Shown here one piece after another: positions 1 to 64,000 of a stretch of DNA of 64,000 bases. The stretch is from IMG/VR virus record IMGVR_UViG_3300025133_000019; one strand, 5' to 3'. A model generated the notes under the pieces. The model saw only the letters and a list, made by a program, of their open reading frames with translations, was not told the DNA's origin and did no database searches. Within the stretch, counting starts at the first letter, position 1, and each line of letters starts with the position of its first letter. A program made the position numbers and the translations under genes. This DNA comes from a virus. Its lineage: Duplodnaviria; Heunggongvirae; Uroviricota; Caudoviricetes.

Positions 1-1381
1 ATTACCGGATGACACGGTTTACTCAGTTTCTAAAAAATCTTCTGGAGCGGTGAATTACACAGAATTTTTGAGAGCGGACTTTGCATTCAGGAGCATGAAG
101 AAATTTATAGCTAATGATTGGAGAGATTATAGCGAAAAGGTTTTGATACCAGCTTTGTCCACCCTTCTTGAAGATATTGGAGACAGGCTTCATATAGAGG
201 ATACTTTAGATTTAACTTCTTTGTTTGACTTTGAGTCTTTCACTGACTCTCTTGATGAGCACGAAGGTAGAGGGCAATACCAAGTAGTACATAGCAAAAT
301 AGAATCTGTAGTAGAGCTACAGCATTCTGATCCGGTGAGATACAAGGAATCGCTGGAGAGGCTTAGTGACGATGAGTTAGACGCTTTGCCTGAGATTGGA
401 GCTAAGATAGATTCTTTCCATGAAGTAGCAGACCGAAGCACCTCCAATGCTCTTATGGAGAGTCTATACAAGGTTTACCTTTGGGAATCCAGGGGATTTA
501 GTGGAGCTGCCCAGGAAGCTAGGCAGGCTGTTCAAGATAAACACCCCGATAAAGATCCGGGGGATATAGCTGTCAATGAGAAAAAACTTAGTCAATTAAT
601 GGAAGTTAATAAGGAAAAATTGGGAAAGAATATTACTCCTCTAAAGGTTAGAAGGAACTCCAGGATTAGGAAGCTAGTAGAGAGTCGTGAGGCTATTCCT
701 ATGCAGGAGGGAAAAGGTGTGGACGAAAGTATAGACTCGATGAGAACTGAACATCCAGAGGAATACGAGAAAAACAAAAGTGCCATTCTTAAGTATGAGG
801 GTCTGCTAAGAGAACTGGAGCAAGAGTCGTGGTTTGAAGAGTATTTTTATAAGAATAATAAGGAGACAGTTTCTGGGATTGTCAATTCTGGTATTATGGA
901 AGAGCAGGCTAATCCTGAATTCAGGTCTGATATTGGAGACATGGAAAAGGGAGATGTGGTTGAGTCTCTTAATAGAGTTAAGAATCAATCTTGGTTTAAG
1001 CCAATGGTGAACAGCTCTAGGAGAGAACTAGTAGAGAAAGCTGTTCTTGATAATATTACTTCTAACATGCCAAACACAAATCGTGCATACACAGCTTTTT
1101 TGAGGAAGTATGAGGACGTGGAGTGGTTTGAAATAGAACTTAAGCATGCGGAGAAAACAGTTAGAGATAGACTTAGCAAGGTTAAAGCTGTGATCTATAA
1201 CGACTCTCCATTAAAAAGCAGTGTAATACGAGATCTTAAAACATTTTCTTCACAGCCATGGTTTGCAGATGTAGCTAATGCTATCAAGCAAAGCAGCACG
1301 GTAACGTCATCTGTGGATTTGAGCCGACTTAGAAAGATGGTCAAGAAGTTATCTTTATTGGATCTGGTAGATATTGATTAA
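1..1381 (+). CDS. Hypothetical helical protein, probably 5'-truncated by the window edge
   Basis: Frame is open from position 2 to the TAA at 1381. Four spaced 'xxWF' motifs in the C-terminal half. Confidence 0.6.
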   Translation, partial: LPDDTVYSVSKKSSGAVNYTEFLRADFAFRSMKKFIANDWRDYSEKVLIPALSTLLEDIGDRLHIEDTLDLTSLFDFESFTDSLDEHEGRGQYQVVHSKIESVVELQHSDPVRYKESLERLSDDELDALPEIGAKIDSFHEVADRSTSNALMESLYKVYLWESRGFSGAAQEARQAVQDKHPDKDPGDIAVNEKKLSQLMEVNKEKLGKNITPLKVRRNSRIRKLVESREAIPMQEGKGVDESIDSMRTEHPEEYEKNKSAILKYEGLLRELEQESWFEEYFYKNNKETVSGIVNSGIMEEQANPEFRSDIGDMEKGDVVESLNRVKNQSWFKPMVNSSRRELVEKAVLDNITSNMPNTNRAYTAFLRKYEDVEWFEIELKHAEKTVRDRLSKVKAVIYNDSPLKSSVIRDLKTFSSQPWFADVANAIKQSSTVTSSVDLSRLRKMVKKLSLLDLVDID

Positions 1382-1420
1382 TATAGTTTGTTGTGATATA
1401 ATTATCTTGATTATTTATAG

Positions 1421-2578
1421 GTGATTATTATGGCAAGTAAAAATGTAAGAGTTAGTAAAACCAATTCCGTGGTTTCAAAGGTATCTAAAGCTAATAACCG
1501 AGGACCAAGAGTAGAAAGGTCTGTGAAAAAGGTTGCGATGGATTCACCTACAAACATTACCGGGGATATTATCGGAAGCCCTGCTTCCAATAGCAGAGGA
1601 ACTTCTTCTGCTTCTATTGCTGATTTACCCGATAATATGAAACCCAAGTATGACTACGTTGATGACGGGGTTATTGATGTAGGCGATTTAAATGGTAAAA
1701 TACCAAAAACTAGGGTAGTTGGTAAAGGAGACACCAGTACTTTAGGCAGGGAATTTAACCCTGATATGTTCAACCCCTCTAAATTTATAGACCGTATTAC
1801 CAAGTTTTATTCCAGGCATTCGGAAACCTTGAAGAAAAGGCTTAATGGTAAAGGGAAAAGCGCTCTACCAGCCTTTATAAAAGAATGTTATGTAGACCAC
1901 TTCAGCTCTCCCCAAGTAGCCGTAGGAGTAGAGAGGCTTTCTAAGATAATGAAGGATTTTACAGAGATGGATGGGAAGATAGAGGATAGTCTTCTTATTG
2001 AAAATATCTTTGACGATCTAGGGTACAGCTTGCAAGACGTTTTATCTGGGAATCATGAAACCGCTCCTACCAAAAAAGAGCCTGCACCGAGGGAAACCCC
2101 CAAAATGGAACAGACGGAAATAGATTATTCTAAAGAGATGTTAGAGAAGGGTCCCATACCAAAAAAGTTTTGGGTTATAAAAGAGCAAATCTCAACCACA
2201 ATTATACCAATAGAAGAATTGGATGAGGGGGTTAAGATTGAGCACACAAACAAATCCAAGGGGCAGAATAATCCTGGGGCTATACATTTATTAGGAGTCT
2301 CTGAATTTGAGTCCTGTAAAAAATTTAATTGCCACAAATTTTCTTTGGTGTCTATGGCTAACGCTCTAGAGAGATCAGGACAGCCCACACATCCCTCACA
2401 CAATACTTTGTTTAAAACCTGTTGTGCCACCTTCAATAAGGAAGGATGTCCTCAAGGGTCTGAGTATGATGAAGTAGAACAACTAATCTATAATACAGCT
2501 ATAGAGACCCATAACGATCCACGAATAGCCCACGCACAAATCTTGGCCTACAGGTTTAAGAAAAACGCAAAAAAATAA
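1421..2578 (+). CDS. Hypothetical protein (low-complexity N-terminus, Cys-containing C-terminus)
   Basis: 385-aa ORF with AGGTGA RBS upstream. Confidence 0.6.
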   Translation: MIIMASKNVRVSKTNSVVSKVSKANNRGPRVERSVKKVAMDSPTNITGDIIGSPASNSRGTSSASIADLPDNMKPKYDYVDDGVIDVGDLNGKIPKTRVVGKGDTSTLGREFNPDMFNPSKFIDRITKFYSRHSETLKKRLNGKGKSALPAFIKECYVDHFSSPQVAVGVERLSKIMKDFTEMDGKIEDSLLIENIFDDLGYSLQDVLSGNHETAPTKKEPAPRETPKMEQTEIDYSKEMLEKGPIPKKFWVIKEQISTTIIPIEELDEGVKIEHTNKSKGQNNPGAIHLLGVSEFESCKKFNCHKFSLVSMANALERSGQPTHPSHNTLFKTCCATFNKEGCPQGSEYDEVEQLIYNTAIETHNDPRIAHAQILAYRFKKNAKK

Positions 2579-2626
2579 TATTTTATTTTTTTGTCATTGT
2601 AGTTGGACTTACTTTAAGGATTTGTT

Positions 2627-2914
2627 GTGGATTTTCAAGATACTACTTTGATAGATTATTTTAAAGCCGTGGTGTTTGCCGGAGATATACTGCGGGAGAA
2701 GGGCAAGATCAAGGATGACAAATTAGAAGAGGTCTTGAAAGAAGTAGCTGAAGAGGTTAAAGACAATTTTCGTTTAGATGCTCATAGAGCTAGAGATGCT
2801 GTTGATGACGCAATGGCTACAATACGGAACAAGAAAAAACTTTCCCACAGAACAGGGTCCATCAGTCAGGATATTTTATATTTAGCATCCCGCATGAAAG
2901 ATGGACGATTCTAA
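2627..2914 (+). CDS. Hypothetical protein
   Basis: 95-aa ORF, overlaps the next gene. Confidence 0.5.
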   Translation: MDFQDTTLIDYFKAVVFAGDILREKGKIKDDKLEEVLKEVAEEVKDNFRLDAHRARDAVDDAMATIRNKKKLSHRTGSISQDILYLASRMKDGRF

Positions 2915-3485
2915 GTTTTTACCCCGAGATATTTTAAATACCCCAGATTTTAAAACCTGTGTTTTCGAAATGGAACGCATGGTTAAGGATATATCCGGAA
3001 AAATGGGTAGGGCTTTTGAAACTGGTGACGTAAGAGCTATAAAAGAATTTCAGACCGAAGCAGAGACTAAAGTAAAAAATTTAAAACTCTCTTTAGACAT
3101 GGTTCCTAGGCAAGAAGTTCTAGGAGACCCTTTTGACCTAGTTAGCAATGTTACTCTTCATATTAAGCCCTTAGAGCAGGAATTAGATGACCTATTGATG
3201 TCTAAGCTTAATGAACAGAGTCTAAGCTTAGCTGGCCATCGTTATATCTTAGGACTCACTAAAAATATAAAAGATTATCTTATATCAGAATATTCCTTGG
3301 TAGAGAGTCAAATAGAGCATGCAAAACAGCAGGGAAGATTTTTTCTTTACGATACCAAATTAAAAAAGGTTTTTATTTTTAATACGGACCTAGTTCCAGT
3401 AGTTTTTAAGTATTTAGTTTTTAATGGAAAAACTACTGATTTATTCCATCTCATAAAAAGGTTAGAGTTCTATTTTACGGTATGA
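2901..3485 (+). CDS. Hypothetical protein
   Basis: 194-aa ORF, ATGA coupling to the next gene. Confidence 0.6.
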   Translation: MDDSKFLPRDILNTPDFKTCVFEMERMVKDISGKMGRAFETGDVRAIKEFQTEAETKVKNLKLSLDMVPRQEVLGDPFDLVSNVTLHIKPLEQELDDLLMSKLNEQSLSLAGHRYILGLTKNIKDYLISEYSLVESQIEHAKQQGRFFLYDTKLKKVFIFNTDLVPVVFKYLVFNGKTTDLFHLIKRLEFYFTV

Positions 3486-3979
3486 GAAATATTTATTTTA
3501 AAGTAAAATCTACTCCTTATTGTATGGATAAGGATACTTATTCTTACTACAAAGATCTTATACTAAAGGCTGACAAGTCAGAAGACGAGAATGCTTTTAT
3601 AGAGAGGTTATCTGATCTGGTTTCTCTGTTTAATAAAACCTTAAAGCATACAGCTTATATAGAGACTACCCAGTATAATACAGTTGATGTGGGATGTGTT
3701 ATAGAGCGTCCTGAGCCTCTGTTTTTATGTGAGGCAGTTAATGACAATGGTATTATAACAGCTTCTTTTTCAATACCTATGGAAGTTTATGAAGACGATT
3801 TTAGCGAATTTCATGAGTTTGTTGATTGGTACATAAATCACTACTCTTCTTTATTTAAAAGAATAACTGCTAAGCATTTTGGGTGTAGAGCTATTCAACC
3901 TCATAACGTAAGACCAGAGTGGGAACTAAAAGGACACAGCTTATTTGTAGGGTTGAAGTATAAGGTAGTTTTCCAGTAA
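3482..3979 (+). CDS. Hypothetical protein
   Basis: 165-aa ORF coupled to the previous gene. Confidence 0.6.
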   Translation: MRNIYFKVKSTPYCMDKDTYSYYKDLILKADKSEDENAFIERLSDLVSLFNKTLKHTAYIETTQYNTVDVGCVIERPEPLFLCEAVNDNGIITASFSIPMEVYEDDFSEFHEFVDWYINHYSSLFKRITAKHFGCRAIQPHNVRPEWELKGHSLFVGLKYKVVFQ

Positions 3980-4023
3980 TACAAAATATTAATTTTTTAA
4001 CTAGTTGGTACAGGAGTAGTAAA

Positions 4024-4482
4024 GTGACACGAAAATTCCCATTTGATTTTGATACGTTTAACATAGATGCGTCGATTGCTAAAATAGATGCTGGATCTTA
4101 TTTTAATGTAGAGAGTTCAGAAGTTACTGTTAATACAGGAGTGTCAACAGATTTTACTCTAACATCCTCCGAAGGGGTTGAAGTACCCAGTTTTTCTATC
4201 AACCAAGTTGTTATAGAGTCTTATCCGGAAGGTGGGGCTTTAGGTTCTGGAGAAGGGGCTTTGAAAGTAGACTTGGAATTATTTGAGAAGAGTGGGCGGG
4301 ATTCTTTTGATCTCATTGTTAAACTATCTGGAGTGAATTTGGAGAGTGGTCGAGAAATATTTAATATAGACAATACTTTTCTGAATTTAGAGACTCCTGC
4401 CAAAAAAGAAGTCTACGTTTCATTAGCTAACAAAGATGCAGCGAACAAAGCATTTAAAGTGTACTTAAGGTGTAATAAGTGA
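4024..4482 (+). CDS. Hypothetical beta-rich protein, possibly structural
   Basis: 152-aa ORF, CAGGAG RBS, GTG start. Confidence 0.5.
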   Translation: MTRKFPFDFDTFNIDASIAKIDAGSYFNVESSEVTVNTGVSTDFTLTSSEGVEVPSFSINQVVIESYPEGGALGSGEGALKVDLELFEKSGRDSFDLIVKLSGVNLESGREIFNIDNTFLNLETPAKKEVYVSLANKDAANKAFKVYLRCNK

Positions 4483-4733
4483 CGAATCAAGAATTAGAGA
4501 ATCATCACCCCCTAAAAGTCAAGACTCCTAAGCAGAGTAAAAAGTGGGTCTCTTTTATAATAGCCAATGTTTTGTTTTTACTCTGCTTCTACACAGCAGT
4601 CTTTTTTATAGTGCCTTTGGATTGGAAGATAATTGCTTGCTTAGCTGCCTTTTATGCGTTTATGTATGTTGGTTATGCTTTCTGCCAGTCCGCTCAGGAT
4701 GTTGCGCAAGTTCTTAGCTCCGTGAATAAGTAA
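4479..4733 (+). CDS. Small two-TM membrane protein (holin-like candidate)
   Basis: Two hydrophobic segments (WVSFIIANVLFLLCFYTAVFFIVP; WKIIACLAAFYAFMYVGYAFC). Confidence 0.4.
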   Translation: MTNQELENHHPLKVKTPKQSKKWVSFIIANVLFLLCFYTAVFFIVPLDWKIIACLAAFYAFMYVGYAFCQSAQDVAQVLSSVNK

Positions 4734-4739
4734 TACGGT

Positions 4740-5126
4740 ATGCCAAAGTGGTTATTTTACATATTAACTTTAGGCGGTATCATTACCGTAATTCTTACCT
4801 TTTTTGAAAATTCTAGGTATAGAGGAGTTGTAAAACGAATTCTCGCTCAAATAAAGTCAGTAGAGAAGCAGGTTGAGAAAGAAAAAGAAGAGATTAAGAA
4901 ACTTGATGGTAAGAGAAAAGAGATAGAAACTAAAGAGAAAGAGAGAAGAGAGACTCATAAAAAGGATCTCCTAAAGATTAAAGAAGACCATAACCAAAAG
5001 GTTAAAGATATAAGAGATAAAAACTCTAAGGCCAGAAAAGATTTGGATCAAGCTCTAAAAGATTCTGATGATGAGAAAGCCGATAAAATTATTGAAGAAG
5101 CCCTCAACGACATAAAAAATTTGTAA
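4740..5126 (+). CDS. N-terminal TM anchor plus charged coiled coil (inner-spanin-like candidate)
   Basis: WLFYILTLGGIITVILTFF followed by a long K/E-rich helix. Confidence 0.35.
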   Translation: MPKWLFYILTLGGIITVILTFFENSRYRGVVKRILAQIKSVEKQVEKEKEEIKKLDGKRKEIETKEKERRETHKKDLLKIKEDHNQKVKDIRDKNSKARKDLDQALKDSDDEKADKIIEEALNDIKNL

Positions 5127-5130
5127 AAAT

Positions 5131-5159
5131 TTGTAAAAATTTCGTTCTCGTGTTATAAT
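5131..5159 (+). promoter_or_regulatory. Sigma70-type promoter giving a leaderless mRNA
   Basis: TTGTAA (5131)-17 nt-TATAAT (5154) with extended TG; ATG lies 6 nt after the -10. Confidence 0.6.
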
Positions 5160-5165
5160 CTTGAT

Positions 5166-5621
5166 ATGAGATACTTATTATTTATATGCCTTATTTTTTC
5201 TGCATTTACCCAGCAATCCTATAAAGATATAAAACTTAATCCAGAATTTATTTCTGTGTCTGTTAGCAGAGAGGTCTCTGGACCTGCTTTGGTTTTCTCG
5301 GGCAAGGAAGTTCTGTCTTTACGAGAGAAGCTAGAGTTAATGAACGCTGAGATAGGTAGGCTCACAAAAATAGTCAATAAGTCCGATGAAGAACTAGACA
5401 AAGTCGAGAAAAACTTTGACAATTATAAAAAGTTAACTAACATGGAAATCGACAAACTAAATGCCGTTAATGAGATTCTATTGAAATCTTTAAAAACTGT
5501 TGCTGATTCCCTTAATAAAAGTGGTGGGCCTAGGAAATCTCCTAAGTTTCTGTCCATACTAAAAATGATAGGAGTAGGGTATTCGGTGGGCACTATAACC
5601 GATTCCATAAAAAAGTTTTAA
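5166..5621 (+). CDS. Signal-peptide coiled-coil protein with hydrophobic C-terminus
   Basis: MRYLLFICLIFSAF signal-like start, central coiled coil, C-terminal FLSILKMIGVGYSVG. Confidence 0.45.
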   Translation: MRYLLFICLIFSAFTQQSYKDIKLNPEFISVSVSREVSGPALVFSGKEVLSLREKLELMNAEIGRLTKIVNKSDEELDKVEKNFDNYKKLTNMEIDKLNAVNEILLKSLKTVADSLNKSGGPRKSPKFLSILKMIGVGYSVGTITDSIKKF

Positions 5622-5622
5622 T

Positions 5623-5889
5623 ATGACTGATGATGAAAACATACCTTCAGGATTAAACCTGAAAAGTTCCAATGTAGCTCTCCACGCAAAAACTGTGGAA
5701 TTAGTAGAAGAAATGTTTGAGCACGTAAAGACGGAGTCTTTTTTCTGTGAATCTCTAAGAAAAAAGTCCATTTACCAGACTATTTGTATTAGATGTGATA
5801 AACTTGAGGGGTGTTCTCAAGCCAAAACTAAAGAAGAGGCTTTAGAGACTTTAGAATGGCTTCTAGATATAAATGAAGAGAATCAGTAA
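5623..5889 (+). CDS. Small Cys-rich hypothetical protein
   Basis: C...CxxC...C pattern (FCES, CIRC, GCS). Confidence 0.5.
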   Translation: MTDDENIPSGLNLKSSNVALHAKTVELVEEMFEHVKTESFFCESLRKKSIYQTICIRCDKLEGCSQAKTKEEALETLEWLLDINEENQ

Positions 5890-6846
5890 ATGTTCAGTTC
5901 TTTGGAGGGATTTAAACCTCAGAAAAAGCTTCTTTCCGATATAATAAAGTCTGGAGAAGTCTCTAGTCGATACCTAATAAAAAACCCTGACATAGGAAGT
6001 TTGTTGAAAGCTTCTTTAGAGTTAGCTAAAAAACTTCTTTGCCAAGATTCTAGAGAGGATAGTTGTAAGTGTAGGTCTTGCCAAGATATTTCTTCTTCGT
6101 TAAATCAAAGAGACCTGCTCTATTTAAACGAGGAAAAGTACACCGTAGATAATGTTCAAGAGGTAGGCAAGTTTCTTATACGTAAATCTTTTGGGGATAA
6201 CCCTAAAGTAGTATTAATACAGGGTATTCAGAATATGAATACTACTGCGCAGAACAAGCTACTGAAGATTTTGGAAGAGCCTCCTTCTAATGCGTGTTTT
6301 ATACTCACTCAATCCTCTCACGGAAGTCTGTTACCTACCATATCGTCTAGGTGCGTGACTATAGATTTTTATAGGATTAGCTATCCTGATTTTTTAGTAA
6401 AATTTGGCGATTCGTTACCAAAAGGTCAAGAGACTATTTATTACAGAATTTTTGAAGGTACGGATGACTATAAATACTATGAGGACATGGAGTTAATCAG
6501 AAAATCTATTTTCCATGTAATTGACAACCTGGACTCGCCTAATTTCATTGACAAGCTAAGATTTCCTAAGTACCCTTTTATATCCATAAAGTCTATTATC
6601 TCAAGGTATCCTTTCAATAGTACCCTGAGAATAATTTTATCTTTTCTACTGGATAGAACACTGGTTCTTACCGGGGCGCAGGTATTTTATAATTTAGATA
6701 TGGAAGACCAGATAAAAAAGTCTAGATTACTAGGAAAACAGGTGTTCAGCAGGACTTCTTGTTTATGGAAGGGTAATTTTGAGGATACTCATTTGAATCC
6801 CTGGATTTGGTTACAAGGAGTTCTAGTTGGCTCAGAGACAGTTTAA
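5890..6846 (+). CDS. holB: DNA polymerase III delta'-like clamp-loader subunit
   Basis: Zn motif CKCRSC; NMNTTAQNKLLKILEEPP; LLPTISSRC (SRC motif); degenerate Walker A as expected for delta'. Confidence 0.88.
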   Translation: MFSSLEGFKPQKKLLSDIIKSGEVSSRYLIKNPDIGSLLKASLELAKKLLCQDSREDSCKCRSCQDISSSLNQRDLLYLNEEKYTVDNVQEVGKFLIRKSFGDNPKVVLIQGIQNMNTTAQNKLLKILEEPPSNACFILTQSSHGSLLPTISSRCVTIDFYRISYPDFLVKFGDSLPKGQETIYYRIFEGTDDYKYYEDMELIRKSIFHVIDNLDSPNFIDKLRFPKYPFISIKSIISRYPFNSTLRIILSFLLDRTLVLTGAQVFYNLDMEDQIKKSRLLGKQVFSRTSCLWKGNFEDTHLNPWIWLQGVLVGSETV

Positions 6847-7840
6847 TATAGTTAACTTTATAAAGTCTCTTCAAGACGGTGTCCCCGACTTGATATACGT
6901 GTTTGGAGAGGATCGGGACCAGAGGTTAGTTGTGACCATGCTACTAAGGTCTTTAGTGACTTCTCAAGATGGAGTTTTTGTCACTGAGTTTGAGGACTCT
7001 AAATTGGGACCCTCTGATCTACAAGAACTGCTATGCTATAACGAACTCTTTGGAGATAGAAAAGCTGTTTATCTAGATAACTTCGCCTCTATGAAAAACT
7101 TCAAGAAAGCTAGTATACAGGAACTTCGTGAATTAAATGGAGGGGGAGTATTAATTTTAGATTCCTGCTCCAAGAATTTGGTTAGAAGCGATTTAGCATA
7201 TTTAGAAGAGGCAGAGGCTCTTATTCTGGAGTGTTCCCCTTTAGATGCCGATAGTTCCGAGTATAAAATTATGGTGGGAGTACTAATAGATCTATTACTA
7301 GGGTTTAGACCTAGAGCTGACTCCATAGACTTTTTAAGCAGTAAGAAATATAAATTTGGAGATCTTTGGCATTTATTGATGGCACTAAGATTGTCAGAGG
7401 ATGATTTATCCAAAGAAACTTTAGTTCCGGAATTACTGGAGGGAAAAGCTAGATCTTCTAAGAGGGGGGATATTGATTTTTTCCTCTTTTCTGTGTTAAC
7501 AAAAAATTTAAGGTCGTGTCTGGGATTTGTTGATACTTTGTTCTTTAAAGAGGACAAAACAACTTATCTACTCTATTATCTAGCCGAGTTTTTTGAGAAG
7601 TTGTATAGTATAAAGGTTAGGAAAAACATAAGCCCGTTTGAATTGAGTTCTCTGTTAAAGATAAAGTTGAATAAAGCTAAAGCAATGAAAGAGGCTTCCA
7701 AGAGGTGGTCTAAGTTTAAAATAGAGGAATCTCTTAGGTTGATGTATAAGGTTGACAAATACTATACTCAATCCTCCAGGTCTAAAGTTGTAGGAAGGAC
7801 TCAGGTAGATCAATTGCTCATGAAGGTGCTTTCTGACTAA
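6827..7840 (+). CDS. holA: DNA polymerase III delta-like clamp-loader subunit
   Basis: N-terminal LIYVFGED; 'ELFGDRKAVYL' (SLF-type clamp-binding motif); C-terminal 'ASKRWSKFKIEESLRLMYKVD'; adjacent to holB. Confidence 0.75.
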   Translation: MAQRQFNIVNFIKSLQDGVPDLIYVFGEDRDQRLVVTMLLRSLVTSQDGVFVTEFEDSKLGPSDLQELLCYNELFGDRKAVYLDNFASMKNFKKASIQELRELNGGGVLILDSCSKNLVRSDLAYLEEAEALILECSPLDADSSEYKIMVGVLIDLLLGFRPRADSIDFLSSKKYKFGDLWHLLMALRLSEDDLSKETLVPELLEGKARSSKRGDIDFFLFSVLTKNLRSCLGFVDTLFFKEDKTTYLLYYLAEFFEKLYSIKVRKNISPFELSSLLKIKLNKAKAMKEASKRWSKFKIEESLRLMYKVDKYYTQSSRSKVVGRTQVDQLLMKVLSD

Positions 7841-7878
7841 TATTTTTTTGATTTTTCTCTTTTTATAGGGGAGAAAAT

Positions 7879-8799
7879 ATGAAAAAAAATTATTGGCTAT
7901 TAAATAGATTGGGTAACACAAAGGTAGAGGCGGGTAAGAAATACAAGCCTAGCCCTAGAGGATCAGCGGTGAGAGCTACTATTAACTTAGAAGGTTCTAC
8001 TTTAACCGAGGTTATAGGGCATCTTAGTGATATTACTAATACCAACCCGGCATCTCAAGAAGAGTTTCTGGATAGTCTTACTTCAAATTTGAGGTATGCT
8101 TCATTCTTAGCTCTTGGGGATAACGTAACTAATCCTGACAAAGATAACTACAGGAAAATAGCTTTAAGACTGTTGAAGTCTGGAGGGTTCTCTTTGAAGA
8201 GAGAGGATAATGTAATTCAAGCTAGCAAGCAAGATGTTAGCTTCAGTCTCTCTTTAGACGAGCTAGATTCTAGCAGACTAGAATATCAAAAATCATTTAC
8301 TTTCAAAAAGCAAGCAGCTATTATACCCAGTGTCAAATTCGTACAAGGTTTGGCTAAGCAGGCTTTTGATACCGTGATGAAGGTGAAGCCCAAAGATATT
8401 AGCAAGGCTATCTCAGGTTTTGTACACTCTTTATGGTTTGATTATGCGGTGGACAAAAATATTTACTTGGCCTCGATGTTATATCACGAACTCAGAGAGA
8501 GTTACTTGCCTAAGCTACAGAAAGATTTTGAGATTAAAGAGTTAAGGTATTTCTCCAGTGATTCGAGAGATCAGAAGCTGTCTAATTTTCTTAATAGATT
8601 GACAGAAGCTATTGACGACGGTAAAAAAGTAAAAAATATAGTTGGTAATACAAAGAAAGTTTATCCTGAAATGTCAACCAGAGACTTGTGCGACAGGATA
8701 ATTCTCATGGGAGAGTTAATGAATCTTGCTGATGATAAGTTAGACAGGATTTGTGAGTATTTGAGAGACGAGACCGAGTTAGAATTTGAATTTGCTTGA
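7879..8799 (+). CDS. Hypothetical protein
   Basis: 306-aa ORF, GGGGAG RBS. Confidence 0.6.
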   Translation: MKKNYWLLNRLGNTKVEAGKKYKPSPRGSAVRATINLEGSTLTEVIGHLSDITNTNPASQEEFLDSLTSNLRYASFLALGDNVTNPDKDNYRKIALRLLKSGGFSLKREDNVIQASKQDVSFSLSLDELDSSRLEYQKSFTFKKQAAIIPSVKFVQGLAKQAFDTVMKVKPKDISKAISGFVHSLWFDYAVDKNIYLASMLYHELRESYLPKLQKDFEIKELRYFSSDSRDQKLSNFLNRLTEAIDDGKKVKNIVGNTKKVYPEMSTRDLCDRIILMGELMNLADDKLDRICEYLRDETELEFEFA

Positions 8800-9176
8800 G
8801 GTCATTAGTTATGTCTATGCAAGATGAACATGAAGCTTTGAAATTATCTTCAAAGGTTAAAATTAGAAATGCTGGTAGAGTAAAATCTTTGGATAGATAC
8901 GCTTTTTCAGTTTCTAATAAAAGTGGTAATTCCGAGATAGATTTATTTTTCTTGAAGTGCCCAGTGAGCGGTAAGTACAGCTTGTATAAGCACTGTGCAA
9001 GATCGTCCCCTAAAGTTTTTGTGGAAATGTTCCCTACAGAATTAGTTGAGCTTTCCGCTTTTATCGGAGTATTAAAGAATATGCTACCGAGCAGTGCTTT
9101 TAAGTCTTTAATCATTCAAAAACCTGTTAAAGAGAAGAAGGCTAAGAAACCTAAGAAGGTAAAAGATGAGTCATAA
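8796..9176 (+). CDS. Hypothetical protein with basic tail
   Basis: ORF track; true start may be a downstream ATG. Confidence 0.5.
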   Translation: MRSLVMSMQDEHEALKLSSKVKIRNAGRVKSLDRYAFSVSNKSGNSEIDLFFLKCPVSGKYSLYKHCARSSPKVFVEMFPTELVELSAFIGVLKNMLPSSAFKSLIIQKPVKEKKAKKPKKVKDES

Positions 9177-9555
9177 TTCAGCATTATATCAACCCCAAGA
9201 AGTATTGAAGAGAGTTACAGACTCTGAATATTATGTAGACGAATGGGCAGCGCTTTATAAATCAGGAACTTTGGAATATGATATACGTATCGTAGAGTTT
9301 TCTATCACTTTTGATAGAAATCCAGTGGGTCCTAAACATCGCATCACAGTAATACCTCAAAATGGGGTGACACCAATAGAGATTTATCCGTATGAGGGTG
9401 CTAGCGGAGAGGCTACAATCAGTTCTGATATAGTAGGCTTGTATCCCGAATTAAGTATTCCTCAAGGATCATCCTTTAAGCTAGAAGTGTATGCTACTAC
9501 AGCTGACTCTAGCCAAGCTACCTTGGACTATTTAGAATTAGTGGAGTTAAGATAA
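9166..9555 (+). CDS. Hypothetical protein, possibly structural
   Basis: 129-aa ORF, TAATG coupling to the next gene. Confidence 0.5.
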   Translation: MSHNSALYQPQEVLKRVTDSEYYVDEWAALYKSGTLEYDIRIVEFSITFDRNPVGPKHRITVIPQNGVTPIEIYPYEGASGEATISSDIVGLYPELSIPQGSSFKLEVYATTADSSQATLDYLELVELR

Positions 9556-9947
9556 TGGCTAGGCGGGTAACCAGACAGGAAGAAAAGGAAAGAGCGCCAG
9601 AGGCCCTTTTTAAAGCAGGAGAAAGTATAAGCACAGATATCGTTGTATACTTATCCGGAGAGGATCAAGTATCTAAAGCTTCTCCGTCCCTAGGTCTCAA
9701 TAAGGTTATCGGAATATCTAGCTCCTCAGGAAATGTAAATGATAGTATTTATGTGACTGTCTCGGGTCTCCACAAATTAGACTCAGCTCTAGCTGGAGGA
9801 AGTCCAGGAGATCCTGTATATTTTGATGACAATGGTGCGCTAACTTTGACTGCTCCCACTAATTCTGAAGATTATATTCAGCAAGTTGGACTATACAGTA
9901 CCGCCACAAGTATCTTCGTCCAAATCCTCCCAGCCTTAGACTTTTAA
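9555..9947 (+). CDS. Capsid-cement/decoration-like protein (DUF2190-like)
   Basis: VIGIS...V.V.VSG...GDPVYFDDNGALTLTAP pattern typical of small virion cement proteins. Confidence 0.45.
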   Translation: MARRVTRQEEKERAPEALFKAGESISTDIVVYLSGEDQVSKASPSLGLNKVIGISSSSGNVNDSIYVTVSGLHKLDSALAGGSPGDPVYFDDNGALTLTAPTNSEDYIQQVGLYSTATSIFVQILPALDF

Positions 9948-9989
9948 TTGACTAAACCTAAAGATTGATGTAAACTTACCTCAATCTTT

Positions 9990-12191
9990 ATGAATTTAAA
10001 TACTTACTGTGCTGTTGTTAAAATATCCTTTGCTGAGCGTAATTACCACGTACTTCAATTAAGGTGCTTAGAAACTCAAGAGTATATTACCGCTAAAGGG
10101 ATAATTTCTGATCCTTGTATCGGTAACATTTATTATTTTGAGTTAGAGCCTAGACGAGCTACCTCTGAAAAAGAGGGCTCCTTCTTTACCATTAGAAGGT
10201 ACGATGTTCTCACTCGTAAACACCTAGAGGAAAATCCAGAGTTAGTAGATGTCTTTTTTGACAGCTTTTTGGAGAAGGAACACGTAAATTTCGTCACCGA
10301 GAAGATATTAGAGACTTATGGAACAGAAACTCCCGATATAATCCTATACCAAATAGAAAAATTGGATAAAGTCTTTGACGATTTGGGTTTGGATGAGAAC
10401 GTCAGGAGAACCTATATCACCAAATTCAAGATGGATTTTATAGGTCCTGCATCATGGGCATTACTCGACTCCATGATGGTAAAAGAAGATCGTTCTCACT
10501 TAGTCGTAGATAGATTTGAATACAACTTTTTCAAGGAACTAAAAAAGAATCCCTATATTTTGAGTATTCTTGGAGGAGTTCCTGTTAAGACAGTAGATAA
10601 TTTGGATATATCTGTAGATATACATCACGACAGTGACGACAGATTCTCCGGATTTATATGTAATTTTGCTGACAAAGAATCCTTTTTTAGAGGGCACATG
10701 TATGTAAAAGAGAAAGATCTGTTTATGTACATGAAGAACGCTTTTATTAAAGGGATTAGTAATCAAGGCGACTCCAGGACAAAGAGAACTTTAGACGATT
10801 TAGAAAACAAAGGTTATATAAGTAGAAGTACTATACAAGGTAGTAAAGTTTATTCCACAGAGTATGTTTACCATATCGAGGACACAATATCCAAGAAGTT
10901 GAGCTTCATGGTTAATAATCCAAGTTCTATTCAGTTTGATAAAGGCAAGATTCTGGAGCGTTTTAAGCTTTTGTATAGTATTGCCCCAACAGATTCACAA
11001 GAGTCCATTCTAGACACTGTGAACGACTCTGACGTACTTGTTTTAACAGGAAAAGCTGGTACAGGAAAGACTACAGCGGTGAATTTGGCTGTAAGCATGC
11101 TGGAGCAGTGCGGAACTCCTTACGCTCTACTCTCTACCACTGGTAAAGCTGCTAAGGTTTTGGCTAAGAGTACTGATAGACCTTCTAAAACGGTCCACTC
11201 TTATCTAGGGTTTACTGGATCTGGGTTTACTAAGACTGACCCGGAGGAGAGGTTTCTGGTAGTGGACGAAGCTAGTATGATGGATTCTTACCTAGCTTAC
11301 GGACTTTTGAAAACTATTGTACCAGGAACTAAGATTCTATTTGTGGGAGATAACAATCAATTGCCTCCTGTTGGTCCTGGCGGAATATTGGATGTTCTTT
11401 GTGACTTAAAGAAAGTTCCTATTGTTGAATTGGATATAGTACACAGACAAAGCCAGCAATCCGAGATCTTAAAACAAGCTCTACGAGTTCTGGGCAAAAG
11501 ATCTTATCAGGACATAAAAGATTCTCCGGATTACAAATATATTTGCAGTTCTGATCCTAAATATGTTCGAGAGAGTTTGTTACAGGTGCATAAGAAGACT
11601 GGTAAAGATTGTTTAGTTCTTAGTCCTATGCGAAAAGGGAGTTTTGGAGTAGTTTCTGTTAATAAATTTTTACAGTCGAAACTTAATAAGAATTCGCTGG
11701 ATGAGAATACTCCTTGGTTTAGGAATGATAATTACGAGTTTTTTGAGAAAGACAAAGTTATAATTATAAAGAATGACTGGAATTTAGGGGTTTGTAACGG
11801 AGACATAGGGACAATAGAATCAATTACTGAGGAGTATGTTTCTATTACGCTTGAGTCTGATGAAGTTAAGGTTATGACAATTAATAAGGCTAGCTATTCT
11901 TTGGAATTGGCGTACTGTCTTACTATTCATAAAAGTCAAGGCTCTGAGTATGACGTAGTGTGCGTGGTGCTCCAAAAAGATCATCAGAGAATGTTAAGTA
12001 CGAATCTAATTTATACCGCATTCACAAGGGCCTCTAAGAAATTGTTAGTCTTTTCTGACGAGTTTGCCCGGACATTCAGAACTAATGAGAGTGGCAAGAA
12101 AGTAGTAAAAAATTCTTGGGTGAGAGAATTATTTCCTGGATATTTGAAAACAGTTGCACAGGAAACAGGTAATGTGCTATTCTTAGGATAG
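9990..12191 (+). CDS. recD2: RecD2/TraA-like SF1B helicase
   Basis: Walker A GKAGTGKT; VVDEASM; VGDNNQLPPVGPG; HRQ; AYCLTIHKSQGSEY; LIYTAFTRA. Confidence 0.93.
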   Translation: MNLNTYCAVVKISFAERNYHVLQLRCLETQEYITAKGIISDPCIGNIYYFELEPRRATSEKEGSFFTIRRYDVLTRKHLEENPELVDVFFDSFLEKEHVNFVTEKILETYGTETPDIILYQIEKLDKVFDDLGLDENVRRTYITKFKMDFIGPASWALLDSMMVKEDRSHLVVDRFEYNFFKELKKNPYILSILGGVPVKTVDNLDISVDIHHDSDDRFSGFICNFADKESFFRGHMYVKEKDLFMYMKNAFIKGISNQGDSRTKRTLDDLENKGYISRSTIQGSKVYSTEYVYHIEDTISKKLSFMVNNPSSIQFDKGKILERFKLLYSIAPTDSQESILDTVNDSDVLVLTGKAGTGKTTAVNLAVSMLEQCGTPYALLSTTGKAAKVLAKSTDRPSKTVHSYLGFTGSGFTKTDPEERFLVVDEASMMDSYLAYGLLKTIVPGTKILFVGDNNQLPPVGPGGILDVLCDLKKVPIVELDIVHRQSQQSEILKQALRVLGKRSYQDIKDSPDYKYICSSDPKYVRESLLQVHKKTGKDCLVLSPMRKGSFGVVSVNKFLQSKLNKNSLDENTPWFRNDNYEFFEKDKVIIIKNDWNLGVCNGDIGTIESITEEYVSITLESDEVKVMTINKASYSLELAYCLTIHKSQGSEYDVVCVVLQKDHQRMLSTNLIYTAFTRASKKLLVFSDEFARTFRTNESGKKVVKNSWVRELFPGYLKTVAQETGNVLFLG

Positions 12192-12197
12192 TTAATT

Positions 12198-12935
12198 ATG
12201 TCAGACGTAAGTATTAATATACCCCATTTAGGTTTAGAGCATAGCTCTGATCATATAAATAAGGTGTTTATTGATCTAGTGCCTGTAAGGGACAAGATGT
12301 CTGTTTTGCTACTTTCGTTTAATTTTGTAGTTGATGAGTCTTCTAGGAGCATTAAAAACTACCAAACCGAGATGGCAGCTATAGTTGAGTGGCAGAAGTT
12401 GCTACAGCATTATGAACCTCAGATTAATAATATGGTAAAATCATTACAAGGGTTCAGAATTCTATTGAAGAATGAGTTGGAAACTGACGAGGCTAACATT
12501 AGAACAGATCCGAAGTTAGTTAATGCTTTAGGTGTAGGACAAATGACACATGTGGTCAGGAGTAGAACGGCTGAAGACAGGAAAAAGATGGCTATGCTTA
12601 ATAGTCACCTTTCAGTATGGGAAGCAGTTCTAGATAATTATTTGAAAAAGTCTAGAAATTTACAGCTTCAGTATACTAATATTGATAAGATGTTGAGGGT
12701 TATGGAACGCACTGGAGAGCTTGATGCTGATCCATACGAAATCATAAAAGAAAGCTCGGAACACTTGACAGAAAACATAAAAGATTTAGAAGAAAAATGT
12801 TTGCCAGGAGTTAACGATATTGATTTATTATCCGGACAGGGTAATAACGACAGGGACGTGAAAAATCCCGAAGAAGCATCCCCTGCGGGGGAGAAGAATA
12901 GTTTAGAAGATTTATTTGACAATTTAGAAAAGTAA
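12198..12935 (+). CDS. Coiled-coil protein, possible recombination mediator (UvsY-like position)
   Basis: Helical protein with acidic tail, located between the helicase and SSB/RecA. Confidence 0.3.
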   Translation: MSDVSINIPHLGLEHSSDHINKVFIDLVPVRDKMSVLLLSFNFVVDESSRSIKNYQTEMAAIVEWQKLLQHYEPQINNMVKSLQGFRILLKNELETDEANIRTDPKLVNALGVGQMTHVVRSRTAEDRKKMAMLNSHLSVWEAVLDNYLKKSRNLQLQYTNIDKMLRVMERTGELDADPYEIIKESSEHLTENIKDLEEKCLPGVNDIDLLSGQGNNDRDVKNPEEASPAGEKNSLEDLFDNLEK

Positions 12936-12995
12936 AGTCGTACCTTTATAGGTGAAAAGACTTGCATTTATTAATATTTAAGGAGAAAACCTATT

Positions 12996-13724
12996 ATGGC
13001 GTTCGAAGAAGTGTCGTGGGAAGAATCAATTACTTCCCAGTTATCAAAATATAAAGCTAAGGGAGACGAAGTTAGCGTCATCCATGTTATCGAGAAGTAT
13101 TCCAAAGGACTTGCTAAAGTTCATAGTTCTTTCGATCATAAGATCCAAAAATTCCATTGTTTGAGTACGGGAGACTCTGAAAAGCTCTGTTGCCAAGTTT
13201 TGGGCAGGCCAACACCTAGATTTTGTCTAGTAGTGGCTCAATTACAAACTAGGTCTAATGGCAAGCTTTTGAGTGAGCCTATTGATCCAGGCAAAGTGTA
13301 TTTTTGGGATATCCCTCTTGGAAAGAGAAATCAGATTTTCAAGGCTAAGGGAGAAGAATCTTTAGGAGATATTGATCTTAAGATTACTTGTAAAACCGAG
13401 AAAACTCAAGAGTTAGACATAGAGAAGCACGGTGATACTGTTTTTTATGATAAAAAGTATGCCGATGATCGAGAAGAGGCTTTAGAAGCTGCTGCTGAGA
13501 TCTTCGCTTCCATGGAAAAGATGGCTTTCTATAACTTCAACGAAGAGAAGATTAGAAGTATCTTTATTGAAAAAGGCTTGCTAGAAGGAGAAGTTTCTGG
13601 AGGGTTTAAGGCTGATGAGGAGGAAGAGGCTAGTCCTGTTAAAGAGACTGTTTCTACCCCTACCAAGTCTGCTACTCCATCAGAGGGAAACTCTTCTGAC
13701 TTAGAGGCTTTTTTAGATAACTAA
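12996..13724 (+). CDS. Phage-type single-stranded DNA-binding protein
   Basis: His/Cys cluster, acidic flexible tail ending LEAFLDN, directly upstream of recA. Confidence 0.6.
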   Translation: MAFEEVSWEESITSQLSKYKAKGDEVSVIHVIEKYSKGLAKVHSSFDHKIQKFHCLSTGDSEKLCCQVLGRPTPRFCLVVAQLQTRSNGKLLSEPIDPGKVYFWDIPLGKRNQIFKAKGEESLGDIDLKITCKTEKTQELDIEKHGDTVFYDKKYADDREEALEAAAEIFASMEKMAFYNFNEEKIRSIFIEKGLLEGEVSGGFKADEEEEASPVKETVSTPTKSATPSEGNSSDLEAFLDN

Positions 13725-13734
13725 ATTCAATACG

Positions 13735-13755
13735 GGGGAGCTTAATAGGCTCCCC
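13735..13755 (+). terminator. Hairpin between ssb and recA (weak terminator or processing site)
   Basis: GGGGAGC-TTAATAG-GCTCCCC with a short U tract. Confidence 0.5.
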
Positions 13756-13775
13756 TTACCTAAAACGGAGAATAT

Positions 13776-14882
13776 ATGGCGAAGAAAATTGCCAGTAAAC
13801 TAGGGCAGCTCATTGCAAAAAAGTTTTCGGGTCAGCTCAAAGATGTTTACGAAAAGGTAGAGTTTATACCTAGTGGCTCTATTATTTTAGATAAGGTTCT
13901 TGGAGGAGGATATCCTATCAAGAGAATTACTGAAATATATGGTCCCTATTCTTCCGGTAAAACTACGATGGCTTTAGAAGCTATCGCTAATTGCCAGAAG
14001 AGATTTGGAAAAGCAGCTATTTTTATGGATTACGAAAGAAGTTTTCATAGAGGCCATGCTGAATCCATTGGTGTTAATATAGATGAAAATTTGTATGTAA
14101 TTGAGCCTGATTACCTAGAACATGGCGAAGAGATATTGCAGGAAATTTTTAGTGATGACGAAATCTCTCAAGAGATTGGTATAATTGTGTTTGACTCAGT
14201 ATCTGCTATGCAACCTAAGTCTGTTGTTGAAGGAGAGGCAGAGTCCAAAACTATCGGTGCTCAAGCTAGGGAGTTAGCCAGATTTCTTTCTAAATACAGT
14301 AAATGGGTTTCTAAGCATAATATATGCACCATCGTACTGAATCAAGAGAGAACCAATATCAAGATGAGTATGTATGAAGCAGGACCCTCAACTTTATCAA
14401 GTGGGGGCAAGGCTTTACAGTTTTATAACAGCATTAAAGTGCATTTAAAGCAGGTGTCTTTCGAGGAATTTAATTGGACAAACCCTTTAACCGGGAAGTC
14501 TGAGAAGAAGAAGAAAACTAGTTTGATACGGGCAACTTGTATGAAGAATAAGGTTGCGGAGCCCTTTTTGAGAGGGGACATTGTGATGACCTTTGGTAAG
14601 GGAGTAGATGATGGTATGGCCATTATTAACATAGCTTTAGCTGATGGAAAGATCGAGCAAAACAAGGCTATGTACACCTTTACGGATTCCACGGGCGAAG
14701 AGATGAGGATAAGGGGTAAGGATAATGTTACCGCTTGGTTTAAGGAACGTCCCAAGGAATTTGAAGCTTTGGAAGCGTGGTTTAGAAACACTGGTCTATC
14801 CAGGGATGAAGAAGCCATGAAACAAACAGCAGCCTTAGAATCTAATATAGTTTTAGAAGACGATTTTAATGTACGAGAATGA
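13776..14882 (+). CDS. recA: RecA/UvsX recombinase
   Basis: LGGGYP; EIYGPYSSGKTT; IIVFDSV; NQER; GGKALQFY; KNKVAEPF. Confidence 0.96.
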   Translation: MAKKIASKLGQLIAKKFSGQLKDVYEKVEFIPSGSIILDKVLGGGYPIKRITEIYGPYSSGKTTMALEAIANCQKRFGKAAIFMDYERSFHRGHAESIGVNIDENLYVIEPDYLEHGEEILQEIFSDDEISQEIGIIVFDSVSAMQPKSVVEGEAESKTIGAQARELARFLSKYSKWVSKHNICTIVLNQERTNIKMSMYEAGPSTLSSGGKALQFYNSIKVHLKQVSFEEFNWTNPLTGKSEKKKKTSLIRATCMKNKVAEPFLRGDIVMTFGKGVDDGMAIINIALADGKIEQNKAMYTFTDSTGEEMRIRGKDNVTAWFKERPKEFEALEAWFRNTGLSRDEEAMKQTAALESNIVLEDDFNVRE

Positions 14883-16189
14883 TAACTGTAACAATTAAAA
14901 ACTTTCAGCTAGTCAAGAATATTAGCTTTGTTATAGACGGATTTACCTCAATTCAGGGACCATCTGATCGAGGTAAATCTGCTATAATTAGAGCTATCTC
15001 CCACGCTCTCAAAAATGATAGCGGGGACTCTTTTATTAGGCATGACAGCGATTTGTGTGAAGTAGAGTTTATTTTCCATAGTGATGATTTAAAGTTCAGG
15101 TGGGTTAAGAGAAGGGGTTCGGGAGGCTACTATATTCTTAATGATGACGTAGAGAACCCGTTTGATAAGCTCAATGGTCAAGTACCTGAATTTATAGAGG
15201 ATATGGCGGGGATAAGCGCCGTGTCTGTTAAAAACGGTGCTAAGCAAGACAGGTACTATCCTCAGGTTTGTGACAACCAACATGATATATTATTCCTGGT
15301 CTGTGACTCTGATCCTGTTAAAACAGAGCTTATAGCAGATTTGGCTGAAGTCACTAAAATGACCAAGGCTTTACGAGCTTTAAAGAAGGATACTAAATCT
15401 AAGAATTCCGAGTGTAGCACAAGAAAGAAGGATTTGGCCAAAATACTGGTCAAGTGGGATAAGATAAAAGATGTAGATATCGAAGAGTCCTACAAAATTG
15501 TCAAAGAGTCTTTGGATAATATTGATTGCCTTGAAAACAGGCATTCTTCTTTAGAAATTTTGTCTTCCAAATTTAAAGAGGCGGATAAAAACATAAGATG
15601 CCTTAGTGACATACCTGATTTGGATTCTAAGGATTTTCTAGCCGTTGACGTAAGGTTGATAGAGAGCCTGTTTCTGCTGTCAGAAGCCTATAAAGGGGTT
15701 TCTTCTATAAGAGAGACCCTATCAAATATACCAGAAATTGAGCTTGATAAGGCTATACAAGAGAAGTTCGGCACTTTGAAAGACCTGGACTTTTTAAATA
15801 ACAGGCTGAACAAAATAAAATGGCTCTTAGGAATAGACATTCCTCAGGAGCTGAAGTTTGATTTGGAAGAGAGCGTTAAGACTCTAAGGAGCTGGTCGGA
15901 CCTTTCTGTAAAATATTCTGTTGTTAGAGACAAGACTTCTAGTTTAAAGGGAATAAAGTCTGTGAAGTATTCCGAAATGGAGAAAGAGTCTCTTGGTCTG
16001 GATAAGTTGGAGGGATTAGTAGATCTGTCCACTAGACATAAAGATTTTAACAAGAAGAAACTAGAGTTGTTGTCCGAGATTAATTCTCAGGAATCGGAAA
16101 TGTTGGGGGTATCGAGTGACCTAGGAGACTTTCCTGAGTGTCCTACTTGTGAACGTCCGTTTGAGGGTAAAGTTCATAGCCATGCATAA
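14879..16189 (+). CDS. sbcC: SbcC/Rad50 N-terminal half (Walker A, coiled coil, Zn hook)
   Basis: GPSDRGKSAIIRA near the N-terminus; ends with CPTC hook; no Walker B. Confidence 0.85.
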   Translation: MITVTIKNFQLVKNISFVIDGFTSIQGPSDRGKSAIIRAISHALKNDSGDSFIRHDSDLCEVEFIFHSDDLKFRWVKRRGSGGYYILNDDVENPFDKLNGQVPEFIEDMAGISAVSVKNGAKQDRYYPQVCDNQHDILFLVCDSDPVKTELIADLAEVTKMTKALRALKKDTKSKNSECSTRKKDLAKILVKWDKIKDVDIEESYKIVKESLDNIDCLENRHSSLEILSSKFKEADKNIRCLSDIPDLDSKDFLAVDVRLIESLFLLSEAYKGVSSIRETLSNIPEIELDKAIQEKFGTLKDLDFLNNRLNKIKWLLGIDIPQELKFDLEESVKTLRSWSDLSVKYSVVRDKTSSLKGIKSVKYSEMEKESLGLDKLEGLVDLSTRHKDFNKKKLELLSEINSQESEMLGVSSDLGDFPECPTCERPFEGKVHSHA

Positions 16190-17192
16190 AGTTAACGAAA
16201 TAGTAAGAGAGATAGATTCTCCTTTTAAACTTATCAATATTATTGACCCGCATTTATCGGATAGAAGTCCTGGGTACAGGTGCGATGATTACACAGAAGC
16301 TGCTTGGGGCAAGCTAGATCAAATAAGGGTGATAGCCCACAAACGTAAAATAGATTTGCTTACGTTAACTGGGGATTTGTTTTCGGATAGACGGAAAGAT
16401 AAAAATTCTCACAAATTAACTGGCAGTTTCATAGAGTGTTTGGTAAAATTTGATTGTGAGGTAGCTAGTATACTAGGGAACCACGACTTGTGTTATAACC
16501 GATTTGATTCTTGGCCTGAACAGCCGGTTAGTGGCTTGATAAAAGGTGGCTCTCTATCTTTATTAGACTTTGGTGATTTCGTATATATATTCAAAGATAC
16601 TGGGAAGAAAATTAGGGTAAGAGGTAGATCTTACCACGAAAAGAGTAATATAGATCATTTGTATGAGCCACGAGGCGATGAAGACCTGTTAATTCAAGTT
16701 ACCCATTCCTCTATTGATCCTAAAGGTGGATTTTATGGTAAGTACTCCGAAGAAATTCATTCTTACGAATCAGTACTTGATTCGAGTCCAGATATATTTT
16801 TATTGGGGCATATACACTCTCCTGTGGGCATAACCGAACTCGGTGGCAAGCACTTTTTTCAGCACGGGTCTTTAATGAGATCTTCCACTCATGACTATAA
16901 TCTAGAAAGGGGCATAAACGTAGGGTATTTAGAGATTAGTTCTGATCTGAAAGTTAAAACAGAGCAAATTCCCTTGGATATAAAGCCAAGTCACGAGATT
17001 TTTGACTTAGAGAAAAAAGAGTCCCTAGAAAGGGCAGCACAGCTAAAAGAAGAATTCTTTGCTAGAATAGATGAAGTTCGGGAAAACAGGACCAAAACCA
17101 TATCTATAGAGTCTATTTTAGAGAAAGTGAAAGACAAAGATGTGGAGAGGTTGAGAACTATAATAGAGCATTATATTGATAATGTGCAGTAA
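16149..17192 (+). CDS. sbcD: SbcD/Mre11 nuclease
   Basis: DPH, TGDLF, LGNHD, THS, LGHIH metallophosphoesterase motifs; GSLMR; true start probably MHKV at about 16182. Confidence 0.88.
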   Translation: MNVRLRVKFIAMHKVNEIVREIDSPFKLINIIDPHLSDRSPGYRCDDYTEAAWGKLDQIRVIAHKRKIDLLTLTGDLFSDRRKDKNSHKLTGSFIECLVKFDCEVASILGNHDLCYNRFDSWPEQPVSGLIKGGSLSLLDFGDFVYIFKDTGKKIRVRGRSYHEKSNIDHLYEPRGDEDLLIQVTHSSIDPKGGFYGKYSEEIHSYESVLDSSPDIFLLGHIHSPVGITELGGKHFFQHGSLMRSSTHDYNLERGINVGYLEISSDLKVKTEQIPLDIKPSHEIFDLEKKESLERAAQLKEEFFARIDEVRENRTKTISIESILEKVKDKDVERLRTIIEHYIDNVQ

Positions 17193-17194
17193 TT

Positions 17195-18049
17195 ATGCCA
17201 ATAAAAGTAACTGCGGAAACACACAGAGTCTTCAAGTCTTGTAAGAAGAGATACGAGTTTGACTATCTTGTAAGTAAAGATAATACCTGTCCTGGTATTT
17301 TTTCTGTCTTTTATCGCTGTAGAAATAATGCCTTTATAAAAACGTTCCGTGATATTTCCAGTAGATGTTTAACAGTTGACGGGTTGCTAGAACATAATAC
17401 TGCTAGAGTATATCCGGTATTCCGAGAGAACCTGGAGTCGGAAATAGTCCTTCTAAAAGCCAGTTTTAATGGCGAAAACAGGGATCAAGCAGACGATTTT
17501 TTTGAGGAGTCCTGGAAGTTCTTGCTAGAAAAGATCAAAGTTTTAGGTAAGTATAAAATTACACCTCGCCCCGAAAACCCAATTCCGATAAATTATGGTA
17601 AAGGGTATGAATTAGAGATGGACTCGGACTTGATTTTAGAGAAGGATGATGTTAGTATAGTGGTTTATATTCCTACAAAAAAATCAGAAAGGAAGAGCGA
17701 GACTCTCACTAAGCTGGATTTTATGATGTATACTTACGGTTTGTCTAGAAAAGATTTTAGTAATATAAGAGGTGTATTTATTAATGTATCGTCTCAAGAG
17801 TCTAAGGTTTTAGACGTTCAGAGGTGCAATTCTGAGTCTATAAAGAAATTTAAACCTATTATTATAGATATGATTAAATCTATTGACTCAGGGCGTTTAG
17901 ACCCTAAACCTAAGAGTTCGGTGTGCGGAGCTTGTAATTCTTCTGAGATTTGTCCGGCATACAGAACAAAGTTTCCAGATAGAAGAAGTATAGCTGAGAT
18001 GGAAAAATCCATTATTTCCAGCGGTATAACAGAAATGGAGTGGCAATGA
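17195..18049 (+). CDS. Cas4/AddB-like Fe-S PD-(D/E)xK protein with degenerate active site
   Basis: N-terminal Cys (FKSCKKRY) plus C-terminal CGAC...C; expected DxK replaced by YIP. Confidence 0.65.
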   Translation: MPIKVTAETHRVFKSCKKRYEFDYLVSKDNTCPGIFSVFYRCRNNAFIKTFRDISSRCLTVDGLLEHNTARVYPVFRENLESEIVLLKASFNGENRDQADDFFEESWKFLLEKIKVLGKYKITPRPENPIPINYGKGYELEMDSDLILEKDDVSIVVYIPTKKSERKSETLTKLDFMMYTYGLSRKDFSNIRGVFINVSSQESKVLDVQRCNSESIKKFKPIIIDMIKSIDSGRLDPKPKSSVCGACNSSEICPAYRTKFPDRRSIAEMEKSIISSGITEMEWQ

Positions 18050-18333
18050 AGGAAAAAGTCGAAAAATTAGCAGTAAAGTACGGAGAGCTGAAGGATAGAG
18101 AGAACTCTTTGTCGTCAGACATTAAATATTTGAAGTCAAAGTTGGCTGATGCGGAGAAGGAAGAAAAACAGATTGTCTCTGAGATGAAGGATCATGGAGT
18201 CACTCCTAAGAATATAGACAGTAAAATTGAAGATCTTTTTAAGGAAGCTGGCGTAGAAATCATGAATTTTTCAAAGGAACTGGAAAAAGCAGAGAGTCAA
18301 GTAGATACAATTAAAGAAGAGCTTGAAAAATAA
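18040..18333 (+). CDS. Short coiled-coil protein (possible SbcC middle segment)
   Basis: 97 aa with heptad pattern, lies between the two SbcC halves. Confidence 0.4.
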   Translation: MAMKEKVEKLAVKYGELKDRENSLSSDIKYLKSKLADAEKEEKQIVSEMKDHGVTPKNIDSKIEDLFKEAGVEIMNFSKELEKAESQVDTIKEELEK

Positions 18334-19465
18334 GATGAAAATTAGCAGAGATGATCTACATTTACTCCTCAAATCAGCAAGCTCTGGTTTAGGGGATTCT
18401 CCGATGTATCCCATACTATCCAACTTTAATATTCAGAAAACGGGTCCAAAATTAATAGCTAAGAGTACTAATATAAATATTTATGTATTCTGTTCTATTA
18501 AGAATCCTGACTTTGAGAAGTATGAGGATTTTAGTATTTTGGTGGACGGGAAAAAATTGTTAGGCTTCCTTACTACCAGAAAGGATAAGGAGTTTGATTT
18601 CGTAATTGAGAATAACACTCTCTCAATAAAATCGGAGTCCATTTCTGCCTTATTTCCTTTGGATGCAATGGATAATATGTATCCAGAGTTTCCTCCGTTA
18701 TCAGGATTAGAGAAAATGGGCACTCTTTCTAGGCAACGGCTAATTGATGGACTGTCATTTATACAGACATACTTAAAAGAAGAGTCGTCCTCTTCAAAGG
18801 AGACTATTTTAGAGGTGAGGTCTTCTTGTGTGATCGGGGGCTCTCCGTCTGCAATGGGAGTTTGGAAAGATAATGAGTTGGGCATAGATCTCAAATTGGG
18901 TAGTATAGAGAATAAAAAAATTGTTTCCTTTCTATCCAGCTTTTTTGATGATGAAGTTGGCATTTACTCTTCTTCTAATCATTGGTTTTTTAAAATAGGA
19001 GGCTCCAATTTCGTGTCGTGCGAAAAATTGGCCGAAGAAACTAAGGTCCCAAAAATAGAAGGGTTTATGGATAAGATAACTCCGAGTGTAAAACTCCTTT
19101 TCAACAAGAAAGAGCTATTTGCTGCGGTCAAGTCTTTAAAGCATACTATAGACTCCACTATTACGGAGATGAGGCTGAGAATAGGGTATTCTGATTGTAA
19201 AAAAGGTCTCCAAGTTATCTTTGGAAATAGTTCCAGGAACGTTTCTGTGTCGGAAGTAGAGGCTAGCATAGATCCCGAGAGTGATGAAACTGAAATATCT
19301 GTTAGACTAGACCATAAAATCTTTTCAGAAGCCCTTAAAAATTATAAGGAAGACCAAGTTAGGATGGAAGTCTACAGGACTAAATCTCTGGCTTATTTTG
19401 TTGAGGAAGACGTTGAGAACGGATCGAAGGCCGAGATAATTATGCAGGTTAGGGATATAACATGA
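18323..19465 (+). CDS. dnaN: DNA polymerase III beta sliding clamp
   Basis: 380 aa; N-terminus 'ISRDDLHLLL...YPILSNFNI...LIAKSTN'; three-domain length; 'ISVRLDHKIFSEAL'. Confidence 0.82.
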   Translation: MKNKMKISRDDLHLLLKSASSGLGDSPMYPILSNFNIQKTGPKLIAKSTNINIYVFCSIKNPDFEKYEDFSILVDGKKLLGFLTTRKDKEFDFVIENNTLSIKSESISALFPLDAMDNMYPEFPPLSGLEKMGTLSRQRLIDGLSFIQTYLKEESSSSKETILEVRSSCVIGGSPSAMGVWKDNELGIDLKLGSIENKKIVSFLSSFFDDEVGIYSSSNHWFFKIGGSNFVSCEKLAEETKVPKIEGFMDKITPSVKLLFNKKELFAAVKSLKHTIDSTITEMRLRIGYSDCKKGLQVIFGNSSRNVSVSEVEASIDPESDETEISVRLDHKIFSEALKNYKEDQVRMEVYRTKSLAYFVEEDVENGSKAEIIMQVRDIT

Positions 19466-20115
19466 TCTCTACAGCAGAAGTCAAAGGAGAGTTTGATACT
19501 TTTCGTTCTAGATACGAGAAGGTTTCTGGTATGTTAGAGCTGTTTAAAAGAGACAAAGAAACTCTTGAACTAGCTGTTTCGTCCTTACAAGACGAGGTAG
19601 ACTATCTAAGTCATGCTGCTATTATACTAGAGAAATTTATTAGAGACTCTAACGAGGAGGCTCTCCAAGAATTGCAGGAGACGCTGAATACCGGAATAAA
19701 ACTGAATTTCCCGGACTTTGAATCTGAGCTAGATATTGACTATAAAGTCACACCAAGCACACAAAGGATAATTTTCAGGTTCAAAAAGGGCGAGTTTTTT
19801 GAAGAAGTTAAAGGGGCTCAATCTGGAGGAATGATAGAGGTTGTAGCGTTTTTAAGTAGGATAGTATTTACTGTCCAAAAGAATTGGAGAAGAGCCTTGT
19901 TTTTAGACGAAGCTTTTAGCGGAGTGTCTGAAAATGCGGAATATTGCCAGCTAACTTCCTCTCTTTTAGCTACGGTTGCAGAGAAACAGGGCTTTGATAT
20001 ATTAATTAATACACATAAAGCGGATCTTGCCGAATTAGCTACTACTCGCTATAAAATAGGCAAAGAAATTCCTGACGAAGGGTTATCATACACAACCCTA
20101 GAGAGAGTACTGTAG
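19462..20115 (+). CDS. sbcC: SbcC/Rad50 C-terminal half (signature, Walker B, H-loop)
   Basis: AQSGG signature; LFLDEAFSGVS; INTHK; no Walker A. Confidence 0.85.
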   Translation: MISTAEVKGEFDTFRSRYEKVSGMLELFKRDKETLELAVSSLQDEVDYLSHAAIILEKFIRDSNEEALQELQETLNTGIKLNFPDFESELDIDYKVTPSTQRIIFRFKKGEFFEEVKGAQSGGMIEVVAFLSRIVFTVQKNWRRALFLDEAFSGVSENAEYCQLTSSLLATVAEKQGFDILINTHKADLAELATTRYKIGKEIPDEGLSYTTLERVL

Positions 20116-21150
20116 ATGGAAAAATGGTTTAATATTATAGTTAGGATTTTCAAAACAATTAGGGGGCTAGGAAAAACTCCGGGTAAGGCTGAAGTAGAAC
20201 CTCCTAACAAAAAAGTAGATAGGCATGCAGATATAAAGTATGTCTCCACTCTATTGCGGGAACTAATGTATATAAAAAGAGTTTCTGAAAATCTTGATGA
20301 CAAAGTAAAACTGGCAGTGAAGTCTGTAAAGCATGATCTTGTAAACACCCCTTTCTTAGAGTCTAATTTTAATAATGGCAAGATATCTTCTGTAGACGAT
20401 AGAATTGATCTAGCTTTTGTTAGTATCTTGGAGGATATGAGGAACGATTCTAGGGTTGGAGTTGTTTATAGAGTTGGTGGCTTTGACAGGGAGAACTCTT
20501 TGATACGAGGGTCTCTCGATTCGTTTAATACCGAGTACTTTCCTGTACCTCTATCTAAAGCTATTCTATACGAAGAGACTGGGTTGAAGTGGTACAGGAA
20601 AGACGGGTATCCCACGGTAGGTTTGGATTATAATGATAAAAAGATCTCGCACAGAATTACTAGTAGAGGTTTATTTTTAAGCCAAAGAACTTTTTTTAGT
20701 TATCCTATACAACAGAGTGAGTTAGACGGCTTCAACTCTTTGGACACTGACATGAGGTTTTTTTCTAGCCATTTGAGAAGTAAGTATAATAACTTTGTGG
20801 TATCTAATAAGGTAGCATCTCGGGATGACTTAAGACACTTTAGTTTTGGAGGGTCTAAGTTGCGTGGGTGTAAATATGATAGTTCTGATGCTAGATATAT
20901 GAAGGATTGTAAGAACTGTGTCTTCAGTCTTAACAAAAGAACTTACGTGGAAGGGGATAGACTAGCTAAAGGTAGCGGGTGGAAATTTAGGAAGACTAAA
21001 TACCACAGGAGGGACGTATATAAAAGTATGCCGGATTTTAAAGAATTTCCTTGCGATTACCTTTTTGCTATACGTAGATATAACGGTGGCGGGATTAACA
21101 GCTTTCATTATTTAATGCAGGTTCTAGAACATTTAAGAGATAAAGTATGA
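20116..21150 (+). CDS. Hypothetical protein
   Basis: 344-aa ORF in the operon. Confidence 0.6.
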   Translation: MEKWFNIIVRIFKTIRGLGKTPGKAEVEPPNKKVDRHADIKYVSTLLRELMYIKRVSENLDDKVKLAVKSVKHDLVNTPFLESNFNNGKISSVDDRIDLAFVSILEDMRNDSRVGVVYRVGGFDRENSLIRGSLDSFNTEYFPVPLSKAILYEETGLKWYRKDGYPTVGLDYNDKKISHRITSRGLFLSQRTFFSYPIQQSELDGFNSLDTDMRFFSSHLRSKYNNFVVSNKVASRDDLRHFSFGGSKLRGCKYDSSDARYMKDCKNCVFSLNKRTYVEGDRLAKGSGWKFRKTKYHRRDVYKSMPDFKEFPCDYLFAIRRYNGGGINSFHYLMQVLEHLRDKV

Positions 21151-21857
21151 AGTTAATCAGTTTTACAGATAGATATTGGAAGGGTGACGGTCTTTTTCTT
21201 GATATATCCGATTTTCCACATAGAAAGAAGTCTAAAGAGGTGTACGAGTCTTTAGAATCTGGGGATGCAGTTTCGCTAAGAAACTTTTCCTTTTTTAGGA
21301 AGCATAGTCCAGAGATATACGAACTTTTGAAGAGGGCTATTAATTTCAAAGGAGAGCTAGGCCAGGACGACTTTTTGTCCCTTATAAGGTATTTTATGAG
21401 GGCTAGACTGTTCTCTATAGACTTCTTAGAGAAACAGTCAGATGACTTAGAACTTAAGGAAGATTCAGAGAGATTAGCAAAACACATGTTGGGGGCCAAG
21501 AATTTTTTTATGCCCGGAGCTAATCTTGAAATTGATTTAGAAAATTTATGGGAACTTATTCCCCAAAGAAATACCTCCGAACTTATGTATTATATAATAA
21601 CTTTTTACTGCAATCTAAGAAGGGCTAAGAAAATTTGCTCTAAGTCTAAGAAGTTTAAAGTAGATATAGAAGAAAAGGATACTTTTTTGATTACCCATTT
21701 GACCTGCGAATCCCAAGAGAGTAGTGAGATTAAAGATGACCCTTCCATGGAAAGTATTCTGTCTAATCTATTCGGGGTGGCTAATTATAAAGGGTATAAT
21801 TACGGGGCTATCAACTCTGATGACACTTCCAATTTTTGGTTTGCTTGGCTGGCATAA
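21147..21857 (+). CDS. Hypothetical protein
   Basis: 236-aa ORF, ATGA coupling. Confidence 0.6.
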   Translation: MKLISFTDRYWKGDGLFLDISDFPHRKKSKEVYESLESGDAVSLRNFSFFRKHSPEIYELLKRAINFKGELGQDDFLSLIRYFMRARLFSIDFLEKQSDDLELKEDSERLAKHMLGAKNFFMPGANLEIDLENLWELIPQRNTSELMYYIITFYCNLRRAKKICSKSKKFKVDIEEKDTFLITHLTCESQESSEIKDDPSMESILSNLFGVANYKGYNYGAINSDDTSNFWFAWLA

Positions 21858-22186
21858 TGAGAAACATAATGTTTAAGCGAACACTTAGAAAACTAGTAAA
21901 AGCCTTGTTTGATAAAAATGTGAATGGAAATCTTTTTTGTATCGAGGACCCTGAAAAAGGGAATGTTAACGTGGTTTACTATTTAGGAGAGTCTAAAGGT
22001 GGTACTATTACCCTGGAGAATGAGGATAATAAGTGGCCTTTAGTAGCTTATAATATTGAAGATCAGTATAGAAACACCCCGGATTCTAATGTTTACATAG
22101 AGATCGTTAACTATGATGAGTTCGAGCCCTCTTTACTGACACATTCGTCCTTATTTACAGATTTATTGGATTCTCTAATTTCTTAA
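21857..22186 (+). CDS. Hypothetical protein
   Basis: TAATG coupling suggests a start at 21857. Confidence 0.5.
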   Translation: MRNIMFKRTLRKLVKALFDKNVNGNLFCIEDPEKGNVNVVYYLGESKGGTITLENEDNKWPLVAYNIEDQYRNTPDSNVYIEIVNYDEFEPSLLTHSSLFTDLLDSLIS

Positions 22187-22228
22187 TATTCTACTTGTTT
22201 AATATCTCTTTTTCGTGAGGTGATTTAA

Positions 22229-22675
22229 ATGGTAGATTCGGAAACTAAGAAGGTCTTTGTCCTTGATGATAACAAGGCTTGGCTAGATTTAATAAAGCAC
22301 ACTATAATACCCCATTTTAGTCTTAGAAACGTAGAGTTTGTTTTGATGACTACAGAATGGAGAGAGATGTTAGATCATTCTGAAGTGAGCCAAGCATCCT
22401 TATTTATTATAGATTATTTTCTTAAGAATACCCCTGTTAAATCTAGATTTCCTTCTTTAGACATGAATGCTGATATTACTGGAATGGAGTTAGCCATGAC
22501 CTGTAAGACTTTAGCTCCTAATGCTAAAGTTAAAATCGTGACTTGTGGACAATCCATAGTTTTGGAGGCTCTAAGTAAAAATTCCGAGTTTTTAAGAGTG
22601 TGTGAGCCTAAAGATATTATTAATAAGCCTTTAACTTTAGAAGTTATGAAGAGTGTCGTAAAAGAGTTATCCTAA
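22229..22675 (+). CDS. Stand-alone response-regulator receiver (CheY-like)
   Basis: VFVLDD; LFIIDYFL (phospho-Asp); GMEL; IVT; INKP. Confidence 0.8.
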   Translation: MVDSETKKVFVLDDNKAWLDLIKHTIIPHFSLRNVEFVLMTTEWREMLDHSEVSQASLFIIDYFLKNTPVKSRFPSLDMNADITGMELAMTCKTLAPNAKVKIVTCGQSIVLEALSKNSEFLRVCEPKDIINKPLTLEVMKSVVKELS

Positions 22676-23568
22676 TGTCTTTTGAAGTAGCAGATTCAGT
22701 TTATTTCTTATTAATTAAGGATGATAGTCTTTTAAGGACTACTTTGTTTGATTTTATAGAGCAGAATCATGAGACAGTTTATGTCTGTAATTCTGTAGAG
22801 GACTATGTATACAAGACTTCCTATTTTACGGGAAATACCTCTTCATTTATAGTATCCTTTATAGAATGCACTCCAGATATCATGCATTACGTGCAAGATA
22901 GTGTGATTATGAAAACTGGTATACCTGGATTTTTTCCGCTGGGCACGTTTTTATTTTTGGATTCTTCAGATAAAAAATTCAGTTATGTAATGCCAACTCA
23001 TGTCAAACATATCCAGGCTCATTATAAAACGTTAGAAATTGTAGATACTAAGGATATTGATTTAGAAGATTCTCCTCGGAGACTGGCTTTCTTAGATGAA
23101 ATAAGATCTAAAAACAGTAAGATGAGGTTTCATCTTTATAATCAAATATGCCATTACTACCTTTTAGATAAAGTTGAGACTAATTTTCAAGCTGTGGCCA
23201 TACTTAGGGAAGACGTTATGGAGTTGATTAATCCTGATCAGCATAGCTTTGAGAAGATTGCCAAGAAAAACACTGTTATATCTTTCTCCAAAATAACAGA
23301 AGATTTGAGAGAGGACATAAAGAATAATAAATATCTAATGGGCGGTATAGATTGGATAATTGCCCATGCTTGGATTAACAGAGCGAAGTACATGGTATCG
23401 CTTTTACTCTTTGTGGCTACTCTAGGATTCTATTTTTCAACTGATATTTATAGGGTCTATTACACTGTGGATTTTATTTTTAAAAATAAGTATCAATTAG
23501 AAAGAGTAGTAGAGAAAGAACGTATCAAAGCAAAGAAAGAAATTCAAGCAGAAGTTAAAGGTAAATAA
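22675..23568 (+). CDS. Membrane protein with a pseudo-receiver-like N-terminus
   Basis: FLLIKDDSLLRTTL...VYVCNSVED resembles receiver b1-a1-b2; C-terminal TM (YMVSLLLFVATLGFYF). Confidence 0.4.
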   Translation: MSFEVADSVYFLLIKDDSLLRTTLFDFIEQNHETVYVCNSVEDYVYKTSYFTGNTSSFIVSFIECTPDIMHYVQDSVIMKTGIPGFFPLGTFLFLDSSDKKFSYVMPTHVKHIQAHYKTLEIVDTKDIDLEDSPRRLAFLDEIRSKNSKMRFHLYNQICHYYLLDKVETNFQAVAILREDVMELINPDQHSFEKIAKKNTVISFSKITEDLREDIKNNKYLMGGIDWIIAHAWINRAKYMVSLLLFVATLGFYFSTDIYRVYYTVDFIFKNKYQLERVVEKERIKAKKEIQAEVKGK

Positions 23569-23629
23569 CTGTTGAATTAAATCCCCATTTCCTTTATAAT
23601 ATACCTCTCTAATAATTTATTTAGTTAAG

Positions 23630-24517
23630 GTGATTATGAGGTATTTTATTGGGATTGACCAATCCCTTTCCTGTAGTGGAGTTGTTGTACTAGATAATGA
23701 AACTAAAAAGGTTATAGAATCTGTTAACATCAAGTCAACGTCTAACACTCCTATTTATGTTACTGGCGTAGATAATTATACTCAAACTTCTGACAGGGTT
23801 AACTATATAGTAACTCGTGTAGAAGAAGTTTTTAAAGGCTACGATCCCAAGGATACTCTCGTATGTATGGAGCATTTGGCTTCGTCTTTGAAAAAGAGTA
23901 GAGATACAGATTATGTGCTGGCCCATTTATTCTTTTCTTTAATAGGATTGATAAATATGTACGGGTTTGAGAGACTGATAGTATCTCCCACTTCTCATAA
24001 AAAGCTAGTATTTCCACCTGACAGAACTAAATTAGTTAAAAAGACCGTAGAAACTTTAAAAAAGGTTAAGAAAACTATAGACAAGAAAGAAGTGGAACAC
24101 GATCTATTTTTTGAAGACGGCTTGTTAAAAACTGGCTTTTCTAGAGAGGTTGATAGTTTCTTGACCACTTATGATTGTAAGGATGCTTTTTGTCTAGCTT
24201 ACTTTGGTATGGAAGCTAGGTTTTGTAAATTTTCTGAGGTATTCCAACACAGAACTCCTAAGCAAAAGGCTATTGGTGATAACTATAAATTAGACGCATT
24301 AAAAGGTGCCTTGTGTTCTAGTATAAAACGGGACCGGGGATGCTGGAGTTGCGTTGTTTTCGATAAATGCAAAGAGAAGGGTAAGTTCACAGAGAGCAAG
24401 TCTACGTTAAAAAGGCATTTAAGACTAAAAGACCGCCAAAGAGACTTAGTTTCCGAGTATATTGATAACGCAGAGGAGCTTAGACCCAAAACTATAACTC
24501 TGGAGGAAGTGGAATGA
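23630..24517 (+). CDS. ruvC: RuvC-like Holliday junction resolvase with C-terminal extension
   Basis: IGIDQSLSCSGVVVL; CMEH; SPTSHKK; DAFCLA. Confidence 0.75.
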   Translation: MIMRYFIGIDQSLSCSGVVVLDNETKKVIESVNIKSTSNTPIYVTGVDNYTQTSDRVNYIVTRVEEVFKGYDPKDTLVCMEHLASSLKKSRDTDYVLAHLFFSLIGLINMYGFERLIVSPTSHKKLVFPPDRTKLVKKTVETLKKVKKTIDKKEVEHDLFFEDGLLKTGFSREVDSFLTTYDCKDAFCLAYFGMEARFCKFSEVFQHRTPKQKAIGDNYKLDALKGALCSSIKRDRGCWSCVVFDKCKEKGKFTESKSTLKRHLRLKDRQRDLVSEYIDNAEELRPKTITLEEVE

Positions 24518-25116
24518 GGCATAATTTTGTTGTATTTGAAGGTGTAGATGGATCTGGGAAGTCTACTGTGATAAAGGAAATTATATCTAGGTTGGGGAAA
24601 GGTCCGATAGCTTTGACTAGAGAGCCTCGTGGGTACACAATCCCGTGCCAACAGATGTATGATATTCTTGTTGATAAGGATTTCAAGTTATGCCCAGAAG
24701 CAGAGCTAGCATTAGTTCTAGCATCTAGAGCTGAAAACCTAAACAAAACTATTTTACCTTACTTAAAGTCTTCTCATGTATTTTGTGACAGGTTTGCAGA
24801 AAGTACTATGGCTTACCAAGGAGCGGGTAGGGGCTTGGTAGGTATAGAGAGTATGGTGTATGACCCCAAATTCTACGTTAAACCCGATCTCACTATAATT
24901 CTTGATGTCCCTCTGGAAGTTTCTATTGAGAGGATGGTGGGAAGAAAGAGCGAGGATAAATTTGATAATGAAACCAAGGATTTCATGCTAAGGATTCGTG
25001 AGTACTTTTTAAGTTTAGAAAGTGATTCTCATATTGTCATTGATGCAAGCCAAGAGCTAGATAAGGTTTTGGACAGGACCACTGAGGTTTTACTGGAGAA
25101 TTTAGAATGGAGTTAA
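24514..25116 (+). CDS. tmk: Thymidylate kinase
   Basis: FEGVDGSGKST; TREP; CDRF; YQG; KPDLTIILDV. Confidence 0.95.
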   Translation: MRHNFVVFEGVDGSGKSTVIKEIISRLGKGPIALTREPRGYTIPCQQMYDILVDKDFKLCPEAELALVLASRAENLNKTILPYLKSSHVFCDRFAESTMAYQGAGRGLVGIESMVYDPKFYVKPDLTIILDVPLEVSIERMVGRKSEDKFDNETKDFMLRIREYFLSLESDSHIVIDASQELDKVLDRTTEVLLENLEWS

Positions 25117-26426
25117 GAGGAGACTATTCAGAGTTTGCTCAAAATGAGTCTAAACAGACTAATTCTGCTAAGACTTGTTACTCTTCTAATATAAAGATAG
25201 ACGAGCCAGCAAAACTAGACCTGAATTCAGACATAACTAAATCTGAGCATCATAGCACTTTTGGACACCAATACGTTAATCTAAAGATGCACACTTCTAG
25301 GCTTCATGCCTTATTTTTGTATGGTCAACCTTATTATGTAGCTGATGAGAGATCTTTTAGGTATACTAAGCCTAGCAGTCCCAGAGCTTTTTATGACTTT
25401 GGCGATGAAGATTTAAAAGCCCATAACATCAGGAGTTACGAGTTTTATTGGAAAATATATGAGGAAGTTAAACTAGCTTTAGAACCTGTGGTAACCCCAG
25501 TTTTTAGAAGTAAATTTGAGAGTAAGCTTGATAAGTTGAGTTTTGAGTTAGCCAGGATGGTTTTACCTCTTAGCACTAAGACTAAAAAATGGCACACAGT
25601 TAATGCGGAATCCTTATTACAGCACTCTTCAATTCTTCCGGAAGGGCTGGTTTGCCATGAAGAGTACATAAATGAGTTGTTTGATAAGGTTTTTGTCCAC
25701 AGTCCTACAGCTACTGATTACGTAGGATCGAGAAGAGCTGTGGAAGAGACAGAATTCTTTACGGACGAGGACTTCTCTTCTGGTAACCACTCCAACAGAT
25801 TTGATTGCTCATCGAAGTTCTCCGGGTGGTACGATCATAATATCCTATCGGATATAGCCGAGGAAATTCTTAACTGTCAAAACGTAACTCATTTACATAG
25901 GCTAAGTCCTTTGGGTAAAAAGTTGATCATGAAAAGAGTTAGTGGCTCCTATGTTATGAGTGCTTCCTGTTTGGCACAGCTTATACGTCACAGGCCCTTT
26001 TCCTTAGACTACAAGTTTTTAAACGGCTCTTTTTATATGGACGAGTTCCTTGAGCAATCTCCTAGTTATCATGAGTACATAAAATATGCTAATGAGACTT
26101 TAAAGGACCAGTCTACCAATCCTCTTAAATATTATTTTAGAGCCATGGGAAACAATTTGCACGTAGATTTTAACGTGCCTTGCTATGACCTTATCAATTT
26201 TACCAAGAAACGGCTTTGTTTTAATGCTCAGAAAGAGGTTTACGACTTAGCTGAGTTTATGGTATCCGGGTTTAAAAAGAATGTAGATCCAGCAGTTGTT
26301 GACCACCTTTATGCCCCTCCTTGTTCACATAATTTTAAAAAAGGTGTGAAACCCACTTGTCCAGAAGGTGTTAGATATTGTAGAATACCAGTGTGGAAAC
26401 AAAAAATTAGGGAGAGGAATTTTTAA
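25107..26426 (+). CDS. thyX: Flavin-dependent thymidylate synthase, tandem-domain type
   Basis: HHSTFGH; ERSFRY; second-domain QLIRHR; RLCFNAQKEV; C-terminal CPEG...C. Confidence 0.75.
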   Translation: MELRGDYSEFAQNESKQTNSAKTCYSSNIKIDEPAKLDLNSDITKSEHHSTFGHQYVNLKMHTSRLHALFLYGQPYYVADERSFRYTKPSSPRAFYDFGDEDLKAHNIRSYEFYWKIYEEVKLALEPVVTPVFRSKFESKLDKLSFELARMVLPLSTKTKKWHTVNAESLLQHSSILPEGLVCHEEYINELFDKVFVHSPTATDYVGSRRAVEETEFFTDEDFSSGNHSNRFDCSSKFSGWYDHNILSDIAEEILNCQNVTHLHRLSPLGKKLIMKRVSGSYVMSASCLAQLIRHRPFSLDYKFLNGSFYMDEFLEQSPSYHEYIKYANETLKDQSTNPLKYYFRAMGNNLHVDFNVPCYDLINFTKKRLCFNAQKEVYDLAEFMVSGFKKNVDPAVVDHLYAPPCSHNFKKGVKPTCPEGVRYCRIPVWKQKIRERNF

Positions 26427-28465
26427 TGGATCAAAGGACAAGACTAGCTAAAATCAAGAATTTGTTTGAAGAGTATGAGAATGGATATCCTAGCGTTTCA
26501 GATAGTGCTTATGATGAAGTGGTTACCGAATACCTTTCAAAAGGGGGCAGTTATTCTGACATATACGGGGATAGTTTAGTACGTTCTGAATACCCTTGTC
26601 TAAGTCAAGATAATATCTATTCTGAGGATGAATTGTGTGCCGATTACTTTGCTAAGAGACTAGATCTCAGCACTCTAGGGTACGGTTGGGCAGTAAAATA
26701 CTCATCCAGCAAGAAAACTGATGTTTTGATTTGTACTCCCAAGTTTGACGGGGTTTCTGTGTATTTTTTAATAGATCCTGAGACTAAGAAGCCTTTCTCG
26801 GTTTTCTCTAGGCACGATAAAAGACTTTTCCCGTTTATAGAACAGAGAGTAATTCAGTTATTTGAGGAGAAGTATTTGTCATTAGTCTCTGACGATTGGT
26901 TTGAGTCTTACAATTCTGTATTAACGGTTAGGGTAGAAGTAATAATGCCCAAGTCGGTATTCGAGCAGAAGTACAAAAGAACTGAGTCTAATCCTGATGG
27001 TAAGGCCAATCCTAGAAATGCGGTATCTGGCTTGCTTAATAAAAAGTATCCTGTTCCTGCTTTAGATGACCTTGATTTTGTTCCATTTGATAAAACTTCC
27101 CCCGGAAAATATTCCGAGTATTTCCCTGAACGGGAATACCCCATTATAAAAGTAGATAGAGACTTGGTTTCTCAACATATTAAAGAAGATGGAAGCCTAG
27201 TGGAAAAAGGAAGTTTGAGTGCGTTGTTCGAGGACTCTTTTGAAAAGGTGTTTGAGAAATACTATTGTGATGGAATAGTTTTTCGTCCCGATGATCTGGA
27301 CTACCGAGAGAGTATGGGTAGGAATGACCACCACTGGTCAACAGAGATGGCGTACAAAAACTTTAATGAGGAAAAGCATGAAACTGTGCTAAAAGGAGTG
27401 ACCTTCACCTTAAGCCCCTCTGGAGAGTTTTTTCCAGTAGGACAGTTAGAACCTATCCAGTTTAAAGATGCCGAAGTCTCTAATGTCACACTGAATAGCA
27501 TGAGATTTATTCAGGAAGAATTTGAATTCCCTGTAATGATAGGAAGTCTTGTAACGGTTATAAAGAGTGGAGATATAATTCCTAAAGTTATAGATGTGGA
27601 TGTACCTCCTAAAGATGGTGTACCTATTCGTCTGGATGAGTGTCCTTATTGTGAAACTTCAACTGTCAGAGATGGAGCTTATCTTTTCTGTAAAAATTTG
27701 TCCTGTCCTGAAAGAGAAGCCAAGCTTTTGGTTAAGCAAATTCAGTTTTTACAAGAGTTTTTGGGATCTAAAGGTATCAGCGAGAAAACAGTTAGAAAGC
27801 TGTATAATATAGGAATTAGAACCTTTGATGACTGTATCGCTACTAACTTTTTAGAGGGTTCGGCTATAGAGGATGCTGTTGGGCCTTCTATGACTGGAAA
27901 ACTGGAAGATCTGTTTAGCAATTTGAAATCCAGGGATATAACAGTGGGGACGATGTTCAGACTTTTGCAGATAGAAGATTTTGGGAGATCTGCGGAAGCT
28001 AAGTTCAATTCTTGGACTGCTAGAAATAGAAATGATCTCTTGTTTGACCAAAACTCCCTTAGAGTATACAATCTTGATTCTGTGGTAGATGAATTTTTTG
28101 ACGCACACACAAGTATAAATAGTAAATTGAGGGGCAGAGTAAAAGACTTTCTTGAGTCTGGCAGTACTGTTTTTGAGGATTTAAAAGTAGTTCCCTTTGA
28201 GCTGGACGAGAGTTCTGAGAGTCTTCCTAAGTATCTTGTTACTGGGTCACTGGATGGTATGTCAAAGAAAGAATTCGCTTCCAGTATTTCTGGAAAAGCG
28301 CTGGAAATTTCCGCTATGGCTAAAATTGATTATCTGGTTTGTAATTCGTTTAACCCAGAGAAGCCTTCAGGAAAAGCAAAGAAAGTTATGGAACTACAGA
28401 AGAAAGGAAGTCCTGTTCAGATAGTTAATCAGGAAGAGTTTTTAGGTTTACTAGCAGCCTCTTAA
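26426..28465 (+). CDS. ligA: NAD-dependent DNA ligase
   Basis: SDSAYD; PKFDG; NPRNAVSG; DGIV; SGDIIPKV; Zn finger CPYC...C...C; BRCT. Confidence 0.93.
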   Translation: MDQRTRLAKIKNLFEEYENGYPSVSDSAYDEVVTEYLSKGGSYSDIYGDSLVRSEYPCLSQDNIYSEDELCADYFAKRLDLSTLGYGWAVKYSSSKKTDVLICTPKFDGVSVYFLIDPETKKPFSVFSRHDKRLFPFIEQRVIQLFEEKYLSLVSDDWFESYNSVLTVRVEVIMPKSVFEQKYKRTESNPDGKANPRNAVSGLLNKKYPVPALDDLDFVPFDKTSPGKYSEYFPEREYPIIKVDRDLVSQHIKEDGSLVEKGSLSALFEDSFEKVFEKYYCDGIVFRPDDLDYRESMGRNDHHWSTEMAYKNFNEEKHETVLKGVTFTLSPSGEFFPVGQLEPIQFKDAEVSNVTLNSMRFIQEEFEFPVMIGSLVTVIKSGDIIPKVIDVDVPPKDGVPIRLDECPYCETSTVRDGAYLFCKNLSCPEREAKLLVKQIQFLQEFLGSKGISEKTVRKLYNIGIRTFDDCIATNFLEGSAIEDAVGPSMTGKLEDLFSNLKSRDITVGTMFRLLQIEDFGRSAEAKFNSWTARNRNDLLFDQNSLRVYNLDSVVDEFFDAHTSINSKLRGRVKDFLESGSTVFEDLKVVPFELDESSESLPKYLVTGSLDGMSKKEFASSISGKALEISAMAKIDYLVCNSFNPEKPSGKAKKVMELQKKGSPVQIVNQEEFLGLLAAS

Positions 28466-28485
28466 TATGTTAGCATGAGGTTTTT

Positions 28486-29406
28486 ATGGCAGAGTTAAAT
28501 AAGGTTAAAGTAGTTTATGACCACCCATTTTTTAAGGTCAAGGTAAATCCTGGTGGATGGTATCATTACGGAGAAAGAAAAGGGGTAGATTCTGTAGCGT
28601 TTATTCTGTTTGACAAATCAGAAGAAAATACCAAGTATTGTTTGACCCGAGAAACTAAGCCTCCTTTAGATGAATTTTCAGAGGATGGGGAAGTTTTTGT
28701 TACCACTGCGTTTGGCGGATCTCAAGATGAGATTGGTTCTGCTGAGTACATAGAACTTCCAGAGGATAAAAAGTTATCTCTCATGAAGTCTATTTCTATT
28801 AAGGAGTGTGCTGAGGAAGCTGGATACAAAGTGCCAGAGGAATCTTCTATATTCCTGGGAAAGGTTTTACTGAGTACCCAGATGAACCAATATGTCTATT
28901 GTTTTGCTTTTGATGTTACTGGCATAGAATTTACTGGAAGAGACCCTCAAGATAGAGGAGAAGAGAAAGCTGAGTTGGTTTGGGGTGACAGGAAGTTTAT
29001 AGTAGAGTCAGAATGCATGAAAGCTAGGGCTATATTGATATCTTTAGAGAATGTTACCGCCATGACCAAGACTTCTGGAAGAGTGCCTGTCCCCGATTTA
29101 CAGAGTACTGTTGATAAGTTAACTTCTCAGAGAAATGCTTTAGTAGTGCAGGGCCATGACGATTCCGATTATAAGTATATCTATGACTTCATAGAAGACC
29201 TTTTGGAGATATTAGGATACGTAACGGAATTTGATAGCTCAGATGATTTGTATCTAGAAGATGAAGACAAGTTTGATCTAGTAGTTTACTTCTCTTTTAA
29301 CCCGGAAAATCTTGATGACAAAGGTCTGGAGATAAATCCCTCTGACACTAAGGATTCTATAAAAGCTAAGATACTACGTAAAGAATACACAAGTTTTACA
29401 AAATAA
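28486..29406 (+). CDS. Nudix hydrolase with C-terminal extension
   Basis: FGGS...KECAEEAGY Nudix box. Confidence 0.75.
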   Translation: MAELNKVKVVYDHPFFKVKVNPGGWYHYGERKGVDSVAFILFDKSEENTKYCLTRETKPPLDEFSEDGEVFVTTAFGGSQDEIGSAEYIELPEDKKLSLMKSISIKECAEEAGYKVPEESSIFLGKVLLSTQMNQYVYCFAFDVTGIEFTGRDPQDRGEEKAELVWGDRKFIVESECMKARAILISLENVTAMTKTSGRVPVPDLQSTVDKLTSQRNALVVQGHDDSDYKYIYDFIEDLLEILGYVTEFDSSDDLYLEDEDKFDLVVYFSFNPENLDDKGLEINPSDTKDSIKAKILRKEYTSFTK

Positions 29407-29419
29407 ATTAATTACAGGG

Positions 29420-30538
29420 ATGCCCATGGCTTTTGAAACTATTAAAAATCGGCTTATGTACTCTGTCTCCAGAGGAGACGTGCTAACAGACAAGAAAAAC
29501 GGTTGTAGAAGAAAATACTTTTACAGTTATTATTTCCATTGGAATGGGTGGAGCGTAAGGAAGTCTATAAAGCAGGGTCTTGACGATTCTTTTAAACCAG
29601 AGGATTTAGAAACTCCGATTAGAAAAAAAATTGCTTACACCTTTAAAAAGGCTACTGGAAAGTATCTCCATGTAGGAGTGAAAATACACTCACAAATAGA
29701 GAAATTGCTAGAGTTAGCTAAGCTGGGTAACTTTATTGATACTGAATTCCGTAGAAATTCTTTTGTTGACATGGCAGTAGAGAAGTTTAGATCCGAATTA
29801 AAGGCAAGTGTGGAAGATCAGAAAACTGAGGCATTCCTAGATAAACCAAAAAAGCACACTTTCTTTATAGAGTATCTTAATAGTTGCCAGTTTAGTCACG
29901 GTCACCCAAATATATTACCCCCTAGTTGGGCTAGGTTTGTGGACGACTTGACTGATTTATATGAGATCAATCTAAAGTCTTTTTTTGAGTGTAAATTATA
30001 TGAAGGACTCTATTTTTTATCAAAGAGATCAGACATCTTCGATGTAGAGCCAAGTTATAGTTATACTTATAAGTTCAAGTACGAGGGCAAGAAATATGCG
30101 ATACCAGTACAAATAAGGCCAGACTTATTAACCTTGTCAGACGGGGTGTTGAGTATTTATGACTGGAAAACGGGCTCCAGTAGAAACATTAAGTTTTTTC
30201 AGTTACAATTCTACGCTTACATGCTGAAGAGAGCCCAGGAAGATGGAGTAGTCCTACAAGATAAAACTATAGACTCTATCAAGCTTAAAATATACGCTTT
30301 GAAAGAAGGCAAGCCACTACAAGAGGAATATGACGATAGCGCTTTTGATATCGAATCTTTACACAGTGTTTTTGCAGATATGATAGATATTACTGATAGT
30401 GGTATAGAGTTGAATTCTGTCGCTGACTCTAGAGAGTTAGAGTTTGAAGTGAATAGAAACTCGGGTATGTTCGGGTGTAGAACCTGTCCCTTTTTAAAAA
30501 TCTGTCCCGGAACAGCAGAAAAGCTGGGATTCCTATGA
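29420..30538 (+). CDS. Cas4-like PD-(D/E)xK exonuclease
   Basis: GCRRKY; RPDLL; IYDWKTG; QLQFY; CRTCPFLKIC. Confidence 0.82.
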   Translation: MPMAFETIKNRLMYSVSRGDVLTDKKNGCRRKYFYSYYFHWNGWSVRKSIKQGLDDSFKPEDLETPIRKKIAYTFKKATGKYLHVGVKIHSQIEKLLELAKLGNFIDTEFRRNSFVDMAVEKFRSELKASVEDQKTEAFLDKPKKHTFFIEYLNSCQFSHGHPNILPPSWARFVDDLTDLYEINLKSFFECKLYEGLYFLSKRSDIFDVEPSYSYTYKFKYEGKKYAIPVQIRPDLLTLSDGVLSIYDWKTGSSRNIKFFQLQFYAYMLKRAQEDGVVLQDKTIDSIKLKIYALKEGKPLQEEYDDSAFDIESLHSVFADMIDITDSGIELNSVADSRELEFEVNRNSGMFGCRTCPFLKICPGTAEKLGFL

Positions 30539-31758
30539 GATCTTTATTTTTTACGGGGACGCAGTTCGGGGATGAGGGAAAAGGGAGAATTGTAGACCTT
30601 ATTTGTTCCTTGTTTCATACTATAGGAGTTAGGTTTCAGGGCGGGGCCAATGCTGGACATACTATTTGTTTTCAGGGAAAGAAGTATGTGGTTCACCAGT
30701 TGCCTTCGAGTTGTTTATCTCCAGGTAGTATAAGTATTATTGGTAACGGTTGTGTGGTAGATCCTTGTGCTTTGCTGGAAGAGATATCTGATCTGAGAAG
30801 GATGGGGATAAACTTGTCACCTCAGAATGTTTTGATTAGCGAGAGAGCCCACATAGTAACTCCTTATCATATAGCTAGAGACGTATTAAGGTGTAAGGAC
30901 GAATTTGGTACTACTTCTAAGGGCATAGGGCCTTGTTATGAGTCTAAGTATCGAAGAGAAGGCTTAAGGTTCCTGGATCTATTCTCTCTTGTGCTAAATA
31001 GAGATGAGATCGAAAAAAGATTGAGAGTTACAGACGAGGAAAGAGAGTATGTGGATAACAATTTGTCCTGGGAGAAATTTCGGGTCAGCGTTTTATCGGT
31101 CCTTTCGTATGTCAAGGATATTCGCCCGGTACTATTAAAAGCTGTTAATGAGGGTACTTGGCAAATAGTTTTTGAAGGTGCTCAGGGCCATGGATTGGAT
31201 ATTGATCATGGGGATTACCCTAATATCAGTACTTCTAATAGTTCTATTGGAGGAGCTTTTACAGGTACAGGTGTCTTCATCCCTTTCAAATATAGGGTAG
31301 GGATATTGAAAGCCTATTCTACACGGGTAGGAGTCGGAAACTTTGTGATGGGGGAGGTATTTCCCTTTGAAAAAGAATTACAAGAGAAGGGTCAAGAATT
31401 CGGGGCTACTACAGGAAGACCTAGATCATGTGGATGGCTAGATTGCGATCAAATAAGGGATTCAATTATAGCTAGCGGTCTCAATTCTCTGGTGCTTACT
31501 AAACTAGATATATTGTCTGGATTCCCGTATGTGGGTATGAACGTTGGGTATCACGATAATAACCCTGTTATAAAAACAATGGAAGGGTGGGATGAGGATA
31601 TCTCTGGAATAACAGATTTTGATAGTCTTCCCCAGTCTTGTAAAGCGTTTATTCAGGAACTGGAAACTCAGGTAAGGGTTCCTGTGGGTCTTATAAGCAC
31701 TGGGCCTAACAGGGAAGACTTTATCCTTAGAGACAAAGGATTGATGGGGAAGCCATGA
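30535..31758 (+). CDS. purA: Adenylosuccinate synthetase (canonical PurA, not PurZ)
   Basis: QFGDEGKG; FQGGANAGHT; GTTSKGIGP; EGAQG; EFGATTGRPR; TKLD. Confidence 0.93.
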   Translation: MRSLFFTGTQFGDEGKGRIVDLICSLFHTIGVRFQGGANAGHTICFQGKKYVVHQLPSSCLSPGSISIIGNGCVVDPCALLEEISDLRRMGINLSPQNVLISERAHIVTPYHIARDVLRCKDEFGTTSKGIGPCYESKYRREGLRFLDLFSLVLNRDEIEKRLRVTDEEREYVDNNLSWEKFRVSVLSVLSYVKDIRPVLLKAVNEGTWQIVFEGAQGHGLDIDHGDYPNISTSNSSIGGAFTGTGVFIPFKYRVGILKAYSTRVGVGNFVMGEVFPFEKELQEKGQEFGATTGRPRSCGWLDCDQIRDSIIASGLNSLVLTKLDILSGFPYVGMNVGYHDNNPVIKTMEGWDEDISGITDFDSLPQSCKAFIQELETQVRVPVGLISTGPNREDFILRDKGLMGKP

Positions 31759-32099
31759 AACTTTATATTGTAGCTGAAATTCTAAATTACGAGGTTATAA
31801 AAGACAGGGACTTGGATACTACGGTGTATGCTAAAAAAGGGTCTCCTGAAAATTTTGGAGTCTTGGTATGTGGTTCTTCAGGACGTACAGTAGGGATAGC
31901 TTTTCAGATACCATTTGAATCTGGAAGAGTTTTGAACATAGACACTGACTATAAAGAGTGTTTAGCAGTTATCTCCAATAACTATGACTTGCATCTTTTA
32001 TACGGGCAGGGGGTGCTTCTAGGACATTTCAGCTTTGTTCTGGGAGAGCCAGAAGACGTGATAACCAAATGTAAATTTGATCCTACGTTCTCAGTCTGA
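31755..32099 (+). CDS. Hypothetical protein
   Basis: 114-aa ORF, ATGA coupling. Confidence 0.5.
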   Translation: MKLYIVAEILNYEVIKDRDLDTTVYAKKGSPENFGVLVCGSSGRTVGIAFQIPFESGRVLNIDTDYKECLAVISNNYDLHLLYGQGVLLGHFSFVLGEPEDVITKCKFDPTFSV

Positions 32100-32285
32100 T
32101 TCTTTGTCTTTGTAGTCTGTGCAGTAAAAGCCTTCGCCTTTAAAGTGAATTGGCACACTATTGAACTTTTTCTTCATGTCCGAATCGCAGCTCTCGCACT
32201 TAATTTGGGTGCCCGATTGAGACATCTCTAATAGAAGCTCTTTGGATTCTTCGCAGTTTTCACAATTGAATTCATATACTGGCAT
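32091..32285 (-). CDS. FmdB-family zinc-ribbon protein
   Basis: MPVYEFNCENC...CESC...FKGEGFYCTDY. Confidence 0.88.
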   Translation of the reverse strand: MPVYEFNCENCEESKELLLEMSQSGTQIKCESCDSDMKKKFNSVPIHFKGEGFYCTDYKDKESD

Positions 32286-32605
32286 TACAGACTCTCACAT
32301 AACATTAGAAATTTAGAACCAAATATGCTAAAATCGTTTTTTATTTTATCCTTATTCAGTTCCCACGTTTTTTGTACCGGGTAATTGTCGATAGCTTGTT
32401 TTAGCTTGCTATATTGTGTAATAGCTTCTTCTTCAGTGTCTAAATCATACAACATTTCTAAGGTATCTTCAAGTATAACATGGATATCGGAGACATTGTT
32501 CTCGGTATCTCCAAGTATTTTGAAGTATTTTTCTAGGGTATCTGGAAACGAGGCACAGTGCCTACTTATTTCAACTATTCTGGAAATTACGCTGTCTCTA
32601 TCCAT
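32285..32605 (-). CDS. Hypothetical protein
   Basis: 106-aa ORF, TAATG coupling. Confidence 0.55.
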   Translation of the reverse strand: MDRDSVISRIVEISRHCASFPDTLEKYFKILGDTENNVSDIHVILEDTLEMLYDLDTEEEAITQYSKLKQAIDNYPVQKTWELNKDKIKNDFSIFGSKFLMLCESL

Positions 32606-32705
32606 TCTATACTGTGTTTATATTAAATAAGAATTCAGGTAATTGTTTGATATAAATTTAGTTTGTAGGCGTTTTACCACATAAAGCGTATTAAAAGGAT
32701 TAATA

Positions 32706-32930
32706 ATGCCTAATAGAGGCCAATTAGAGAGTTTAGCGGAAGAATTTGACGTTAGTTTATCGACGGTAAAAAAGTACGAAGAGCAAGCCGAGGATTCTGT
32801 TGGATACGATGAAGAAGACCCTAAATTCCATGGAACAGTCTATAACATTATAAAAAATAAGCTCCATAAAAATAAATTGGAGTCTTCTTTACAAAGGTTT
32901 ATCTCAGGGGTTTTTAAATGTCAGTTTTAA
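32706..32930 (+). CDS. Small hypothetical protein (possible HTH)
   Basis: LESLAEEFDVSLSTVKKY; AAGGA RBS. Confidence 0.45.
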   Translation: MPNRGQLESLAEEFDVSLSTVKKYEEQAEDSVGYDEEDPKFHGTVYNIIKNKLHKNKLESSLQRFISGVFKCQF

Positions 32931-33250
32931 TAGTTAGTTGTGATGCAGTGTTGAGAGAGGAAATTGCTGAGTGTCTGAGCGGTACAAGCGAGAGTGTTTT
33001 TGAGGCAGAGGATAGTTTTTCAGCCATAGTTTTAGCGGAGAGAGTGCTACCAGCCACGGTTTTTATTGATATAGCACTGCCCTTTTCTGGACTGTCGTCC
33101 TTTAAAAAGGAACTGAAGAGAGTTAGTCCAGAATGTAAAGTAGTAGCTATATGTTCCAAATATACCATCTGCAAGACTATTTTCGGAGAAAATAGTACAA
33201 TATACAAACCAGTAGTAGAGTTAGATGTTTTGCATGCCGTTGGATGTTAA
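32918..33250 (+). CDS. Stand-alone receiver-domain protein (partly degenerate)
   Basis: VLIVSCD; VFIDIALP; VVAIC; IYKP. Confidence 0.7.
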   Translation: MSVLIVSCDAVLREEIAECLSGTSESVFEAEDSFSAIVLAERVLPATVFIDIALPFSGLSSFKKELKRVSPECKVVAICSKYTICKTIFGENSTIYKPVVELDVLHAVGC

Positions 33251-33615
33251 AATTTTATCCTTTAAATATCAAAAAAGAGTGGTTTAATTCTTCAAACCAT
33301 AAAGCTACCGTAGTCAATCCAGATCAAAAAGTATTTACAATATCAGAATTTGTATCACTTGTGTTTTCTAAGATTGACGGTGTTGATCTAGAAGACGCTA
33401 AGGGGATAGCGATATTCACTTTAGACATAGAAAGTTTAATGTTTACTAAACTTATAAGCTTTAAGGGAAACGAAGAAGAAATCACAGATGATGTAGTAAT
33501 AGCGTGTGTTTGTGGGTTATGTTTCCAGCCTGACTTAGCAATGAACAAGACAGATCTTGTTGAAGCTGTTTATATTGAAGCTCTCAACTACTCTAAAATT
33601 TCAAAGGATTCTTAA
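33244..33615 (+). CDS. Hypothetical protein
   Basis: 123-aa ORF. Confidence 0.5.
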   Translation: MLKFYPLNIKKEWFNSSNHKATVVNPDQKVFTISEFVSLVFSKIDGVDLEDAKGIAIFTLDIESLMFTKLISFKGNEEEITDDVVIACVCGLCFQPDLAMNKTDLVEAVYIEALNYSKISKDS

Positions 33616-34505
33616 ATTTAGCCAGCGACTTAACACTGTCTTCAATGAAATATAAGTCTAGGTCTTCTATTTCTTGGTCAGTGGCAAATTTGAATGCTTG
33701 AGCATAAATTTTAGCGGGGACCCCTTTTATATCGAAAGAATTGTCTTCAAATCTTTCGACAAAAAATTTAGAGTTACCCAGAGCCTCCAGAACAAACTTT
33801 TTAACCTTAACATGTTTCCACAGGAATTCAGAGTTTTTAAGCTAGCTGTTATATCATCAGGGCATATACGGCTTCCTGTTATTACTAACTCATCGCTACT
33901 AGTGGATATAAATTCGTAGTCTTGGATTCCCAATTCATTTTTGAGGAGACTCATAAGTTCTCCTATAATGAATTTTTGCACCGTTTGCTGTCTTTTTGGG
34001 TTCAGGTTTCCGTAGATTATCTGGCGCTTTTTCTTGCAGAGTAAGAAGTACTCAGAGTCAGTAAATTTTCTAACCAAGTCTTCGTAATAGTCTATACCAT
34101 CTCCATAAATGTCTGGGACAATATACTTCATAGATACGAAGTTAGCTTTGCATAGGTCTAGCTCGATAAAAGTTTTACCCGAGTTGGTTGCGTTATATAC
34201 ATTATTTTTTGGACTTGAATTGGGAAAGTTAGATGCCCCATGTCAAAGTCTCGAAACTTAATATATCCGTCACTCTCACTTATGGATTTTATAATTTCTT
34301 TCTCTATTTCAATTAGATGTCCGAAGAAGTTTTCAGTAGTAGGGAATGCAGAGGATTCTTGGCGAAGAATCTCTAGCCTCTCTGAGATCTGAAAATGTTG
34401 GTCGTACAAATTTAAGAGGTGTGTCAAATAAGGGTCATCAAAAATTTGTATAGGAATACTAAAGTTTTTACAGAAAGTTCTAAGACAAGATTTGGAAAGT
34501 CCCAT
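33593..34505 (-). pseudogene. Single gene broken by two -1 frameshifts; polymerase-palm-like motifs
   Basis: Joining three frames gives a continuous protein: MGLSK...FIELDLCKANF...RQIIYGNL...STSSDELVI...KKFVLE...DIKGVP...KNPLKF*. Confidence 0.7.
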
Positions 34506-34511
34506 CTCTTT

Positions 34512-34540
34512 ATTATAAAGGAGAGGAATTAATTTTGCAA
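34512..34540 (-). promoter_or_regulatory. Sigma70-type promoter, leaderless
   Basis: TTGCAA-17-TATAAT-6 nt-ATG (34505). Confidence 0.65.
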
Positions 34541-34963
34541 ATCTTTTAACCAAGCGCTGAACCTGAAGAATTTTATGTATATTATTCTTAAGGTTTCGTC
34601 AGTAAAGAGATCGGTCTCAGATTTGGATAAATCTTCTAAGAAGTCTCTTTTCCAAGTATAGAAGGATTTTTCCTCGTGATCTTTAATTAGCTTGTCAAAT
34701 TCGTCTTCCGTGCCTTCTACTAACTGGAATAGCTGGTCTAACATTTCCGCTTGCGTGGTGGGACCAGGAATTTTAAGGGGGTTGTTCTTACCTGTAATGT
34801 AGTTTTGAATATGGGTTTCTGAATACAGATATTTCTTAGGGCTTGGTTCAAAGCACTTTATCCTGCCTTCTTTTCTGAGCTGACTTATTCTTGAATATGA
34901 TAAATCAAGCTTCTCTGAAACCTCTTTGGTAGTGTAGTATATTTCGTTATTTAACTCTATCAT
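34529..34963 (-). CDS. Excisionase/MerR-type HTH protein
   Basis: YYTTKEVSEKLDLSYSRISQLRKEGRI. Confidence 0.7.
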   Translation of the reverse strand: MIELNNEIYYTTKEVSEKLDLSYSRISQLRKEGRIKCFEPSPKKYLYSETHIQNYITGKNNPLKIPGPTTQAEMLDQLFQLVEGTEDEFDKLIKDHEEKSFYTWKRDFLEDLSKSETDLFTDETLRIIYIKFFRFSAWLKDLQN

Positions 34964-35052
34964 CTATCTTAAACTGATAAAAACTAATTAAAACTTCCGG
35001 AAACTAAAAAAATACGTTATAATAGAATAGAAAACAAATAAAAGGAGAAGCT

Positions 35053-36426
35053 ATGAGTTCGGTGATTAAAAGTTTACTACATACTGATTTTTATCAGTTG
35101 TCAATGGTATGGGCATACATACTAACGGATAATAAGGCAAATGAATATACCGGGTTTGAAGGGTTTTGTAGGGATGTAAAACCGGAAGTGGGTCCTGAGG
35201 GTTATTATTTATTTGGAGGGTCCGAGCAGCTTTCTAGTTTTATTAAGCTGGTTAAAGGGGAAATTCATAGCGGTAGGATTAGAGACCGTTTGATAGAATT
35301 GGTACTTCCCAAGGTGAGAGAAGATTTAAGGGAAGCTCAGAAACAAGAAGTTTTGAGGAAATGGGATTCATTAGACATGATTTTTGATGTTTTTATTTAC
35401 CCAGAAAACAAGAAGGTAGTTCCTCATGTACCTGTTGTTCAGTATGCCGGACCTAGATGGATAGGTCAATTACTGGAAACTCCTATTCTAAACATTATTA
35501 ATGGGGCAACGGGCTTAAATACCCAGAAACATTTTGACAAAGGAAATCTTGATAAATTGACAATGCTGGAAGCCATTGTGTTTCCAGAGGATAACAGTGA
35601 CGATTTATATATGGGTCATCACATAGCCTTTCAAACTGAACTTGGTAAACGTGCCCGAGAATACAGGTCAGCAACTAAATCCATTCTCTTGGAAGCAGGT
35701 CTCCGAAGAGCCCCTAGCTTCAACACTTCGTTATTTGCTTCTGGGGAAGCTCTTCATAAAGGCTGGGATGGGACTAGTAATGTAGCTTGTATAGATATTT
35801 TGGGAACTGATCCAAGTAATGTCGGGGGGACAATGGCTCATGCTTTTGTCATGAGCTTTGAGACTGAACTAGAGTCTTTTAAGGCTTGGGATAAAATCTT
35901 TCCTGGATCTACAATTTTGATTGATACCTATGATGTGGTCAATGCTGCTAACATGCTAGTGGAACACAACATAAAGCCCAATGATGTTAGAATCGACAGC
36001 GATCCTCTTGATGGGTATGCTTTTCAGGTTAGAGAGGTGTTCAATAAGGCTGGGTGGGGCGACGTAGGTATCTTCTTATCCGGAGATTTAACTCCAGAAA
36101 CCCTTAGAGATTATGAATCTAGAGGAGTTCCGTTTACAAAATGTATGGCTGGCTCTAAGTACTTGAATAATGGGTACGGACGATTTTGTAACTGTGGTTT
36201 TGTATATAAAATCGTGGAGTATGAAGATTCTAGTGGTAAGATGATCTACCCACAGAAAAAATCTACGGGGAAAAAGAGTTACCCAGGACTAAAAGGTTTT
36301 AGACCTAGCCTCACTTCTAATGAAGTAAGAGTTGTGGTGGAACCTAGGTTGTTTGACCGGGTAGATACCTTAGGTGGTAGTGTGGACAATGACACGGTTT
36401 TTGTGATAGTTGAAGGTGTTGAATGA
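35053..36426 (+). CDS. pncB: Nicotinate phosphoribosyltransferase (PncB-type)
   Basis: TDFYQLSM; EAGLRRA; GTSNV; GTMAH; LIDTYD; VRIDS; SGDL; VYKIVE. Confidence 0.82.
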   Translation: MSSVIKSLLHTDFYQLSMVWAYILTDNKANEYTGFEGFCRDVKPEVGPEGYYLFGGSEQLSSFIKLVKGEIHSGRIRDRLIELVLPKVREDLREAQKQEVLRKWDSLDMIFDVFIYPENKKVVPHVPVVQYAGPRWIGQLLETPILNIINGATGLNTQKHFDKGNLDKLTMLEAIVFPEDNSDDLYMGHHIAFQTELGKRAREYRSATKSILLEAGLRRAPSFNTSLFASGEALHKGWDGTSNVACIDILGTDPSNVGGTMAHAFVMSFETELESFKAWDKIFPGSTILIDTYDVVNAANMLVEHNIKPNDVRIDSDPLDGYAFQVREVFNKAGWGDVGIFLSGDLTPETLRDYESRGVPFTKCMAGSKYLNNGYGRFCNCGFVYKIVEYEDSSGKMIYPQKKSTGKKSYPGLKGFRPSLTSNEVRVVVEPRLFDRVDTLGGSVDNDTVFVIVEGVE

Positions 36427-36971
36427 AAATAGGATTAGCAGTAATTAGGGCTCAGCCCTTTCATAATGGGCATTTGGCTCTTGTCAATAAAATGTTGTCA
36501 TCTATGGACCTTGTTGAAATAGGGTTGGGGTCTTCACAAGAAAGTGGCACTATTCAGAACCCCTGGACATATGATCAGAGAGAGGAGATGCTAACGAAGA
36601 TTTTCGGGTCTAGCTCTAAGATAAAGATATTTCCTATGGAGGATTTGGGTCATAGTGATGAAACCCCATGGCCAGAGTTTGTGTTAAAGAATGTATCGGA
36701 CCATGGCATGCCTAGGCCCACTCATTATTTTGCGGGAACTAGATTTGATGCCTGTTGGTATGAAGTATATGCCAGGAAGAGCGGGGATCTCCAGATAGAA
36801 ATCTTAGATAGGTTACAAGATCCAGTAAGAGCCACAGAAGTTAGAAAAATGCTTCTGATTCAGGAAACGTTGCCAGAATATAGTGGTCAATGGAAAAAGC
36901 ATGTTCCCGAAGTTATCCACTCCTTTGTAGAGTCTAATTTTCCTAGAAAAGAGATTAATTTCAAGATTTAG
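36423..36971 (+). CDS. NadM-like NMN/NaMN adenylyltransferase
   Basis: RAQPFHNGH; GSSQES...NPWTYDQREEM; ATEVR. Confidence 0.88.
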   Translation: MKIGLAVIRAQPFHNGHLALVNKMLSSMDLVEIGLGSSQESGTIQNPWTYDQREEMLTKIFGSSSKIKIFPMEDLGHSDETPWPEFVLKNVSDHGMPRPTHYFAGTRFDACWYEVYARKSGDLQIEILDRLQDPVRATEVRKMLLIQETLPEYSGQWKKHVPEVIHSFVESNFPRKEINFKI

Positions 36972-37006
36972 CCCACATTGTAATCTTTTAATATGAAGTT
37001 GTTTTT

Positions 37007-37393
37007 ATGACTGATTTTGAAGATTTAATTAACAAAATGGCTGTTCTAACTGAAGAGTTGGAAGGCATTTCAGAAGAGCCCGTAGAGATAACTAAAGAAC
37101 AGAAAGAAAGGGCAGAAGAGGTTAATAGGACTGTCAATCATGATTCTATCTATCTAAAAAATTCCTGGAAGGACGTTTTACAGCTTTGGCAAACCCAGAT
37201 AAGAGAAATCTCTGAGTTTATGAAAGAACTAGAGAGTGGATCATGGGATTCTAAAGGAGACCCGGTAAAATATTTTGACGGAGTGGTGTCTTTAAATAAG
37301 ATGTCTACTAAGCTTGGAATAATGAGGTCTGCCGTGGATACTTTTCACGAGTCAAGAAAGGAGAAGGGAGAAATAGAAGATGATATTAGATGA
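37007..37393 (+). CDS. Hypothetical protein
   Basis: 128-aa ORF. Confidence 0.55.
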   Translation: MTDFEDLINKMAVLTEELEGISEEPVEITKEQKERAEEVNRTVNHDSIYLKNSWKDVLQLWQTQIREISEFMKELESGSWDSKGDPVKYFDGVVSLNKMSTKLGIMRSAVDTFHESRKEKGEIEDDIR

Positions 37394-37724
37394 TGTGTTT
37401 ATTCAAGAATATCAAAAGAAATTACAGGCCACAGCTTCGCTATGCCAGAGATTTATAAAAGATTTTTCGGGCCACCCTTATAAAGCTTCTTTACTTAAGG
37501 ACACTATAAGAGAGAGCTTAAAAGAGGTTTCCGGTCATCAGTCCTCCTTGCCGGGTGTAAAGACTTCAGAGGATATTATTAGACAGCTCAACACTTTTCA
37601 TGTAAACTTAGCTAAAGAGAATGAAGGGAAGTATAGAGATCCTAAGAACATGAACGCTTTGCTTCAAGAAATTTCGGATTTCACTACAAAACTGAGCGAC
37701 AATGTGGATAAGATTACTGAATGA
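37380..37724 (+). CDS. Hypothetical protein
   Basis: 114-aa ORF. Confidence 0.55.
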   Translation: MILDDVFIQEYQKKLQATASLCQRFIKDFSGHPYKASLLKDTIRESLKEVSGHQSSLPGVKTSEDIIRQLNTFHVNLAKENEGKYRDPKNMNALLQEISDFTTKLSDNVDKITE

Positions 37725-38475
37725 CCTTCATTTAGAAGGGGACTCGGCTACCAACAAATTCCAATTTACTCCTTTGGATACTGATCCTGATACAGTAGTA
37801 GTTTTAGCAGGGGACATACACAACGGTGCTAAAGCAGCGGAATTCATTGATACTTTCCATGAGCAAGTAAGAGCAGTTATATATGTACCAGGAAATCACG
37901 AGTACTGGAGTGTCCTATATAACGAAGCCGTCAAAGATCTCGGTAATATTGTACGGCATAATGTTCATGTCTTAAATGATGACAGTATCGAGATAGATGG
38001 AGTTCTCTTTATAGGGGGCACTCTTTGGACAGGATTGAAGGATAACAATCCCCTAGTCAAGCTTAGGGCTAGGGAGTATCCTGATTACTGCAACATCCTA
38101 ATGGAAGAGAAGGGAAAACACAGATTTATTACGCCTGACGATGTTTACGAGTGGCATATCAGAACTAGGAACTTTATTTTAGGAGAGTCTAACTGCAACT
38201 TGAATCTTAAAAAGGTAGTTGTGACTCACCATGCGCCCACACCCAAGAGCATAGGAAAGGGGTATGTTAACCATCCGTTTAATGACTTTTTTGCTAATAA
38301 TTTTGATTTAGAGAAAAACTACAGTAATGTTGATTATTGGCTTCATGGTCATATGCACGATTTTATTGATTATAAAGTGGGTAATACCCAAGTGTATTGT
38401 AATCCAAGAGGATATGTCAATTTAAACCAAAAAACAGGCTTTGACCCCGCCTTTAAATTCGAAATAAAGACTTGA
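37702..38475 (+). CDS. Calcineurin-like metallophosphoesterase
   Basis: DLH; AGDI; PGNHE; THHAP; HGHMH; NPRGY. Confidence 0.9.
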   Translation: MWIRLLNDLHLEGDSATNKFQFTPLDTDPDTVVVLAGDIHNGAKAAEFIDTFHEQVRAVIYVPGNHEYWSVLYNEAVKDLGNIVRHNVHVLNDDSIEIDGVLFIGGTLWTGLKDNNPLVKLRAREYPDYCNILMEEKGKHRFITPDDVYEWHIRTRNFILGESNCNLNLKKVVVTHHAPTPKSIGKGYVNHPFNDFFANNFDLEKNYSNVDYWLHGHMHDFIDYKVGNTQVYCNPRGYVNLNQKTGFDPAFKFEIKT

Positions 38476-38500
38476 CAGAAAAAGATTTGTATATTAACAT
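38472..38500 (+). promoter_or_regulatory. Sigma70-type promoter, leaderless
   Basis: TTGACA-17-TAACAT-6 nt-ATG (38507). Confidence 0.65.
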
Positions 38501-38506
38501 GAATAC

Positions 38507-39865
38507 ATGTTAAAAACAGAAGTTAGCTATACTGCACAGCAAGAAGACCTCTATTCCAGAGAGTTTTCTGAGTTTGTTAAGAAGATTCCTTCGCATGAAG
38601 TAGGCCCTACTTCTAAAATAAGCTCTTATCCTAGGTACATAGAAGATGAGTATGCACAGCGATACCCTCTTTTATTTGAGATTGTAACTGGATCTAGGTT
38701 ATACGTAACCATACCGAGAGTTCTGATTATGATTACCGGGGATGCTTCCTAGAGAGTAACCTAGACTTAATCAGTGGGGATTCCTATAAAGAGCACTTAC
38801 AAAACAAGCAAGGAGACCTAGATATTGAGTATTACGGTCTGGGTAAACTCAAGAAGCTTTTGCTATCTAGTAACCCAAATTCCCAGGAGCTTCTTTTTGC
38901 TCCTTTTTGAGTCTTACACATATTTGAGCCCCAAGGGACTCTACTTGAAGTCTAATAGAAGGCTTTTTTTGACCAGGAAGCCTATTTATCATTCTTATAA
39001 AGGATACGCTGAAAGCCAGATGAAAAGAATTGTTAATCATAACGTATGGTTGAACAAGTTCCCTGATATTCACAAGTTTGTTGAGACGCTAAGAAAAGCT
39101 TACGAATCCGGTATAATATCTGAGATCTGGCTTAAAGATTATACTTCTGGTAGCTTGTTGTTTCATATCACAGGTCAAAAATCTAATAAAGGCAAAAGGT
39201 CTGAGCAAGACAGGGTCTCTGTTGAAGAGATGTCGAGGCTTTTCGACAGCAACGAGGATTTTAGCAAATACCTTTATCCTAAAGAGTATGATTATATCTT
39301 TTTGAGAGACCTGAACGCTAGTAGAATAGACAAAGAAGACCACATGGAGTTCCTTAGCACAGAGGCTTCCTATCAAGTCCTTAGTAAGGATCAATTCTTG
39401 GTCTATGAAGGAGGCACTGGAATTTTTTGTCCGGATGGGACCGTTAAAATGGAGCAGCCCAAGCCAAAAGGACCTCTCAAGTTTATTATGACTAGGGATT
39501 CCGGAGGGTTTAAAGCCGATTGTTCTATGATGGATAACCTTTATACCTGGATTTCCCAGAGAAACGAAAAAAGAGCTGCACTAGAAAAAGATTTCGGATA
39601 TGATACCAAACACGCTAGCCATTGTATAAGGCTTTTGATAACAGGTATTGAATTATTGAGGGATCTAGATTATAATCCAAAGTTATCATCTGGTAATTTA
39701 TCTTTAATAAAGGATATCAGAGCTGGGGAATTCGAGTACCAAAAGTTCATAGAATTTTACAACAGAAAAATGATAGAGTTCGAAGAAACTTTTAATAAAA
39801 GTTTGATGCCAAATAAAATTGATAACAAAAAGATAAGAGATCTTATTTTAGATTTGAGAGGCTAG
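38507..39865 (+). pseudogene. RlaP-like (Pol-beta superfamily) nucleotidyltransferase with two compensating frameshifts
   Basis: Adding one G at 38705 restores GSRLYGNHTESSDYDYRG; the middle frame gives LLLSSNPNSQELLF; removing one T at 38904-38908 rejoins the downstream ORF (YKGYAESQ; GYDTKHASHCIRL). Confidence 0.8.
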
Positions 39866-39866
39866 T

Positions 39867-40091
39867 ATGACTACCAAGAGAAATATTATTGACAAAGCAC
39901 ATGAAATAGGACTTCAGGCTGTATGTTGGGGTGACGGGGATAAGGTAGGAGTCACGTTAGATCCAGATTCAGGCTGGTATGCTATACCAGCAGAAGAGTT
40001 TAAAGGCTTGACTGATAAAATGGTAGAGAGGGAATTGCGTAAGATAAAAGCAGACCTAGCTTCCAGAATTTCAAATTTTATTTACTTCTAG
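39867..40091 (+). CDS. Hypothetical protein
   Basis: 74-aa ORF, GAGG RBS. Confidence 0.5.
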   Translation: MTTKRNIIDKAHEIGLQAVCWGDGDKVGVTLDPDSGWYAIPAEEFKGLTDKMVERELRKIKADLASRISNFIYF

Positions 40092-41920
40092 GCCAGTCCG
40101 TAGAGCTTCTTTTCGTAGTCAGTCATTTGTCTGGTTTCGACTTGTCTACTTATTTTGTTGCCTATAGTATTTTCACTAATCTCTAAGTTCCTTAGTCTGA
40201 GGGCTTCTTTATGAGTGAATTCCGGGCCAGGACTTTTCTTCTTTTCAACTGCTTTTGAATTTAGTCTTCGGATAACCCTTCTCTCACTAGAGAGATCTAT
40301 TTTATGGTTTAAAACGTAATCCTCGGTATTTTCTAGTATGTAGTCAATATCTTCGTTTAAAAGATTGGCTAGAACAGTGACTTCGAATAACTCGTCTTCG
40401 TAGTTCACATAATAGGTATTATCTTTATAAATAAATTTCTCGTTTCTACCGTCTTGCTCGTGCTCGTAAAACACACAATCTCTTATTCTTTTCTCCATTT
40501 GATTTCTGGTTAATTCAAGAGACTCTCCTAGACTTGAGAAGTCTGTCAATTTTCCGTTATAATAAAACTGTTCTACTTTCTCGGGTCTCTCTGTTTCATC
40601 AAGATTTTCTGTATATTTAGCGTTTGCTACTCTTTTTAGTATCTGCTGTTTAGGAAGTTTTTTCATTTCTACTATTTCTGGTAATAAATAATACTGCCCC
40701 TCCATTAAGATATAATCTCCTCCAGCGTTATGTGTGAAGTCACCTTTTATTAGTTGGGAGGTTATAACTGATTCTGGGAGCCTTATTTTTTTAGATAAGT
40801 TTTCTATATCGTATTCTTTATCTTGGTAAAAGCACTTCCCCGAATCTTTATAAAACTTCTCTCTATCGCTTGTATGAGGAGAGAAGTCTGAGCCTGATAT
40901 TCTTCGTTCTACCCAGTCACGGCTTTTCCTAAACAGTATAGTAAGATCGGAGATAGTGTAGTTCTTTCCATGGTAAGCGTATTTTTTAGGAGCGTTCAGG
41001 TTTCCAGAGATTTTATCTTGGAATTCTCCGTCTACTATTCTCCTCCGTACCCAGGAGCGTGACTTATTAAAGAGGGATTTTAATTCGTCCATCCTGTATT
41101 GCTTTCCTTGGTAAGTATAGTAATCTTTATCGCTCAACTCTTCTGTAAAGACGTTATCTTTAATTCTTCGTTTTATCCAATGCCTGCTTTTTCCTAGAAG
41201 CCTAGTTAATTCTCGTAGTCCGTATGTGTCTCCGTTGTACCATATTTGTTTTCTGCCGTAGGACTCTGGAGACCTAGGTTTATGAGTGTAGTTGTAATCT
41301 ACAGATCCTTTAACTATAGTGTTTTGAGCTACATGAAGGTGTTTAGCTAGATCTTTGATATACCATTTTTCTCCGTTATAAGTGTATTTAGGAGGTTTTT
41401 TAGGTTTAACAGGAGTGTAGTTTGGATCAAATACTCCGTCTACTACCCTACTTCTAATCCACTTTTTACCTTTACCAAAGTTTTTGGCTAGAGTCCCTGA
41501 GAAGTGCTTTTCCCCGTTATATAGTATTTTTGATCCGTCGCATTTTTCTGGATCAAAGGTATTTCCTGTCAATCTTCGTCTTACCCACTTGTGGTCCTTA
41601 TTAAACTTTTTAGTTAGTTCGCTTATAGTGTAGGATTGCCCCTGGAATAAAAAGGTTTCTGGTTCAGACTCTTTATCTATAATCAGTTCTCCGTCAATTA
41701 AACGCCTGTTTACCCAGTTAGTGCTTTTACCAGTACGGCGAGATAATTGAGCTACGGTTAAGTATTCGTTCTCAAATAAGTATAAGTCTCTGAATTGTTT
41801 CTTAGGATCGAAGATGCCGTTGTCTACACGGTTTTTTACCCATGCTATACTTTTGTCAAACTGTTTGGATAGAGAGGACAGAGATCGTTCTTTGTCTTGG
41901 TAAAGAATCTTGTTTTCCAT
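40088..41920 (-). CDS. Tandem-repeat protein with about 12 HTH-like modules
   Basis: Repeat consensus (Y/F)xYxGxxYxxxxLxxxxxKSxxWvxRRixxxxF, about 42-49 aa each. Confidence 0.8.
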   Translation of the reverse strand: MENKILYQDKERSLSSLSKQFDKSIAWVKNRVDNGIFDPKKQFRDLYLFENEYLTVAQLSRRTGKSTNWVNRRLIDGELIIDKESEPETFLFQGQSYTISELTKKFNKDHKWVRRRLTGNTFDPEKCDGSKILYNGEKHFSGTLAKNFGKGKKWIRSRVVDGVFDPNYTPVKPKKPPKYTYNGEKWYIKDLAKHLHVAQNTIVKGSVDYNYTHKPRSPESYGRKQIWYNGDTYGLRELTRLLGKSRHWIKRRIKDNVFTEELSDKDYYTYQGKQYRMDELKSLFNKSRSWVRRRIVDGEFQDKISGNLNAPKKYAYHGKNYTISDLTILFRKSRDWVERRISGSDFSPHTSDREKFYKDSGKCFYQDKEYDIENLSKKIRLPESVITSQLIKGDFTHNAGGDYILMEGQYYLLPEIVEMKKLPKQQILKRVANAKYTENLDETERPEKVEQFYYNGKLTDFSSLGESLELTRNQMEKRIRDCVFYEHEQDGRNEKFIYKDNTYYVNYEDELFEVTVLANLLNEDIDYILENTEDYVLNHKIDLSSERRVIRRLNSKAVEKKKSPGPEFTHKEALRLRNLEISENTIGNKISRQVETRQMTDYEKKLYGLA

Positions 41921-41979
41921 ACTTCATTATAACAAATAATACAGAGGAATGTAAATTTTTAATTTTATTGAGAAAAAGG

Positions 41980-42009
41980 TTGACATACCAGTGCCAGCTT
42001 CTTTATAAT
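41980..42009 (+). promoter_or_regulatory. Sigma70 promoter of the Ro60 operon, back-to-back with the repeat-protein promoter
   Basis: TTGACA-18-TATAAT; on the minus strand TTTACA (41955)-18-TATAAT (41931), 5 nt before ATG 41920. Confidence 0.7.
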
Positions 42010-42081
42010 AAGTTCATTCAACAAAAAGCGAGAGAGTAGTAACACTTAGTTAACATAAGTGTGCTTAAGTATCTTCAAAGG

Positions 42082-42345
42082 TGTTTATAATACTCATTTT
42101 AAATAAGAACATTATAAATATTGACAAGCAAAGCAATATAGTGTTGACTAAGAAGTCTTTTAAGTGACGAGAACCAAGTTATCTGAAAAGACCTAAGAAT
42201 AAGTATAAATACCGCAGGTCATGCCGAAATTAAAGCTTGTGGAGAAGTCAGCTCTGGCTTTGAGTGGTTGTTATCAACTATTCTATGTGAAACTGATTCT
42301 GTGAAGCAAGAATCTAAAGTATACAATTGAGTATACTTTGAAAGG
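42082..42345 (+). mobile_element. Non-autonomous IS607-like remnant carrying a TnpB C-terminal tail / omegaRNA-like segment
   Basis: 42193-42330 translates as ...NTAGHAEIKACGE...ETDSVKQES* (TnpB tail); hairpin AAAGTATAC/GTATACTTT; bounded by TTCAAAGG and TTGAAAGG. Confidence 0.6.
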
Positions 42346-42354
42346 CAGACCACC

Positions 42355-44025
42355 ATGAGTACAAATAATTATGATTTTTTGAATGACCAGAGGGCTAATA
42401 CTCCTCAATCAGAAGCTATTCCTGGTAGAGAGTCAGAGATGACTCGAAACTTGGCAGGCGGATTCGGTTTTAAGGCTGGGGAATGGACTGCTTTGCGCAG
42501 ATGGTTATGCGTAGGTTCTACTAATAACGCATTTTATGCAAGCAGAAAGTCCATGACTACAGATAACTTAAAATTTGCTGTAGCTCTTGTAGAGCAAAAT
42601 CCTCAGGAATTTGCAAACCAAGTAGTTTACGCTTCTAACAAAGGGCTAAGTAACTCCACTCCTCTTTTGGCTTTGGTTTTGCTTAGTAACGGTTCAAGCA
42701 AAGATGCTAAAGATTCCTTCCTAGGTATTTTTAATGAAGTTGTTAGAACTGCGTCCCATTTGTACGAATTTTTGAGTTATGTTCCTAACTTTAGAGGTTT
42801 TGGAACCACTATTCAAAAAGCTGTTCATAATTGGTTTGACTCTCTTGGTGCGTCCAAGCTCTCTTACCAGATGTTGAAGTATGGCTCTAGGTCCGGGTGG
42901 TCTCATCGTGATGTTCTTAGAAAGTTTCACGTTCGACCTGCATCCACAGATCATGACGCTCTTTACGGGTGGTGTGTGAATGGATCGCTGGGAGATCGTG
43001 TTACTAGCGACGAAGATCCTTTAAAGCAAATCTATTGGGTTGAAAGGCTCAAGGAAAATGCTGGAAATGAGGCTGAAGTATTGAGAGCTATTAGAGAAGG
43101 TAATCTTACCCATGAGATGGTTACTGGGAACGTTACTGGGATGACTAACGCTATTAGGCGAGAACTATTAGTTCGAATGCCTTTGACTGCGACTATTAGG
43201 AATCTTGGGGCTATGACCAGTCATGGTGTAATTTCTTTCAATGATACAGGTTTAACAGATATTTTGGAGTCCAGACTGTGTAACCAAGACGCATTATCTA
43301 GAGCTAGGATTCATCCTTTGGTCCTAGCAAGTGCTTACAAGGTTTATGCGGGTGGAGGAACCCTAGGGAAGTCCAAGCTGACTTGGAATCCTGTTGACAG
43401 CGTTCTTAATGTTCTTGAGAACGCAGTTAACATGTCCTTTGATGCCCTGGAGCCAACTGGGTTAAGATATCAGTTTAACGTTGATATTAGCGGATCTATG
43501 ACATGGGACCCTTATGGGACTAGTAATTTGTCAATGAATCCTATGAATATTGCAGGGATTTTAGCTCTTGCTGGAGTTAAAGCTGAGAAGCATTGTTATG
43601 TTGGAGGCTTTAATACTAGTTTTACTAAGTTCCCTATGACGAAAAGGTCTAGTTTTCTAGATTCTATGAATGGATCACGTTCTGTTTGGCCTGCGTGGAT
43701 TGGTGGAGGTACTGATGCCTCTGTTGGTTACAGGGATGCCGAGAAGAACAAACGAGAAGTTGATGTGTTCGTGAGTATCACGGATAACATGAGCTGGGCT
43801 GGTCATAACCATCCTGTACAAGCTCTTGCTAGTTACAGGAATAAGGTTAACAGGAATACTAGAGCAGTATACATTACTGTAGCAGCTCCGTATTCCGACC
43901 AAGTAACTCTCGTAGATCCTAAGGATTCTAGGAGCACAGATCTAGTAGGATTTAGTGCAGATTCTATCAGGTACATGCAAATGTTCGCTACAGGGGAATT
44001 GGACCCTGTTTTTACAGACGGGTAA
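42355..44025 (+). CDS. rsr: Ro60/TROVE RNA-binding protein with vWA domain
   Basis: NLAGGFGF; LRRWLCVGS; KYGSRSGWSHRDVLRKFH; MPLTATIRNLGAM; IHP; DISGSM; GGTD; TDNMSW. Confidence 0.93.
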   Translation: MSTNNYDFLNDQRANTPQSEAIPGRESEMTRNLAGGFGFKAGEWTALRRWLCVGSTNNAFYASRKSMTTDNLKFAVALVEQNPQEFANQVVYASNKGLSNSTPLLALVLLSNGSSKDAKDSFLGIFNEVVRTASHLYEFLSYVPNFRGFGTTIQKAVHNWFDSLGASKLSYQMLKYGSRSGWSHRDVLRKFHVRPASTDHDALYGWCVNGSLGDRVTSDEDPLKQIYWVERLKENAGNEAEVLRAIREGNLTHEMVTGNVTGMTNAIRRELLVRMPLTATIRNLGAMTSHGVISFNDTGLTDILESRLCNQDALSRARIHPLVLASAYKVYAGGGTLGKSKLTWNPVDSVLNVLENAVNMSFDALEPTGLRYQFNVDISGSMTWDPYGTSNLSMNPMNIAGILALAGVKAEKHCYVGGFNTSFTKFPMTKRSSFLDSMNGSRSVWPAWIGGGTDASVGYRDAEKNKREVDVFVSITDNMSWAGHNHPVQALASYRNKVNRNTRAVYITVAAPYSDQVTLVDPKDSRSTDLVGFSADSIRYMQMFATGELDPVFTDG

Positions 44026-44048
44026 AACCTGAGTAAAAACATACCACT

Positions 44049-44077
44049 AAAAAGCCCCTTTAATCAGGGGCTTTTTT
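44049..44077 (+). terminator. Intrinsic terminator
   Basis: AAAAGCCCCT-TTAATC-AGGGGCTTTTTTT. Confidence 0.8.
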
Positions 44078-44095
44078 TATATAATTGGAGGAGAT

Positions 44096-45358
44096 ATGAA
44101 AAGATTTATACCTACATACCAGGACTGTTTAGACATATGTGCAAACACAAAAATTGCTATAAAAAGAGAAGATACTGATGAAGCAAAAGAGATGTTTGTA
44201 TTTGCTCCTAATACTCATGAAGTCAACGGAACCGAAATAACTACTTTTAACTACGGGCTGTTTTCAGACTGGAAAAGTTTTGTCAATCCTATAGAGTCCC
44301 GTCCTGAGTTACAGGCACTTGAGTTACGAGGAATTACTTTCGTTTCTAATGGATCGGGATATACAAGGTATTTAATGTTGCCTAAGTTCTTTAATTTAGA
44401 TCAACACGAGCCTGTTAGTTTTCATAATTTAAAAGATCTTCCTGTAAAATTAGTACAGGAAAAAGCTGACGGATCAATGATAGGCTTTATAAGACTGGAT
44501 GGAGTGTTGTATCCTAGAACTAAGAACAGCTTTACTTCACCTCAAGTAAAGTTTGTTAATGATTTTTTGGGACACAACCCTGCGTATCAGAGTTTTATAC
44601 ATAAGTGTATCAACTTAGAGTTAGCGCCTGTGTTTGAGATATGCAGTCCTTTGAACATGATCGTCTTAAATTACTCGGAAACTTCTTTGCCTTTGCTTCA
44701 GCTTAGAGACTTGAATACCGGGGATCTCTTGGATATCTATAATCACGAGTTAGTCAGTGACCACGAAATAAAGGTAGTTGATAAGCTTGAGAACCTGCCT
44801 TTGTCGCACTGGGTTGAACAGGCCGAAACAGTTACTGAGAAAGAGGGATGGGTTATAACATTTGAAAACGGGTTAATGGTTAAGGTTAAAACTGTGTGGT
44901 ATTGGAATCTTCATCACTTGGTAACTGAGGTTGTTGGAAGAGAGAACCTTTTAATAAGAGCTGTCTTAGAAAATAGGATAGATGACTTGTTAGCTAGGCT
45001 TGATAATAACGACACCAGAATACCTTATACTAACGAGATTTCTGTTGTAACAGTTAATGAGATTGACAGGCAATATGACTATGCTGTAGAGGCAAGAAAG
45101 GGATATTCAGGGGATAGAAAGGCTTTTTATATTAAATGGTCAAATGATCCGTTAACAGGAATTATAATGAATACTCTTCCGTTCAAAGATACCGAGACCG
45201 GGGAATACAGGGATCGTACTGCCGAAGAGCTTAGAGAAAGAATAATAATGAGAATCACTAAACTTACTTGGAGACTTAAGGAAGCACGAGAGTTTTTGAG
45301 TACTTTAGATGTTGATGTTAATCAAATAAGGAGTGGGGTGTTTTATGATGGAAGTTAG
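44096..45358 (+). CDS. T4 Rnl1-like RNA ligase
   Basis: ELRGITF; PKFFN; EKADGS; FEICSP; EGWVI; KVKTVWY. Confidence 0.9.
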   Translation: MKRFIPTYQDCLDICANTKIAIKREDTDEAKEMFVFAPNTHEVNGTEITTFNYGLFSDWKSFVNPIESRPELQALELRGITFVSNGSGYTRYLMLPKFFNLDQHEPVSFHNLKDLPVKLVQEKADGSMIGFIRLDGVLYPRTKNSFTSPQVKFVNDFLGHNPAYQSFIHKCINLELAPVFEICSPLNMIVLNYSETSLPLLQLRDLNTGDLLDIYNHELVSDHEIKVVDKLENLPLSHWVEQAETVTEKEGWVITFENGLMVKVKTVWYWNLHHLVTEVVGRENLLIRAVLENRIDDLLARLDNNDTRIPYTNEISVVTVNEIDRQYDYAVEARKGYSGDRKAFYIKWSNDPLTGIIMNTLPFKDTETGEYRDRTAEELRERIIMRITKLTWRLKEAREFLSTLDVDVNQIRSGVFYDGS

Positions 45359-46323
45359 AGAGCTTATAAGATGGATGTTTGATAGCCATCCTGATATAGT
45401 GAGAGCTTACAAGGAAACCGATCATCATTATAACGGTATTCTTAACCCGTATCACCTGGAAGGGGATTGTTGGGCTCATTTGTGTATGGTTATGATGAAA
45501 GCCCGAGACTTAGGTGTTCCTGATGTTGTTAGGTATGCTGCGTTATTCCATGACCTCGGGAAAATTGATACCAGACGAGTTAACCCGGAAAAAGGGTGGG
45601 TGTCTTTTACTGGTCACGAAGGGGTATCTTTTTGGAAGAGTATTGAGCACCTTCAGTCCTTAGGGATGCAAGGAGATGATCTTATAAGGTGTCTGCAAAT
45701 CATAAGTTTGCATACAGATCTTTACAAAATAGTTGGATCTGAGAAGAGTGATCTTAGTAATGGGGTGATTAATCCCAGATTTTTTTCTAAGTTCAAGTAT
45801 AACAAGGATTTAGTTCGTGATTTGGTTCAACATACTAGGAAGGTTTAGCGGTCAAATCTCTGGAGTACAAGATTTTGGGGAATTAATGGATATCTTTGTT
45901 GAAGACATAGAGGATACTCAGGAATACCAGGAACCCTGGAAGCGTAATACCATAACATTAATGGTAGGGCTTCCTTGTTCTGGGAAGTCTGTTTATACAA
46001 ATAGTAACAAAACCTCGGAAATTGTGATTTCCAGGGATGCTTTAATTGAGAAAGTAGCCGAAGAAGAAAGTATCACGTATAACGAGGCTTTTCATATTAC
46101 CGGAAAGGAGTTAGACCGAGAAGTAAATAATCAAATAAATGAGGCTATTAAGAATAAGCAGGATATAATTATAGATAAGACTCATATGAGCCCTAAGTCA
46201 AGGCGAAGATCTATGGCTAGGATTCCTAGTAAATCAGGGCCTCCAGAGAAATCTGGAGGCCCTTTTTATTATAATCATTTTTTATGTAGTTATAGTGATA
46301 AAAAAATGCTTGCAGAAAAATAA
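45345..46323 (+). pseudogene. HD phosphohydrolase / P-loop polynucleotide kinase fusion, frameshifted and C-terminally truncated
   Basis: HLEGDCWAH, LFHDLGK, GHEGVS; frame switch near 45835; GLPCSGKS, ISRD, IIIDKTH, RRR, then the frame runs into a terminator hairpin. Confidence 0.78.
46236..46267 (+). terminator. Intrinsic terminator
   Basis: AGGGCCTCCAGA-GAAA-TCTGGAGGCCCT-TTTT. Confidence 0.88.
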
Positions 46324-46372
46324 TTTTATATTATTGAGTATTTTTAGACGGGTTGAGGAGAGACTGTGTTAG

Positions 46373-46774
46373 TTGTGTTTAGAGGAGAGGTTCTTGATGC
46401 TTGAGAGTTCAAAAAGAATTGAGATTCCTTCAAAAGAAGAGGCGTGGGAAGTTAAGGGCTCGATATGGAGAGATGCGGATAAAATCATTTTCATGGACCA
46501 AAACGGTCAAGAAAGGGTTTTATCGACTTTACAGACAGAGATTCTTGGGGAAGTTTTACAGGAAGATACTGACAGTGGAAATTTCGGCTCTCAGATTGAC
46601 TATGTGACTAGTAAACCTTTCGAGGGGTTAAGGTTGTTTAGAAACGGACTGAGACAGTCAGTGACTGTGGATTTCAGTTTAGTAACAATTGGAGACCATA
46701 CTTCCATAAGACTAGTTAAGACACTAGCAGCGAACGATATTTTAATGGCAGACTTCACTACTAAGGAGATTTGA
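46373..46774 (+). CDS. Hypothetical protein
   Basis: ORF track; GAGGAG RBS nearby. Confidence 0.5.
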   Translation: MCLEERFLMLESSKRIEIPSKEEAWEVKGSIWRDADKIIFMDQNGQERVLSTLQTEILGEVLQEDTDSGNFGSQIDYVTSKPFEGLRLFRNGLRQSVTVDFSLVTIGDHTSIRLVKTLAANDILMADFTTKEI

Positions 46775-46775
46775 G

Positions 46776-46979
46776 ATGAGTGAGCTAAAAACAAAAGAAA
46801 TAGGTTTGGCTGCTTACATGCAAATCAAGGGATGTCAGCTAGTTAGATATGAGCAAGGCTTTTTTGTGTTTGAAGGGGAAGAAGGAAAGAGCATCGAGAA
46901 TTGGGAGATAGAGTATGCAAACTCGTGTTGCTCTAAGCATGATGACGCAGTAATGCGACTTAGAAAATTTAAAAGATAA
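46776..46979 (+). CDS. Small hypothetical protein (DUF5659-like)
   Basis: TKEIGLAAYMQIKG...FVF pattern. Confidence 0.4.
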   Translation: MSELKTKEIGLAAYMQIKGCQLVRYEQGFFVFEGEEGKSIENWEIEYANSCCSKHDDAVMRLRKFKR

Positions 46980-47011
46980 AAATTTAATTAAATTAATTAA
47001 GGAGAAAAATA

Positions 47012-48532
47012 ATGACTACAATTTCAACAGGGCAGATTAAAGACAATGCTATTACATCTGCAAAACTTGGTAGTGGTGCGATTGACACCACAGCACTTGG
47101 TGCTGACGCAGTTGATGGAACCAAGATTGCTGATAACGCTGTAGATTCGGAGCATATTGCTGCTGGATCTATTGATTCAGAGCACTTTTCAACAGGATGT
47201 ATTGATACCTCAGGTTTCATCGCAGCCGATTTGATCGACACGGTTCACTTTGCTGCTGGTGGCGTAGACACCACAGCACTTGGTGCTGACGCAGTTGATG
47301 GAACCAAGATTGCTGATGACGCTGTAGGTTCGGAGCATATTGCTGCTGGTGCCGTAGACACCACAGCACTTGGTGCCGACGCAGTTGATGGAACCAAGAT
47401 TGCTGATGACGCTGTAGATTCGGAGCATTTTGCTGCTGGTGGCGTAGACACCACAGCACTTGGTGCTGACGCAGTTGATGGAACCAAGATTGCTGATAAC
47501 GCTGTAGATTCGGAGCATATTGCTGCTGGATCTATTGATTCAGAGCACTTTTCAACAGGAAGTATTGATACAGCAACTTTTATAGCTGCTGGAACAATAA
47601 CATCTACCCAAATAGATTCCTCTGTAGCTACTACAGCTTATGTAGATCAAGTAGCGCAGGGTCTCAGGGTTAAGAAATCTGTTCAACTTGCATCTACGGA
47701 AGAAATAACAACTTCTCACTCTACTTCTGGATCGTATTCTGCGGGTCAGTTCACCAGTATGGGACAAGGGGACGTAGACAACGTAACTTTAGTTGCTACT
47801 ATGAGAGTATTGCTTAAGAATCAAACTGATGCCAAGCAAAACGGAATTTATGTCATTACAACTTTAGGTACTAGTGATGACGGAGTTTGGGATCGTGTTA
47901 CTGACATGGATGCTGACGCTGAAGTTAACGGCGGAGATTTTACCTTTGTAGAGTTTGGTGGGTTAGCTAATACTGGATGGGTTTTGCAAAATGATACTAG
48001 TGACTTAGCCTTAACTTTGGATACTGACGACTTAGATTGGGTACAGTTTAACGGTGCCGGAGCTGTTACAGCGGGTACTGGAGCTACTAAATCTGGTAAC
48101 ACCATTAATGTTGTTGGCGGAGACGGTATCACTGCAAATGCTGATGAGATAGAAGTTACTGTGGATGATTCTACAATTGAACTATCTGATACAAGTGGTA
48201 GTGGGCATATTAGAGTTAAGGATGACGGAGTTACAGCAGCTAAAGTCGACCTTTCAACTGCTCTATCCTTTATCATGGGATCGGGATCTGACGGTGTAGT
48301 AGCAAAACATGTTATTAATTATGATGTAGGTGCTGGAGACAGCTCTACTACCGTATTCAATATTAATGCTACTAACTTCATTAACGGAACTGAGCAGATT
48401 TTTGTTAACGGGCTATTGCAGTTGCCTACAGATGATTATACGACTACATCGGCTAGTGGTACAATCACTTTTGGAACTGCTCCAGCTACTGGCGACGAAA
48501 TCAGATCTACTTATATAACAACTACAATGTAA
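47012..48532 (+). CDS. Virion fibre protein with 10/30-aa repeats
   Basis: AYVD...KKSVQLAST...RVLLKNQTDAKQNGIY...WDRVTD fibre module; C-terminal QIFVNGLLQ...DY module; AAGGAG RBS. Confidence 0.75.
   Translation: MTTISTGQIKDNAITSAKLGSGAIDTTALGADAVDGTKIADNAVDSEHIAAGSIDSEHFSTGCIDTSGFIAADLIDTVHFAAGGVDTTALGADAVDGTKIADDAVGSEHIAAGAVDTTALGADAVDGTKIADDAVDSEHFAAGGVDTTALGADAVDGTKIADNAVDSEHIAAGSIDSEHFSTGSIDTATFIAAGTITSTQIDSSVATTAYVDQVAQGLRVKKSVQLASTEEITTSHSTSGSYSAGQFTSMGQGDVDNVTLVATMRVLLKNQTDAKQNGIYVITTLGTSDDGVWDRVTDMDADAEVNGGDFTFVEFGGLANTGWVLQNDTSDLALTLDTDDLDWVQFNGAGAVTAGTGATKSGNTINVVGGDGITANADEIEVTVDDSTIELSDTSGSGHIRVKDDGVTAAKVDLSTALSFIMGSGSDGVVAKHVINYDVGAGDSSTTVFNINATNFINGTEQIFVNGLLQLPTDDYTTTSASGTITFGTAPATGDEIRSTYITTTM
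47084..47566 (+). repeat. Near-identical 90-bp coding repeats (four copies)
   Basis: Units start at 47084, 47267, 47357 and 47447 (GACACCACAGCACTTGGTGC...). Confidence 0.92.
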
Positions 48533-48545
48533 TCTAAACTAAATT

Positions 48546-48568
48546 AGCCCTCTTCGGAGGGCTTTTTT
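48546..48568 (+). terminator. Intrinsic terminator with C(UUCG)G tetraloop
   Basis: AGCCCTC-TTCG-GAGGGCT-TTTTT. Confidence 0.9.
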
Positions 48569-48729
48569 ATTTGTCTTTAAAACTTTGGTATGTTATAATA
48601 AATATTATTTTTAATTTAAGATGTTATTAATGGCAGCAAGAATCTCTCGGTAAGGGTTATATTTACTCGTTACTAGATAATTTTAAGATTATAAAGAAGA
48701 ATCTCCTGATGTAAATTTGAGTTTATGAG

Positions 48730-49957
48730 ATGGTTCAAAGAGTTGAAAGACATATTTTCGTAACTAAAAAGTTTGATAGTATCTGCTACCTGTCTAAGAA
48801 TTTATACAATTATTGTAATTATATTTTGAGGCAGTGTTTTTCTGGAAAAATTAGAGAATATTTCAGAATTTAGAGATTTAATAAAGGATGGAAAGTTCAT
48901 TTCTGAGTTTAACTTATCTTCAAGATTGTCTTCCTTGAGCCAAGCAGACTATAGAAGTCTGCCAGCACAGACTTCTCAGCAAGTAATAAAATTGCTTTAT
49001 AAAAACTGGAAGTCTTTTTATAAATCTGTTGGCCAGTATAAAAAAGCTCCTAGATCTTTTAGAGGAAGGCCAAAGCCTCCTAAGTACAAAGACAAAAATG
49101 GTAAAAATATTGTTGTCTTTACAAATCAGCAAGTCAAGATTAGAGAAGGGCTTATTAAATTCCCTAAAAGATGTAATTTGAGTTCTATAAAAACCAAGGC
49201 AAAAAATTTAGTTCAGGTGAGAATAATTCCTCAATTTAGTTGTTACACGGTAGAAGTGGTTTACGAGAAGGGGATAGAGAGAGTGGGGTTGGACCCTACT
49301 TTTTATTTAAGTATTGATTTGGGATTGAATAATTTTGCAACTTCTGTAGATAATTCGGGCGGTAAGTCTTTTATTATCAATGGCAAGACAATTAAATCTT
49401 GTAATCAATACTTCAATAAAAAGAAGGCAAAATTGATGAGTTATGTTGGAGACAGAGGCACTTCCAAAAGGATTAGAGAGCTTACTCACAAGAGGAATTG
49501 TAAGGTGGAAGATTTTTTACACAAAACTTCCAGATTTATCATTGATTATTGCGTGGCTAACAAAATTAAAACTGTTGTGGTTGGTTTAAATAAACTCTGG
49601 AAGCAAGACATAAATATTGGAGAAAGGAATAACCAAAATTTTGTCGGCGTTCCTCACAGTAAATTTATAAGTAAGTTGATTTACAAAGCAGAAGAAGTCG
49701 GGATTGAAGTGATTACTCATGAAGAGTCGTATACTTCGAAGTGCGATAGCTTAGCTTTTGAGACAATGGGAAAGAAAGAGTCGTATCTAGGGAATAGGAA
49801 GAAAAGAGGGTTATTTCAGAGTTCAGAAAGAAAACTTTTGAATGCCGATGTAAATGGTTCTCTAAACATCCTTAGAAAAGTAACTGGTGATTCTGTTGCG
49901 GAGCAGATAATTAGTAGAGGGTTAGTGTTTAACCCAGTCAGATTAAATATAATCTAA
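48730..49957 (+). mobile_element. tnpB: TnpB-only IS200/IS605 (IS1341-like) element; tnpB has a +1 frameshift
   Basis: MVQRVERH...SKNLYN start at 48730; extra A in the A5 run at 48846-48850; IDLGLNN, VVVG, EESYTSK, NADVNGSLNI; terminal hairpin GGGTTA/TAACCC. Confidence 0.85.
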
Positions 49958-49972
49958 TAAAGGTTCTTAATA

Positions 49973-50599
49973 ATGAGCAATACTTTTAATAAAAACCATA
50001 ACATGAATCCTGTTGATTATTCTGATTACGAGTACTGGGAATTTTCCCTTTATGAGTCTTTATTTACTGGTGTAGCTCAACTGTTGAGAACCCGGCAAAG
50101 AACTACAGAAATAACACTACCTCCGGTGTCCACAGAGAATTACTCTAAAGCTAGAAAACTTTTAGATTCCTGGTTAACTCAAGCTAACTATAAGTTTTCT
50201 ATTTTCAATAAAAGTCAGGTAGCAGAGGATTTATTTTTAGGTGTCAATCTAGAAGTTCCCAGGAATCCAAACAAGGACTTACAAAATTCAGCTCTATTAA
50301 ATGCGTGTTTTGTTAACCAAGTTATCCAGGAAGCTGAAACTAGGCCATTAGACCTAGTACTTTCTGTTGTATTCAGTAAAATAGCGTTATTAATGTGTAT
50401 TGTTAAAGCTCAACAGTTTAATACATTTGAGCTAGAAGGAATCCCTAGCATCCATTTAAATAATGTTACAAGTAAAATTAGGGATTGGCTACAACAAAAA
50501 AAATATGTAAACATAAGATTCCAACACCCACCTGCTACAGAGGACAGTGAAATCATGGTTCTTGCGGTGTTTTTCGATTTACCTAAAGAACCTGTTTAA
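49973..50599 (+). CDS. Hypothetical protein
   Basis: 208-aa ORF. Confidence 0.55.
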   Translation: MSNTFNKNHNMNPVDYSDYEYWEFSLYESLFTGVAQLLRTRQRTTEITLPPVSTENYSKARKLLDSWLTQANYKFSIFNKSQVAEDLFLGVNLEVPRNPNKDLQNSALLNACFVNQVIQEAETRPLDLVLSVVFSKIALLMCIVKAQQFNTFELEGIPSIHLNNVTSKIRDWLQQKKYVNIRFQHPPATEDSEIMVLAVFFDLPKEPV

Positions 50600-50926
50600 C
50601 GTGTTAGTACTTGAAAAATCAGAGAGTTTTGAAGCTAAAGATTCTTATTCAATTATAGACGGAAGAGCCATAGAACTTCTCGGGGATGGTTATGACACCG
50701 TTCATTTGTATGTTAATGGATTAAGAGCCGTGGAAAATATAGATTACATCGTAAAAGATAATTTTATATATCATTCTCGACCCTTTAATTCTTTTGATGT
50801 TCTCACCATAGATTATTTTAGAAATGTAAATTTATCTCTTGAAGATAAAAAGGAACTGTTATGTTAGTATGTTAATAGTTAATTCATAATATAGACTATT
50901 ATAGAATAAGTAGGAATTACATTGTT

Positions 50927-51492
50927 ATGAAATTATCTGATTGAGCTAAAAAACAAGGGATTCATTATCGCACCGCATGGAACCACTTCAAGGCAGGTAA
51001 GATACCAAGAGCATACAAGCTCAGTTCTGGAGCTATCATAGTTCCCAACGAGACCTCCTCGAAACAAGAGTATGTTATTGCTTATGCTAGGGTGTCCTCT
51101 TCTGAGAACAGGGACAATTTAAAAACACAATCTCAGAGGTTGGTATCCTTTTGTAATGCCAAAGGATGGTTAGTATCAGAAATTACAGAAGAAATAGGCA
51201 GTGGAGTTAATGATAAAAGAAAAAAACTTAACAAGATTTTTAAAGAGGGTAAAGCTACAAAATTGTAGTGGAACATAAGGACCGTTTATCTAGATTTGGG
51301 ACTGTCTTCATCGAAAGCCTGTTGTCTCATATGGAATGTGAGCTGGTTATTTTAAACCCTTCTGAAGGCAAAGAAGATTTAATGCAGGATTTTGTGTCCA
51401 TAGTGACTTCTTTCTGCTCCAAAATTTACGGTCTCAGGCGTTCCAAGAGAAAAACAGAAAAATTGATAGAATCTCTAGAAAAGGAATCATAA
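50927..51492 (+). pseudogene. tnpA: IS607 serine recombinase, inactivated
   Basis: MKLSD*AKKQG (TGA at 50942); YARVSS...EIGSG; missing A at 51259-51262; VVEHKDRLSRFG; DLMQDFVSIVTSF. Confidence 0.88.
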
Positions 51493-52934
51493 TGAGATCC
51501 TATGGCTTAAAAACCCAAGCCAATGCGATTAAACTAGAAAAAATTAAAAGGGTGTTCCCTAGTTATCGGGCCACCGCAGAGGATGTATCCCGTGATCAAT
51601 GGAACTATTTCTACAAGAATTGTAGATTTAATAAGTTTAAATCCCTAAGAAAAATAGAAACTGATCTTTCCGCCCGTTACTTGCAAACCATTAGAGTTCA
51701 AGTAGTAGGACAGCTTAACTCCTTTTTATCTAATATTCAGAACAAGGTTAGAGGTATAATCACCAGATCTTCGTTGTCTTCAAACACTAAGAAAATTCTT
51801 TACACCATAAACAAATACAAGTTCTGGTTCTCTCCGTCTTTCAGTTCAGATAAAGGGGTGTTTTATTCCGAGGAGGACCTCAAATTAAGTAGAAAAATAT
51901 TTCGTCAAGCCCTCAAAAGAAACAGAAAACCTAGTTTCAAAAATATCAACATGGTTTTAGATTCTAAAGTCTGTGAAATTCACAGGAAACGAGCAGAGAA
52001 GGCAAAAACCTTTGACTACTGGATTAGAATTTCTTCTTTAATAAAGGGAAAGCCAGTTTGGGTTCCCCTCCAAACCAATTCCTATTTTAACTCCAAAACA
52101 GGAAAACTAAAAGCTGTAACTCAAGTTAATCTTAAAAGAAACGGTAACCTTGAGTTTAGATTGGTTAAAGATTTGGATAAGGAGAATTATCAGCCGTCAG
52201 GTAAAGTAATAGGACTAGATTTAGGTTTCAGAGATGGTTTTATTTTTAGTTCCGAAGGTGGAGCCTTTGGTACTAAGTTTCTTTCCAAACTTAAAGCAAT
52301 TACTGAAGAGATTAACAGAATTCGATCAGTTAGGAATAAACGTGGGGAAAAGGAAAATTCTTGTCGTTTAGAAACTCTAATTAAGAAGTCTAAGTCCTTA
52401 ATCAAGAATGAGATAAACAGATTAATTGAGATTCATTGTCCCTCCGAAATTGTAATCGAGGATTTAAACCTGGAAAGGATTTTAGCTGCAAAAAGTCTCA
52501 AAAGATTGTATAATAATTACGGGAAAAAGATTCTTACCAAAAAATTAGGCTCAGTTTCTGAGCTAAAAGGAATTAAAATTACCAAAGTTAATCCAGCTTA
52601 TACTTCTCAGGAGTGTAACTCCTGTGGCTATGTTGACAAGAAAAATAGAGACAGAGATAAATTCCAGTGTAGGGCATGCGGTCTAAAGATCCATGCCGAC
52701 ACAAACGGAGCTAGAACTGTGAAGGGAAGAAGTTCTATCCCTGAGTTAAACTCCGAATTTTTATCTAAGTCGGAAATCCTTGTTGTTTTGACCAAGAAAT
52801 ATTTAAATCAAAATAACAAGCGATCAGGGACTCTAACGAGTCCCGAAACTCGCCCTTATAGTTGGGTAGAAGTCGTGAAGAAAAATCTTTATTTTTCTGA
52901 ACCGCTTGAACCTTTGGATAGGAAGTTTCTATGA
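51492..52934 (+). CDS. tnpB: TnpB RNA-guided nuclease (apparently intact)
   Basis: IGLDLG; IVIEDL; YTSQECNSC...CRAC; HADTNGA. Confidence 0.9.
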   Translation: MRSYGLKTQANAIKLEKIKRVFPSYRATAEDVSRDQWNYFYKNCRFNKFKSLRKIETDLSARYLQTIRVQVVGQLNSFLSNIQNKVRGIITRSSLSSNTKKILYTINKYKFWFSPSFSSDKGVFYSEEDLKLSRKIFRQALKRNRKPSFKNINMVLDSKVCEIHRKRAEKAKTFDYWIRISSLIKGKPVWVPLQTNSYFNSKTGKLKAVTQVNLKRNGNLEFRLVKDLDKENYQPSGKVIGLDLGFRDGFIFSSEGGAFGTKFLSKLKAITEEINRIRSVRNKRGEKENSCRLETLIKKSKSLIKNEINRLIEIHCPSEIVIEDLNLERILAAKSLKRLYNNYGKKILTKKLGSVSELKGIKITKVNPAYTSQECNSCGYVDKKNRDRDKFQCRACGLKIHADTNGARTVKGRSSIPELNSEFLSKSEILVVLTKKYLNQNNKRSGTLTSPETRPYSWVEVVKKNLYFSEPLEPLDRKFL

Positions 52935-53193
52935 TTTTCTATGTTAAAGGGAACTATTAGTGAAATCCGAAAATTTTAAAGTTCGAAACTCCCTGCGAGT
53001 TTTAGGCTACCAAATTGTAGAGCTTCTTAGCTTAGAATATGACGAAGTTCATTTTTATGTGAACGGGCAGAGGCAAATTCCGGACGAGAATTACAATATA
53101 GAAGACTCGTTATTAAAGTGCTTTGGCTTATTAGATAGTGACTGGCTAACCTTTGATTACTTCAGAAATATAGGCTCTTAAGAGCAGAGGTTA

Positions 53194-53760
53194 TTGACAT
53201 ACCCTGCGTTTATCTTATACAATAAGGGTATGCAGAAATTCCCGGTTCTTTTAAATCGTACATACGAATTCACTTGTATAGAAGAAGAATTAGACAGCAT
53301 AAATTTAAAGCTGTTTAAAAACCCTTTGCGCATAATAAGTCCTGTAGTAGGTAAGGGTCAGAAACCTGTAGTTCTGGCTAAAATACCCTCTATATTTTTT
53401 AAAGATCATTTAGGGTCTCCGGGAATTCTGTGCGTTAATGTGGACGTGATCTCAAAAGATTTCAGATATTACCATGTTAACCAAGACGGGATACTGGTTT
53501 TACTTTACGATTTAATTTACAAAAATGAGAGAGAAAAATCTCTGTTTCTCAGGGGCAAGCAGTGGTATACAGAATCACTGCAAATACGAGACGACTCCGA
53601 GAAACCTAGAAAAAGGCCATATAAACTAAAGCTCATAAAAGATATCTTGGATAGGTGCAGGGTATCAGACCCCTATTCTAAAGGATTTTATTACGGGATT
53701 CTTCATGAGTATCGTGCTATCATAGATTATAACGAAAAAGGTAGTGTCAATGAAGCTTGA
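53194..53760 (+). CDS. Hypothetical protein
   Basis: 188-aa ORF, GAGG RBS, TTG start. Confidence 0.5.
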   Translation: MTYPAFILYNKGMQKFPVLLNRTYEFTCIEEELDSINLKLFKNPLRIISPVVGKGQKPVVLAKIPSIFFKDHLGSPGILCVNVDVISKDFRYYHVNQDGILVLLYDLIYKNEREKSLFLRGKQWYTESLQIRDDSEKPRKRPYKLKLIKDILDRCRVSDPYSKGFYYGILHEYRAIIDYNEKGSVNEA

Positions 53761-53992
53761 AAAGTCATCTGATATATTTTGTAGCTTAAATAGATTTAGC
53801 CGGGATATTGCGTTAATAACTCATAGATTCTTTGAGTGCCAACAGAAGAATGCGGTAGCTTGGTATTATGTTATACCAATGAGTGGGGATAGATCAGAGG
53901 AAGAGATAAGTAAAACTTTTTCTGCCCTGAAATTAGCGTTATATAAGGCTTCACTACCAAAAAGACGCAGATTACTATCTTGTGGAGTTTGA
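53744..53992 (+). CDS. Hypothetical protein
   Basis: 82-aa ORF. Confidence 0.4.
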   Translation: MSMKLEKSSDIFCSLNRFSRDIALITHRFFECQQKNAVAWYYVIPMSGDRSEEEISKTFSALKLALYKASLPKRRRLLSCGV

Positions 53993-54082
53993 TTTAACTG
54001 AAGTGAATTCTCAGTACGAGCCAGCTACTGTAAGGTGGTCTGGTACTTTTGAGTTTTCTCCAGGGCGAAATAAGGAATTAAA

Positions 54083-54724
54083 ATGAATGATAAAAAAGAT
54101 CATTGTTGGACAAGCTGTAAAAGAGGGTTTTATGTCCAAGACGACTGTATATTAGAAGTTTTCGAACCCATAGGAGGCTGTGACTTCGAGCTTAACTATT
54201 CTTGCGGTGTTAACCATAGCATGAGGGCAAGAAGTTTTGTAGTTTATAACGGAGAGGTTAAGGTTTCAAAAACAACAGTAAGGGATAGTGAAATACACGG
54301 AATGAGCTGTGATAGTCTTGCGGAAGCTGTGGAATATGTTATTGACGGAGTACGAAGTACAATTGAAAGGGAGCAAAAAATGTTGGTTGTATGGGAGGAA
54401 TTCTCTGCTAATCCCGGTGATTCCAGGTCTTTTTGGGTTGTCAGGGAAAATGAAAACGTTATTTACAAGTTATGCAGATCAACACAGGATCTTGCTAAGG
54501 GTGATTTGTTATCTGAGACATTAATGAACATTAATACCTCTTTTTCAGATGTTGAGGTGGACTTTCTTGAGACAGTTTATAAGGAGCCTTCTTCTCATTC
54601 TTTAAACGTTTTTCTTGACGGTAACATAGAAGAGTTTTCTTCGGAGGAAGAGGCTCGTAAATATTTAGTAAACAGAGTCGCAGACAACGTTAAGGAGTTA
54701 AAATGCGTTGGAAAGCTTGTATAG
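54083..54724 (+). CDS. Paralog-array member (divergent)
   Basis: SLAEAVEYV...W and FSSEEEARKYL motifs. Confidence 0.55.
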   Translation: MNDKKDHCWTSCKRGFYVQDDCILEVFEPIGGCDFELNYSCGVNHSMRARSFVVYNGEVKVSKTTVRDSEIHGMSCDSLAEAVEYVIDGVRSTIEREQKMLVVWEEFSANPGDSRSFWVVRENENVIYKLCRSTQDLAKGDLLSETLMNINTSFSDVEVDFLETVYKEPSSHSLNVFLDGNIEEFSSEEEARKYLVNRVADNVKELKCVGKLV

Positions 54725-55239
54725 AAGAAAAAAGAATTATAAACGTCAGTTTCCATGGGAGGACTAAGTACAGAGGAGGCTTATATTACGATGATGAAGA
54801 TAACCTAATAAGAGTTTCTAGGGATTATGGGATAGAAACTACTTCCGAGTACACCTCTTTGTTAAAAGAGTCTTCTTTTGATATAAGAGATGCTCTTAAA
54901 AATCTATTAGCGTCCGAAGTACTGGGGGATAAAGAAAGATCTGCTTGGATTAAGTATTCTGAGGAATTCCCGAAGACATTATATATAGTAAGGGAAGAAA
55001 ATCCAGTTGAAATAGAAGAACACATATTTTTTACTCAGGTACTAAGTCTGTTTGAAAAAGTCCACTCATATAAAGGTAAAATCGTTAGTAGTGAGAGAAT
55101 GCCTACTAGTTTAAAGGCCCATATTCATGGAGACCCTTTATATTTTGATAGTCTAGGCGAGGCTGCTAGTTTGGTGTACACTCATGTCCTAGAGGCTCAA
55201 GCTAAAGAGAGAAGCTTGGGAATTAGTGTGGAAAAATGA
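54703..55239 (+). CDS. Paralog-array member
   Basis: MRWKACIEEKRII; YFDSLGEAA. Confidence 0.6.
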   Translation: MRWKACIEEKRIINVSFHGRTKYRGGLYYDDEDNLIRVSRDYGIETTSEYTSLLKESSFDIRDALKNLLASEVLGDKERSAWIKYSEEFPKTLYIVREENPVEIEEHIFFTQVLSLFEKVHSYKGKIVSSERMPTSLKAHIHGDPLYFDSLGEAASLVYTHVLEAQAKERSLGISVEK

Positions 55240-55508
55240 TGAGTAATACAGATTATAAATACCTTGTTAACTTGTGGACTAATTCCTTTAAAATAGAAAA
55301 AATAATGTCTAGTGATATAACAGGGTTGTCTGACTCAGAGATTACTTTTAACAAGGAATTTCGATTACAAGATAAAGAAGGTAATGTAACTGCTGATTCT
55401 GTTAAAGTAGTAATGACGTATCCTATAGGACCTTTAAGTCCTGTGTTTGATACAAGAGAGGAATCTGAGCAAGCCGTTAAAACCCATGAAAAAAGAAATA
55501 ACAAATAA
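55236..55508 (+). CDS. Hypothetical protein
   Basis: 90-aa ORF; VFDTREES motif. Confidence 0.5.
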   Translation: MMSNTDYKYLVNLWTNSFKIEKIMSSDITGLSDSEITFNKEFRLQDKEGNVTADSVKVVMTYPIGPLSPVFDTREESEQAVKTHEKRNNK

Positions 55509-55788
55509 GCTGGCAGATGTTTTTGCAGAGGAGTTATACAAGCCTATGACTCCAGAAGTCCTATACACTTTGAGCAGGCAAGTGGAGTCTTTGTTACACC
55601 AGATTCTTCGGACAGGGAATTTTATTAACACCTCAGAGATAAAGGTTACAGTTGAACCTAGAGGTAATGAGTGTGTCGTGATGTTTTCCTGGATGGACTT
55701 AGAACTAGAGAATTTTATAGGCAGTATTTTTGAAGATTTAGTTGTCTGTTATGATTACCTAGAGTTTCGAGGTTATGATGAGCAATAA
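55447..55788 (+). CDS. Hypothetical protein
   Basis: ORF track; true start probably the later ATG (MKKEI). Confidence 0.5.
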   Translation: MIQERNLSKPLKPMKKEITNKLADVFAEELYKPMTPEVLYTLSRQVESLLHQILRTGNFINTSEIKVTVEPRGNECVVMFSWMDLELENFIGSIFEDLVVCYDYLEFRGYDEQ

Positions 55789-56065
55789 GATTCTATTTTT
55801 TGTTGACCTTATTAATAAAATGATCTTAGAAATTAAGATGGGAGAGTCCGGGGATGGTGAAGTATTATCAAGCTACATATTTTCCAAACGCTCTGTTAAG
55901 AAAAATACTAGGTTTTACAGTGTTACACGATTCAATGTAGTCCAGTGTTTTGGACCAGGACACCAAACTCTTCCAAAAGCTAAAAAAGTTTTGGTGTCTC
56001 ATCTAAAAAAAGAGTTATCTGTTCATACCAGAGAGCTTGAATCATGGAAATCTCTAAAACATTGA
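55775..56065 (+). CDS. Hypothetical protein
   Basis: 96-aa ORF ending ELESWKSLKH. Confidence 0.5.
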   Translation: MMSNKILFFVDLINKMILEIKMGESGDGEVLSSYIFSKRSVKKNTRFYSVTRFNVVQCFGPGHQTLPKAKKVLVSHLKKELSVHTRELESWKSLKH

Positions 56066-56081
56066 CCTCTATAATGTTTCC

Positions 56082-56648
56082 GTGTTATTATGGTATAACA
56101 GAGGAGAAATTATGATGCATTGGCTTTATAACGAAGAAGATAATAGCGTTATTGGAAATTCTAATAGGTATTATACATTTTTCTACAAATTCCGGTTTGA
56201 TTCTACCAGAAAAGAGATTTGGTACGAAGAAATTAGTCAGTACCATAGAGATAGTTTAGGGTCTATGAGTGATCAATCTAGCTTTGTCTCTGCTGCTATG
56301 ATTGCTGAACTTAATTCTTCTAGTAACACTGAGATAGCAGCGTGGAGATCAGCCATTGAAAGGTGCGCTTGCCCTGTTTATGAGGCTACCACATACAGCA
56401 CTATTTATGAAGTTAGTCTTTTACCCGGAAATCACGTTCATAAAACAGGTAATTACAATCGTATAGGTTCTGGGCATGTTGAACATACATCCCTAGTTTT
56501 TGATGAAGCCGTTTATCCTGGTAATAAGGAAGCGCTTTACCATAGAACTTTGGGGGCAGCAGTTAAGCATCTTATAACTCTAAAGCGAATAGAACTTTCC
56601 AAGCAAATTTGGGAGTGGAAAAGGTTGGTGTGTAATGAAGAGAGCTGA
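56082..56648 (+). CDS. Paralog-array member
   Basis: MHWLYNEEDNSVIG; TLGAAVKHL...IWEW; GAGGAG RBS before the internal ATG. Confidence 0.6.
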   Translation: MLLWYNRGEIMMHWLYNEEDNSVIGNSNRYYTFFYKFRFDSTRKEIWYEEISQYHRDSLGSMSDQSSFVSAAMIAELNSSSNTEIAAWRSAIERCACPVYEATTYSTIYEVSLLPGNHVHKTGNYNRIGSGHVEHTSLVFDEAVYPGNKEALYHRTLGAAVKHLITLKRIELSKQIWEWKRLVCNEES

Positions 56649-56919
56649 GTTTATGATTTTTCAAACCGAAGAGTCAGAGCAGAGTTTTAGATTGAATGTT
56701 AGGTGTATCTCCGGAGAACTTAGAGTAGGTGACCTAGTGAGTATACGCAAAAGTCCTGTTTTTGAGATAAAAGATATAATAATGTACAATAGGTCTGTCT
56801 TTTCAGTTGACGACGGTTTAACCGCAACTATTGTTATCCCTTGTTGGGCTGGCAGTTATGTTTTAGGAACCCTAGCAAAATTTGATAGAATAAAATCTTG
56901 TTCCGGAGTTGACTACTAA
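56635..56919 (+). CDS. Hypothetical protein
   Basis: 94-aa ORF. Confidence 0.5.
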   Translation: MKRAEFMIFQTEESEQSFRLNVRCISGELRVGDLVSIRKSPVFEIKDIIMYNRSVFSVDDGLTATIVIPCWAGSYVLGTLAKFDRIKSCSGVDY

Positions 56920-56928
56920 AGGATAATT

Positions 56929-57432
56929 ATGTGGTATGTTGACTGTATTAATAACAGAATTATACTAGAGGACTTTGCGGTGTCGTGGAACCCAGAGACT
57001 GGTAAGCTTGAGGCAGACTCAATTGACCTCTTTCAGAAAATGTCCCTCAGTTTTTGTAAGATGGAGAATTTTAAGAGTAGTGTCGAATTATTGCTTGAAG
57101 ACTCGGAATGTAGTGAAAATCAGAGAAAAGCATGGACTTATTGGTTAAACAAAAATATAGAACACGGGTTTACCTGGATGAGAGACGGGGTATTAGAAAT
57201 TGATTTATATCCGGGAGGCTTAGTCGAGGTTAACAGAAAGTTTATGTGTAAATCGGGTTCATCCGAGTTAGTAGTAACAAGTATTCAAAGAATGAAAGCC
57301 TTTATCATATCTAAGGATAAAATAGTTTATAAAAGTTTACCTGAAGCCGTAGAGAATTACATACTCCATAGGAAAAAAGTTTTGTTGAAAGAAGCGGATA
57401 TTTGGGATTCCTATTTAGATAAGGAAGAGTAG
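56929..57432 (+). CDS. Paralog-array member
   Basis: MWYVDCINNRII; YKSLPEAVENY...IWD. Confidence 0.65.
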   Translation: MWYVDCINNRIILEDFAVSWNPETGKLEADSIDLFQKMSLSFCKMENFKSSVELLLEDSECSENQRKAWTYWLNKNIEHGFTWMRDGVLEIDLYPGGLVEVNRKFMCKSGSSELVVTSIQRMKAFIISKDKIVYKSLPEAVENYILHRKKVLLKEADIWDSYLDKEE

Positions 57433-57433
57433 T

Positions 57434-57940
57434 ATGGAATGGCATGTGGACGTAAAAGGAAAATGTATACTAGCTAATTACTGTTGGTATATGAATGAGG
57501 GACGGGAATTTTCTTATAATTCAGAAAGAAATGAAATTTGGGTAGAACCAATTTCTTTAGAGGACTCTAGATTTAAGGTCTTGCCTATAAACTCAGATTT
57601 TGTGGAAGCTTTTTCTTTAATGGAGAGGTCTGTGAGTTGTGCAAAAGAAAAACTGGCTTGGATACACGCAATAGATAATCATGGCACCAAACTTTTCCGT
57701 GTCCCTTTTCACACCCATATACTGGAAACGAGGCCAATACCAGGAGACTTTCTGTTAGATACAGGGAAGTACTCTTTAGAGAGCGGTTACAAAGCCATTG
57801 AGGTGACAGGAGTATTCCCTGTGGATAGCGATATTAATTTATATACCTCTCTACAAGGTGCAGTCGAGGATTTAATGAGCCAGAGAAGAGTCCTTCATAA
57901 CAGAGAAGATATTTTGTGGAGAGACATGAAAGAGGTGTGA
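57434..57940 (+). CDS. Paralog-array member
   Basis: MEWHVDVKGKCIL; YTSLQGAVEDL...ILW. Confidence 0.65.
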   Translation: MEWHVDVKGKCILANYCWYMNEGREFSYNSERNEIWVEPISLEDSRFKVLPINSDFVEAFSLMERSVSCAKEKLAWIHAIDNHGTKLFRVPFHTHILETRPIPGDFLLDTGKYSLESGYKAIEVTGVFPVDSDINLYTSLQGAVEDLMSQRRVLHNREDILWRDMKEV

Positions 57941-57941
57941 T

Positions 57942-58505
57942 ATGTATTGGTATGTAGGGATCGAAGAAAAAAGGGTTGTCGGATTTGATATGGACGACCT
58001 AGGAATAGCAAGATCTTCTCAGGGCCTTGAAATAAGGTATGACCAGGACTCAGGGATTCAGCTTAGTGCGGTACGACTAGGTCACATAGCAAACATATTT
58101 CACGATGAATATGTCAATGATCTTATTTGTATTAGCAAAGATTCTGCTATAGAATGTTTGCAAAATAGCTGGCTAGACGATTTCGATTTACGCATGGCTT
58201 TCAACGAGTACTTGGGAGATGACTTCGAGGTTGTTTATACAGTTGTAAATGATTATTGCGTTCAAACTCATATGATTCTTCATGACAAGTGTGCTATACT
58301 AACATCAGTGTTAACATTTTCAGTGGAAGATGATACAGTGGTTAGATACGAACCCCACAGGTTTTCGGTGGGCACAGATTTAACTTGCCCGTTTAAAACG
58401 GAGTTAGAAGCTATTACTGAGTTAACCCGGAGAATTGAGGGTAGATATCAAAGAGAGATGTCTGTTTGGAAAAGGTGTTTAACAGGATTACAGGGAAAGG
58501 AATGA
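57942..58505 (+). CDS. Paralog-array member
   Basis: MYWYVGIEEKRVVG; FKTELEAITEL...VW. Confidence 0.65.
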   Translation: MYWYVGIEEKRVVGFDMDDLGIARSSQGLEIRYDQDSGIQLSAVRLGHIANIFHDEYVNDLICISKDSAIECLQNSWLDDFDLRMAFNEYLGDDFEVVYTVVNDYCVQTHMILHDKCAILTSVLTFSVEDDTVVRYEPHRFSVGTDLTCPFKTELEAITELTRRIEGRYQREMSVWKRCLTGLQGKE

Positions 58506-58506
58506 T

Positions 58507-59055
58507 ATGCATTGGTATCCTGATGTACTAGAAAAAAGAATTGTAGGATATGACATAGGCAGTTTCGGAGTAAGTAAGTGGACTTCTGCTTTTGAGGTTA
58601 GGTATAACAAAGGTGCCATAGAAACAGAGCTAACAACTTTAGGGGGCTTAGCGAGGGCAGTTTTGCCTCCTTGCGGTTCGTCTTCACCTGTAATGCAGGG
58701 TGCTGTTGAGTGCTTGGTTAGGGCGTTTCCTGAAGACTCGGGAATGTTCATAGCTTTTTCGGAGTATTTGAATACAGTTCCTGAAGTGTTTTGGACTATC
58801 GGAGCTAATTACTCTGTTAGGGAGCACAGCACTCTTAATTCTGAGTGTAGCATTATTAACAGGACATTGAGGTTCTCCGAGTCAGAGGGAAAAGTAGCGG
58901 TGTATTCTCCCCAGTCTTTTTACCCGCAGACTCCGGAAAAGGTTTATACATCTGAACGTGAAGCTATTACGGTGCTAACATCTAAAATTAGGGAAGAGTC
59001 GTCCATAAGGATTCACTCTTGGGATCGTGTTTATATTAATGGGTCAGGGAGTTAA
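58507..59055 (+). CDS. Paralog-array member
   Basis: MHWYPDVLEKRIVG; YTSEREAITVL...SW. Confidence 0.65.
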   Translation: MHWYPDVLEKRIVGYDIGSFGVSKWTSAFEVRYNKGAIETELTTLGGLARAVLPPCGSSSPVMQGAVECLVRAFPEDSGMFIAFSEYLNTVPEVFWTIGANYSVREHSTLNSECSIINRTLRFSESEGKVAVYSPQSFYPQTPEKVYTSEREAITVLTSKIREESSIRIHSWDRVYINGSGS

Positions 59056-59590
59056 TATGTATTGGTATGTAGATATAGAACAAACAAGACTTCTCGGATT
59101 TACAGTTCCGGAGTGGGGCCTTTCTAAGGATAGCCGAGCCTTTGAATTGAGATATTTAGAGGATGATATTGTCTCTAGTATCGTAGAACTAGGTGACCTA
59201 ATTCACAGCACCGATTTTTCTTTAGCTAGGTGTTTTGGAAATGCTGGACATGCTGTAGAGAAATTGGTAAAAGTGTTGGGCAAAGAAGAAAAAGGGATTG
59301 CGGATTATTTTAATGAATACGTGGAACAAAACAGCAGGTCTATTTGGACGGTTGAAAACGCTAACTATATTGTGGAGCATCTTTGTTTGGACTCAGCATG
59401 TAATGTGGAAAAAAGTCTGTTAAAAATAGGAGAAAACAAGTCAATAGTGTCTACTCCATTTTGGAGCCCAATGCTTAAGTTTAGGCTACCAGATGTCTAT
59501 TATAAAACGAAAGATAAAGCAATAATGGCTTTAATAGGTAAGATTACCGAGGATTGTCTTATGGTATGGACGGAAGCTATGGAGGGTTAA
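59027..59590 (+). CDS. Paralog-array member
   Basis: MYWYVDIEQTRLLG; YKTKDKAIMAL...VW. Confidence 0.65.
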   Translation: MFILMGQGVNMYWYVDIEQTRLLGFTVPEWGLSKDSRAFELRYLEDDIVSSIVELGDLIHSTDFSLARCFGNAGHAVEKLVKVLGKEEKGIADYFNEYVEQNSRSIWTVENANYIVEHLCLDSACNVEKSLLKIGENKSIVSTPFWSPMLKFRLPDVYYKTKDKAIMALIGKITEDCLMVWTEAMEG

Positions 59591-60134
59591 AACCTAACTC
59601 AAATAAAACCTCCCATAAACGGTCATAACGAGGACTTGTTCTCTTTTTAACATTTCCCCCACTATACGTAGTTGTCTGGGAATGACAGTTGGGGCAAAGA
59701 AGCCGAAGATTTTCTACCTTATTATCCAAAGGATTACCATTTATATGGTCCAAATGTAACACTAAAAAAGCTCCATTCCACCCGACTCTCACGGAACATT
59801 CTTCCCCATAACACCTATATTCCAAAAGTTCCCTCTCCAATAATTGAACTTTTAAGGTTAAAGAGCTAACTTTTCTCCCTTCCACAAAGATATTATTACT
59901 GTTTTTAGACCTGCTGATGCCTAACTTCTTCAGCCCCGAAGCGCTCTTTATATGAGAATAATCAATCTGGTCATGATCTAGACGAGCCTTTAAAGTTTTT
60001 ATACTACTACCATGCCCACTCAAGTAACCAAAGTAATACAAAATGTTAGTATATGTATAAGAATTCTTTACAACCCTTTCTAAATCTTTTTGTGGTATTT
60101 TCCACAAAGGACTTTTTCTTCTGCTTGAGTGCAT
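59577..60134 (-). CDS. Free-standing HNH homing endonuclease
   Basis: LHLDHINGNPLDNKVENLRLLCPNCHSQT; N-terminal helical DNA-binding module. Confidence 0.9.
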   Translation of the reverse strand: MHSSRRKSPLWKIPQKDLERVVKNSYTYTNILYYFGYLSGHGSSIKTLKARLDHDQIDYSHIKSASGLKKLGISRSKNSNNIFVEGRKVSSLTLKVQLLERELLEYRCYGEECSVRVGWNGAFLVLHLDHINGNPLDNKVENLRLLCPNCHSQTTTYSGGNVKKRTSPRYDRLWEVLFELGFNPP

Positions 60135-60222
60135 TACTTCTTACCCTAATCCATTAAACATAAACAGTAACTGAAAGTATAACATTAACTATGTAAAAAG
60201 TACAAAGAACTATTAGTAATAG

Positions 60223-60311
60223 GGCGAAGGACGGGAATCGAACCCGCAACAGGAATATATCCTACAGGGACCACAACCCTGCGACTTTAGCCAATTTCGT
60301 CTACCTACGCC
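60223..60311 (-). tRNA. tRNA-His(GUG) with G-1:C73 and a long variable arm
   Basis: G-1, GCGTAGG/CCTTCGC acceptor, C73; CAGGG-TTGTGGT-CCCTG; variable hairpin AGGA-TATAT-TCCT; GGTTCGATTCC. Confidence 0.8.
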
Positions 60312-60318
60312 ATGTATA

Positions 60319-60389
60319 TCGGAATGGGAGGTAACGATCCCCCGCTATAAGGCCCCCGGCCTTATATGCTTCCATTACACTACATTCCG
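60319..60389 (-). tRNA. tRNA-Pro(GGG), atypical
   Basis: CGGAATG/CATTCCG, A73; TAAGG-CCGGGGG-CCTTA; C33; T-loop ATCGTTA. Confidence 0.65.
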
Positions 60390-60414
60390 TCTTGCAACTA
60401 AACTATTTATTTTA

Positions 60415-60485
60415 CAGGGGTGCCCAGAATCGAACTGAGGACCGAATGTTTGGAAAATTCGGGGATACCACTACCTCACACCCCT
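60415..60485 (-). tRNA. tRNA-Trp(CCA)
   Basis: AGGGGTG/CACCCCT, G73; loop TTCCAAA; CTCAG-TTCGATT-CTGGG; weak D stem. Confidence 0.75.
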
Positions 60486-60529
60486 ATAAATATAAATTAC
60501 TCTTAATAGCTCGTAATTACTACGAATAA

Positions 60530-60604
60530 TCGGAGTGGAGGGATTCGAACCCCCGAAATACCCCAGCCCAAACTGGGTGGCCGACCTGACTAGCCCACAC
60601 TCCG
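60530..60604 (-). tRNA. tRNA-Pro(UGG); anticodon loop only 6 nt as written
   Basis: CGGAGTG/CACTCCG, A73; CCCAG-TTTGGG-CTGGG; GGTTCGAATCC. Confidence 0.75.
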
Positions 60605-60611
60605 TTAAATA

Positions 60612-60682
60612 AGCGGTCCCCAAGATTCGAACCTGGATCTCCTGCCTACAATGGCAGGGCTTTTCCGTTAAGCTAAAACCGC
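60612..60682 (-). tRNA. tRNA-Thr(UGU)-like; anticodon loop only 6 nt as written
   Basis: GCGGTTT/GGACCGC; CTGCC-ATTGTA-GGCAG; CCAGG-TTCGAAT-CTTGG. Confidence 0.7.
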
Positions 60683-60730
60683 TATGATTATTTTTACTTT
60701 TCTTATTCTGTTGTCAAAAATCTTGGTAAC

Positions 60731-60774
60731 AAAAATCCCCTAACAAGTCTTGTAACCTGTTAGGGGATTTTTTT
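60731..60774 (-). terminator. Attenuator terminator upstream of the tRNA array
   Basis: Minus strand AAAAATCCCCTAACA-GGTTACAAGACT-TGTTAGGGGATTTTT. Confidence 0.85.
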
Positions 60775-60796
60775 AATGCTACAGCAATGCTTACAA

Positions 60797-60883
60797 TCAA
60801 CCCATAAACAGGTACAACCTTCTTGGTCCGGCGGTGGGCCAAGTGGTCGGCACTCGATGTCTATGTGTTGTTGTAATTTTCAT
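60797..60883 (-). CDS. 28-aa leader peptide MKITTTHRHRVPTTWPTAGPRRLYLFMG (putative attenuator peptide)
   Basis: ATG 6 nt after the -10; rich in Thr/His/Pro/Trp codons; 3' end is complementary to the terminator 5' arm. Confidence 0.72.
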   Translation of the reverse strand: MKITTTHRHRVPTTWPTAGPRRLYLFMG

Positions 60884-60889
60884 ATCTTA

Positions 60890-60918
60890 ATCTTATACTA
60901 ATAAACTATTAGTGTCAA
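60890..60918 (-). promoter_or_regulatory. Sigma70 promoter of the leader/tRNA operon with a palindromic spacer
   Basis: TTGACA (60918)-17-TAAGAT (60895); inverted repeat ACTAATA-GTT-TATTAGT. Confidence 0.75.
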
Positions 60919-61517
60919 GTGTTTTTAAAATGTTCTAAGTAGTCTTCACCCTCGTACCCTAACTCCTTCTCAATCTTATCCTTAAGCTTTCTAAATCTTT
61001 TCGGTTGCTTTTTAATAAGATCACTATACATATCAGATAAGCCATGGGACATCATTTCTCTAGCATGACCATGACTTAGAGGAGCATCATGACTCTTTTC
61101 ATAATCTGTACTTTTTATCACGAAATCAACTACCGAATCTATATAAGCCTTGTCCCAATTGTTTTGATGTTTAGAAACAAAAGCCTTAAACTCAGGTAAT
61201 CCAGATATAAGCTTAAACCACTCAAATGGAGGAGGGTTTTCACTGGGAAACCCGAATTTCAAAGAAATACTGGGAAGAGACCCGAAAAATCCATCAGGAT
61301 TTTTTTCTATATAATCTAAAACTTCGGGATGTCTGATAAAATACTTTTTATCTTCAAGCGTAGCATATCCTGAATACAAGAAGGGAGCTGGATTCAAATT
61401 ACTAGACAATGTACTCTCTAAATTCTTCTTAAATTCCTCAGAAGGACTAGAAGCCCTCTTAATAAGTTTATCCAACGTATTATCTATTGTTTTATGATCT
61501 TGTGCGGTAAATTTCAT
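60915..61517 (-). CDS. Hypothetical protein
   Basis: 200-aa ORF, AGGTAGG RBS. Confidence 0.6.
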   Translation of the reverse strand: MKFTAQDHKTIDNTLDKLIKRASSPSEEFKKNLESTLSSNLNPAPFLYSGYATLEDKKYFIRHPEVLDYIEKNPDGFFGSLPSISLKFGFPSENPPPFEWFKLISGLPEFKAFVSKHQNNWDKAYIDSVVDFVIKSTDYEKSHDAPLSHGHAREMMSHGLSDMYSDLIKKQPKRFRKLKDKIEKELGYEGEDYLEHFKNT

Positions 61518-61802
61518 GGTCCTACCTAGTAAGGAATTATTTTATACACTAAAAGAATAAAGAATAAGTATAAAATAGCACTATTCTTTCTGGTCCATGA
61601 TAATATTGTATGTGAAGCTAAAGTAATCGAGGATAAATTACGACCAACAGCAGATATAGAAGATTTGAGAGTTGAGTTGGACGAGTAATTAACTTCTGAC
61701 CCGAATAACACGTTTATATTCTATTCATAAATAATATTTATGTGACCTTAAAATGTTATAACCTGTTGTTCTAATTCTTGCTTAACCTCTATTTAAAAAC
61801 TA

Positions 61803-62102
61803 GTGGTAAGCAAGAAGAACTTAGAGATAGTAAACGCCATACTCAAGGAAGATGGTATTATTGACGAATTCACAGAAGATGAATCCGGAGTAATCTTTCT
61901 TGGTTATAACGAAGAAGGTCTTCTAGAAGTCGGAATCTCGGAAATAGAGGACTACAAAATCTTGGTTACTTCAGAGAACTTAGAAGACGTGATAGACTCT
62001 TTTGTGGCTCTGGTTAGACAAGAATGCCAAGAAAGTTTTACACGCTTTTTAACCGAGAGATACGATTACCAATTTCCCCGTCTTTTCGAAGAAGACACAT
62101 GA
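61803..62102 (+). CDS. Hypothetical acidic protein
   Basis: 99-aa ORF. Confidence 0.5.
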   Translation: MVSKKNLEIVNAILKEDGIIDEFTEDESGVIFLGYNEEGLLEVGISEIEDYKILVTSENLEDVIDSFVALVRQECQESFTRFLTERYDYQFPRLFEEDT

Positions 62103-62166
62103 CACTTGCCTAACTCTTGTATCAGTGGTATCCTGGGGATACATGCAGACTTAACAAGGAGCCGAT

Positions 62167-62817
62167 ATGCTTCAGACAGAGTACCTAAAGTTAATAGACC
62201 TAAACAAATATGTATATGTGTATAAAAGACCATTTGGGTGCTATAAGGTTGCACGTATTTCTGGGTGGAGTGATGGAACCTTTAATCTCGTTTATCTAGA
62301 TGAAACTTTGTCCAAATTGTTAGTAGAGGACATGGATTCCTCTTTCGAGAGTATTTTAGCTTGTATCCACAGATTCGGAGAATCCTCTATAGATACTTTG
62401 GTTTTAAACTATGCGCTAGAATTGAATCAGAGCCCTCCTGCAAAAGTTTTTGAGCTTTATAATAAGGTGGCAATTCCTTCGTATTTACTGGAATTAGCAG
62501 CCAAAGAAATCAAAGAACTCAAGGATTTTTATCCGTGCTTACAACAAGTATTTCAAACCTACTCTAGATTAGAGTCTAGACCTTTGCCCGATAAATTCCC
62601 TACTTCCTTGGTTTTGGAGACTTCTGGGTCTCTGAGTGTGTGTTCAGATGGACACTTGGACCTCACTCATAAACAAGACCACAAAGATTTAGATACATTT
62701 GGTGATCTGTATTGTTCCATAACTAAAAATCCAGTTCTGGATTTTATAGTGTTTAACTTAATACCCAAGGGAATTCAAATTCCACAAGTTCTTTTGGACT
62801 ATCTTCACAGAGAATAA
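62167..62817 (+). CDS. Hypothetical protein
   Basis: 216-aa ORF, AAGGAG RBS. Confidence 0.6.
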   Translation: MLQTEYLKLIDLNKYVYVYKRPFGCYKVARISGWSDGTFNLVYLDETLSKLLVEDMDSSFESILACIHRFGESSIDTLVLNYALELNQSPPAKVFELYNKVAIPSYLLELAAKEIKELKDFYPCLQQVFQTYSRLESRPLPDKFPTSLVLETSGSLSVCSDGHLDLTHKQDHKDLDTFGDLYCSITKNPVLDFIVFNLIPKGIQIPQVLLDYLHRE

Positions 62818-62823
62818 AAACTA

Positions 62824-62894
62824 GGGCCATTGGTGTAATGGATGCACAAAAGTCTTCTAAACTTTTAGTCGAGGTTCGAATCCTTGATGGCCTA
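62824..62894 (+). tRNA. tRNA-Arg(UCU)
   Basis: GGGCCAT/ATGGCCT, A73; AAAGT-CTTCTAA-ACTTT; CGAGG-TTCGAAT-CCTTG. Confidence 0.9.
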
Positions 62895-62902
62895 TTTTTA
62901 AT

Positions 62903-62932
62903 TTGACAAACCAACTGGCGGTTTGCTATATT
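62903..62932 (+). promoter_or_regulatory. Sigma70-type promoter
   Basis: TTGACA-18-TATATT with extended TG; GAGG RBS before ATG 62950. Confidence 0.6.
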
Positions 62933-63780
62933 ACTTAAAAAGAGGCGTTATGTTCGATTGGATCAGAAGAAAGTTAACACCGCAAGACCACATTAATCCC
63001 CCTGATAAAGAGACTTTAAAACCTATGGTTAAGACCTCTGTTAAACCTCAGGTCAAAAAGAAGGTAACAAGAGTAGTTCTCAAGTCTCCTTTACCAAAAG
63101 ATTTGGTAGTAAGGAAAGCTCCCATGATTTCTCCTATTAAAGTTGTTACCGAAGTCTCGGATATCGGGGATAAAATTTGGACAGTAGGTAGAGGTAAATT
63201 GTGGACTATGGTCAAGTCTTCGGGGAGTTATGGGGATGTACTAGATATTATAGGGGCAGACCGCACTCCCAAAACTTTAAAAATTCTAATGGAGAGACTG
63301 ACTTTTGACGGTATTTATCATGCCAGACTTAGAAGTTCCTTAGATCTTACAGACAGATCTGAGGTAAACGCTGAGAACATAATAATGGGAGTGCCCAAGA
63401 AAAAGTTAGAGTCTTTGGTTGAGCAGAGCAGCAGTTTTACTAAGCTGCTTAATTCTCTGGGAATTGAGAAACCCGGTGGACGAGCACACGATATTTTGAA
63501 GCAGAGACTGAAAAGAGACAGCATTGATCCTAGTAATTTGAATTCTTTGAACAAAAAAGCTAAAGAAACAGAGTATTTTGTTCGAAAGCTTGAAATTAAA
63601 AACCCTGCCGTGGTTAAAAAAGCTGAATATTCTACTGCCATGAACAAAGTTTCGGGTAAAGAGTTGTCTGAACTAGTTTTAGTGATGAATAATTCTTGTA
63701 TAGCCAGGAGATTCGGTGTTCATTCAAGTACTGTGGGCAGGCAACTAAGGAAACGGGGCATAACCAGATCTCATGGTTAA
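62923..63780 (+). CDS. DNA-binding protein with two HNH-associated modules and a C-terminal HTH, no nuclease
   Basis: KSSGSYGDVLDIIG... and EQSSSFTKLLNSLG...LKQRLKRDSID resemble the N-terminus of the 59577 HNH; IARRFGVHSSTVGRQL; likely start 62950. Confidence 0.6.
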   Translation: MLYYLKRGVMFDWIRRKLTPQDHINPPDKETLKPMVKTSVKPQVKKKVTRVVLKSPLPKDLVVRKAPMISPIKVVTEVSDIGDKIWTVGRGKLWTMVKSSGSYGDVLDIIGADRTPKTLKILMERLTFDGIYHARLRSSLDLTDRSEVNAENIIMGVPKKKLESLVEQSSSFTKLLNSLGIEKPGGRAHDILKQRLKRDSIDPSNLNSLNKKAKETEYFVRKLEIKNPAVVKKAEYSTAMNKVSGKELSELVLVMNNSCIARRFGVHSSTVGRQLRKRGITRSHG

Positions 63781-64000
63781 TATAGGCCCTTATATATTAG
63801 AAGTAAGTCAGTATATAAGCACGTTAGTAGGAGGCAACGAGGTTGCCTCCGGTGTTGTTATAGCTAGTTTACTAGGTAGTATGGCTTATCTAGTAAAAAC
63901 TCTTCCTAACACTGTATATGACTTTTTGCTGAAACACTCCACCACAACAATGACTCTTAATAATAGCACAGAGTCGTATCATCAGCTATTAGATTACTTT

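Follow-up and report, generated by a model that had tools for sequence, protein, structure and literature searches.

A putative ribosome-mediated leader-peptide attenuator upstream of the tRNA genes of a huge marine phage

Classical attenuators control enterobacterial amino-acid operons and are represented by trpL, hisL, thrL, pheL and the multivalent leader of ilvGMEDA. The tRNA genes of phages are usually viewed as constitutive aids to codon usage, or as decoys directed at defences that cut tRNAs. With the classical attenuators the phage element described below has in common a promoter-proximal short ORF whose regulatory codons fall within segment 1 and whose stop codon is so situated that segment 2 would be covered by a ribosome terminating there. 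It also shares with them the mutually exclusive pairings (1:2, 2:3 and 3:4) and the intrinsic terminator in front of the putatively regulated genes. The apparent sensing of several amino acids at once likewise has its counterpart in thrL and ilvL. It differs from all of them in preceding tRNAs instead of biosynthetic enzymes or synthetases, so that its product would feed back directly on decoding speed, in having no Shine-Dalgarno sequence and an ORF at the very 5' end of the transcript, and in a 1:2 hairpin of 34 pairs that spans nearly the whole ORF. Precedents for leaderless attenuators are provided by the trpL/rnTrpL transcript of Sinorhizobium meliloti (PMC6614838) and by the leaderless polycysteine sORFs of mycobacteria (bioRxiv 10.1101/834739). 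In these systems, as in the phage, a sensing ORF without a ribosome-binding site is situated at the 5' end of an RNA and controls, or in the phage would control, the genes downstream; they regulate amino-acid biosynthesis in cells, however, whereas the phage leader precedes tRNA genes and has no sequence similarity to them. The literature that we searched yielded no paper on leader-peptide attenuation of tRNA genes. Our best reading of the phage element, held with moderate confidence, is a ribosome-mediated leader-peptide attenuator of the trp/his type with a leaderless ORF, gating a phage tRNA operon.

The stretch of DNA analysed here, 64,000 nt in length and referred to as the window, comes from an uncultured, huge marine phage whose own proteins were found on a 374-kb contig; the runs that contain it are marine metagenomes, and no RNA run was listed among them. 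On the minus strand, a promoter (P1) is followed 6 nt on by the ATG of a 28-codon ORF, then by a strong intrinsic terminator, after which five tRNA genes are encoded. The tRNAs are followed by a gene for an HNH endonuclease, and the downstream genes are thus not the biosynthesis enzymes or synthetases expected of a classical attenuator. An earlier, sequence-only reading of this DNA had described the promoter, the ATG spacing, the ORF, the terminator and the set of tRNAs, and our analysis recovered each of them on the same strand and at the same positions. P1 (TTGACA-17-TAAGAT, 60890..60918, minus strand, with TTGACA from 60918 and TAAGAT to 60890) agrees with the consensus at 10 of 12 positions. 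It reads TTGACA-17-TAAGAT or TAAAAT in the relatives, and the spacing of 6 nt to the ATG is found in all three homologues. Host-type promoters of the form TTGACA-N16-18-TAnnnT occur 8 times in the window against an expectation of 2.9. The -35 box of P1 is overlapped by the stop codon of an upstream 200-aa ORF (60915-61517), which matches no known family. The phage also carries numerous genes for RNA handling, including Ro60, IF3 and RNA ligase.

The leader ORF (60797..60883, minus strand; MKITTTHRHRVPTTWPTAGPRRLYLFMG) begins with the ATG at 60883 and comprises 28 sense codons and a TGA at 60799-60797. Codons for Thr, Pro, Trp and His make up 12 of its codons 4-20, as the earlier reading had counted, and also 12 of the 28 over the whole ORF. 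Within codons 4-17 (TTTHRHRVPTTWPT), the putative sensing codons and the zone in which a stall would free segment 2, 11 of 14 specify one of these four amino acids. The overall share of 12 in 28 is unsurpassed in the window, where 221 ORFs of 20-45 codons that start with ATG were compared and the next one reaches 0.32. Since Thr, Pro, Trp and His account for 11.6% of the codons of the phage, the leader is enriched with a binomial p of 2e-5 relative to phage codon usage, but only with p 0.017 relative to dinucleotide shuffles of the ORF itself, in which the CA-rich composition is kept. Along with this enrichment, the leader contains a cognate codon for every one of the five tRNAs, which bears out a further claim of the sequence-only reading. 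The AGA and AGG codons (codons 21-22), which that reading had matched to tRNA-Arg(UCU), a gene separate from the five-tRNA block (62824-62894, plus strand), are excluded as sensing codons, because a ribosome stalled there would mask segment 2.

The RNA of the ORF forms one long imperfect hairpin, a feature that had been missed in the first reading of the sequence. This hairpin, composed of segments 1 and 2 (60791..60876, minus strand; transcript nt 8-93), has 34 pairs and a predicted energy of -32.6 kcal/mol (z -4.83), and none of 200 shuffles folded as well in RNAfold. Its 5' strand holds ACA ACA ACA CAT AGA CAT and the codons that follow, while its 3' strand comprises the final six leader codons, the TGA and six further bases; the regulatory codons are hence placed within the 1:2 hairpin and the stop codon in its 3' strand. 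Segment 2 (60795..60817, minus strand), which is invariant in the three homologues, has two alternative pairing partners, segment 1 and segment 3 (60750..60767, minus strand), the latter being the 5' arm and loop of the terminator. The intrinsic terminator itself (segments 3:4 and U-run, 60731..60768, minus strand) lies between the leader ORF and the tRNAs, with -22.7 kcal/mol in the window and -20.7 to -25.0 kcal/mol in the relatives. The complementarity between the 3' end of the leader and the terminator, pointed out in the sequence-only reading, is real and longer than was stated there: TTGTACCTGTT pairs with AACAGGTTACAA, and GGG with CCC. The resulting 2:3 duplex has -16.3 kcal/mol in the window, a value equalled by 2% of dinucleotide-shuffled leaders, and -16.7 (p 0.05) and -16.3 kcal/mol (p 0.02) in the two relatives, so that in single-locus terms (p 0.02-0.05) the antiterminator is only modestly above chance.

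The effect of ribosome position was modelled with a footprint of 29 nt on a nascent RNA truncated just 5' of the 3' arm of the terminator. With the A site on codons 5-16, the constrained folds predicted that segment 2 pairs with the terminator 5' arm and loop. Once the A site was moved to codon 20 or to the stop codon, 2:3 pairing was not predicted and the 5' arm was left free for the terminator. Folding with different parts of the leader masked thus predicted a stall-dependent 2:3 switch in all three homologues, in keeping with the mutually exclusive antiterminator that had been postulated for this locus.

On the basis of these predicted folds, the following sequence of events can be proposed. 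Host RNA polymerase would initiate from P1 on the A of the ATG or immediately beside it, and the leader ORF would be read as a leaderless mRNA. If no ribosome engages, segment 2 would stay locked in the 1:2 hairpin, the 3:4 terminator would form and transcription would stop before the tRNAs. The same outcome would be expected when a ribosome quickly reaches the TGA and covers segment 2, again leaving the 3:4 terminator to form. A ribosome that is slow on codons 4-17 would instead melt segment 1, and segment 2 could then pair with the terminator 5' arm and loop. This 2:3 pairing would let polymerase continue into the tRNA genes for Thr(UGU), Pro(UGG), Trp(CCA), Pro(GGG) and His(GUG). More of these tRNAs would speed up translation of the leader and restore termination, amounting to a negative feedback on tRNA supply. 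Production of these tRNAs by the phage would thus probably be confined to conditions under which ribosomes are slow in reading codons for Thr, Pro, Trp or His.

Homologues of the element are represented by three distinct versions, namely that of the window, that of L001/L002 and that of L014/L034, the latter two pairs having been obtained by a metagenome scan together with protein look-up. The metagenome scan gave 17 matches, and of these only two, L014 and L004 (the latter identical to L002), were true homologues. Four matches in the scan of genome contigs sit inside unrelated genes and were rejected as chance. No similar DNA was present in the GenBank phage collection, and in IMG/VR neither a relative of the upstream 200-aa protein nor a match to any of five leader patterns was found. 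When the proteins around the L014 locus were used for searching, the only contigs returned were near-identical ones (L034) or ones ending before the leader. Contigs from four other marine runs contained the same phage as identical fragments only and added no further variant.

The proteins neighbouring the element in the two relatives are only ~30-75% identical to those of the window. At the L014 locus, identity is ~80% over the promoter-to-terminator region and ~90% over the hairpin, compared with only ~30-50% for the flanking proteins. The element is therefore far more conserved than its surroundings, which by sequence comparison argues that it is under strong selection. Loss of the leader frame among homologues had been named beforehand as an observation that would speak against attenuation; the frame is in fact kept through two independent 3-nt indels, one of which inserts a His codon. 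The seven substitutions in the leader comprise four synonymous ones together with I/V, R/G and R/K. In the 1:2 hairpin, all 34 pairs are kept in the three homologues, with one compensatory change from C-G to U-A and two one-sided changes. The terminators of the relatives are homologous, and their 2-nt indels are matched in both arms; MAFFT misplaces these indels in the alignment, and terminator pairs were judged from the fold of each sequence instead. With three near-invariant versions, the in-frame indels give p ~0.1 and the third-position bias is not significant, and coding and RNA constraints are therefore not statistically separable on this set. Such near-invariance is what overlapping constraints from the codons, the 1:2 pairing and the 2:3 pairing would produce.

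The leader is almost unchanged in the relatives, though the tRNA-like genes downstream of it differ and are partly unreadable, and this constancy weighs against the attenuator reading. At the L014 locus there is no clear Thr tRNA, and the Trp tRNA sits in another transcription unit. ARAGORN misses most of the tRNA-like genes of the relatives; with relaxed thresholds, several appear with loops of 6 or 8 nt and with no assignable anticodon.

A second module of the same design is carried by the same phage. Over 11,051 nt, the JGI contig Ga0098052_1000075 shows a single mismatch to the window and belongs to the same phage; the second module is located 27 kb beyond the window (L030:7803-7950). It begins with a promoter, TTGACA-17-TACAAT, followed after 9 nt by an ATG. 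The leader opened by this ATG contains MKKVIFRNSSSSSS (AGT TCA TCC TCC TCG TCC), with six Ser codons, and holds no codon for Thr, Pro, Trp or His; conversely, the first leader has no Ser codon. In this module the 1:2 pairing involves CCTCCTCG/CGAGGGG, and the 2:3 pairing GAGGGG/CCCCTC is predicted only with a ribosome on Ser codons 9-12. A strong terminator of 14 bp follows, and 3' of it lie tRNA-Ser(UGA) and tRNA-Ser(GCU), with no other promoter found between the terminator and the two tRNA-Ser genes. No other observation argues as strongly for a functional design as its recurrence within one phage in two modules of different specificity.

Judged from sequence and modelled folds, the first element would behave like a multivalent attenuator of the trp/his/thr type, and every structural feature of that class that was looked for is seen or predicted in it. 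Of the attenuator geometry put forward in the sequence-only reading, the anatomy stood and was extended by the long hairpin, the stop codon within segment 2, the predicted 2:3 pairing in all three homologues and the Ser module. As to the remainder of that proposal, we infer translation of the leader ORF, its coupling to polymerase and the nature of the shortage that is sensed.

An independent short transcription unit has to be weighed against attenuation and appears to us unlikely. Under this explanation, P1 would drive a structured small RNA of ~150 nt, possibly with a 28-aa peptide, whose transcription is brought to an end by an efficient terminator; the tRNAs would come from the TTGACA at 60717 or from leaky read-through, and the match in codons would simply follow from the CA-rich 5' arm of the hairpin. 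A promoter succeeded by a highly stable hairpin, then by a small hairpin and finally by a terminator is indeed the build of a small RNA gene, and the whole reaches z -7.0. Near-total invariance of the sequence exceeds the needs of a peptide, the codon enrichment is weak once composition is kept, and attenuator RNAs are able to act in trans (PMC6614838). The terminator loop, on the contrary, reads TACAA or TGCAA and remains complementary to the TTGTA of segment 2 in all versions, both leader indels are in frame and the ATG is fixed at the transcription start. A small RNA gene would also leave unexplained why six Ser codons precede two tRNA-Ser genes that have no second promoter.

In favour of this explanation there is also the site between the terminator and the first tRNA, where the window has a promoter-like TTGACA-16-AAAAAT together with a conserved A-rich stretch (60690..60717, minus strand). 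An independent promoter at 60717-60712 would relieve the tRNAs of any dependence on the leader, as the sequence-only reading had itself cautioned, but the -10 box of the site is not conserved in either relative. Its -10 position reads TAAAAG there and abuts the 5' end of the tRNA, the equivalent of its -35 box in L014 is TTGAAA, and a promoter scan of L014 called no promoter between the terminator and the tRNAs. From these comparisons the promoter status of the site is doubtful, although the TTGACA-16-AAAAAT of the window itself could fire independently. As the site has no conserved -10 box, the tRNAs most likely depend on P1 and read-through.

The hairpin might alternatively act on the terminator in cis and independently of translation, through a protein or an uncharged tRNA bound to it in the manner of a TRAP-like or T-box element, or through put-like resistance of the polymerase. 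The extreme conservation of the hairpin with its fixed internal loops, its position directly 3' of the promoter and 5' of the terminator and the many RNA-handling genes of the phage (Ro60, IF3, RNA ligase) would all suit such an element, yet it has neither a T-box-like specifier nor an NCCA-binding bulge. Nothing in the window attained an Rfam gathering threshold, and the best scores with the leader families, among them His_leader (RF00514), Phe_leader (RF01859) and the trpB motif (RF04312), were 24-28 bits against 49-59 (E ~0.25). Since action of this kind also offers no reason for the open frame, for indels that preserve it, for its codon content or for the run of Ser codons in the second module, we regard it as decidedly improbable. 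Derivation of the leader from a tRNA remnant, or a role as Y RNA for the Ro60 of the phage, was likewise considered and found no support in Rfam. It is highly improbable that the ORF arose by chance in an unremarkable intergenic stretch, in which the terminator would end the upstream 200-aa gene and the tRNAs would have their own promoter. The terminator is indeed downstream of the 60915-61517 ORF, and an open frame of 28 codons is not rare at such composition (roughly 0.3, an estimate). Against chance, conservation of the element greatly exceeds that of the genes on either side, and the element has its own consensus promoter and a hairpin with z -4.8 and occurs in its design twice in one genome.

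No Shine-Dalgarno sequence was found at the first leader ORF or at the Ser leader; about half of the long ORFs of the phage have one. Without this signal, translation would have to start at a leaderless 5' AUG. Both leader ATGs are situated at the expected transcription start or at most ~3 nt from it, and the 5' AUG of the first leader adjoins the very stable hairpin that begins at nt 8; this hairpin and the missing Shine-Dalgarno sequence both count against the attenuator reading. Leaderless starts look usable in this phage, as judged from a leaderless-looking 176-aa ORF at 53230 that starts 6 nt 3' of a TTGACA-18-TACAAT promoter.

The five tRNA genes under putative control of the attenuator are all encoded on the minus strand. 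The first, with a UGU (Thr) anticodon (60611..60683), is Thr-like; ARAGORN lists it as '???' without a name, and Infernal gives it 40.9 bits with one loop position deleted. Its anticodon loop has 6 nt (AUUGUA) and is closed by a sixth stem pair. The other four were found by both ARAGORN and Infernal: tRNA-Pro(UGG) (60530..60604), whose best pairing likewise leaves a 6-nt loop, tRNA-Trp(CCA) (60414..60486), tRNA-Pro(GGG) with C at position 33 (60319..60389), and tRNA-His(GUG) with G-1 and a long variable arm (60222..60310). The decoding function of the two tRNAs with abnormal 6-nt anticodon loops is uncertain from their sequences.

Both modules may conceivably serve as an inducible counter-defence, a role that we hold to be quite unlikely. 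They would sense the loss of host tRNAs for Thr, Pro, Trp and His, or for Ser, caused for example by anticodon nucleases, would express phage copies with resistant bodies and would work beside the RNA-repair island of Ro60, ligase and kinase. The features meant as resistant would be the 6-nt anticodon loops, C33 and the class II tRNA-His. The link of the leader to anticodon nucleases, which the sequence-only reading had also raised, is speculation.

If the attenuator reading is true, phages gauge decoding capacity codon by codon and top up their tRNAs on demand, with direct feedback on tRNA supply. The element would then represent a compact, portable, multi-codon sensor of tRNA availability.

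The tRNA array of the window contains several genes with unusual anticodon arms. The Thr(UGU)-like tRNA (60611-60683, minus strand) and tRNA-Pro(UGG) (60530-60604, minus strand) are best folded with anticodon loops of only 6 nt, AUUGUA in the former and UUUGGG in the latter, and one loop position was deleted by Infernal in each of them. The pair closing the Thr loop is C-G in the window and U-A in L002, a sequence from a diverged metagenomic relative, and this change suggests that the extra closing pair is real. In tRNA-Pro(GGG) (60319-60389, minus strand), position 33 is C instead of U and the anticodon arm is able to fold as an 8-bp hairpin. The tRNA-His(GUG) gene (60222-60310, minus strand) has G-1 and a long, class II-like variable arm.

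Tandem arrays of tRNA-like genes were also revealed 3' of the leader in both metagenomic relatives (L014:5966-6570 and L002:1374-1648). Their acceptor stems are near-identical (GAAG...CTTC), their anticodon loops comprise 6, 7 or 8 nt, and the T-loops of some are abnormal. Most of these genes were missed by ARAGORN, and their Infernal scores amount to 33-43 bits. They are only putative decoding tRNAs.

Past the terminator and ahead of the first tRNA of the window lies an A-rich stretch of about 30 nt, AGAATAAGAAAAGTAAAAG (60690-60717, minus strand), which is kept in all three homologues (window, L001 and L014). It could be a processing site; its assignment as a promoter is not convincing. Directly 3' of the array is an HNH homing-endonuclease gene (59577-60134, minus strand), and an ORF adjoining tRNA-Arg(UCU) (62923-63780, plus strand) shows weak similarity to the HNH family of this gene.

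Other RNA-related genes of the phage include a Ro60/TROVE-vWA protein (42355-44025, plus strand) and an RNA ligase encoded on further sequence of the same phage (L028:19837-20460). No Y RNA was found in the window by Rfam. The Bradyrhizobiaceae sRNA BjrC68 was matched in Rfam at 46205-46271 (plus strand), inside a coding region, with 40.6 bits against a threshold of 39; this match is probably spurious.

A second attenuator-like module was detected about 27.2 kb past the window end, on a contig of the same phage (L030:7803-8267). It consists, in order, of a promoter, a near-leaderless 14-codon ORF closing with six Ser codons, alternative pairings, a strong terminator, tRNA-Ser(UGA) and tRNA-Ser(GCU). 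Within the window, a 176-aa ORF belonging to no PHROG family (53194-53760 including its promoter, plus strand) probably has a leaderless mRNA as well, as judged from its ATG at 53230, placed 6 nt past a TTGACA-18-TACAAT promoter. The phage also encodes an IF3 homologue (L027:10706-11236, further sequence of the same phage); since leaderless starts are disfavoured by IF3, its presence is notable beside leaderless leader ORFs.
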